DNA of 53,635 bases, taken from Octopus bimaculoides. Lineage: Eukaryota. Of the stretch, positions 1-53,635 are shown piece by piece. The position numbers and the translations under genes were made by a program. A model generated the notes under the pieces. The model did not search any database and had not been told where the DNA came from. It saw only the letters and a list, made by a program, of their open reading frames with translations. Location: contig NC_068982.1 of the NCBI RefSeq assembly GCF_001194135.2, forward strand, positions 180,936,902 through 180,990,536, in the 5' to 3' direction. Numbering within the stretch: position 1 is the stretch's first letter; each line of letters opens with the position of its first letter.

Positions 1-135
1 GTGGTGATAGCAAAGGGACAATTACTTCTAAAGAGAGGGAAGGTGTAAGCAGTATGCATGGACAAGGCTATAAAAGTATTAGAATCTAGAGGTTTCACTG
101 GTCATAGTAGTATCAGGTCATTTTATTACTATCAA
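1..135 (+). repeat. Diverged copy of the sequence forming the inner left arm and spacer of the 37.1-37.9 kb palindrome
   Basis: gggacaattacttctaaagagagggaaggtgtaagcagtatgcatggacaaggctataaaa aligns by eye with gggacaatcacttctaaggaaaaggaaggtgtaagcattatgcatggacaaggctataaaa at ~37414-37474; similarity continues through ctggtca and a T-rich ttact motif. Confidence 0.8.
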
Positions 136-519
136 AATGTTGAGGAATTAATGTTGAGGAATTATAGCCCTAGGTATATGGGTCAAATAGGTTTTTTACT
201 TTTAGTCTGAATAGAGTAACAGTATAGTGGTACAGACAACAACATAATTCTAACTAATGTTTACACAATAAGAGGTATATATATATATATATATATATAC
301 ATACATATGCACATATATGTACATGCACAATACAATGAACCAACCGCTCGAATATTTTCGCTCCATAAGTTAATTGCATCTCGTCTGAGAACAACAATTT
401 GGTAGCAATAAAATTTCACTTTTATTGTAATTTTCTTAAAATACTGCGAAAGCATAGTTGCATTATATTACGTATGCAAAAGATACATATATATGTAAAC
501 GGGTGGATGCTGTAACACC

Positions 520-900
520 AGAAGAAGAAACAGTTATTTTTGAAATTTCAGGTTATAAAAATATAAATAGGATTGGAGTAAATGTAAGAAACATAGTGAT
601 TAATTGCATCAGAATAGACGTGTTTGCTCATTCATCATCCTCTCGTTTCATTGCATCTAGATTTACCACGATGTACAAAACTTTTAAGTACAACGATTGG
701 TTTAAATCCGATTTTAATGTTAACATCAAGATAACACAGTAATATAGCATCCTAACAAACAAAGTACCTTGGCTCATTAAATTAGAATTGGGATGATTAC
801 ATCAAATGCAAGCGTCGTATGAGTGACATCAAGATATTATCATCAGAAATCCACCATTGATCTCGATCGCAGAAAAATAAATAAATAAAGCCAAATGCAT
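520..900 (+). mobile_element. Highly decayed non-LTR retrotransposon RT fragment (RTE-like)
   Basis: Frame from 762 reads KYLGSLN*NWDDYIKCKRRMSDIK, resembling the RTE motif KYLGS.I..DG....EIKRRI..AK; upstream NVNIKITQ resembles IN.KKTK. Confidence 0.4.
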
Positions 901-1719
901 ACAACAGAATGCATCAAGATTTTTTGACTTCATCTTTGGAAAGGTTTCCATGAGGAAGAATATTGTCAAAAGTAAGTTGAAAACATTACAGACACACTTA
1001 CATTCTTCGTACAAATATTTTGTATTTTGTTTTATGAGTAGTCATAGTATATACGTGTATATATATATATATATATATATGATAACGAATTAAAAACAAT
1101 ACAACAGTTGCATCACTAGGGGTCTCAGGTATTATCATTCACACACGTTCAATGTATGTGCTCCGTTTGTCCGCCGGCTAGCTGCCGAATAGTGATTGGG
1201 GAATGACTCACTCCTTATTTTTAAAATACCTGAATATCATGCACAGGGTGGAAATCGAGACTCTGATACCATTCAGGATTAAGGGATACCGATATTTTGT
1301 CATTTTGTGGCTTATCAACATCACATATCTGAATCGATCCGGAGACGAATCGAATCACTAGTCCATGTTTCTATATAAGTGGTGTAAAAACAACTTGCTG
1401 TTATGCCACAGCGATGTGTACGTCATATTAAATTCAATAACGCTAGCGTTGTACACATTATGTACCGTACATACTCAATGTATGCGTTTTGTTTGTTCAC
1501 TGGTTTGTTGTCCTGTAGCCCTTGGGGAAAGACTTCCTCATTATTCTGGGTGGCGAAACAGCTAAAAATCACAGAGAAGCGAAGCAACTTGCCACCGATT
1601 CTATTCAGGGGAGATAGATACCGATATCTCGTCATTTTTGTGTCTTACCAACAGCACGTCCCTGCATTGAACAAATAGAAAATGTACCAGGTTTCAAAAC
1701 TAAATAAATGAATAAATAA

Positions 1720-1810
1720 AAGTACTAGTGCCGATGCATCCGACTAAAGATTATTTAAGGTGGTGCCGCAGCATGCCTGCAGTATAATGGCTAAAACAAC
1801 TTTAAAGATA
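1720..1810 (+). mobile_element. SINE 3' fragment
   Basis: gactaaagattatttaaggtggtgccgcagcatgcctgcagt...ggctaaaacaa matches the 3' end shared by the SINEs at 33.8 kb, 34.5 kb and 53.5 kb. Confidence 0.55.
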
Positions 1811-2199
1811 ATATATGTACGTGTGTGTGTATAATAAGGAATGGATGAGACATGGATAGTTATATATCGTTAAGATTTGTTTGTTAAAATATTTCCTTCA
1901 TATTCAATGCGGGCACGTGTTTACGCTGACCTTGTGTCCGTTAATGTAGCAGAGACGTAGTTAATTATTGTATGGCTAGTAGGATTGGAAACAATAATAA
2001 ATGTAATGAAGTTTATGTAAGGGAGGAAACTGAGCGTAGAACACAATCTTCTGGATTAAATGAACTGAGCAGCGAATACAATATCAACAGTGGTTTGTAT
2101 GTCGGCATTATAATATCAAAACTATCGTCAAGTTGTATAGTCACCACCCTAAAGCTGTAACTGAGCGAGTAAATGTAACGATTGTTTAATACTTTCTAG

Positions 2200-2630
2200 T
2201 ACACGGAGAGCAAGGCATCGGAGTTAATGAGCTGGGTATTGTGAAAGACCAAAACAAGAAATTTTGCTTATTGACACGAGTATTTCTTGTAATAATAATA
2301 TATCGGGCAAAGCTAAGAATATTTAAAGATTTCCGAACTGAAATTGAAAGAATGTGGCAAATCAAGGCAGTTACAATACTAGAGGGTGCACGAGCACTAC
2401 AACCACTAGGAAATGAAGAGTATTTGAGAATGATGTCTGCCTTAGTGCGAAACATATTGTAAGCGTTATGGTAGTCAATCCAGGCTACTCCCAAATTCGT
2501 CCGACAAATGCTGAATGTGTGGTGATGTGAAACACGATTACAAAAGACGACATGACATCGTAATAAGAATGATCCATTAGGTGCTCTGTGGAAATCATGT
2601 CCCAGTGAAATCAGGACCAATGAGAAGGAA
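2200..2630 (-). mobile_element. Decayed RLE-type LINE RT fragment (R4/Dong-like)
   Basis: Minus ORF 2186-2620 contains RTNLGVAWIDYHNAYNM (~2453-2503), matching the family motif KTNLSMAWIDYKKAYDM; flanks are unrecognisable. Confidence 0.55.
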
Positions 2631-2719
2631 GAAGAAACCTGAACAATTATGATTTTAAGTCTGATATGTATCCTCCCTACCTCATGATCTTGTGTATATG
2701 CTTATGAATGAAGGTAAGT

Positions 2720-3530
2720 CAAAAATAACACGCGCTCTTGTTGGTTTCAGTTTCTTGTCCAGCATTACGCTAGCAACTAAAGACACCTTTGAGAGATAAT
2801 GTTCCAGTACAGGCCCTTTTGTGTCCCCCTAAAGTCGAATAGCATGAATTGTTCAGCGAAAAGTGAGTCTTGTATTACATTTACGCAGGCAATGCTGAGA
2901 GCTTCGACTCCATACTCTACCTTTTAGACTCTCGCTCAAATTAGTGGACCCATCTCTCATCTCCTGTGACTATTCTCTCAAAACGTTCTTCACCTTCGAT
3001 GTCGTAGTGTTTGAGTAAGCGTTGGTATACTTTAGAATCATTGCTTTTATATGCTTCAGTATGTTCTGTTGGCGCCCATCTAACAAAAACTCCGAAAGCG
3101 CAGATAGCCGTAGAAGATTTCCAATACAGAACGAAAACTAATTTGTGTAGAATATACAACCTTATCGATGATTACTCTCCTGATTGCCAGAACCATCACT
3201 TCGTACCTCACAGTTTTCAGGCCATTTTAAAACTTCTTGATCAAGTATATCCACTGTAGACTGCTCCTTCTGTATTGAGCTGAAAGTCTGCAATGAGCTT
3301 TAGTCTCTCACTCATCTTCAGCCTCGCGAAATGGGATCACTGATCTCTGTTTTCATTGCGAAAAACTACAAGCGGAACGGCCATGTTTACTCTGTAACAC
3401 AAGAAAAAAAAAACAAAAACTGAAGTGATGAATCCTTGGTTACATAAGCACAGTAGTACCATCCGTTCATACGCGAGAGCTGAAACCAAATCCTAAATGC
3501 AGTTTTGTCATAAGTGCATATAACTTTTTA
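2720..3530 (-). mobile_element. Tc1/mariner transposase pseudogene fragment
   Basis: Minus strand reads VRWAPTEHTEAYK...YQRLLKHYDIEGEERFERIVTGDERWVH (mariner WVP and RIVTGDETW motifs), then FERESKR*SME and GDTKGPVLEHYLSK. Stops and frameshifts are present; no TIR pair recognised. Confidence 0.85.
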
Positions 3531-3584
3531 CTTCCATTGAATGTATGTATGTATGTATGTATACATGTATGTAATAATAACCTC

Positions 3585-3765
3585 CCCTACTCCATGCTAC
3601 GCCAAGGGAAAAGTAAAGGCCGATACAGCTTCGTACAAGTGACGCCGAAATTCATTTCGACAGCTCAGTGAACTGGAGCTACTTGAAATAAGCGTTGCTC
3701 AAGAAACGAACTCACTACCTCATGACTGAGCTTCCAACGCTCTAACAACTGAGCCATGCCACTTC
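3585..3765 (-). mobile_element. tRNA-derived SINE, diverged
   Basis: Reverse complement begins ggcatggctcagttgttagagcgttggaagctcagtcatgaggtagtgagttcg, a tRNA-like head with Pol III A-box and B-box similarity. Confidence 0.65.
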
Positions 3766-3820
3766 ATATGTATGTGTGTCTGTGTGTGAGTTTATAGTTA
3801 AAAGAAGGACAGAGAATGGA

Positions 3821-4224
3821 GGTAAAGACATCAACAATTATTTATTATCAAATTGGCCATCTTCGCTTCTTACAGACGTTTCAATTAATACTCAATAATT
3901 TAATTACAATTTTGTATATTAAATTTTCATTTATGTAACATGAACATAATTTCATTACAGACAAAAAAAGATATACTTTGAGATGTTGTATGCGGACCTA
4001 TAAATCGATTTCAGAGTCTGCTGAAATGAACTGAAGAATCTGAAATGAACTGATAGGTCCAGATATTACATCTGAAGGTACATCTTTTTCTCTGATGAAA
4101 TTATGCTCATGTCACAAAAATGAAAATTCAATGTACAAATTTGTAATTAAATTATTGAGTAATAATTGAAACGGGTGTAAGAAGAGAATATGACCAATTT
4201 GGTAAAAATAAATAATTGTTTACC
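3821..4224. mobile_element. Palindromic MITE / fold-back element (~400 bp)
   Basis: Left arm aacaattatttattatcaaattggccatcttcgcttcttacagacgtttcaattaatactcaataatttaattacaa...gagatgt is the approximate reverse complement of acatctgaagg...ttgtaattaaattattgagtaataattgaaacgggtgtaagaagagaatatgaccaatttggtaaaaataaataattgtt. Arms are ~150 bp, with an inner GGACCTAT/ATAGGTCC pair and no ORF. Confidence 0.85.
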
Positions 4225-4681
4225 AGTATTTCGTTGGCTGCAACTGTCCCTTCACGAGGTCAACATACCCTCTAATTAAATTTATATATATANNNNNNNN
4301 NNNNNNNNNNNNNNNNNNNNNNNNNNNNNNNNNNNNNNNNNNNNNNNNNNNNNNNNNNNNNNNNNNNNNNNNNNNNNNNNNNNNNNNNNNNNNNNNNNNN
4401 NNNNNNNNNNNNNNNNNNNNNNNNTATATATAACTGTATGATCCAATACTCGAGGTGTAGTTAGAAACTTAGCATTAAACAATCTGTATTGAATGAAAAA
4501 CAAAAAAAAAAAACAATTTTCGGGAACAATAGTAGTTTATTGAGACGGAAGTTTGCGGATTCCTTTTCATTTACCGAAGAACGATGATCTACAAAACAAG
4601 TTCTTTTTATCTTCCTCGGTAAGCAACTATGGTTGCCGCGTGGGGTAAAAACAATGCAAGAGTTACAGAATGGAGTATGGG

Positions 4682-4780
4682 AAATCCGGGCTACATATGT
4701 TTCATAGCGAGTGCAATCTCAGAAGTTATTTTACCACTTCTGAGGTTCCACTCGCTATGAAGCATATGTAGCCCAGATTT
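4682..4780. repeat. Near-perfect inverted repeat: 45-bp stem, 9-nt loop
   Basis: 4682-4726 versus the reverse complement of 4736-4780 differ at 4 of 45 positions (2 G:U, 2 mismatches on the + strand); loop TATTTTACC. Confidence 0.95.
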
Positions 4781-6404
4781 ACACACACGCATACTCACAT
4801 ATGTGTGTATGTGCATATCTTTATATAATATATTGTAGAGTTCGTGGGATTAAAGTGATTATTCAATTATTATTTATAGCAATCGGGTCAGCAAGGAGTT
4901 CCTTAAATGAATAAATAATTACATAAATATTCGCTAAATATAGAACAAATAATCTAGTAAGACACTTAGTAAGGGGTCAGTTGTTTAGATATTTATTATT
5001 TATTTTTTGTGTGTACATACACAAACATGCATATACATAAACATGCATGTACATGAGAAGAGAGACAGATATATAGAATCGTAAAAAAATAGATAAACTG
5101 GGATATATTCCTCGTTGATATCCACAGGTTGTTATGAGTGTCTGTCTGTGTGCATGCAGGCTTATGTGTATGTATGTGCCTGCTTGAGCAGGCGCATGTA
5201 TATTTCCATTTATTCTCCCCTCTACATCTCAGTTTACAGCTTCTGTTCAATGAATTCCTGCAAAACACATGGAGCGAAGTAATAAACGGAAATAAACGAC
5301 TTCATAAATATATTGCATAATTACATAAGTATATGTAATTTGTAAATGCATTACGTTGATTATGTAACTTTCTCTATCAAGCGTCTTAGACTTCAAAACA
5401 CATATGTTTGCTTATTCCTGTAGATATTCTTAATTGAAATATGATGAATATCTAAACATACACGACGTCATGTCCGCCCAAATATTTCCCACTTTTGTAA
5501 TTAGTCTATTTGTATTAGACAATTTTCGGAAGTCTCATAATTACATCCTTAATGAATGGAAAAAAAAAAAAAAAATGTACTAAAGCTGTGTTTTGCCTTT
5601 AAACTTTCTGCTGTTTACGTTGAATCTATACTGTTACTAAGAATTTTTTGTAACTGTGATAATACTAAAGTCGCCATACGATTTCCTTTAAGGTGTTATT
5701 TTAATATCTGAAACACAGATCTAACAGCAAATTCTACACACCAGCACAATTCGCGCTGAATTATAAGGACGTTCTGGAGTTAATCTAACTCTATATGTTT
5801 TTTTGCAGTTTTCCTCCACAAAATTATTTTACTTGAAAAACTGTATGCTATTAAATTAGAAAAAAAAATGGTAAATAGGCTGAAACATTTCATCGGGATA
5901 CGCGGAGAAGTTGGGAGACGGTACCATTTCTCACTTCTGAAATTAAAACATAAGCTGTTTATCCTATTTATGCTGCTTTTCTCCGCCCCTTTATCAAGTG
6001 CCTGTCTAATCTAACGCGTTATTTATAATCACTGCATTTCAATTTATTAAGCAAATACAGTGTTGCATATCAGAGCAAAGTTTATGACGTTTCCTTCACA
6101 TCTTATACTTCAGCTCAGTCCATGATAATCGCGTCATACTATTCTGCTACAGTCCGATCATATATTTAAACTGCATACTTCAGCGCTCGATGTAGCCGTT
6201 AAGCTGCTTCCCGATATCTTAAAATTGCCACGCTCCCGCAAATACTATCTTACATTCTCAGAAAAATAAAAGCCATAAATAATATATTAATGGAAATAAA
6301 ACAAATAACATGCGATACTTACGACTGGGATATACTTGGTTTAATGTTTGAATGATGAGGCCAGTTTTAGTACAAAATAATTATTACGAGAATAAGATGA
6401 TGAT

Positions 6405-6582
6405 GAAGAAGGAGAAGAAGAAGAAGAAGAAGAAGAAGAAGAAGAAGAAGAAGAAGAAGAAGAAGAAGAAGAAGAAGAAGAAGAAGAAGAAGAAGAAGAA
6501 GAAGAAGAAGAAGAAGAAGAAGAAGAAGAAGATGAAGAAGAAGAAGAAGAAGAAGAAGAAGAAGAAGAAGAAGAAGAAGAAG
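6405..6582. repeat. (AAG)n microsatellite, ~59 units
   Basis: Read directly; one GGA and one GAT interruption. It explains the poly-K, poly-L and poly-F ORFs at 6352-6636. Confidence 0.99.
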
Positions 6583-8729
6583 AGTAGCAGCAGCAAAAAT
6601 AACAGCAACAACCAAAACTTGCATCACCTAAAATAAATGTATTTATTGCAATGACACATGTGGGTTAGAACGAAAACTGATTGTGGAAGTTACGTTTATG
6701 AATTTCTTTTCTAAGATTGCTAATGTGAAATAATGTGTTGAAACGGACGGTCATTTTTTTCTTGCCGAATAAACAGACGCACTATATACTCGTTCTTCTC
6801 TACAGCTTTATTATTGTTCTTATTTCATGTCCAGTGTCTCGAAATCTTTCGTCACACACGTGTGACCCATTGAATGACTTTTCATCCCACGTCTGTTATG
6901 TGGCAGGGAAAGTCGCTGAAGAGTGCACACAGTTGAGTGGCGAAAGCGTTCCACACAATGAACATAAAATACGAACAATAAGAAACAAGTGAAAAACTAA
7001 TGTATGGTGCGTCTGTTTCTTTGTCAAAAAAAAAACCCCAAAAAAACGACGATCCCGAAGTATAACGATAATTCCGGAAGTATAATAAAAAAAAAATCGA
7101 AAGCCATTCGATATTTCCTAATCTCGTAGTCGTATAACTTAACTTTAATTCATTTTTTCTTAAATGGAATATCTAGAGATGATTAGACATTTGTAATCAT
7201 AAGCCATTATAATAAAGGTAGTAGCTCATCAGAAACGTTGGTGTGTCAGACAATGTCATATGGTATTTAGTTATGGTTTCTTGAATTTTGAATTCATATG
7301 CATTCAACATGCTTTTCACCCTTTGGAGATCGATAAAGCAAAGTAGTAACCCTTTTCTGACATCAATTTAATAGCCTGAAGCTCTCACTAAGTTTTACTG
7401 TCTTGTCCCTATGTAAGAAGACACCTGTAGCACGAGCTGTCTTTTTTTAATGATACTTTTCCTTATGCAACTTAGAAGAATTCTATCTTCTATATCCGTA
7501 CAGATTTAACACAAAGTTGAAAGTGCTCCTCAACTTTGTCCACAGGCAGATTGTGGTCCTATCTTTAACTAATATTAGGCTTCGCTCAAATAATTTTTAA
7601 GCGGAGTAATTAATAGCATACATTTGTACTAAATAAAAGTTACATGCAAGTCAAGTTCTAAAGTGGATTTCTACACACTACTAATGGGACAGATATATGA
7701 GTATGAGAAAATCTAATTGTAATGGTTCGGATTCAAAGTAAAAGTTACGAACAATCTTACTGTTAAATTAGTTTGAGTCATAATAAAAAAAATATCTAAT
7801 AAAACTTCCTTTAATAGCACAAATATGAAATAGTTGTTCAACTCTTTAATTCTTTGTTTTGACCATTATAGCTACGATTATGCTGGAGCAACAAGGCTGG
7901 GTATGAAGGAAAGTAAGAATTTCAGGATTAATGTGCATAATGACCCTACTATATCGATGGCCCTTAATATACTAAATTATTCACCTTAATAATATTCGAA
8001 AAAATACCGAACAGCGAAATCGAGAAATTGCAAAAATGCATCAGCTATAAACGTATGTATACGAATGAATGTAAGGGTTATAGAGACCTATTATAATATC
8101 ATAGCGAGATTAAAGCTAGGATAATGGCAGAATATTGGACAAACATTAATACATTGTATTGTGGTCTTGAATAATTATTTTTTATTGGATATTGACTTGA
8201 CACGCAGAAAGTCCTAAGTGAAGAATTCTCGGATTTAGGCAATCTGTGTCCAAAAACACCAACAATCATTTCATAGCACCTTCAGTAAGAAATATATCTC
8301 TGAAATGACATTTTCAACCTTAGTTTTCTCATAGGAAATCAGTATCAAGACACAATCTGATTACTTGTTGCGCCAGCCTAGGCTACAAAAAATTATTGTA
8401 TTAAGCACGTGCAAATAGTATTGCTATTAAACAAACATTTAGGTCAGTTGAATTACGTTTCGCAAAATTCTTGAAAGTGAAACTGTAACAGACTGAAAGT
8501 GTTGAATATTAATTTACAAAGTTCATTGTTCCAAGCTAGCTGTAAACAATTAAGAAGAAAATGCAAAAAGTTAAAAACGAATCAGATAAAGCTTGAACAC
8601 AGTTATTAATGAAACACACACACACACGCACACACACAAATATACATACATGTGCATATATATGTATATATATTTATACATATATATATGTATATATATA
8701 CACGCACTTACGCACACGCATACATACAC

Positions 8730-8771
<42 letters not shown>

Positions 8772-9096
8772 NNNNNNNNNNNNNNNNNNNNNNNNNNNNN
8801 NNNNNNNNNNNNNNNNNNNNNNNNNNNNNNNNNNNNNNNNNNNNNNNNNNNNNNNNNNNNNNNNNNNNNNNNNNNNNNNNNNNNNNNNNNNNNNNNNNNN
8901 NNNNNNNNNNNNNNNNNNNNNNNNNNNNNNNNNNNNNNNNNNNNNNNNNNNNNNNNNNNNNNNNNNNNNNNNNNNNNNNNNNNNNNNNNNNNNNNNNNNN
9001 NNNNNNNNNNNNNNNNNNNNNNNNNNNNNNNNNNNNNNNNNNNNNNNNNNNNNNNNNNNNNNNNNNNNNNNNNNNNNNNNNNNNNNNNNNNNNNNN

Positions 9097-9640
9097 ATGT
9101 CTCTCAAATGTTTTGGCAGGGCATTGAAGAGCTGAGGTCCTCTGAAACCGAGGCTGCTGCAGTATCTCGTTCTTATGTGAGATGCAGTGGACGGTACCTT
9201 TGGCACCATGCAGTGGCGACTCGTGCGGGCATTCCTGTAGTACTTGATACCAAAGTTTGGCACCAGTCCTTCCAGTATTTTCCATATGTATATTATTACA
9301 TATCTCTTCCGTCTGCGCTCCAGGGATTAGAGACCTAGTGCCTTCAGTCGCTCCCTGTAGTTCATCTGTTGGACTGTGGCGACCTTTTTTGTATAGTCCC
9401 GCTGAATTGCCTCGAGTTCTGCTGTCTGCTTAACACTAGGCGGCTCAGAACAAATGTCTTCCATAGAATCAACATGACGTTTTGATCCCTTGCCAGTTGT
9501 CTGCACTTTGCTGTCACATTGACAATGTGCATGTGAAATGATGCATCACTACACATGTTGATGCCCAGATCTCTTACTGTTTGTGGTTCTGGGATTGCAG
9601 TACCTCCAGGCCCTGTGTATGCCAGTTGGGAGGTACTTGT
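9097..9640 (-). mobile_element. CR1/L2-group LINE 3' fragment with internal deletions, running into a gap
   Basis: Minus strand reads VRDLGINM, MLILWKTFVLSRL and PNFGIKYYRNARTSRHCMVPKVPS...SLGFRGPQLFNALPKHLRD, the C-terminal RT region of CR1-type ORF2. Confidence 0.9.
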
Positions 9641-10140
9641 GGTCTTGTAGCGCAGTACTTGTAGCACAGTGCTTAGATATATATATATATCTAATAAATA
9701 ATTAAGACTCAGTTGAATTAGGTACTTAAATTCAGAGCACCAACGCAATTCGGTGTAACCCGCGCAGCTCGAAGTTAGGTGAATAAAAAGTATCAGTGTC
9801 CAAGTGTCAGTGCATTACGGCCGTTTCACGCGGTTCTATTTAATCGATCAATGAAAACATTACATCAATTTGAAATAAACCTCTCTCCTCGGAAGCAGAC
9901 GACTATATAGATTACCAACATGAAGGATAAACCATTATTTTTCAGCAAAATTACATCTGTGCAAGAGACTAAAATAATTACGTTGTTTCAATTTGCTATT
10001 TTTGTGGCAGAACGAATTCAGGGAAAAATGTATATCTAAAGCCCAGTACAATTTAGGGTGGCAGTGGAAAATAATGGGGGTCAAGAAAGAGAAATGTTGA
10101 TATAGCCTCATTTGTATGTATGTTTATCACATTCATAATA

Positions 10141-10214
10141 CTTAATGCAGTCCTTAATGCAGACTTAATGTAGTCCTTAATACAGACTTAATGCAGCCCT
10201 GTTCAGGGCTGCAT
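10141..10214. repeat. Five 11-12 bp CTTAATGCAG-type units ending in a perfect 10-bp hairpin
   Basis: cttaatgcagtc cttaatgcaga cttaatgtagtc cttaatacaga cttaatgcagcc; ATGCAGCCCT (10191-10200) pairs with AGGGCTGCAT (10205-10214), loop GTTC. Confidence 0.9.
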
Positions 10215-10398
10215 ATGTTCTATAACATAAGTAATAGTATTAATAATAATAGCGAGAGAGAAGATTTTTCAAATCTATAATTTTATTTACTAGTTATTTA
10301 CAACGTCTTTTCGGGACGAGAAAAGATACTGTAACTAACTGTCAAATAAAATCATGAAAGTAAAAAAACAATCTCCGTTCTTCTGATCATTATTCATA

Positions 10399-10456
<58 letters not shown>

Positions 10457-12423
10457 NNNNNNNNNNAATAGTCGCTTATTGACGTAGAATGTTGCAGATT
10501 TTCCCCCTATCGCAGTTCGATAAGCTGAAAAATTACCTAATTTTGGAAATAACTGCACTGTCATCTCGTTTAATCACTGCTTGGCCAAGCTATTTCACTG
10601 TTACGGGTACACAAATTATAATTCTTTGTTTCTTTTACCGCGACACAATACGTGATGTGAACAGCAGTTCGAAGAACCAGGATAAATAATTCACATATTC
10701 ACACACTTCTTTCGTCAAACAAATTTCATTGGTAGACTTTTAACAACTCAGACTATAGTAAAATGTACTACCTAAAATAAGCCTTGAAGTGATATTCAAT
10801 ACCAGGTTTGGTGAATGCTAATTGAACTTCGTAAACACTCGGCTATGTCAGTGTGAACAGCCTGTACTGTTCTAGAGATATTACTACATCTATACACTTG
10901 TTTATGATAATGTATCTAGTATTTTGTTTCACAATGGTTATTTCAAAAAAAAAAACCTCTCTCATTACCTCAATCACAGCAGATAAACTTATAACGATAT
11001 GCACATATGTACGTCAACAATATTTCTATTTATAGAAGTCCATTGCTAGTGTACGTATGCATTTGTGTAACCATTGTATATATATATATATATATATNNN
11101 NNNNNNNNNNNNNNNNNNNNNNNNNNNNNNNNNNNNNNNNNNNNNNNNNNNNNNNNNNNNNNNNNNNNNNNNNNNNNNNNNNNNNNNNNNNNNNNNNNNN
11201 NNNNNNNNNNNNNNNNNNNNNNNNNNNNNNNNNNNNNNNNNNNNNNNNNNNNNNNNNNNNNNNNNNNNNNNNNNNNNNNNNNNNNNNNNNNNNNNNNNNN
11301 NNNNNNNNNNNNNNNNNNNNNNNNNNNNNNNNNNNNNNNNNNNNNNNNNNNNNNNNNNNNNNNNNNNNNNNNNNNNNNNNNNNNNNNNNNNNNNNNNNNN
11401 NNNNNNNNNNNNNNNNNNNNNNNNNNNNNNNNNNNNNNNNNNNNNNNNNNNNNNNNNNNNNNNNNNNNNNNNNNNNNNNNNNNNNNNNNNNNNNNNNNNN
11501 NNNNNNNNNNNNNNNNNNNNNNNNNNNNNNNNNNNNNNNNNNNNNNNNNNNNNNNNNNNNNNNNNNNNNNNNNNNNNNNNNNNNNNNNNNNNNNNNNNNN
11601 NNNNNNNNNNNNNNNNNNNNNNNNNNNNNNNNNNNNNNNNNNNNNNNNNNNNNNNNNNNNNNNNNNNNNNNNNNNNNNNNNNNNNNNNNNNNNNNNNNNN
11701 NNNNNNNNNNNNNNNNNNNNNNNNNNNNNNNNNNNNNNNNNNNNNNNNNNNNNNNNNNNNNNNNNNNNNNNNNNNNNNNNNNNNNNNNNNNNNNNNNNNN
11801 NNNNNNNNNNNNNNNNNNNNNNNNNNNNNNNNNNNNNNNNNNNNNNNATATATTCATATTATTGGTATACGCTTCATGTATGCTGGTATGCTCGCAATGT
11901 ACATATATGCGAGACAGTTTCCTGGGCAAATTGATTCTAATTTCGAAGTTGGCAAATATGAGCTGAGGTGAATCTAACTGAAATGTCAGTAGAATTATGT
12001 TATAAATGTTTTAACAGATATTATCAGCGTGAAGTCAATTGTATTTTAGCAACGTATTCGAACATTACTGTTCTTTCTCTTTAGTTAGTGTTAGTAATAT
12101 TATCTTGTTCTCTTCTACGCTTCTGTACCCTGATAACTTTTCTAACTCTCTTCTCACTAATTTCTTTCTTCTTGTCTTTTCTCTCTTCCAAATATTCTTG
12201 CTATTTACAACTACATGTAGATTCCACTTATTCAAATATTTATATTCATATTTGCGGTACACCAAGTGTATGTAAATCATATATATGTATGTATGTATGT
12301 ATGTTCATATGTACATGTACTTGCATGCATATATATGTCGGTATGTATTTGTACTCACACACATACGCACAGATATACACATATATGTACATATTACCAT
12401 ACATTACATACATAAATATTCAT

Positions 12424-12488
<65 letters not shown>

Positions 12489-13367
12489 TGTGTGTGCGTG
12501 CGCGTGTTTTTTGTGTGTATTAATATTTTCACCAATGAAGTTCATAGAAACAGATGAGGTTTTGATTATTAGGAACGGAACCAGATTTTGGTGTGTATTA
12601 GTATAGTTGTATCGAGGATTTTCTTGCCAACATTCCAAGTATATTTATAAGGAGAAGTGATCACAATCATCTGTCAATTGGTAACAGAGAATGACGTCTG
12701 ATTTTCTTATACATAATATAGAAATAAATTTTGTACCAGTCATATTTCGTGTAAATTTCATTCCTTTTCTTATGGGATTCTGGTAGCATAGTTCAAATTT
12801 CGCCTTCTCTAGATGGGATACTTAAACTTGTTATTTGCTTGTCGATGTGATCGAAAGGGAGATATTTCGACTTCAGTTAAAATTTAGCACTCTAAATTAC
12901 ATTTGTGAAATACACATTTCACTGTCAATTTTATTAACCTTCGATCTAAAACACAGTGTGACGGATTTAATGAAATTAAAGATTAGTGTTCTTTCATGTT
13001 ACTGCTTTAATTTGTCATCTGTTGACGCATGTATAGATAACTTTACATCACAATGGTACATCAGCTTACGGACAATATTCCGATTTTAAAGGTATGCAGT
13101 ACAAAGTAACGTTACTAAAATTTTCACGCAAATCTCAAGATGCATGTCAATAAGGAAATGAAATAAAGATGTGTTCATTTGATATTCATTCACATTATGA
13201 TTTACATCAGTCGCGAGATAATTGTATGTGCCTACTTTTATGGTAAAATGTAGAAACCAAATATTCTACTCGATAAAAACTAGTTGGAAAATGAAACATG
13301 CCTGTGGTTTCATGCAACATTCATCCTTTAAAAATATTAGCGTTCGCTTCCGCAAGGTGAGCTTTAC

Positions 13368-13411
<44 letters not shown>

Positions 13412-14489
13412 ACACACACACACACATACACATACACACATACACACACACACATGCACCCGTAAAGACACACACATACACAAACATTCACAGATGCACA
13501 CACACAGAGAAAAACATTTTACTGGATAGTTTACGAACGGAGTTTCCGCATGAAAAAAAGTCTTACTATATAAATTCTAGATATTGTTGTTTCGAGATGA
13601 TTTGCTCGAAAAAGAAAATTATAATTTCAAATAGGCTTCGCGGCAGTTTAAACTTTAAAGTAGACTCTCCTATTCATTTATATTTCATATAATGGAAGAA
13701 GAAAATTAGTCTATATAACAATGTTGCCACTGTCATTTCTGAGACAAGGNNNNNNNNNNNNNNNNNNNNNNNNNNNNNNNNNNNNNNNNNNNNNNNNNNN
13801 NNNNNNNNNNNNNNNNNNNNNNNNNNNNNNNNNNNNNNNNNNNNNNNNNNNNNNNNNNNNNNNNNNNNNNNNNNNNNNNNNNNNNNNNNNNNNNNNNNNN
13901 NNNNNNNNNNNNNNNNNNNNNNNNNNNNNNNNNNNNNNNNNNNNNNNNNNNNNNNNNNNNNNNNNNNNNNNNNNNNNNNNNNNNNNNNNNNNNNNNNNNN
14001 NNNNNNNNNNNNNNNNNNNNNNNNNNNNNNNNNNNNNNNNNNNNNNNNNNNNNNNNNNNNNNNNNNNNNNNNNNNNNNNNNNNNNNNNNNNNNNNNNNNN
14101 NNNNNNNNNNNNNNNNNNNNNNNNNNNNNNNNNNNNNNNNNNNNNNNNNNNNNNNNNNNNNNNNNNNNNNNNNNNNNNNNNNNNNNNNNNNNNNNNNNNN
14201 NNNNNNNNNNNNNNNNNNNNNNNNNNNNNNNNNNNNNNNNNNNNNNNNNNNNNNNNNNNNNNNNNNNNNNNNNNNNNNNNNNNNNNNNNNNNNNNNNNNN
14301 NNNNNNNNNNNNNNNNNNNNNNNNNNNNNNNNNNNNNNNNNNNNNNNNNNNNNNNNNNNNNNNNNNNNNNNNNNNNNNNNNNNNNNNNNNNNNNNNNNNN
14401 NNNNNNNNNNNNNNNNNNNNNNNNNNNNNNNNNNNNNNNNNNNNNNNNNNNNNNNNNNNNNNNNNNNNNNNNNNNCATTGTAGGATTTC

Positions 14490-15200
14490 ACGCAAGTGTA
14501 TAGATTCGTTTTGCTAGATTAATATGGAATGTTACTTGGAATGTATTTTGGATGATGTAATGTAAAAATAAGGTATTTTAGTGGGCCGTTGATTTAAAAA
14601 TATATAACTGTCTCAAATACTGTATTTTATTTGTTGTGATTAATATATCTAAAAAGTGTAGTTTATCGACCTTGAACTCTCTGTTAAACTGAACATGAGG
14701 GATTATGCTCTTGATAAGATTTTGGAACTGACGCAACCTGTCAACACTTCCCTCCAAAGAATGAAACGAACGACTAAAAATTTCAAGCTGTTTTCTTTGA
14801 AATAGGACCTGAATTCATCACGAAAGTTTGTCAAATGTTTGTACACATTTTTAGACCATGTTATCTCATGGTTAAGCTAGCATGATATCACCTTGATATG
14901 GGTTCAATGGTCTGGTAGTTCGTAATGATATAAGTCTAGCCAGCATTCTATTGCTTCGATTCAATAATTTTCTGGCATTTTACTGTATAGGTTTACAACA
15001 TCTAATGTGGCAATACCCGTAATTTCATTTACTGTATAAGAAAGAACGTTTATTGGGTAAGAGAACAAGGACAATGATTGCTAAATGAGAATAATTACTG
15101 TCCTCCACTTGTTAGCTCAGGTCATTAGATAAGTTTCTATATAATTCCACGTGGTAGGAAGACAATATAAAGTCAACACGTAGTCGACGTCAGAACTTGA
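14490..15200 (-). mobile_element. Penelope-like element (PLE) reverse transcriptase remnant
   Basis: Minus strand reads GIATLDVVNLYSKMPENY*IEAIECWLDLYHYELP (~15020-14910) and IKSIIPHVQFNREFKVDKLHFLDIL (~14715-14641), matching PLE RT motifs SFDV.SLYTNIP and LN..HP.I.FT.E....LPFLD. Confidence 0.85.
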
Positions 15201-17399
15201 TGACATCAGGTACTGATAACAATTTTAAGGAGACTTTTTCTGAAGGCGATGTTACCGATCTGGTAGTGTCATGAAACATATAAGCTTCACATTCATAGTT
15301 GTAAGATATAGTTTTAGTGGGTGCTGGTAAGCTAAGGTGATAACTGGAAGAAAATATTTTCACTTTTGTAAAACAGGAATTGTCTACCATGGAGTTTTAT
15401 ATGAGCAAGCTAAGGTAAACATTCAAGGCAAGGATTTGCTGTTCATTAATGTAGGATATCATTGCTGAATCTATCCTCAGGCTGTTGCAATCTGTGACGT
15501 TGCTCTGATGAATTAGTGAGAAGTTTCAGACTCCATGAGAGTAGATAGTATCAATGATGCCCCATGTAATACTGGGGGATATTTTAATTTTATTCTGTAA
15601 TAACGAGAAAAAGCTGAAGTGAGAGGTGCAATATTCCCTGCCCCTATACACGGAGGAAGGCAAATGGTGCGTGAATGTTTTACTTCAAGCATTAATCTCA
15701 TGCATTGTATGTTACTGATAACGCTATCGTCGTATCGTGATTAACTACGTGAATGCAGTCGGATTCGTAGCTGTTCATATGGATATAAAGAGTTTGTTAG
15801 AATTTTGTATGCATAGTATTCTTTTAATTAGGAGTATAATTTGGTATTCAGTACGTTGACTGTGGTTAATTTGGTAGTAAACGCTTTACTTATGTCGAAT
15901 GTACTTCCTTCTCTCATTCAACTATAGCCGTTCATATGGCTTCAGATTCGTGTTCAGTTTGAACTGTGGGATGAGATTAAGGTTTCTATTTTAACGATAT
16001 GCTGTATCAGTAATCCGACGATGCCAGTAACTTTGGCTACATGAAGAAGTGTGGTCGCGCTCTGATATCCAAGTCGCTGATTCAACTAAAAAATGTCTCG
16101 GAATTGAATGCTTTCATGTAGAGGGAATTCGATACATAAGGGAAGGAATTGACAGTATAAAAGTAGATAATTTTGCCGGCTGTTTTATTTTATATACCCC
16201 GAGTTGTTTTGGTAGCAGCAGCGTTTCAGACCTATCGTATCATACCTGTGGCTCTAAATAATGTCAGAGTCGACACCAACAAGTATAGGTTTAGAGATAG
16301 TGTTTGTTTTGCTATTAGAGTCATTGACTAGCTTGCATGTAGGTTTGGAGAGGAGACTTCAGTTTGGTTCTTAGAAGCTAGACAGAAGGCAGGCTTATCC
16401 AGGGTGTCCACATGGTCTGTCTTTAGGAGAGTAGTTAAATATTTTGTTTCGCTGTGAAAGTTGGCTTATGCATGCAGTAAGAAGTATTTGTGCATGGTGG
16501 AACTCTTTCTTAAGGTAGATTCTTTGTTTTCTCAACGAGGATCGGTAGATTGGTGGATTAAAGGAAGTGCAACATGTAATCAGTTAACAAATTTAGAAAT
16601 AGGTTACAATGAAGGCTACAGAAAACTGACCTTGTGTATGATGTTTATAAATTTCTGTTCCAAGTTGTTAACGTCCTTTATCTCGACAGAACATGCTTAT
16701 GATTTAAGACTTAATTTATCTGCAGATTTTCTAGTTCGTCTCTAATAAGTGGTCTACCCAGGAAATTGCTTCTGGTTTCTCAATAAGCCATGCCATGTTA
16801 AATCCTGTTTTGTTGATGGTATTTGGACCAATTGATATTGTTTCTACGACTTAAAGACTTTCTTCGCATATTGGTGTGTATACGTATAAATGTGTATGAT
16901 TTCCCTTTTGTTAATGAATCTGTATGTAATTGCAGCGAATATGTATAGCTAGAAGTAAGTATAATATCGATATGATGCGTTGAAGTTTTCTCAAGTATAA
17001 GCTGTATTAGTGGTGCTGTTGCTTGCGTCATATAGTTGTGTGCAAGTATTTATACACGTCTGATGGTAATGGCGTAAACAAATATTTGTGATAAGGCACT
17101 AATAAGCAGTTATAGATTTCCTTTGGTATACTGTTTTACTATTCTAAAATTGATATTATCAGACTTCCCAATAATTCAATAATTGACATTTAAGTTGTTT
17201 CATGTGTAGACAAATTTTAAAACAATAAATCAAAATGTAGTAAGTTTTGCGTAATTTATTCTCATTAATGGGAAGATACAAAACATTATCTGTCTTATCT
17301 TCATATAAAACCATTTTCGCACTCTCTCTCTCTCTCACGATATATGACTAATATTATTAGTACATACATTATTTATCTCAAAATATCATTGATTTTCGT

Positions 17400-18130
17400 C
17401 AAATAACATAGCCATCAGCAGCAGTATCTGAAATTCACCTTCATCAACATCGTTTCTTCTAGTCTCCTTCTCCTCTCTTCCTGTATCTTCTTTTTCATTC
17501 TCTTCTTTCTCCGCATCAACTGAACATTATTATCAGTACCACCTCCACTACCACCACAACTGTACCTCCGCCACCGCCGCTGCCGGCATCAACGTCGTCG
17601 TTGTCATCCTCATCCTCTCCTACCGCTCCCCTTCATCATCATCATCGTCGTCGTCGTCATTCTCCTCCTTAAGCTCCACCACCACCACGACAACAACATC
17701 ATCATCATCATCGTTAGTTTGTCCTTTATTACGCATGTGCATTCTTTGATTTGAACCTTTGTCGTACAAGAATATTTTCGAAGCGTTACCCACTATTCCC
17801 AAGGCCTTATTTTATTTGACTGTTTGTCCTTGTCCACAGTCCTAAATCAGCCTGTTGCTTGTTTTGTTTCGTTTTCTTTGCTCTTGTTCCTAACTCTATA
17901 CAAGAAAACTCGTTTTTGCGGACAGCGCCAACTGGGAAGCATTCAGTCTTATTGTTTATTAGCTATATACAGAGTCGAATCTGCAGGCAGACATTCAAAA
18001 GTCGGCATTTCAGAAACAAAACCACTTCATCTTCCAAATCCTCCTCCTCATTCTCCTTCACCACCACCACCACCACCATCACCACTTCCACCACCACCAC
18101 CACCACCATCACCACTTCCACCACCACCAN
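17400..18130. repeat. Cryptic trinucleotide low-complexity blocks (CAT/CAC/GTC/CCA) either side of a unique ~250-bp core
   Basis: Read directly; the poly-P, poly-T and poly-D ORFs arise from these tracts. The (CCA)n block runs into the gap at 18130. Confidence 0.9.
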
Positions 18131-18439
18131 NNNNNNNNNNNNNNNNNNNNNNNNNNNNNNNNNNNNNNNNNNNNNNNNNNNNNNNNNNNNNNNNNNNNNN
18201 NNNNNNNNNNNNNNNNNNNNNNNNNNNNNNNNNNNNNNNNNNNNNNNNNNNNNNNNNNNNNNNNNNNNNNNNNNNNNNNNNNNNNNNNNNNNNNNNNNNN
18301 NNNNNNNNNNNNNNNNNNNNNNNNNNNNNNNNNNNNNNNNNCCTCATCATCTACAGTAGCACTTACTGGTTTTCAGCTCCTTTTTTCCTTTCTTCATGCC
18401 CCTTTTTTTCGTCTTCCACATTCCTTCGCAGTCACTCAC

Positions 18440-18495
18440 CATATTTCGAAAGACAGACGCGTGCCACACATTCTAGAATGTTTCTGACTTGAACT
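18440..18495 (-). CDS. Candidate internal coding exon (56 nt) of an unidentified host gene
   Basis: Acceptor ctttttcaccattttatttattcAG, donor ATG|GTGAGT; open frame VQVRNILECVARVCLSKY. Protein family not recognised. Confidence 0.45.
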
Positions 18496-18914
18496 CTGAA
18501 TAAATAAAATGGTGAAAAAGATATATTTGTATGTGTGTGCTCACAATATAATTGGAACAACATTTATCCTTCGTGGGATCGTCCACTTCATCTTGTTTAA
18601 CGCTTAAAAAATCTCCTTGATTTTCATTATGTCTTTGTAATAGAGAAATAAAATAGATTATAATTAAAAAATAAATTAAGTTTTAAAATGCTAAAGGAAT
18701 GTTGCACCACTGAATACAACATTAACGTGCATTGACGTATGAATAATGTCTATTTACAACTCCATAAATAATTGTATATTTCTCTCGTAGGCAAAATATC
18801 TTTCGCTGTAAATATTGAGTATTTATTGAGATTTCATATCGATTTATAACTGTTTTTGTTAGTAACATTCAGATAACGCCTAAATATATGTAAAGTAATA
18901 TATGTTATATTCAC

Positions 18915-18956
18915 CTCCTATAGAGTAGCTCCTGCAGAGGTTTCGTGTTCTCTTCT
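18915..18956 (-). CDS. Candidate internal coding exon (42 nt, phase 2-2) upstream of the 18440-18495 exon
   Basis: Branch-like GCTAAT, acceptor gccAG, donor GAG|GTGAAT; reads EENTKPLQELLYR and joins in frame to the next exon across a 419-nt GT-AG intron. Confidence 0.35.
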
Positions 18957-20363
18957 CTGGCATAATGTTACATTAGCATCGTGAATATAAAATATTTTTC
19001 TGAAGCATTCAGTGGGCGGTTATTTAAATTGTTGCAGTTATGTTTCTTTTCCATCATGTTATTTTGTATTTAAGTTGCGTGTTGAATTCATTTTAAGAAC
19101 GTAAAAACACATATCTAGCTAACTTTCAGTTTGTATCTACTCGTATATTAGGGAGGGTGCTACTACTGCTATAAACATACACACACACACTCACACATAT
19201 ACATACAGACAAAAGAAAGAAAAAACACAAACCATTCACTATCAATAAACTGATCAAACAAAGGAACAACAGCAACTAAGAACGAAAGTAAACCAAGAAA
19301 TACTCACTAAACACACACAATCTGTAAGTAGTTCACAAGCATGGATCTAACTTTAATAATTACGACTCATAGTAAATTCATGGAGCTGTTCTGTTATATT
19401 TTAGATGTGATATCTAAAACATATTAAAACATATTATTAGGTATGCCATGTTGTTTTCATTGTTAAGCAATAATGCCATTATTTTGGGGTCAAATATATT
19501 TAGGGCTACATCATTCGATGTGTTATTTCACTTTTAAAACGACAGCGTTTGATTTTGGGGTGATTTAGCTGTTATATTTTGCAGATTGATCTATAAATAA
19601 ATGTACCGCCGTTTTGGAATTGAGTAGAATTTGTATATTTGTTTCTATAACCACAGTGGTTTGAACCAACTAATTTTCCTGTTTCTCATGTTGTAGTTGT
19701 CTCTCGAAAACTTTTTCAGCGTAAACGAGTCAAAAACGGAAAGAAAACCGTGATGCATTGTGTAGTAGTATATAGTTAAGTGATTTTCTATTCAGTGAAC
19801 ATGTCCAGGTAACTTACAGTTTTGACATGAGACGTTTGAGATCAAAATGACATATTGTAAATACATACGATGTTCTATGTACACCAATTTATTGAGCATA
19901 TCGGTTTTTTCCATTCCTAAAACCGTTAACTGAACACTTGTTTTATCAAGCCGATACGTTTACCCGAAAATAGTACCACCCAGTTATAGTACTTATAGCT
20001 ATAGATACACATGCATATATAGAAGAAATTGCGATAAAGAATGAAATTAAGAATTCTGATAATCCATTACGGTTTAGCATCCAACTGCGCGTGAAACATC
20101 CAATGCAAGGTTCCAAAGAGCGACTATAGCGAAACGTACGTAGAAACAAATGATATAAACTGTGTTTAAGGTAAACTCTCCAACATTTCATTTGTATATC
20201 ATAACTAATAATACTATTAAGTATAGAAGAGGCTAAATCACTACACTGGAAGTAAACTGCATCATGATAATCTACAACTAGCTCTAAACTCAACAGTAAC
20301 AGTCGAATATATAATTGTACGCAGAAGATATGCTACATACATTATAATATCTATATACGCTTA

Positions 20364-20538
<175 letters not shown>

Positions 20539-22256
20539 TCACACACACTTACCCCCCTCCCACACAGAAACACACATGCGCGCACACACGCATTTATACA
20601 TACATTCAGACACTTATATGTATAAAGATAGATATATTCATATATTAGTGGATATACAGGTGTGTTTATGTGCTTCTGTGTGTGCACAATTGCGAGTTAG
20701 CAACAACTGTAAATCACAGTTGTTAGATCTCAATTGTTATAATAAAATTGATATCCTGCTTACACACAATATCAATGTGAAAGTATTTCTGTCGCTGAAA
20801 TATTTTTATGTATTATTTTCTAACAGAGATTATATGTATCTTTTTTATATTTTTATTAATTAAAATAACTACATATATTTACAAAAATATCATGGGTATA
20901 AAATATTGTTGCAGACGATAATTTGTATTGTGATGCTATAAATCATGTTTAGCTGAAAGGCGGCAAATACTGTTTTTCTAATAAATGAATGGAATTATGA
21001 TTAAATATTCAATGTCTATAGAATTACATTTTTTTTAAAAAGCTATTCAACACAGATGAGATTAAATAATAAAGATCTGAACACTTTTTTCTGATAATTC
21101 CTGCATTGAAATTGTGAACGCTGAGAATGTGATCAATCAGGAACGTTTCTGAAATAACTTTAAGAAATCTAATTAAAATGGAATAGGGCAAATAATATAT
21201 TTGTGACAATTGTTATAATACACGTTATTAGCATTATATTTTCTTGTATATGAAAACTTTTGTAGAATAAAAAACAAAATAAAGCAAATAAATAAATAAA
21301 TAAACAAACAAACAAAAGAAAATGTAGTTGCATGAAAAATGATACACCTGCAGCATTCTTAAATATCTTTTATACTCAGCCAATCCTAGAAAATGAAATC
21401 ACTTGGTCATAGGTACAAAAGTGTCGGTCACAAAATGATTGAACGATAGAATTTTGTATCCACTGTCTATGAAAACAGTATATAATTATGACAGGGAATG
21501 TTTGAAACATGATAAAAGGGAACATAATGAGAGCAGATAAACAGGGAAACCGACGTAATGTGATGAAAATAAAAACAATTTTGATGTGTGGATAAATTTG
21601 ATTCAAGACGAGATGATTAGTTGTGTCTCTTCTATCTCCAGAAACCTTTTTCCTTTTCTCTTTCCATTTTCCTTCCTTTCTATTTTCCTTAATTTCCTTC
21701 CTCTGTTTCACTTCCTTAAACGAATTAAATGATTTATTGCCATGCATATTTACTTTGAGATAACATTCGCTATTCACTATCACGGTTTTAACCAAGATGG
21801 AAGGGTTAACTTGCATTATGTTCTTTTTATGTAGAAAATCCTAATTGTAAACTTTTACCTAAAGAAAACGGTTTTTTACATGATGTAATATTTTTGTTTA
21901 TCAATAAAGAACACGTTTGAAACATCTGTATTGAAATTCAACCCACCTATGCTATTGATTATCTGCACCACACTGCGAAACATTCTTGCGTTGGAGCTTG
22001 AGCCTGTGGTCGACGTGTTATATATGCACTTATGTGTGACTTTGCGTATAAGTTGTGCATTCGGTCAGAACTAGCGAATGTGTGCATAACTGGAGGAATA
22101 AATCCGAATGTACTTTAATAAACACGCGTGTGTCCCTACATATTGTTAGTTCATAGGTGCGCTATCCCAGATTCTACTTTGGTTCCTTTGCTATTTGAAT
22201 ATTTTGAATCTATCGGATCCTGAAAATTTTATTTGCATATATGCATGCATGTATTC

Positions 22257-22302
<46 letters not shown>

Positions 22303-22977
22303 NNNNNNNNNNNNNNNNNNNNNNNNNNNNNNNNNNNNNNNNNNNNNNNNNNNNNNNNNNNNNNNNNNNNNNNNNNNNNNNNNNNNNNNNNNNNNNNNNN
22401 NNNNNNNNNNNNNNNNNNNNNNNNNNNNNNNNNNNNNNNNNNNNNNNNNNNNNNNNNNNNNNNNNNNNNNNNNNNNNNNNNNNNNNNNNNNNNNNNNNNN
22501 NNNNNNNNNNNNNNNNNNNNNNNNNNNNNNNNNNNNNNNNNNNNNNNNNNNNNNNNNNNNNNNNNNNNNNNNNNNNNNNNNNNNNNNNNNNNNNNNNNNN
22601 NNNNNNNNNNNNNNNNNNNNNNNNNNNNNNNNNNNNNNNNNNNNNNNNNNNNNNNNNNNNNNNNNNNNNNNNNNNNNNNNNNNNNNNNNNNNNNNNNNNN
22701 NNNNNNNNNNNNNNNNNNNNNNNNNNNNNNNNNNNNNNNNNNNNNNNNNNNNNNNNNNNNNNNNNNNNNNNNNNNNNNNNNNNNNNNNNNNNNNNNNNNN
22801 NNNNNNNNNNNNNNNNNNNNNNNNNNNNNNNNNNNNNNNNNNNNNNNNNNNNNNNNNNNNNNNNNNNNNNNNNNNNNNNNNNNNNNNNNNNNNNNNNNNN
22901 NNNNNNNNNNNNNNNNNNNNNNNNNNNNNNNNNNNNNNNNNNNNNNNNNNNNNNNNNNNNNNNNNNNNNNNNNNNNN

Positions 22978-23030
<53 letters not shown>

Positions 23031-23267
23031 TTGTATGTATGCATTCACGTATGTAGGTAGTTATGTATGCATGCATGCAGGCTGGTTAAAACACTCTAAT
23101 CGCATGGAATGGTGCGGAGTAACGTATGACTATTTAATCCTAATGTATTTCATCCAATGTGTAAATCTCGAGTTCGATTCTTTAGTTTATAAACAGTTTA
23201 CTGAGTGTATATCCCCCAAAAATAATTCGTGTGAGGAGTAAGAATGTTATATCCACTACAGAGTTCA

Positions 23268-23395
23268 ACTGGTACTTATCTCATCACTCCGAAAGGATGA
23301 AAGGCAAAGTTGACCTCGGTGGATTTTGACCTCAGAACGTAAACACAATGCCGCTAAGCATTTGGTCCGTCGTGCTAACGGTTCTCTCAGCTCCC
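23268..23395 (-). mobile_element. SINE head fragment (same family as 30901-31130)
   Basis: ggtactta...ccgaaaggatgaaaggcaaagttgacctcggtggattttgacctcagaacgt...gctaagcattt...gtgctaacg is the reverse complement of the 30901 copy. Confidence 0.75.
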
Positions 23396-23399
23396 CATC

Positions 23400-23600
23400 C
23401 CAAACGTGTAAAGATGGTTTTTTCTGGTATCTGAGATGAAAGTTTGTCGGACGCCCTTTCAAGACCTCCACATCTGCAGTCATGAATCTCAGTTTGTTTG
23501 GCAGAAAGTTGAATATATTATACAATTTACTTTTCAAATTTTTCGGTTGCATTCTTTGAGACATAATAGTCTTCATTTTTTTCATATTACCTCATGTTAT
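23400..23600 (-). mobile_element. CR1-type LINE extreme 3' fragment, decayed
   Basis: Minus ORF reads IFNFLPNKLRFMTADVEVLKGRP...QKKP, similar to LFNALPKHLRD at ~9.1 kb and LFNIVPKQIKEENDSVSFKRSLDRFLQGIPDKP at ~47.2 kb. Confidence 0.55.
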
Positions 23601-24311
23601 TTACGAGGTATTTCCTACAAGCTCAGAAATCCTAGGATCCACTATACGTGAAATTTTATTCTGCTAGCATACAATGCAATTCCTAAAATTTAAGAGAAAA
23701 AACGTCTTGTCATACACTGCTTTAGGTGTATTTTTAATTTTTCTGTGCATTTTTCTCTAGGTTGAACACATGTAACAGTGTTTATTTGAAATTTATTAGA
23801 AAAATTGATACTGAAGAGATTAGCGTGTGTATATATATATATATNNNNNNNNNNNNNNNNNNNNNNNNNNNNNNNNNNNNNNNNNNNNNNNNNNNNNNNN
23901 NNNNNNNNNNNNNNNNNNNNNNNNNNNNNNNNNNNNNNNNNNNNNNNNNNNNNNNNNNNNNNNNNNNNNNNNNNNNNNNNNNNNNNNNNNNNNNNNNNNN
24001 NNNNNNNNNNNNNNNNNNNNNNNNNNNNNNNNNNNNNNNNNNNNNNNNNNNNNNNNNNNNNNNNNNNNNNNNNNNNNNNNNNNNNNNNNNNNNNNNNNNN
24101 NNNNNNNNNNNNNNNNNNNNNNNNNNNNNNNNNNNNNNNNNNNNNNNNNNNNNNNNNNNNNNNNNNNNNNNNNNNNNNNNNNNNNNNNNNNNNNNNNNNN
24201 NNNNNNNNNNNNNNNNNNNNNNNNNNNNNNNNNNNNNNNNNNNNNNNNNNNNNNNNNNNNNNNNNNNNNNNNNNNNNNNNNNNNNNNNNNNNNNNNNNNN
24301 NNNNNNNNNNN

Positions 24312-24369
<58 letters not shown>

Positions 24370-25181
24370 CGTGTGTGTGTGTATGTATGTATATATATGC
24401 TCACAAACAAAATAAGCACATGCATACATGGGGAAAGTAAGGGAGAGAGTGAGAGAGATGATTTTTAATGTATGTTCTCCTATACATTATGTATAACTAT
24501 CTATCTATTTGACAAAAGAACAGAAGTCCTTAATTTTAACTGACACAGAAGATATTCATTTACGCAATAGGAAAACATTTGAGCTTGTTCTGCACAATAC
24601 TCTCCAAATACCAATATAACCTGTATATACGCACTTATTAATATATTATGGTGTATAGCAGTACACACGTGTGCACCCGTACACGAAACATATATTCAAT
24701 ACCGGCATATGAAATGTAGCTGTCAGAAATATAATTATAATGAAGACATACACCTATGTATAACCGTATATATACAAAAATAAATCGTTGTAATATACTT
24801 AAACATTACCAGATCGGCAATCTTTATGTGTCATATAAAAATATTTCAAAATACTTTCGTATTGTAATGATTTGCGTATGAGAAATTTGTTACTACACCA
24901 TCATATATTTTCTATTGAAAGAAAAATATACTAAACATCTTTTTCTCAACAATATAGGTAGTAATTTACTTTTACAACCAGAAATAAAGGGAAGTCCTGC
25001 CTACATAACATGGTTACATAAAATTGGTGTTGCAATATCATAGTGTCATATAATATATATTAGTATGTGTGTGTGTGTGTGTGTTTGTGTGTGTTGGTGC
25101 GTGTGTGCGAGTGTATTTATATATATGTATATATATATATACATGTATGTATATCTATATATGTGTATATGTATATAGGTT

Positions 25182-25217
<36 letters not shown>

Positions 25218-26299
25218 CACGCACGCATGTGTAGACAAGCATTTACACATCTATGTCTTTCAACAAATTTAATTTTTCCATTTGAATTTTTTTGTTGATT
25301 TACTTTTTGCGTTCCTTAGGATGTCAGACATATATCTATTGCACTATTTCTAATGCATTGCACTGTTTGTGTGACACACATTAATATTATGCGTTGCTAA
25401 GCTTTGATTTACATCGTGAGGGCAGCCAATTATATATATATGCATACATTAACACACGCCCACACAAACATACGCACATACACAAATATACGCCCCTACA
25501 CATGCACATATATCTATATATGCATGTATGTATACACACTCACACTCAGACGCATATGAAAGCACACACACACACACACACACACGCACACACGCATATA
25601 TAGACGAACTGAAATATACGATGCCCCTCGGGTGTGCAGCAGGAAATTGAATTCTACGTTGCAATGTAATTGGATGAAATTATGGAAAAAAACTCCTGAA
25701 TAAACAATAGATTGTGTAACTCACGTAACTTGCTGTAATTTTCAGAAAATTTCTTCTGCTTTCATTTTCGAAACCGAAATTAATATTCAGCCAAAACTGA
25801 AATAAAGATATTCAGAAATTACATGTATTTAATCTCGTTTCTCCATTTTACTCTAAAACCGATACTTAATCGAAAATTCGAACCACAATTCTATATTCTA
25901 ATACTAAGCTCTAAACCTTCAGCTCTAAAAGATAACTAAACTTGTAATTTGAATACATGACTATGAAACCGAATTGTTATCTCGTATTTTTATAGCATAA
26001 TTTACAGAGAACAACTCAAAAAAGAAAATATCACGACTCGTTGCCTTCGCCACATTACCTATCTGAGCATTACGATTTTCATGTAACTTCATATGATTCA
26101 AATATCCTGCTTTTGAGAACAGAATACGATAAAATATAATACATATACGATGTTCACTGTTGATTACAGTTACAATTGTTTTTTTAGTCCTAACAGCACC
26201 TCTCCACTTATTCCGATCTACAGTATCATTTCCATATCTAGATATGTTCCTATCTAGTTTCTTCAGGTTTTCCTTCCCACAGTCTTTATACTTTTTCCT

Positions 26300-27215
26300 C
26301 GGCTTTTGTTATGGTCGCTTACCAGAGCTGAGCTCACGATAAAAAGAAAAAAAAGACTTTGGCAAACGCTTGTCATTCATTCTAATAACATGTCCAGTCC
26401 ATCTCATTTGAGCTAAGATAACATGTTGAATTGAGCTGCAACGGGCCATGCACATAACTTCTGTATCTGGTATGAAGATTTTCCCACTTGACTCCTAAGA
26501 TGAATCTGAAGCACTTTTGATGAAATCCCTTCATGTGACGCTTGCATGTGGTCCATATCTCATTCGAGTAAAGAAGTTTAGACAATACACGCGCTTTATC
26601 GACTGTGATTTTTTGTCTGCAGGGGAAAAAATCTATCCACCCATACTCGCTTTTCGAGCTTTCCAAATGCAACGCTTCTCATTCGACAGTATATTTCTGC
26701 ATCAAGACTACAATCCCTTGACAGTGTACTTCCTAGTTAAAAAAAGGTCTCAATGACTTCTAACCTTGTTCCATTCGCAAAAATGTTTGGTTCAGAATAT
26801 GTTTGTCCTGGCACGGGAGTAAGCATTACTTTGGTTTTCCCCAAACTAATTGTGAGTCCGAAATATACATATGCAGTGGAAAATCTGTCCATTAAATGTT
26901 ACACATCCCCTCTGAGTGTACCAATAAATCAGCATCAGCAGCATAAAGTAATTCTCTAACAAGTATTTTGAAAGTCTTTGCTTTGCAGTTAAACCTGGTC
27001 AAATTAAATATACAAGATGTCCGAAATCTGACCCCGATTCCCCTGTTGCAACCCTTGAAAGCATACCAAATTAATGCAGCAAGATAAATAGAGAAAAGTG
27101 TAGGTGTAGGAATATTTCCATGTTTGACACCGTTGTCGACCGAAAACTCACGAGATAGCTCACCATTAAAGAGTACCTGAGCTTTCATGTTGAAATTCTT
27201 CAACGTCTATAGGAT
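26300..27215 (-). mobile_element. RTE-BovB-like LINE, 5'-truncated RT pseudogene
   Basis: NGELSREFSVDNGVKHGNIPTPTLFSIY...GIGVRFRTSCIFNLTRFNCKAKT...VRELLYAADADLLVHSE, then LLYSNEIWT...GFHQKCFRFILGVKWE: diagnostic RTE/BovB RT blocks with frameshifts. Confidence 0.95.
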
Positions 27216-27310
27216 AGGAAGACGTACACAGACAACCAGTATAGGAGGGAAACATACATATATATACATATGTATACATATCTATATTTGTATGTGTATG
27301 TGTTTGCTTG

Positions 27311-27354
<44 letters not shown>

Positions 27355-27989
27355 TGTGTGTGTGTGTGTGTATGCGTGTGTGTGTGTGTGTGTGTGTGTG
27401 TTTATGCATATACTCTTGTCAGTGAGTTAAATGTATTCTGTCGGTTGAAAAAACTTATTTCGATTGAATATGCGAGTGTGTTTTCCTGCAATATGCGAGT
27501 GTTGAAAGTACCCGTACGCTAAGAAAAGTATATATTACAATATAAAACGATTTGGTGTATAGGTCACGCAGAATAAGATATCACTCTTTTTTCTGTGTAC
27601 GTGTTCCTATAGAAGTTGAAAAATTCCAACATGTTACTCGCCATGATTTGTCAACATGATAGCTTCCAACCTTTTTCTTGGAAGATCTATTAGGGTTTAC
27701 GTGTCACTGCCTGTATAAATACTCTGCTTATCTCAACATATATTTACTCTCCAACTCTTCTTTAACATCAAATCCCGCCGAGCTAGCATTTGCAGTTTCC
27801 CACAACGTAACGCGGTATCTCCTTCAAAAACATATATGCCAATAAACGTATATTAGAACGTATTGCGTGATATCACTGATTGTTTCATAGTATTTACATA
27901 CTAGAAATATACTATGCGTCAATAATCGATAATTGTCTGGAAATTATATACATTTAATGTTGATAGATCGTATATCTTCTTCATGTGCT

Positions 27990-28062
<73 letters not shown>

Positions 28063-28499
28063 TCTACGCACACACAGACACGCACATATACACATATATT
28101 TCAAAGTTAAAAAAAAATTTTCTCAAAACTATTGAAGGTTTGATACGAAAATCGTACTATGATAATTAACTTTTAAATCAGTTTAGATGACGTTGAATGA
28201 ATGATGGAGCCTGCAGGAGATCGCTTGTGATACTAAAATTAAAAGCCAAAATTCATCTGAAAATTACACAAGTTTTTAAACTGTGCGAGCCTACTGGATA
28301 AGCTATTGAGTCCGAGATACAATATACCTTAAACACGGGATAGTAATGGATGTGATACCTTCGATTATAGTCTTACCCTATCGAGTCTGATGCCGTCTTC
28401 ATCAACAATAACGACTACTAGAGATTTTATCACACCTCAATGATTTGAAGCTAAACAGTTTTAGTCTTAATATAAAGCTCTTTGGAATATATCATCTTC

Positions 28500-28975
28500 T
28501 ATATTTTATTTGTCTCACTGAGACTGAGGCCATGCTGAAGTACCGCCTTGAAGGGTTTTAGTCAAAGGAATTGATACCAGTAATTATTTTTTCGACACTT
28601 TTCATGGATGTAACCGGTTTTATTACTGAATCGCTTAGATACGGGAACGTAAAGAAAGCAAAAACGGCGGTTGGGAATAAATATAGACACCAAAGACACA
28701 CACTCTCACTCATTCAGATATAAATATATACATACATACATGCATACATAACTGTGCATGTGTGTGTGTGTGCATGTTTGTGTGTGTGTGTGTGTGTGTA
28801 TGTGTGTGTGTACACGACAATCTTCACATTATGTCTACGAAATCCTATCAGAAAGTTTTAGCTGGCCCGAGACTATATTCGAAGAAACTCGCCCAAGTTC
28901 ATACACGGTGACATAGAACTCAGAACCACGTCGTTCGGAAGCAAGTTTCGTACCACACAGCCACTCCTGTGAAAT
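28500..28975 (-). mobile_element. tRNA-derived SINE with internal (GT)/(AT) tract
   Basis: Head (revcomp cacaggagtggctgtgtggtacgaaacttgcttcc) at 28810-28975 and tail (ggccatgctgaagtaccgcc on the + strand) at 28500-28620 match the 33.4 kb and 34 kb copies. Confidence 0.7.
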
Positions 28976-29283
28976 TATTGAAAACTGTTCACCAATAAGC
29001 ATATACCACTGTCCACTAACAATCTTACGATTTTAGCAATGAATATTATGTTGCTTTGTTCTACTCCAGAATACACTGACCACGTACAGATACAAAAATA
29101 GAAAAGAACAAAACAAAACAGCGGTTTAGGACTGCAGATGCCGGAAAGTAGGACAGAATAAAATACGGTAGAGAAGACACATGAGGGAGTGTGATGGAGA
29201 AAAAAGAAAATAGCAGGAAAAAAGGTGAACGACAAAAAGTGAGAGGGAAAGAGAGACCGATAGAGTGACAGAAAGAGAGAGAC

Positions 29284-29292
<9 letters not shown>

Positions 29293-29364
<72 letters not shown>
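29293..29364. repeat. (AG)n microsatellite
   Basis: Read directly. Confidence 0.98.
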
Positions 29365-29370
<6 letters not shown>

Positions 29371-30283
29371 AAGAGGGTGAGAGAGGTGGAAAGAGAAAAG
29401 AGAGAAAAAGGTTGTTGTAGAAAAAATAGCAGCGTTAACGAGGTCTGCATTCTGTTACAATAAAAATAGAGAGCAAGTCAAATGAATAGGACATGAAAAG
29501 ATACAAAGAAGTCCACAAATATCCTTTAACAGCTGTTGTCTCTACACCTTCCTTCCTCCATCTTTTACATGATTTGTTCATTCACAAGAAAGCAAATGAA
29601 AATAAATGGCATTCATTGCATATTTTCTTCTCTTCGTAGTTATGTATAAACTTTCTAATGGTTATCAATGTAATATATCTTCAACTATATTTCTCCCGAG
29701 TTATGTAAAAAACATACCAATTTCCCAAATGCAACCCCATTTGAACTCCCGTTACTGTTTTTCGTAAAGTTTATTGCTGTGCCCACACTTCGGTAATTAG
29801 CGCCATGACGTCAGTCTCATTAAGATTCTAATTCCACAGAACCAATATATTCCTATACGCACTTCCACAGTGTATTCTTTACTTATTTCATTCTTCCCTA
29901 TACATACATACATACATACATACATATACAGGCACACATATATACATGTATATACATGCTAAAATAGTTCAAATTAGCCGTGTTTACAATTATACCATGT
30001 GTTACATATTTATTATATCATACCTTGATACTGTGTGGACTAAGATCCCCGTTGACAGGACGCTGGTATTTATAGTGTTAAACACTTTCGATATGCAAAT
30101 TAGGGATTACTTCATAGAGTAACTGATGCATTTGTTGAGTATATAAACAGTTTGGCTGCTTGTTTCTCTGGAATGAGACAGGATGTTGTGGACTCCTCTG
30201 AAAATCGAATAAGTATGTTCATTTTTGCTTTCAGTCTACGGAGAAATAGCTAAAATTTTCCCTGTTTATAATTATACCATATG

Positions 30284-30318
<35 letters not shown>

Positions 30319-30323
30319 AATAA

Positions 30324-30367
<44 letters not shown>

Positions 30368-30379
30368 GTGTGTGTGTGT

Positions 30380-30415
<36 letters not shown>

Positions 30416-30900
30416 CTCCATTCAAGGAAGATTAGAATTAGCAATAATAACGACCGGCTAGCTAGGAAGGTGTTCGTCTCCACGTGTGGAAGTAAAGTAC
30501 CATACAAATACTACTTGCAACTATAACAGTTAAGTGGCATGCTAGCTGTCATGGTCAGAACCTTCCTTTATGGTGAAAGGTGTTGTAAAACCACAAGAAA
30601 GAAAATAGAGTTTGTTATACGCTTTGTAGAATTACATTGAGTATTGTTATACTCATCGTAGAATTACACTGAGTATTGATCAGGTTATAATAAAGACTGG
30701 ACAACTAAATGGTCAATTAGTTAACTTACAGTATTATCGTGACGAATGGATATCATTGCTAAGAAGAGTGGAGTATATATCTTGGCGAAGAGAGGTTCCG
30801 AGCATTCTGGTCATTATAAATTTTGTAATCTTACACCTTCTCTCATTCTCATGCACACATACTCATGCACGCACATACCCATGCACACACATACACACCC

Positions 30901-31130
30901 GGCGAGCTGGCAGAAACGTTAGCACACCGGGCGAAATGCTTAGCCGTATTTCGTCTGCCGCTACGTTCTGAGTTCAAATTCCGCCGAGGTCGACTTTGCC
31001 TTTCATCCTTTCGGGGTCGATTAAATAAGTACCAATTACGCACTGGGGTCGATATAATCGACTTAATCCGTGTTTGTCTGTCCTTGTTTGTCCCCTCTGT
31101 GTGTAGCCCCTTGTGGGTAGTAAAGAAATA
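30901..31130 (+). mobile_element. Apparently full-length, young tRNA-derived SINE
   Basis: A-box-like TGGCAGAAACG (30908-30918), B-box GTTCAAATTCC (30972-30982) and an aagaaata tail. Flanked by identical ACACACATACACAC at 30885-30898 and 31131-31144 (possible TSD, but in microsatellite context). Confidence 0.95.
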
Positions 31131-31379
31131 ACACACATACACACACGCACATGCACAAACACACGTGCCCACACACAGACATACACAAATGCGAAACATA
31201 CACCAATACACTATAAATTTCAAGAGGTGCCAAAATAAATGCTGTGAAGAAATACGCGAGCAAAATCTAACTCAGAAATCTAAATACAGCTAAGAAACGA
31301 TTTTGTGCCTTTGCTGCAGTTGTAAACGCATAACATTAAGTAACTGTATGTAGCTTTGAGAGAAACACTAAACAAGACA

Positions 31380-31830
31380 AATCAAAGGATTGCCCAGTGT
31401 GAAATTTCGAAGAGAGTGAAAGGTTTACTGTTAGAAATGGAGGTATTTTGATACAAAGCGACAAGCCAGGCGAGTAATTAATGATGAACAACACAGAAAA
31501 TGTCATAAAGGCTGAACGATTTTAGAAGATTAATGGAAAAATCATGCAAATACGAATGAACACGAATGTGCAGGGTAAAATAATACAGCCAGAAGCTGAT
31601 ATATTGTACGTTAATATCCAGCATCGTTCGATGTCAGTCCGTGAAATGGGGTAAAAGAATATAATCATGTGGTGCAATTAAAAAAAAAATGATTGTAGCA
31701 TGCAAACAACTAAAATAATTCAATGCGGGATGTCCAATTTAAATAACGTTGTATCAGATATTCTCACACAAGACGGAAGCTATATCAGAAATCTATGTTC
31801 GTCCGCGTGATGGAAACATAACATCATAAG
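31380..31830 (+). mobile_element. Decayed LINE AP-endonuclease fragment (RTE-like)
   Basis: KINGKIMQIRMNTNVQGKIIQ resembles ..IN.RIM.IR.......I.IIQ; QDGSYIRN resembles SPDG..RNQIDY. Many stops. Confidence 0.5.
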
Positions 31831-32239
31831 GAATAGAAAACAAACATTTAAAAGAATGAAAAATCCGAAAGCCTCTATAGATAACACCAGCTACTAAATA
31901 CCAATAGCAGTAGGAAAGGTCGTGGTTAACATTGAGCATGATATTTAATGCAGTTTGGGAAAGAGAAAAAAATATGATCTTGCTCCCGTATGCTGGTAAT
32001 TCAAATGAATTAAAAATGCATCAAAAACACCTGAAATCTAGGGCACGATTTTTCACTTATCTATGCTGACAAAAATGTTCAGTATATATTATTCCTCTAA
32101 GATAGAATGAAAGGTAACATTGTAGATCTAGGTGAGTGAATGGATGCTTATTTAGAAGTCGTAGAGGCACAGTTGTTGTCTTGTCAATTTATAGAGTCAG
32201 GCAGATTCCTGAAAGTGAAAAACATTCATCAAGTATCAT

Positions 32240-32600
32240 TTCAATTCAAAATTCTTTGACTTTTAATTGCTTTGGACATGAGCTGGCGGAAGGCCCTCTG
32301 GTAACTAATGGTAACAGTATATATAGACTCGATAGTACGAATTAGTATTGCACTATACAGCAATAGCAAATGCGGCAGTGATAAATGATTAGTTGATAGA
32401 TTTGTTTGAAATAAACCTCTGTCTGAGACACGTTCACCTGGTTTTCCTATTTCGCGTAGCATTTTGTTCAATATCCTTCGAGATAGTTTTTTCTGAAGAG
32501 TAACTAATATTTTGATAAATCTCTGGAACTCATAGGCCTTAATAAGTGTGCTGACGGCACGACGTATGTATTCCATAGTTAGCTAGTCACAGGAAATTGT
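32240..32600 (-). mobile_element. Decayed CR1-like RT C-terminal fragment
   Basis: ORF 32241-32576 (EY...LQKKLSRRILNKM...ERVSDRGL...LLLLYSAIL) follows the spacing of LEY..VW.P....LE.VQ...TRRI.....Y.ERL..LGL.......DL..LYKI. Confidence 0.4.
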
Positions 32601-33354
32601 AATTCATTCAGTCGATGTTTAATTATCAATCAAGATCAACATTCCAAGAGTGAATGAGAAAATCGAATATATAATTTTTACCAAGTGATTAATGACGGAA
32701 TGGGCCTATCTGCTTTTGTTTGAAACATCTGCTTGAACATATACACCAACAAATATATCGTAAGCCAATTTTAACAATCACATAATTTGAAAGATATACG
32801 TTTCACGACACTTACATCCATCATGCTGTGTTAGCAAGCAGAATTATATTTGTTTGATGTCTAAGATATCCGTAGCTAAAGAAAGATACGACTTAAACAG
32901 AATAACACTCATATTTCTATACATAAACTCATAAAATGAACAGGTATTTTTTGTAATCAACTTCACCCATTAGTGTTTATTTTGTCTAATCACCGACACG
33001 AATCTTTCATACACCGTACTGGATTGCATATCGCAACTACAACTCACCAACACGCCTCCAATCCTCCACCAAAGACAAGCGAGTAAAGATTTGCACACAT
33101 TATTCATAGCTATCATTGGTCGAAAGATATCCATAGAACATAGCATTAGTGTAAGCATTTTAATAATAATAATAATAAAAAAAACTATGAAAAACATAGA
33201 AAAACGTTTTTACAAACATATAGAAAAGGTCAGCACATATCATAATTATATATCATATCAACATAATCCACACTGGCAGGATAAAGAGCAAAAGGAAGTG
33301 GGCTGTAATTTAACTAATAGAATGTATAAAAATGTAACAGGCATAGCTGCGTAG

Positions 33355-33566
33355 CAGGCACAGAAGTGGCTGTGTGAGAAGAAGCTTGCTTACCAACCAC
33401 ATGTTTCCTGTTTCAGTCACACTGTGTGGCACCTTCTACAATTGTATTCTTATATAGCACCAGGCCGACCAAACCCTTGTGAGTGGATTTGGTAGACGGA
33501 AACTGAAAAGAAGCTCATCGTTTATATATACGTGTGTGTGTGTGTGTGTGTGAGTGGTGTGTGTGT

Positions 33567-33621
<55 letters not shown>

Positions 33622-33820
33622 ATTTGTGTGTGTGTTTGTACATTTCACTACTTCACAACTGGTATTTTTGTGTACACATCCCTGTAACTTAACAGTTTGG
33701 CAGAAATTGACCTATATAAAAAGTACCGGACATTAGAAAATAAGCCATGGGGTTGATTTGTTCGACTAAAACTTTTGAAAGCGGTGCCCCTGCATGGCCG
33801 CAGTCAACTGACTGAAACAA
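33355..33820 (+). mobile_element. tRNA-derived SINE with internal (GT)n tract
   Basis: Head gtggctgtgtgagaagaagcttgcttaccaaccacatg, conserved core ccttgtgagtggatttggtagacggaaactgaaa, tail gcggtgcccctgcatggccgcagtcaactgactgaaaca. Confidence 0.85.
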
Positions 33821-33829
33821 TTGGGATAG

Positions 33830-33930
33830 TCAGTCTGATCGATTCAAGTACTCAACTGGAACGTATTTTATCGAGCTTGAAATGATGAAAGGCAAAGTTG
33901 ACTTAGCGAACTTTGAACTCAAACATTTAA
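33830..33930 (-). mobile_element. SINE internal fragment (30901 family)
   Basis: tattttatcgagcttgaaatgatgaaaggcaaagttgacttagcgaactttgaactc resembles the reverse complement of 30970-31030. Confidence 0.6.
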
Positions 33931-33944
33931 GTACCAAAAGAAAT

Positions 33945-34281
33945 GTGAAAGACTGTGTGGTGAGAAGCTTGCTTCCCAATCACATGTTTCCGAGTTCAGT
34001 CCCACTGCGAGGTACCTTGGACAAGTGTCTTATACTATACCCTCGGGTCGACCAAAGCCTTGTGAGTGGATTTGGTAGACAGAAACTGAAAGAAGCCCGT
34101 CGTATATATGCATATATATGTATGTGTGTGTGTGTGTATATGTGTATATGTATATATATATNNNNNNNNNNNNNNNNNNNNNNNNNNNNNNNNNNNNNNN
34201 NNNNNNNNNNNNNNNNNNNNNNNNNNNNNNNNNNNNNNNNNNNNNNNNNNNNNNNNNNNNNNNNNNNNNNNNNNNNNNNNN

Positions 34282-34320
<39 letters not shown>

Positions 34321-34550
34321 ATGTATGTATATATGTATTTGTGTGTCTGTGTTTGTCATCGCTTGACAACAGGTATTGCTGTGTTTACGTCCCCGCAACT
34401 TAGCGTTTCTGCAAAAGGAGACCGATAGAATAAGTATTAGGTTTACAAACCAATAAGTCCTGGGGTCGATTTGTTCGACAATAGACGGTGCTCCAGCATG
34501 GCCGCTGTCACATGACTGAAACAAATAAAAGAAAAAATAAAAGAATACAA
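33945..34550 (+). mobile_element. tRNA-derived SINE with internal (AT)/(GT) tract containing an assembly gap
   Basis: Same head, core and tail as 33355-33820; the gap at 34162-34281 lies inside the internal microsatellite. Confidence 0.9.
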
Positions 34551-36109
34551 AGTATACTGTGAGGCGTGTTGCAAATTTTGCCGTCCTCCATTTTTGCAGA
34601 TAATTACAAACTCGTATAAAACACATACTTCATCCTTTCTTATATCTTCTCATACTCACATTCTCTTCCTCCTCCTACCCGCCTCCTCGTCGTCGTCGTC
34701 GTCATCGTGGTCGTCGTAGTCGTCATCATCATCGTCATCATCTTCATCGTCATTGAGGAATAAGTTCCGTTTTAAGATAGCAAGTAGTAATTCGATGGAG
34801 ACATTTGCTGCTCTTCCTAATATATATTTTGACAAAATTGTAGTACTACTCTTGGATTACAGCATGCGTATATTGTCTACAAATAACATTCTTCAGGAGC
34901 ATATTATTATGTAGTATTATAAAATACACAAACAACCTGGTATGCTTTTTGAAATACACACACACGCACAAACAAACACACAGACGCACATATGAGAATT
35001 CATTGATACGCCCATACATATACACGCATCTTTCTAATATTCATAATATAATATCTATCCATGTATGTTTGCCTATGAATGTGTGTAAGCATGTGCATAC
35101 AAATGTACACGCATATAATAGGTGAGATTAATGCAGACACTTTCATGCGATTTTCAATAACACATGGAAATATTTTTCATATAGCAGATAAAAGGTAATT
35201 TACAGAATTGAAGCCAGAAGAATTTCTTTTCAAACGTAAGCAAGAAAAGTGATAGCTATGTTGTTACATAAACTGCAAAGAAGAATGAATTAAGATGCGA
35301 AAATCTGTTATTCATTAATGAATACATACAATATATATAACGTATCAAAGAGACTTAATAACTAAAGTGCAATATATATATATATCTATATGTATGTGTG
35401 TGGATGTGTGTGTGTGCGCGTGTGCTTGTGTGTGCGTTTGTTATATATTAACGATAACGTTTTGTGCTATTTTGTATCGGAAATCTTCAATAACGATGCG
35501 ATGTCTTATGAGATACATAAATTAAGAGGAATTCTTGGGCAGTATATCATTTGACATTAAATACACTCTGAATTAATCTGTTATCTACCGTGATGTGAAA
35601 TAAATTAAAACTAGTTAATAGTAATGAAGCTATCAAGACATTAGTATTGGTGTAATTCATCACAGTTGAAAATTTATATAATTACAAACTTTTATCTGTA
35701 CATTGTTCAAGAATAGACAGTTTATGCCACGTGGCCTATACTTATTGTTCACCTTCCGACAACTTATATAGATACTATGGTTTATTACCAGTCTGCTAGA
35801 AAATAAATTTTAAAGCCACCGTTGTGTATATTTAGAGCTTAAGTACAAGCAATGTATATAACAAGAATTCACTGACAGTAAAGGGGGTTACGTTATCTTT
35901 TATAATAAGATATATGCATAAATGGACGAATATGTCTATTGACATATATATCAGGCGAAACAGGCCTTGCGTACTTTGAGCATACCTGCTGCACAATTTA
36001 GAACCACAATTGTAGGTTTATGAAAGAAAGCATTCGTTATGTTCACGGTGCTATTACTCCTTCAGGCTGACAAACATCCCTTCATCGGGTCTCCTTTATG
36101 TTTGTACAC

Positions 36110-36610
36110 TAGCGATTTAAATCATTAGTTACGAAAACAAATGCAAAATATCATCTAATAACCACAAAAATAATAAGAGTGCAAATCATGGCAGCAGTCG
36201 CAATAAATGTGCATGTCCGCACATAAATAGATGCATGCAAAACAAAATGCACCATCTACAAATGCACAATCACCACATGACTACATAAATATGCATACAT
36301 AGGAGCCTCCAAAAACCAATTCAAGGTCCATTACCGCAATCAGGTCTCCTTATTCCGATAGATAAGCCGGCGACACACGACAAAATAGCGACCTAATATG
36401 GAGATCAAAAGAAAGGAAAATAAAATATGAAATAAAATGGTCAAGAATAAAAGTCGCCCACACGTATAACATATTATCCGGAGTGTTTGACTTGTAACTC
36501 GAAGAAGCCTTGTGTATCCTGTTCAGCAAAAAAAAAAAAAACTAGGTAAGCTATCACAGTGAAAAAAGCCAAGGACGTTGCCACCGATCTAAATATACAT
36601 TTTCCCGATA
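36110..36610 (+). mobile_element. PLE GIY-YIG endonuclease remnant (C-terminal C.LC.EE subtype)
   Basis: Across frameshifts: KCACPHINRC / CKTKCTIYKCTITT*LHKYAYIGASKNQFKVHYRN / WRSKERKIKYEIKWSRIKVAHTYNILSGVFDL*LEEALCIL / GRCHRSKYTF. Confidence 0.8.
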
Positions 36611-36617
36611 ATGCACA

Positions 36618-36840
<223 letters not shown>

Positions 36841-37101
36841 AATTCGGTGAACTCCCTCCAGCCCCTTCCTCTCCATACATTCCTCTAAAAACAGACGAAT
36901 AACATAACAACCACGCAGACATCATGTGTGAGCATTGATGCATTTACAATTACACGTAGGTTCATACGCGTATGTATGTATATATATATAGAAGGTTTAG
37001 ATTTAGATTCAAGATTGAATATGGTACTTATGTTTAGGCACCAGAATATAGTATGGCATGGTATTATCCAAAAACCATTCCAAAATACCAGGTGATCAAA
37101 A

Positions 37102-37945
37102 AATCAAAATGAGCAACACGGATTTCAAAGATGATTGCACCACGCCCGTTTCATGTTACTCCATTTATTTAAGTAATGCGAGCATTACATTAAATGCAAT
37201 ATGTAGAGCAATCTTCAGCTGCACGAAAATGCAGAAAATTACAGTAGAATAGACATATTATAATTGTGGCAACATTTCAAATCCAAGTGGGAGGGAGAAT
37301 ACATAAAAATTCGTCTTGACATAGCCAAGTCTATCAGGCTAGTAATTGGTTCTAGGCAAAAATTCCAAACTGTCTCTGATTTTATTGTCTCTTATCTAGT
37401 AGTAATAGTATGAGGGACAATCACTTCTAAGGAAAAGGAAGGTGTAAGCATTATGCATGGACAAGGCTATAAAATATATGGTTATAAAGGATTCTCTGGT
37501 CAGAGTGGCAACACTCTTATAGGTTAGGTTTTTTTTTTTACTACTGACCAGAGAATCCTTTATAACCATATCTTTTATAGCATTGTCCATGCATAATGTT
37601 TACACCTTCCCTTTCCTTAGAAGTGATTGTCCCTCATACTATTACTACTAGATAAGAGACAATAAAATCAGAGACAGTTTGGAATTTTTGCCTAGAACCA
37701 ATTACTAGCCTGATAGACTTGGCTATGTCAAGATGAATGTTTATGTATTCTCCCTCCCACTTGGATTTGAAATGTTACCACAATTATAATATGCCTATTC
37801 TACTGTAATTTTCTGCATTTTCCTGCAGCTGAAGATTGCTCTACATATTGCATTTAATGTAACGCTTGCATTACTTAAATAAATGGAGTAGCATGAAACG
37901 TGCGTACTGCAATCATCTTTGAAATCCGTGTTGCTTATTTTGATT
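37102..37945. repeat. Long fold-back palindrome: 402-bp arms, 40-bp spacer
   Basis: 37102-37503 versus the reverse complement of 37544-37945, compared base by base: 16 substitutions and no indels (~96% identity). Confidence 0.98.
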
Positions 37946-38512
37946 ATATATATATATATATATAAAGTTTACAAAGCTCATTGAGGGATAGCAATATCCT
38001 ATGAAAGTACTGGCTAGTTATAGTTACCTATACAAAGAATGTTAATACTCAACTGCAAGGTAATTCTAAAACCGTGCTATATATTTATTTATTTATTATA
38101 ATGAGATAAGAAAATAGAGAGTTAATTAATAAGTTATTTATTAATTAAAAAGTTGACAAACATCTCTTACAACTCTTTCAATTCAAGAACTTCAGATAAT
38201 TAATAAACAAGATTAAATGCTATTTGAAAGACGAATCTCGTCAGAGGTAATTTAAGATTATACAAAAAGAGTATTTAATTCCTGCATGTTGAGTAAACGG
38301 CTGCAAACCGTTATCATTTTAAGATCTATGGAGGATAGCTGTTGTACTATCCTACTTTTTATTTTTTTACGTTTAGTTCCGGCTTTTCATTTTCCGTTTT
38401 TCGTTTTCCGTTGTTTACTGTCTGCCTCTTTTATATGCTGCCTTCTCCGTTTTTTTTTTGTTCCTGTTTCTTCTATCATTCAATCTCTTTAGTTCGTCAT
38501 GATATGTGATTT

Positions 38513-38565
38513 GCGCCTGAAGGATATGTTTGAGGTTTCTTAACATATGAAACTATTAGTAGGGC
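38513..38565 (+). ncRNA. Putative type I hammerhead ribozyme, slightly degenerate, probably from a PLE pseudo-LTR
   Basis: GCGC-CUGAAGG-AUAUGUU[11 nt]AACAUAU-GAAAC-UAUUA-GUA-GGGC: perfect 7-bp stem II, GAAAC, short stem III, GUA cleavage triplet. A9 is G and stem I has one G-G mismatch. Pyrimidine-rich tract upstream, AATAAA downstream. Confidence 0.5.
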
Positions 38566-39039
38566 TTAATTCATGTATTGTGACCTGTAAATAAACATTT
38601 ATCTCTCACCAGATGGAGTACTTTGAATTTTATATCACGGAGCAGTACATTATATACATGTGTATGTGCGTGTGTGCATGTGTGTTTAATGTGTGTGCAT
38701 GTGTGTGTAATTTTTCGGAGGTAAGTAGGATTCAGTTCAGTAATAATTACATAGTAAACTCGGTCGTGGGAGAGAGGTATTGTGGAGAATTTTTCGTTGA
38801 TTAAATTTGGAGTCAGACTTTTGCTCAGAATTTTTTCATGCGTGTAGAAATTTGTAAACATGTGTGTCTGCTTATCTGAATAAGCTTCAAGTATATTACG
38901 GATGATTTTTGGTCAGCTTAGATCATTACTTTTCGTTATTTCTGTTTTTATCGCATTTAATCCTTTGCTTTGACAATATATAAACATATATTCACATACA
39001 TATTCATTTAGATATATGTATATTTACATACACACACAC

Positions 39040-39090
<51 letters not shown>

Positions 39091-39864
39091 TATATANNNN
39101 NNNNNNNNNNNNNNNNNNNNNNNNNNNNNNNNNNNNNNNNNNNNNNNNNNNNNNNNNNNNNNNNNNNNNNNNNNNNNNNNNNNNNNNNNNNNNATATATA
39201 TGCATACATAAACTTATATTTATATATGTATGCGTATGTGTAAATATCATTTCAAGTGAAACGAGCTGTATGTAAATAAATTTATTCGAACATAAGCAAA
39301 AGAAGAAAGATTGTGTGGTGCGATATAAATTGTATGTATAGAATAATGTATTAATATAAATTTTGCTAATTAAGTGTAACATAAATCTTACGATAAGCTT
39401 GAATTACAAAGAGACATCTACAAAAATTGCAATCAAATATTGTTGAAGAAATACTTCAATTTATAACTAAATGATCAGATTAATTAGAGGTAGTTTCAAT
39501 TTCGTTGTGGACAAATTTAATTAAGCTTAAGAAAATGATAGATGTCTTATTAGGATATTGTGGGAAGAAATCTTAATTAAATTGATTATAATGACTAAAA
39601 AACTAAAACTAAGTTTAAGTGATTGAATTAATGGGTTAAAAGACGAAGCACATCTAGAAAAAGTTCTGAGTTTTTAATTTCCTACTGCATAGCTTTACTA
39701 CAATATTGCAGAAAAAAAGTAAAATGACTAAAGAAGTAATACATGAGAAGAATACAAGAAAGTTCCTTTATGTAAAAATGTTCACTGTCTCTCAGGACAA
39801 ATATCCAATAAAAAACTATAATAAAATTGAATAGCATAGAATATATTTTAACTTTTAACTTTTG

Positions 39865-40083
39865 CCGCGGTTATTGAACTGAAACCATGACGGGGCACCA
39901 CGCTATAATGTTTCGTCGAATAAATCGAACCCAGCACTTACTTTTTGTGTTTGGTAAGTATTCTATCACCTCTTCAGCCGAATCGGGAAGTTAAAGAACG
40001 GAAATAAATCAACAGAGGTTAACAGCGGTAGAGAGAACAAATGCAAACACACAAGTACACCCAAACAAACACACGCGCACACG

Positions 40084-40114
<31 letters not shown>

Positions 40115-40235
40115 GCATGCACAAACAAGTAGCGTGAAGCTCTGGACTAAAGTAGAAAACATTTGCTCGAGGTGCCCCGCAGTGTGACTGAACCCCGAAA
40201 CCACGAGGTTGCAAAGCACAGGGCTACTCATGTGC
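39865..40235 (-). mobile_element. tRNA-derived SINE with internal (AC)n tract, diverged
   Basis: Revcomp head ...cgtggtttcggggttcagtcacactgcggggcacctcgagcaaatgttttc and tail ...ttcgacgaaacattatagcgtggtgccccgtcatgg match the family. Confidence 0.75.
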
Positions 40236-41419
40236 CAATGAATTGCTTTGTATCAACCTATTTGCCAAATTATTGGCTTTCCTAGTTGTCTTAGGAGTTA
40301 CGGTTATATTTAATACAGAATTATTGCGGAAATTATGGTAAATTGTTCGAAAAGTTCTAAACGGGGATCGCTGAAAAAAAAGCATATTTACCCTTTTGCA
40401 TTCAATTCAAATAATAAACGTTTTAGTTCGTTGTTTGAAACTGTAGTATCAAATGCGACTCTGTATGAAATATCAATGAATGATATAGATGGGAAATGGA
40501 AGAAAACTAAAAAAAAACCTTTTCAAAACAGTCAACAAATTTGTAATACAAAAATTGCGATATAAAATGTCCTGTAGAATTAGTCAGAGCGAATAATTAC
40601 AAACTTTAACTACTAAATATTGTTAAACACACCTCTGCAAATGCAATGTACAAAAGCACTTCCCTTTAAATACAACGAACAACCGGCAGTGAGACTGTTT
40701 TAAGCAGATGCCCAAATGAGGCCCATGGCAGGCAATGGATTAATATGTACTGATATAATAAATAATGCAGATAAGTTTTTAAAACATTACCTATTGAATA
40801 AATAGTTGCTTAAAAGTATTAAATATGCAAGTATTCTACGTCTAAAATAAAAATCTCATTCTGAAAGTTACTTGAATAATTATAGTACCGAAAGCAATTT
40901 TATTTGACCTTCAGATTTTCCATTGTTAATGTTGTTTTCGCAACATATAGGGTTTTTCAATTGAATATTATCTTACGTACTGGCGGAATTTGAGGACAAA
41001 ATGGACATCGAAAGCGAGGTTTAACCCTCTTCGATCTAGGTTCTAAACGTGTGTTGGTACTGATGAAAAAAAATCATTTTCAAGGTGGTACCCGCTTAAT
41101 CTTTATGTCAGGGTTGAGACGAATTATTTTCGTTCTTGCACTGAACAACACTCCGTTACTTTGGGCAAGTAACAGTGTTACTACAAATTCATACATATTA
41201 TCACAATGTGAAGTCGATTTAAATTTGAAGCTACTAGTATATTTGACTTGTGCCGGTCACTAGACTGCAACCATGCTGGGGTACAGGCTTGTAAGGTTAT
41301 TAGTCAAACAAATCAACAACAGGACATTTTTGTTAACGCTTGATACTTATTCTGTCGCTTCTCTAATGCCGCATCGCTTCAATTATTAAATATCTTTTTC
41401 AAATAATATCTAATACTAA

Positions 41420-41730
41420 GGCCTAGGCGTGGTTGCTTGGTAAGACACTTGCATTCCAATCGCATGTTGTCGGTTCAGTTCCACATCGTAGTACCTTGTG
41501 CAAGTGTCTTCTATTATAACATCGGGCCAACCAAAGCCTTGTGAGTGGATTTGGTAGACGGAAACACAAGTCCATCGTATGACGAGGGAAACTTAGCGGT
41601 TCGCCAAAATAGACCGATAGCATAAGTATCAGTGTTAAAAATTCCTTGGGGCGATTTATTCGACTCAAACCTTTCAAGGGCTGTGCTCCACCACGGTGGG
41701 AGTCAATGAATGAAACAAATAATAGATAAA
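41420..41730 (+). mobile_element. tRNA-derived SINE lacking the internal microsatellite
   Basis: Core ccaaagccttgtgagtggatttggtagacggaaac joins almost directly to aacttagcggttcgccaaaatagaccgatag; tail aatgaatgaaacaaataa. Confidence 0.8.
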
Positions 41731-41735
41731 GGTTT

Positions 41736-41780
<45 letters not shown>

Positions 41781-41829
41781 ATATATTTCAATATATATCA
41801 TATATATATCAATATTCGAGCGAGATCGT

Positions 41830-41951
41830 TACCTGTTGCCGCTGGACTGATTCCTGTGCAGGTGGCACGTAAAAAATCACTATTTGGAGCGTGGGCGTTG
41901 CCAGTGCTCAGTGAAATCGTCCAACCCATGCTAGCATGGAAAACGTTAAAC

Positions 41952-41984
<33 letters not shown>

Positions 41985-41985
41985 A
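41830..41985 (+). mobile_element. SINE/LINE 3' end with (GAT)n tail (RTE-type tail)
   Basis: cctgtgcaggtggcacgtaaaaaatcac...cgtccaacccatgctagcatggaaaacgttaaacgatgatgat... Confidence 0.7.
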
Positions 41986-42249
41986 TATNNNNNNNNNNNN
42001 NNNNNNNNNNNNNNNNNNNNNNNNNNNNNNNNNNNNNNNNNNNNNNNNNNNNNNNNNNNNNNNNNNNNNNNNNNNNNNNNNNNNNNNNNNNNNNNNNNNN
42101 NNNNNNNNNNNNNNNNNNNNNNNNNNNNNNNNNNNNNNNNNNNNNNNNNNNNNNNNNNNNNNNTATATATATAATACAAAGAATATATATATACATGTAT
42201 ACACACATATATGTACATACTTACATCTACATGTGTATATATATGCATA

Positions 42250-43500
42250 TCAGGGTACAGGACGTTAGAACAATGAACTACAGACAACGGAACGAACACA
42301 TAGGAAAACGGAAAGCCACTTGCAATAATTTATAGAAAAAACAAAAGACGGAGACATACTCTCTTCATCAGTAGGGAATAAGATGAAATATTCAGTGAGA
42401 GAATGAATAAAAGAAAATAAAAAAAAACGCGTGGAGTTCAACGGTCCAACATGGTGGTGATATGGAAAAAAGAGGTTGAAAGGAAAGGAGATAATAAAAA
42501 GTGGTTCCATGAAAGTGTGATAATAATAGAGCTAGTGATCACAACAACAAAAGGTGAGCCTGCGGATGTGTGTATGTGAGAATGGTGTATGTGAGTGTGT
42601 ATGTATGAACAGGGGCGATTCCCTTTGATGTATGTGAGTGAGAGCATGTGTGACATGTGTGTGTGTTTGTGTATGTTGTGTGTAGCAGTGTATGTGTGCT
42701 TTGTTAAATGCTGTATGCACGTGTAAGTATGTGTGTCTGTGACCAAGCAGCGTGCATGTGTATGTTGTATGTATGTGAATGAAAGCTACCTTTATCTATG
42801 TATTTAGATTGTGTTAATGCGTGCTGCGTGTGTATGTATATATTGTTAGGTATTACGTACGTGTGTGGGTTCGGGAGTGTACATGATGGTGTGAGGCGTG
42901 TCTACTGTGTTAAACACTGTGTGTGGATGTTCATATAGCGGTATGTGTGGTGGCGATATTGAAAATGGTGTGTGGTGTAGGTGCTGAGACGTGGTCAGTG
43001 CTACTGTGTGTGGAGTGATGCGGGGTTGGTGTCAAATGAACAGAGGAGGCAAAGTTGGTGTCAGATGCCGAAAGGAGGTGAGCTGAGCCCATGTCACACA
43101 AAGGAGTGAAGAGAGAAGATTAATTCCTGGTCACGGCGAAGGCGGGATTCCGAGTGGTCCCTGTGCAAAAATAGTCTGAGCACTGACAGATGGAGCAGCA
43201 AATGGCCGGTAGAGCGGAAATAGCACGAGACCTGGGTGTCATTGCCGAGTTTGATGTCTCGGAGTTGTACCGCGAACCGTTCAGCCAAGCGATGATCTGT
43301 TTGACAGATGTACGAGTAAGGACAGATAGAGTAAGAGATGCGGTAAATGACATTACTAGAAGTGCAGGTAAAGGAGTCGGTGATGTGATGGGGATGATGG
43401 TGTGTGCCTGTGAGGTAGGTGGTGTTGGAGAGATTGCGGTAAGTGCGTCAGCATGGGCGGATTGAACCGTGACCTGGGAACCTGGAGTTCTTCTCTAATC
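42250..43500 (-). mobile_element. PLE 3' portion: GIY-YIG endonuclease, low-complexity 3' region and pLTR-like end with hammerhead relic
   Basis: Minus frame reads NTTYLTGTHHHPHHITDSFTCTSSNVIYRISYSICPYSYICQTDHRLAERFAVQLRDIKLGNDTQVSCYFRSTGH...RLRRDQELIFSLHSF (Neptune-like VIY/YIG spacing); CUGAUGA core at 42371-42365. Confidence 0.85.
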
Positions 43501-43506
43501 TAAGAA

Positions 43507-43738
43507 TGTTAGCCTGGTTCTCTCTTAACAGCAATTATTTTAAAAATCTTCCATATGTCACTGGTGTTTTTGTAAGGTCAGGCTGTTGGAATTTTTGGCC
43601 ATGTTGTGAAAAGACGATAAATTGTTGTGAAAAGACGATAATTTTACACTATTCCCACTCTGTCAGTAACATTCAATTCTTATTGCAGTTCTCCATGACC
43701 AGGAACCCATATAGCATTCCTGTCACCTCTTTCTCTTA
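43507..43738. repeat. ~200-230 bp direct repeat of 44520-44720
   Basis: Both copies carry tcttccatatgtc.actggtgttttt...tttttggcc.tgttgtga.aagacgataa...tattcccactctgtcagtaacattcaattcttattgcag.tctccatg.ccaggaacccatatagcatt.ctgtcac; this copy has an extra 21-bp tandem duplication. Confidence 0.9.
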
Positions 43739-44029
43739 TGAAATATTTTGCCCGGATTGATAATCCCTCACTACATATAAATATATATATACATTTACAT
43801 ACATATTCAAGCACATATACATAGACACACGCACGCAAACACTCACATGCACACACGCGCACGCACACGCATATACCCACACACGCACGCACACATATAC
43901 ACACATACACAGATAGAATGAGAGTGTTCTATATACAAACATTGTTGACAATCGTTACTTTTCTATCATATATATTTTCAAATCTTTTAAATTTTGAATT
44001 CTTAACCATTCAGACTTACACGGAAATGC

Positions 44030-44720
44030 GCATTCGTCCCTAATTACTGCTTATTTACTCTCATCTTCAGCATTGTGGAGGTAATTATATCTTCAGGTTT
44101 TCAGTCAATAAACTTTTTAAGTAACTCTTTCAAGTATTGTCCCTACCACAGGAGTTGCGTCCACTAATACCTCATTCATATCATCTCCATTTCCCTTTCT
44201 ATCGTACAAATGTAATCTCCAGCATAATTGTTTTCTCTTACAATAAACAAAGGGCAGCTCTATAATTCAATAACACTGTTATATTTGAATGAAATGATCT
44301 ACTTGCATCCACTAAAAATTATAGAACTTCCACCCCTCTTTCAATTGATTATTTTTGCTGATATATCACTTTATTTGAAATGGCAATCATAACTAAATTT
44401 GACATATATCTATACTTTATTTCTTAAGATTAATTTACTTTTCTTTTATTTTTCTCATTTTATTCTTTTTCTCTGTAGACAAAACTCTTGTCTTCTTTGT
44501 TATTTTCAAATTATTCTTTGTTCCGTGTTCTCTTAACAACACACTTATTTTTAGAGTCTTCCATATGTCTACTGGTGTTTTCTCTGAGGACAGTGAATCG
44601 CAGTTTTTGGCCTTGTTGTGAGAAGACGATAAGTTTACCGTATTCCCACTCTGTCAGTAACATTCAATTCTTATTGCAGCTCTCCATGGCCAGGAACCCA
44701 TATAGCATTTCTGTCACTCC
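44030..44720 (-). mobile_element. Possible R4/Dong-like LINE 3' remnant (RLE region)
   Basis: Weak motifs across frameshifts: IAIS (cf. ID.AIP), VVGTI (cf. PVVVGALGTI), gcagtaattagggacg...gcgcat (cf. AVILGTAHIL). Confidence 0.35.
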
Positions 44721-45530
44721 CCACTCTCTCTCTATCTGTCTGTCTCTCTATCTGTCTGTCTCTCTATCTGTCTGTCTCTCTATCTGTCTGTCTCACTATC
44801 TCTCTAACCGACTAAACTAACGAAATACCTAACTCTATATCTCCGTATATGTACATAAATATGTAGTTAAGTATTTACACACATACGTAAATACATGCAT
44901 ACACTCATACATATATACATACATACATACACACATACAAATATAGATACATACATTCGCACACCTACATACAAACATCTACATACACATATATACATTA
45001 ATTGCAGGAGATATCTATTAGCCGATGAGGCAGTGGTAGTTATTATGTGGAGACGTCTTGTGTCTTGACTTTGTCATATATCGACTCAGTCATGGGAATG
45101 ATGGGAATAAGTTTCTAAAATAAAATTATATTCATAGTTCCTTTCACATAGAATAGAATTTCGGTAATTTATCTTCGACAGGAAAGCTGATTTAATGAAT
45201 AAAATATACGTTTGAAAGAAGGAAATATTTTAATCATTTGACAAATAAATATATTTATGAATAAATTCATATTCTATAAACAACATTAAATAGATTAAGT
45301 TTAATTTCGGTACTAAATCATTTTTGAAATAATCTTCAATAAAAATGAAAAAGAAAACAAAAACAGAAAGACTTCTGAAATCAGCGTTTGTCGTTTTGTT
45401 TTCCCTCTTCTCCATAGCAACAATGATAACTGAAGCAAAAATGAACTGAACGCACACACACACATGCACGCGCAGACACACACACACATACACACACACA
45501 CACACACACATACAGTGAAACATTCATACG

Positions 45531-45561
<31 letters not shown>

Positions 45562-46424
45562 ACACAAATACTCACGTGCGTACACACGCGCGCATTGCCC
45601 CATCCCGCACACGTAGTCGCACACACAGAAATCATCACAACCAAATGAAACATTAATTCAAGATCAATAACGACAACATTCGGAGAATATATTATGAAAA
45701 GATCAAGCAAATATTAATCTTGTTCTATTGTTAAATGCCCAGCATCAGACAATACTTGTGTTTTGCCGACATTTAAGCCGGATAATTGCTACCAGATAAT
45801 TAATCAATGCCATATATATTTGATTGCAGTAATTCTTACGTTATTGCTATTATTCTTATTCTTATTCTTACTACTTCTACTACTACTACTACTATTACTA
45901 CTGCTACTACTACTACTACTACTACTAATACTACATTTTTTTGTAAAGAGTCTGTATCACAATATGTCGTAATATTATTTGTTTTTTATTCATAATTTTT
46001 TTTTTTTGTAATAAGCAATTCAATAGCAAAACTAAACAAAATAATTTACTATGATCACCTAGTGCATACATTTTGCTTCACGGACTCGTAAATCTCTGAT
46101 CAATTTGTAGAAAGGTTGAGGGAAACTGTTTGAAAGAGAAACATCCAGAACAGTGCATATCTATTTTACAATGCAATAATTCAATAAAGAAACTATTCTC
46201 GATTGAGTATAAAGATTATGAGACCAATCAAACGATTTATTCAAAGAAAATAATCATTAAAGCATAAATAATTGATTCATAAGTTACTGGTCCTTCCAAT
46301 TGTACACACACGCGCACACACACACGCGCACACACACACACACGCGCATAAATACATACATACTTACATACTTACACATGTACACACATATATTTATATA
46401 AATGTTTATATGTATATATACATA

Positions 46425-46471
<47 letters not shown>

Positions 46472-46604
46472 CCAAAGGTTGCAAAACGCAACGGCAATTT
46501 TAGAAAAATAAAAAAATAAATGAGTGGAATTTTTACCGGCGGGTTTGTTAAATTATAAGGCACCAAAAAAGAATGACTCTTCTCAGACACAACAGTCTAT
46601 ACTA

Positions 46605-47420
46605 AAACAGCCATACTCTGTTTTTTCATGGAACCGCTCACGGCATCCAATAATATCATTGATCTGGGTGTGATTATTCATAAAAATCTCAATTGGAGTG
46701 CTCACATCAACAATAAGACCGATATAACTCATAGGATGAGCTCCTGAATCTTAAGAACCTTCCGGTCCAGAGAATAAGGTGTCATCATTCCACTTTTCTC
46801 CTCCTTTGTACGGCCACACCTCGAATACTGCTGCCTCTTGTGGTCTCCCTATACAAAACATAACATCTCGAGGATTGAATCACCTCAGAGAGCACTCACT
46901 AAACGAATTGAAGGCATGACTGATCTCGATTACTGAGACCGCCTTAAAGCCTTGAAGCTCTACTCTTTCCAGCACCGCCGCGAGTCGTACATCATGTGTA
47001 CGATGTGGAGAATATACCACCAGCATTACCCAAACGACCTGAACATTAGTTTCAAGATTCATCCAAGAATGGAACCACAGATCATACGTCCCCTACCCTA
47101 CTCAGGATCACAACATATAGGTACACTGCGGCATAATTTCTTTTCCTCAACAGGCCCTGCCCTGTTTAACATTGTCCCAAAACAGATAAAAGAGGAAAAT
47201 GATTCTGTCAGCTTTAAACGGAGTCTGGACAGATTTCTTCAAGGAATACCTGATAAGCCACCCATACCTGGATACAACTCTCTCAACAAGAACTCACTAC
47301 TTGTATGGACCATAAACAAAACTTGACTTAAAAAGGATTTAGATAATCCTATCAGGTGGTGCTATTAAGTTAGACATGACCTGGACCAATCTTTGGTCGA
47401 AACATATCTAAGTTTATATA

Positions 47421-47430
<10 letters not shown>
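46605..47430 (+). mobile_element. CR1-type LINE, 5'-truncated, with intact 3' end
   Basis: DLGVIIHKNLNWSAHI...ILRTF...FVRPHLEYCCLLWSPY...QRALTKRIEGM...RLKALKLYSFQHRRESY...GPALFNIVPKQIKE...IPDKPPIPGY; 3' stem-loop and TAAGTTTATA x2 tail. Confidence 0.95.
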
Positions 47431-47481
<51 letters not shown>

Positions 47482-48279
47482 ACAAACACACACACACACA
47501 CACACATACCCCTTTTGCAGCTTCCCTACTTGTTCCAAAATCGTGGTTGAGTGATTAACATCGATTATCGATAGGACTGTAACTAAGATAGCATTTTACA
47601 GGACAAGATAACGCAAGACACCCTGTTTAGTGTTTTTACGTCTTTGTGTATTATCCTTACTCGCAAACAAATAGAAACTCATGTTCCCGGACACACCCAA
47701 ACTACAAACTCACCTGCCTCAGTTTATACATATGTATACATATACAGACACGTAGGTAAACATACACGTAGGTAAACATACACGTGCGCACGCACATTCA
47801 CATACAAAAAGAGACACACGTGCATACATGCATATATGTATGTATATAAATTATCATTAATCCAAACATGTGAAGGAATGGAAGAAATGAAGCTGAAAAT
47901 GTGTAAAGAATATAGAAGAATTAATTATAATTCAATATGTTGGCATACACTTGACTTGTTTCACATTTGATGTTCATTAGATTAATGTTTCACATTAGAT
48001 GTGTATAGCGTATCGAGTTGTGACACGAATTATGCCTATTCTGACCGTAATTATAAAACTTGTTTGACTTCAAAGTAGAAATGTCCCTTAAGAATCTATC
48101 TGTTAATGTATACATTGATTGTCAACGTTTATGTATTACATTCATGTGAAAGTCGCTTGAAAAGATCACATAAAAGCTTTTTCTCCAGTTAATAAGTCAT
48201 ATAACTGTTATAAAAGATAGATGTGAATAAGGGATATAATAATCCTTCATATAAAAGTGTTATAAATAATTATTGTTTA

Positions 48280-49190
48280 TTATTTTCTCGAAGAATACCT
48301 TCATCAGTTACTGATAGTTTCCTCCAACTGAACATGCTAACACATATCCCTGTTTTGTTAACAAGGTGTGGAATAAATAAGATAACAAGCTGTGGAGTAA
48401 ATAAGACAGATGATACCTGCTACATGATATATATATATATTTTTAAGAACGAGCCGAAGCAAACATTTTACAATAATTCATTCATAGGCAAAGGAGAATC
48501 ATATAATACTGATGCTTTTAATAAACGAACTTTCCTTATTAATTCGAGTTTGGTCTGGAGTATTGTCAGCACATTGATGAGGTGAGAAGACCAGAAATTT
48601 GTGAGATTTAGTTCTAGCGTGTATGTCCAGATGTTCGTTTACTAAGTGATATTTATCTTGTTTTTAGATCCTTATTTGTAGACGATAAATATTTAATCTC
48701 TTTATCAAAGAGAGCTTAGTTTGTCCAATTTAGTCGTCCCTGTATCAATTACATCTGATTGCATAAATTCACTTTTCTAGTATAAGTGCAATTGTTTTCA
48801 TAGTTAATAACTTGGCCGTATTTAAATTTTTAAGTTCTGTCTTCAGTTAGGTCTTCATAATTTCTATAACTGGATCAGCCACACCTTTTAACTGTTGCAT
48901 CTGAGTCCTTAGTTTGTAGTTACCTGCTCGTAAATAATTTTCTTTTTTTTTTTCTGGAGATAGGACTTTGCGTACTTTTGCATGTGATTATTTTGTATAG
49001 GTGAAGTGCTCTTTACATTTTTGGGGTTGGCCCAATAGCGGTATGATCTGATAGGTAATGGTAAATGTATTTTTCTTAGGGCTGTATGTTGTAATTGAAG
49101 ATAAGCGTTTTGAGTGCATCTGGACTGGTTTGCTTTTCTTCAGTAGTGGAACGATGTAAATTATAGCTCATTCTATAAGCTAGGAACATT
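48280..49190 (-). mobile_element. PLE GIY-YIG endonuclease remnant with pLTR-like downstream region
   Basis: Minus frames read KRCG*SSYRNYEDLTE...KFKYGQV, IYAIRCN*YRDD*IGQTKLSLIKRLNIYRLQIR, EHLDIHA, RINKESSFIK; hammerhead-like words at 48283-48321. Confidence 0.85.
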
Positions 49191-49684
49191 TCTAGTATAT
49201 CCGCCATGTAGTCCTATACATTCATATAAATATGTGTGTGTGTCTGTATGTACACCCCCACACACTCTCAAAACCGCATACACTTAAACACGCGCGTTAA
49301 AACACACTTGAGTTCTCTAATTTACTCACTCTGTGTGGCACTTCTCCGAGGTGCTGCGCAGTGGCATTAAACCAGGTTGTACAGCAAAAAGTCAACCAAT
49401 ATCTTGTGTCTGAATTCGTTAAGTAGAGATTGGGTGGTAGGCTACAATATTTGTGTGTTTGTGGATATGCGTGTATAAGCGGCTGCCTGTGTGTATGCGC
49501 ATAATTTTCTTCGCTATAAATCTTTGTGCCTGCATACCTGTTTAATATACAGAATAAATACCATTATGGGCATTGTAAAGACACAATATTTAAAATAGTG
49601 AGTAATACTTCATACTGTATTTACGCCGATAACATATTCTGAAAACTGTAAAACCTCGAAGTTTACATTCGCTGTTAACAATAA

Positions 49685-50110
49685 TAATATCGGTTTCAAA
49701 TTTTGACACAAGGCCAGCAATTTCGAGTGAAGCCATGAGTCAATTACATCCACCCCAGTCATTGACTGGTACTTATTTTATCGACCCCGAAAGAATCAAA
49801 GTTAACTTCGTCCCCGGTGTACTAACGATTCTGACAGTTCAAATTCTTAATTGACAATAATGATACCAAAAAAAATAATTACAACATGAATGTTGCTTTC
49901 AAATTCTGGCACAAGACCAATAACTTCTGGGGAGCGAGTAAGATGGCTGCATCGACGTGCAATGCTCTACTGGTATTCTTTCGTCGAACCCGAAAAGATG
50001 AGAGACAAAGTCAACCTCGGCGGCGGAATTTGAATTCACAATGTAAAGAATGATGATATGGTACTAAGCAATTTGCCCTGAGTGCTAACGATTCTACCAG
50101 TTCGCCGCAC
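49685..50110 (-). mobile_element. Two adjacent diverged SINE copies (30901 family), ~49685-49840 and ~49885-50110
   Basis: Both contain tttcaaatt.tg.cacaag.cca, ctggta.t..ttt..tcga.ccc.gaaa and .ctaacgattct; the second retains cggaatttgaattc (B-box). Confidence 0.75.
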
Positions 50111-50139
50111 AACAACAGGATTATTATTAATAACCAGAC

Positions 50140-50450
50140 TACCACTCACATGTTGGGTCACCGGGTAGTCTGAGTTTCCAGCAACGGAGTTTTGTTTCGT
50201 GGAGATTTTTCATTTTCACTTCCATGTTATTTCGTATGCTTTCAACGAATGTGACACCGAAATCACGAGTAAATGTCTCCTTTCCCCAGAAAAGGTAAGA
50301 TTTGGCTATTATTTCTTGCACGCTCTGCTTCCACGAACCGGGCATTTGGGGTTCTTTATCGCAAATAGCTGTTACATTTTGGCAGGGAGTGCTAGAAATG
50401 GCAGCCAAATCTTTGGAGATGAGATACGTTGAATGCACTCGAAATACTTA
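50140..50450 (-). mobile_element. Decayed RTE-like LINE C-terminal fragment
   Basis: GVTFVESIRNNMEVKMKNLHETKLRCW resembles GVT..DRIRN.........KLRE.RLRWFG. Confidence 0.45.
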
Positions 50451-50764
50451 CCGTATTTTTAAAGTCATTTCCACTTAAAAATATTAAGCCCAACACAATA
50501 TGTCTTATGGAAACGATAGAATTTCTTACCTCCCATGGCTAAGTTATTTTCAGAGTATTTTCCCATTATGCACCGCTTTTGGAGTATTTATGCCTCAAAC
50601 CCCCGAATATCTAAATAACTACTGGTCCAGTTTACGTGAAAGTTGTTTTATTCCAGTCGTATTCACATTCAGGCGCACCTTACTTTCGAAGTATTTTCCG
50701 ATTTGGCTGTGTAACATTGCAAACAAGCAATATTGAACTTCACTTTTAATGTATTATAGATAGT

Positions 50765-50975
50765 TACGGCGGATAACTGGCACAGCTGTTACCGCAACAG
50801 AAAGGTGTTCAGCAGCATTTCTTCCGACCTTAGGATCTGTGTTTAAATGCCGCCACCGACGACTTTGCCTTTCAGGTTTTGTGATGGATAAAATAAGTAC
50901 CATTTGAGAGCTGAGATCGATGTAAAGGACTTAGAGTCTCCGACAAAATTACTGGCCTTGAGACAAAATTAGAGA
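50765..50975 (+). mobile_element. Diverged SINE (30901 family)
   Basis: gactttgcctttca...ataaaataagtacca...tcgatgtaa...gact...aaattactggccttg matches the family body and tail. Confidence 0.7.
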
Positions 50976-52010
50976 TGAATATTGTTAATGATAGTTGTTG
51001 TAATAGTTATAGTAAGGGTGGTATTAGCACGTATAGTAGTACATCTTAAATAAATAAGCAAACAATACACACATAGACGAACACAGACAACACACGTATT
51101 CATATGCGTGAGCTTCTTTCCTCTTTGTTGTAAATGATATTGCACATATATAGTACCACCAATGAAACTTCTACCATCTGTGAGAACTGTACTCCGATAA
51201 ATTATTTTGTGTTAATGCAAATCAATTTTGTTTCCACCGTTTAAAAAATTAATTTTTATGCAGCTTGATAAACAGTTACTGTCACTATGACATGACTGCT
51301 TCCTGGAAATTCTAGTCTACACACCATCATGGCGACTTTACAAAAGTTTCACATAGTTCCACACAAAAGAAAAATTTATTTATGAAATATTGACGTACAC
51401 TGAATTGCACACACGTCCATAAACAATTACACAAACATATATGTATGTATGTATGTATGCATGTATGCATATATGTATATATACATCTATATATATATAT
51501 TCATATATACACACACAGACATATATATATATATACATATATATATGTATGTAAATTTATGTGTATCCTTATCTTTATCTGTATATATTTATACATATGC
51601 GCATATGTATGTGTATACATACACACACACACACACACACACACATGTATATATATATATATATATATATGCATGTATATATATATATATATATATANNN
51701 NNNNNNNNNNNNNNNNNNNNNNNNNNNNNNNNNNNNNNNNNNNNNNNNNNNNNNNNNNNNNNNNNNNNNNNNNNNNNNNNNNNNNNNNNNNNNNNNNNNN
51801 NNNNNNNNNNNNNNNNNNNNNNNNNNNNNNNNNNNNNNNNNNNNNNNNNNNNNNNNNNNNNNNNNNNNNNNNNNNNNNNNNNNNNNNNNNNNNNNNNNNN
51901 NNNNNNNNNNNNNNNNNNNNNNNNNNNNNNNNNNNNNNNNNNNNNNNNNNNNNNNNNNNNNNNNNNNNNNNNNNNNNNNNNNNNNNNNNNNNNNNNNNNN
52001 NNNNNNNNNN

Positions 52011-52056
<46 letters not shown>

Positions 52057-53457
52057 CCATACTCATCCTCGTACAGGTACACAGGCACACATACATAAGC
52101 ACAGTTACATACGTAAGCATTAAATCACACACACATTAACAAACACACACACATTCATAAATGAATACAGAGTTCTGAAAACTGAAAAAAAAACTTATAT
52201 ATAATATACATTCATAATCAGCAATATTACTTCTGTATGCCAAGACATAAAACAACTATAACAATAAGATGAGGAATAACAATAGAAAATGTATATCAGC
52301 AGCAACAACAACACCTACTATACATGATGAACGAGACGAAATGTTCACTCCAAGCGGCAACGCAAACATATCTAGTAGCCAGCTATTGTTGTTCGTGAAT
52401 ACGAGTGAAATCAATAATATCAAGCAAACAATCACTCCATTATGAAGTTATCAGTGACATTTCCGCGGCTATAATCGTTGCTAAGATACTTCAGCGTTAG
52501 TTCTACTCCAAGAATATTTCGCAAGGAATCCGTCCGTTATATATTTGGTGAAATACTGAATGACCCAAGATAAGTGAATGCTATTCTTGAAATACACAAA
52601 CAAGTGGATACACTAGAAAGAATATGGTTTTCTTAGGTAAAAGATCACCCACTTCCCACGATAGACATTTATATATTTTATTTTAGTTTTTGTTTCTTGC
52701 GTATGCTATTTTTGCCTCTGGTCTTAATAAAGATGATACTGGTGATAACAATTGATGATGGCGATGATGATGATACAATAAATCATATTATTGTCCAAGG
52801 AAAACAGCATTAACAGGAATGTCAAAATAACTACATCAACCAGTACCACACCAATATTACCTATATACTCAACAAAGATACTACTAAGAAAATAATGATT
52901 CTGTTCCTGGTCACAAAAGCTCGCAACGTTGAAGGCAGTACAAGGACATAAAAAGACAATAAAAGAGGTACACATAACGTAAAGGAAGACAAAAACCATA
53001 TGATAAATGGATAACAATGAAATGTGAACATCTAAGGTACCCAGGTAGGAGAAAACACGCTGGGTTAATTAATAGGAGAAAAAAACGAATTGATAAAAAT
53101 CTCGGTTTATTCTGTTGCGTAAGAGGTTTGAAAACATAGGGTTCTTGACATGAATGCTGATGAGAGTAAAAAAAGGGATTATGCTTATTTTACGTTTAAA
53201 ATTTAGCTACACTCAATCGGCATTTGAAAGGTAAGCTGACTCACGCGTCATCTTACATATGAATAGACTGAGATGGACTTCAACAGTGAGGGAAAATCCG
53301 GTTCTTAGTTCTTTTAGTGAAACCCAACACAATGTTCACCCAACAGGATTTAACTTACCGCTCTGTCTGTCTCTGTCTCTCTTTCTTTATTTTTCCTTTA
53401 TTTTTTCTTTCTTTCCTTCTTTCTCTCTCTTTCTCTCTGTCTCTCTCTCTCTCTCTC

Positions 53458-53489
<32 letters not shown>

Positions 53490-53635
53490 CTCTTTTACTC
53501 TTTTACTTGTTTCAGTCATTTGACTGCGGCCATGCTGGAGCACCGCCTTTAGTCGAGCAAATCGACCCCAGAACTTATTCTTTGGAAGTCTAGTAGTTAT
53601 TCTATCGGTCTCTTTTGCCGAACCGCTAAGTTACG
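53490..53635 (-). mobile_element. Young SINE 3' end, cut by the window edge
   Basis: cttgtttcagtcatttgactgcggccatgctggagcaccgcctttagtcgagcaaatcgacccca...ctatcggtctcttttgccgaaccgctaagttacg is the reverse complement of the tail at 34390-34530. Confidence 0.92.

What the first reader, a model, noticed from the sequence alone, without database searches (positions are those of the whole stretch)
37102..37945. 844-bp fold-back palindrome with 402-bp arms at ~96% identity
Seen: the arms differ by 16 substitutions with no indels, include a perfect run of roughly 130 bp, and are separated by only 40 bp. The right arm stops at a (TA)n tract while the left flank has no mirror. Established: long closely spaced inverted repeats extrude cruciforms and are usually unstable, and coleoid cephalopods have extensive ADAR editing of dsRNA. 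Inference: if transcribed (possibly intronic), it forms a ~400-bp dsRNA rod that could be an editing substrate or endo-siRNA source. The arm divergence argues against a simple read fold-back artefact and suggests long persistence. The arm may derive from an old CR1/L2 RT fragment (KSIRLVIGSRQK at ~37327-37362 resembles KT..M.IGSRQKL; weak).
Basis: partly seen in the sequence, partly recalled or inferred. Interest (0 to 1): 0.72.

Follow-up and report, generated by a model that had tools for sequence, protein, structure and literature searches.

The report
Inverted pair of a dispersed repeat
The 844-bp palindrome is real, but it is two copies of an ordinary non-coding interspersed repeat lying tail-to-tail in an octopus-like genome, a common kind of structure there that would fold into double-stranded RNA only if it happens to be transcribed.

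Summary
The arms are 37102-37503 and 37544-37945, 402 nt each, with 16 substitutions, no indels and a 40-nt spacer. The longest perfect run is 122 nt, not about 130.

The arms are not a self-contained unit. They belong to a dispersed, non-coding repeat with two other copies in the window, at 1-117 and 9701-9877. The old copy at 9.7 kb aligns collinearly across the left arm boundary. So the left copy is about 515 nt (37001-37516), the right copy is a truncated inverted copy, and the "arm" is only the part they share.

Neither other copy has an inverted partner, so this is not a fold-back transposon family. The arm differences are enriched at CpG sites, which indicates real genomic decay rather than a read artefact.

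All three visible outer ends lie within 11 nt of a (TA)n tract, and a weak target-site-like repeat brackets the whole unit. I read it as a retroposition-type inverted pair formed at one (TA)n-associated site, in one complex event or two.

No RT, SINE head or Rfam family is present. The RNA fold is about -674 kcal/mol, but transcription, editing and small RNAs could not be tested. Near-perfect inverted repeats are already documented as abundant in octopus. Interest is low.

The parts
36979..36990 (.). (TA)6 tract 10 nt upstream of the left copy's outer end
   Evidence: It is one of 35 (TA)>=5 tracts in the window.
36987..37000 (+). TATAGAAGGTTTAG, a possible upstream target-site-duplication copy
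   Evidence: (D3). Its partner is at 37959-37972 with 3 mismatches. I estimate a local chance of about 0.002-0.005. The match was noticed post hoc and is unproven.
37001..37101 (+). Part of the left repeat copy that lies outside the palindrome (no counterpart on the right)
   Evidence: It aligns collinearly with 9701-9800 of the old copy. Local alignment scores 28 against shuffles of 14.1 +/- 1.9, maximum 19. nhmmer with 37001-37520 gives one hit at 9707-9873, E = 4e-5. Its reverse complement is absent from the right flank.
37102..37503 (+). Left arm (the shared part of the left copy)
37504..37516 (+). Diverged end of the left copy (AGTGGCAACACTC), still family-like
   Evidence: It aligns to the solo copy's TAGTAGTATCA.
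37517..37528 (.). Central filler TATAGGTTAGGT, which loosely resembles the flanking TSD-like motif
   Evidence: Read directly from the sequence. The resemblance is weak and inferred.
37529..37543 (-). End of the right copy on the minus strand: ..GGTCAG TAGT + A11 (T11 on the plus strand)
   Evidence: GTAGTA matches the solo copy's tail. The A-run is present in only one of three copies.
37544..37945 (-). Right arm, a truncated inverted copy of the repeat
   Evidence: family-profile positions 87-500.
37945..37964 (.). (TA)10 tract directly abutting the truncated outer end of the right copy
37959..37972 (+). TATATAAAGTTTAC, a possible downstream target-site-duplication copy
   Evidence: (D3).
1..117 (+). 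Solo copy of the repeat's inner 115 nt (80-85% identity), cut by the window start, with no inverted partner downstream
   Evidence: The partner test is (score 9.5-17 against a shuffle maximum of about 20).
9701..9877 (+). Old, diverged copy of the repeat's outer 200 nt. It starts 11 nt after a (TA)6 tract and has no inverted partner

Best explanation
The palindrome is two copies of one dispersed, non-coding interspersed repeat of at least about 515 bp, sitting in opposite orientation with their common 'inner' terminus facing a 40-nt centre. The left copy (37001 to about 37516, plus strand) is the longer one. The right copy (about 37529-37945, minus strand) lacks the outer 100 nt and ends directly in (TA)10. 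The 402-bp 'arm' is simply the part the two copies share.

Shown: the family exists elsewhere as non-palindromic copies. It extends beyond the left arm. Its outer terminus is associated with (TA)n. It has no ORF, no terminal inverted repeats of its own and no tRNA/5S/7SL head.

Inferred: the element is a non-autonomous retroposon, based on one truncated copy, variable tails and one A-run. I infer that both copies were laid down by reverse-transcription-type insertion at a single (TA)n-associated target site. This could have been one complex insertion or a re-insertion soon after, and the copies then diverged by about 4% through ordinary mutation, including CpG decay.

It has no dedicated function. 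Its effect is passive. If a transcript runs through it, the RNA folds into a nearly perfect duplex of about 400 bp, the kind of substrate that ADAR hyper-edits (documented genome-wide in octopus) or that Dicer could cut. At the DNA level, the 40-nt spacer and the 16 mismatches damp cruciform or hairpin fragility.
For: Geometry. Other family copies: solo copy 1-117 at 80-85% identity; old copy 9701-9877 at nhmmer E = 4e-5. That old copy gives one collinear alignment, 37001-37201 against 9701-9877, crossing the inverted-repeat boundary, with score 28 against a shuffle maximum of 19. Neither other copy has an inverted partner, and the 100-nt extension has no mirror on the right. Each copy keeps its own family-like tail beyond the inverted repeat: GAGTGGCA on the left and GTAGTA+A11 on the right, against TAGTAGTA in the solo copy. 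A simple DNA snap-back of one arm would not give this. All three observable outer ends lie 0-11 nt from a (TA)>=5 tract, with a chance of about 3% per end from 35 tracts / 814 bp in 49.6 kb. A TSD-like 14-mer brackets the whole unit. CpG-biased arm differences indicate real in-genome decay. There is no coding capacity, Pfam hit or protein homologue, no tRNA or Rfam family and no terminal inverted repeat within a single copy. dsRNA potential. Literature: in octopus, 4.4e-3 of random loci lie in long near-perfect dsRNA-forming repeats, and hyper-editing is concentrated at neighbouring inverted repeats (PMC5625713).
Against: Only four copies, two of them the arms, could be examined, because no cephalopod DNA was reachable. 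The retroposon assignment is indirect: there is no link to any RT-encoding element, and the A-run occurs in one copy only. The orientation of the family (which end is 3') is not established. The arms are much closer to each other (96%) than to the other copies (84% and about 65%). That fits a coupled origin but would also fit a DNA-level duplication. The TSD-like pair differs at 3 of 14 positions, more than the 4% arm divergence predicts. Transcription is unknown, and no gene was identified in the window.
Confidence: 0.7

Rival explanations
1. DNA-level inverted duplication. A single inserted copy suffered a break or a replication template switch just past its end. The 3' strand folded back on a short microhomology and copied the element backwards, and the product was re-joined at the (TA)n tract. 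The arms were identical at birth and have since diverged by 4%.
For: The arms are each other's closest relatives by far: 96% against 84% and about 65% to the other copies. The spacer is short at 40 nt. No separate TSDs for the right copy were found. Only one TSD-like pair surrounds the unit. There are fewer mismatches near the centre, 4 in the inner 190 nt against 12 in the outer 212 nt (p = 0.08), and the 122-nt perfect run has p = 0.045. This is compatible with arm-to-arm conversion.
Against: The inner boundary of the inverted repeat coincides, within about 10 nt, with a natural terminus of the family as seen in the solo copy. Under this model that would be a coincidence. The right copy carries its own family-like tail (GTAGTA), which the left copy has in a different form.
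Confidence: 0.12
2. Fold-back or MITE-type DNA transposon. The whole 844 bp is one mobile element with 402-bp terminal inverted repeats and a 40-bp loop.
For: It has a palindromic architecture. The window holds two other, unrelated fold-backs at 3833-4220 and 4682-4780. A palindromic Harbinger repeat explains heavy editing in frog (PMC5625713).
Against: Family homology runs 100 nt past the left 'TIR' end. The two other copies have no inverted partner. No TSD directly flanks the inverted-repeat ends: the left flank is ...GATCAAAA and the right is ATATATAT....
Confidence: 0.04
3. Assembly artefact. A short-read assembler joined two paralogous copies from different loci, or mis-resolved a repeat, creating a palindrome that does not exist in the genome.
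For: The scaffold is a gap-rich draft with 12 N runs in 53.6 kb. Complex inverted TE insertions are known to trouble short-read assemblies (PMC8557442). No reads or second assembly could be consulted.
Against: There is no gap inside the structure. The unique 40-nt centre offers only a T11 run as a possible false overlap, which is shorter than any usual k-mer. The arms differ at 16 sites with a natural CpG-decay signature. A TSD-like motif and (TA)n occur on both outer sides, as expected if both flanks come from one site.
Confidence: 0.06
4. A selected hairpin-RNA gene (hpRNA, endo-siRNA or miRNA-like locus) maintained for its dsRNA product.
For: The predicted rod is very stable. The centre matches plant miRNA-precursor models in Rfam, but only below threshold: 55 bits against a 140-bit gathering score, and similar for the others.
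Against: The Rfam matches are generic hairpin matches far below threshold. The arms are copies of a dispersed repeat. The 16 arm differences are not compensated, and nothing indicates conservation. No expression data are available.
Confidence: 0.03

Closest known systems
Closely spaced inverted SINE pairs (for example inverted Alu pairs in primates), the main ADAR hyper-editing substrates
   Same: Two copies of one interspersed repeat sit in opposite orientation close together. They are non-coding and would form a long intramolecular dsRNA if co-transcribed. Neighbouring inverted repeats are documented as the main source of hyper-edited dsRNA across Metazoa, and octopus is at the high extreme (PMC5625713).
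   Different: No Pol III/tRNA-type head was found. The arms are longer (402 nt) and closer in sequence (96%) and in space (40 nt) than is typical of inverted Alu pairs. By my recollection of Lobachev et al. 2000 (cited in PMC10164571), such close pairs are depleted in the human genome. The two copies here look coupled in origin rather than independent.
Complex tandem/inverted insertions of Penelope-like elements (Naiad and Neptune clades)
   Same: Craig et al. 2021 (PMC8557442) describe a preference for (TA)n microsatellite targets, heavy 5' truncation, an inverted 5'-truncated copy immediately adjacent to the main copy, a 30-40-bp extra 'tail', TSDs that are hard to discern, and Naiad families present in Octopus spp. 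The locus shows (TA)n at both outer sides, a long copy plus an inverted truncated copy, and a 40-nt junction.
   Different: There is no sequence link between the arm family and any PLE in the window, no RT or GIY-YIG coding, and no hammerhead ribozyme. The described PLE arrangement puts the inverted copy at the 5' end, head-to-head. Here the shared terminus at the centre looks like the invariant (3'-type) end. This is a resemblance in architecture only.
Fold-back inverted duplications formed by DNA repair or replication (PMC3907307, listed; not read in detail)
   Same: An inverted duplication with a short single-copy spacer.
   Different: Those are large, kb-to-Mb events with breakpoints at arbitrary positions. 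Here the centre coincides with a terminus of a mobile-element family, and each arm has its own element tail.

Membership tests
Inverted pair of interspersed-repeat copies | Each arm is a copy of a repeat family that also occurs elsewhere as single copies | tested here: met
   The solo copy is at 1-117 (80-85% identity) and the old copy at 9701-9877 (E = 4e-5). Neither has an inverted partner.
Inverted pair of interspersed-repeat copies | The two copies are independent insertions, each with its own target-site duplication | tested here: inconclusive
   No convincing TSD was found for either copy alone. One TSD-like pair surrounds the whole unit, and a weak third copy of the motif lies at the centre.
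Fold-back / MITE DNA transposon | The inverted repeats are the element's termini and are directly flanked by a TSD | tested here: not met
   Family homology continues 100 nt beyond the left arm. The flanks ...GATCAAAA and ATATATAT... do not match.
Fold-back / MITE DNA transposon | Family members are palindromic as a rule | tested here: not met
   Two of two other copies lack an inverted partner. The sample is very small.
SINE (tRNA-, 5S- or 7SL-derived) | A Pol III-type head related to tRNA, 5S or 7SL | tested here: not met
   ARAGORN finds no tRNA in the window. Rfam gives no tRNA, 5S or 7SL match at E <= 1 in 36400-38600.
   All six frames carry many stops. There is no Pfam family at E <= 1 apart from one meaningless 14-bit hit. 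Two protein searches found no homologue.
Penelope-like element complex insertion | Insertion at (TA)n microsatellites | tested here: met
   Three of three observable outer ends lie within 0-11 nt of a (TA)>=5 tract, with a chance of about 3% per end.
Penelope-like element complex insertion | An inverted 5'-truncated copy adjacent to the main copy | tested here: inconclusive
   A truncated inverted copy is adjacent. However, the family's orientation is unknown, and the junction appears to be at the invariant end rather than the 5' end.
Penelope-like element complex insertion | The element encodes, or shares its 3' end with, a PLE (RT + GIY-YIG); a hammerhead ribozyme sits in the pLTR of canonical clades | tested here: not met
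   There is no coding capacity. There is no similarity to the GIY-YIG-like remnant region at about 43 kb or anywhere else in the window. No hammerhead was found in Rfam. Comparison with autonomous octopus PLE consensus sequences was not possible.
miRNA / hpRNA gene | A match to a curated RNA family, or small-RNA evidence | tested here: not met
   The only hits are sub-threshold generic hairpin matches, best 55.5 bits against a gathering score of 140. Small-RNA data are not available.
Read or assembly fold-back artefact | Identical arms and no support from spanning reads | tested here: not met
   The arms differ at 16 sites with a CpG bias. Read support is not testable with these tools.

The most novel reading that the evidence does not exclude
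The long copy and the inverted truncated copy were made in one insertion event by a (TA)n-targeting retroelement machinery of the Penelope-like type, acting on a non-autonomous element. If so, such one-step inverted dimers would be a systematic source of the near-perfect hairpin loci that give octopus its exceptionally high dsRNA and hyper-editing load.
Probability: 0.25. Interest if true: 0.5.

Novelty: new member of a known kind. Interest (0 to 1): 0.22.

Why it matters
As a single locus it matters little. It is one more transposon-derived inverted repeat in a genome already known to be full of them, and nothing shows that it is transcribed.

Its modest value is as a clean example. The anatomy can be read base by base: a long copy, a truncated inverted copy, (TA)n on both sides and a 40-nt junction. 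If the same architecture recurs genome-wide for this family, it would point to an insertion mechanism that manufactures dsRNA-forming hairpins. That would help explain why octopus tops the metazoan ranking for hyper-editing substrates.

Tried and rejected
Searches that found nothing or could not be completed:
- Six-frame translation of one arm against 5.8 billion proteins: no hit. The candidate list reached 8000, possibly a cap.
- The 66-aa ORF crossing the left boundary: no candidate at all.
- Look-ups for contigs encoding the two 64-aa ORFs across the palindrome and for the O. bimaculoides hit P0001: not on record. No independent assembly, other species or other genomic copies could therefore be examined.
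- Pfam on all six arm frames and on 12 window ORFs that looked TE-like: no hits. One attempt to scan the whole contig by DNA reference failed because of stop codons.
- Rfam at gathering threshold on the window and at E-value threshold on the locus: only generic hairpin noise.
- Further family fragments sought with a four-sequence profile: none.

Ideas considered and rejected:
- Helitron: no 5'-TC or CTRR-3' ends, and the AGAGTG-GCAA-CACTCT mini-hairpin is in the left copy only.
- L1-type twin priming: it gives non-overlapping inverted segments with the tails outside.
- cDNA snap-back at the RNA 5' end: it would put a random truncation point at the centre, yet the solo copy shares that terminus.
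- An A-to-G editing footprint between the arms: 4 G/A against 3 A/G, so no direction.
- Terminal inverted repeats within the single 515-nt copy: none.

Full report
**Observation**

- The arms are 37102-37503 and 37544-37945, 402 nt each and 96% complementary, with 40 nt between them.
- A base-by-base comparison gives 16 substitutions (10 transitions, 6 transversions) and no indels.
- The longest perfect run is 122 nt (37314-37435), and complementarity stops abruptly at both outer ends.
- As RNA, the region folds into a single rod of -673.6 kcal/mol, against -190.6 +/- 7.2 for shuffles, z = -67.
- The window is a draft eukaryotic scaffold with 32% G+C and 12 runs of N. The palindrome lies inside one uninterrupted 4.8-kb contig.
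- A LINE-tail ORF at 46952-47326 is 64% identical to an Octopus bimaculoides protein.

**What the arms are**

The arms have no coding capacity. All six frames are broken by stops. Pfam finds nothing meaningful, and two searches of the 5.8-billion-protein collection find no relative. The suggested CR1/L2 RT origin is therefore unsupported.

There is no tRNA gene and no Rfam family at gathering threshold. At a permissive threshold the centre matches only plant miRNA-precursor models far below their cut-offs, which are generic hairpin hits.

The arms are, however, copies of a dispersed repeat.
- Solo copy: the inner 115 nt recur at window 1-117 (plus strand, 80-85% identity, cut by the window edge).
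- Old copy: a much older relative lies at 9701-9877 (nhmmer E = 4e-5).

**The key anatomical result**

The old copy aligns in one collinear stretch with 37001-37201, straight across the left arm boundary at 37102. The local alignment scores 28, against 14.1 +/- 1.9 (maximum 19) for shuffles. A single nhmmer hit covers positions 7-198 of a 37001-37520 query.

- The repeat family therefore extends about 100 nt to the left of the left arm.
- The reverse complement of that 100 nt is absent from the right flank.
- So the left copy is about 515 nt (37001 to about 37516), and the right copy is a truncated inverted copy.
- The equal 402-nt 'arms' are only the part the two copies share. They are not a unit with matched ends.
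- At the centre, the solo copy shows that the family ends about 10 nt beyond the inverted repeat.
- Both copies carry their own diverged versions of that tail: left GAGTGGCA, right (minus strand) GTAGTA followed by A11, against solo TAGTAGTA.
- Neither the solo copy nor the old copy has an inverted partner nearby.
- A single copy has no terminal inverted repeats.
- No TSD directly flanks the inverted repeat.

A fold-back or MITE transposon family is thus effectively excluded on this small sample.

**Authenticity**

Four of the 16 arm differences fall on CpG positions, against 0.56 expected (p = 0.0013). This is the signature of methyl-CpG decay in a genome, not of sequencing or chimera error. 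The A/G differences show no direction, so there is no editing-like footprint.

The unique centre offers only a T11 run as a possible false overlap, and there is no gap inside the structure. I put an assembly artefact at about 6%. It cannot be excluded without reads.

**Origin**

Three observations bear on how the pair arose.

1. The outer end of every copy that can be seen lies next to a (TA)n tract: 10 nt away for the left copy, 0 nt for the truncated right copy and 11 nt for the old copy. The window has 35 such tracts covering 814 bp of 49.6 kb, so the chance per end is about 3%.
2. A 14-mer, TATAGAAGGTTTAG, ends exactly where the left copy begins (36987-37000). It recurs with three mismatches just after the right-hand (TA)10 (37959-37972). 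Such matches are at background frequency window-wide (7 found, 8 expected), so I estimate a local chance of a few per thousand. The match was noticed post hoc, and three differences are more than 4% divergence predicts. A looser version, TATAGGTTAGG, sits at the centre.
3. The arms are far more alike (96%) than either is to the other copies (84% and about 65%).

Taken together, I read the locus as two reverse-transcription-type insertions of the same element at one (TA)n-associated site, made in one complex event or in quick succession. About 4% mutational divergence followed. The retroposon assignment itself is an inference from one truncated copy, variable tails and the absence of TIRs.

A DNA-level fold-back duplication remains possible (about 12%). 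It explains the sister-like arms. It also fits the weak excess of identity near the centre: the 122-nt perfect run has p = 0.045, and the inner-versus-outer mismatch difference has p = 0.08. But it makes two things coincidences: the placement of the centre at a family terminus, and the independent family-like tail of the right copy.

**Comparison with what is known**

In function, the closest analogue is the inverted Alu pair. Porath et al. (PMC5625713) show that hyper-editing across Metazoa is concentrated in long near-perfect dsRNA formed by neighbouring inverted repeats. They also show that O. bimaculoides has an exceptionally high fraction (4.4e-3) of loci in such structures. One 844-bp example in a 53-kb window is therefore not surprising. 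The window contains two more, unrelated fold-backs at 3833-4220 and 4682-4780.

In architecture, the closest analogue is the complex insertion of Penelope-like elements described by Craig et al. (PMC8557442). They report (TA)n targets, heavy 5' truncation, an adjacent inverted truncated copy, a 30-40-bp tail, and Naiad families in Octopus. Membership is not shown, for three reasons:
- There is no sequence link to a PLE.
- There is no ribozyme.
- The junction seems to be at the wrong end.

At the DNA level, yeast data summarised in PMC10164571 bear on fragility. Lengthening the spacer from 12 to 20 bp cuts Alu inverted-repeat recombination about 40-fold, and 94% identity cuts rearrangements about 15-fold.

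**What could not be done**

No cephalopod DNA, reads, RNA-seq or small-RNA data were reachable with these tools. Copy number, dimer frequency, the orthologous locus, transcription and editing all remain untested. No gene was recognised in the window, so 'intronic' is unverified.

**Verdict**

This is a real, TE-derived inverted repeat of a kind already known to be abundant in octopus, with no evidence of a dedicated function. Interest is low. The only lead worth a genome-wide follow-up is whether this family regularly forms such dimers at (TA)n sites in a single insertion event.

Noticed in passing
window 3833-4220: A second fold-back: 388 nt self-complementary at about 81%, with arms of about 134-190 nt. 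Its sequence is unrelated to the 37-kb palindrome. A (TA)n tract and an assembly gap lie about 70 nt to its right.
   Followed up: partly
window 4682-4780: A 99-nt hairpin, 85% self-complementary. Both this hairpin and the 3833-4220 fold-back are preceded within 20 nt by the 9-mer AGAATGGAG (3813-3821 and 4667-4675). This may be chance or part of a larger repeat unit.
   Followed up: partly
window 30901-31063, 23270-23396, 49738-49801, 50806-50874: Copies, in both orientations, of a short repeat containing GTTCAAAT.CCGCCGAGGTCGACTTTGCCTTTCA. It looks like a tRNA-derived SINE core, but this is recognised from memory and was not tested. A second family occurs as direct repeats at 33370-33551, 33953-34137 and 41432-41570.
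   Followed up: no
window 43097-43447 (-), 43622-43726 and 44613-44717: An ORF with a GIY-YIG/CCHH-looking motif (VIYRISYSICPYSYICQTDHRLAERF) suggests a Penelope-like endonuclease remnant, but Pfam was negative. A 105-nt direct repeat (93% identity) 991 bp apart lies next to it. The surrounding 42-46 kb shows strong G/C skew.
   Followed up: partly
window 26312-27206 (-), about 8571-9640 (-), 46937-47323 (+): Degenerate LINE remnants, recognised by RT-downstream and C-terminal motifs. Only the last was searched, and it is 64% identical to O. bimaculoides XP_014784343.1. None reaches a Pfam threshold.
   Followed up: partly
window 2944-3171 (-): An ORF ending ...ERIVTGDERWVH that looks like a mariner/Tc1 transposase fragment. 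Pfam was negative.
   Followed up: no
window 36554-36845: A long compound microsatellite, (TAA)n with interspersed TGA units running into (GAA)n, lies 250 bp upstream of the palindrome locus.
   Followed up: no
whole window, N runs (4293-4424 ... 51698-52010): Many of the 12 assembly gaps are bordered by (TA)n, (CA)n or similar microsatellites. This suggests the short-read assembly tends to break at microsatellites. There are 35 (TA)>=5 tracts in 49.6 kb.
   Followed up: partly
window 34397-34532 vs 53499-53632: A 136-nt inverted repeat pair, 87% identical and 19 kb apart. This is another dispersed repeat family.
   Followed up: no
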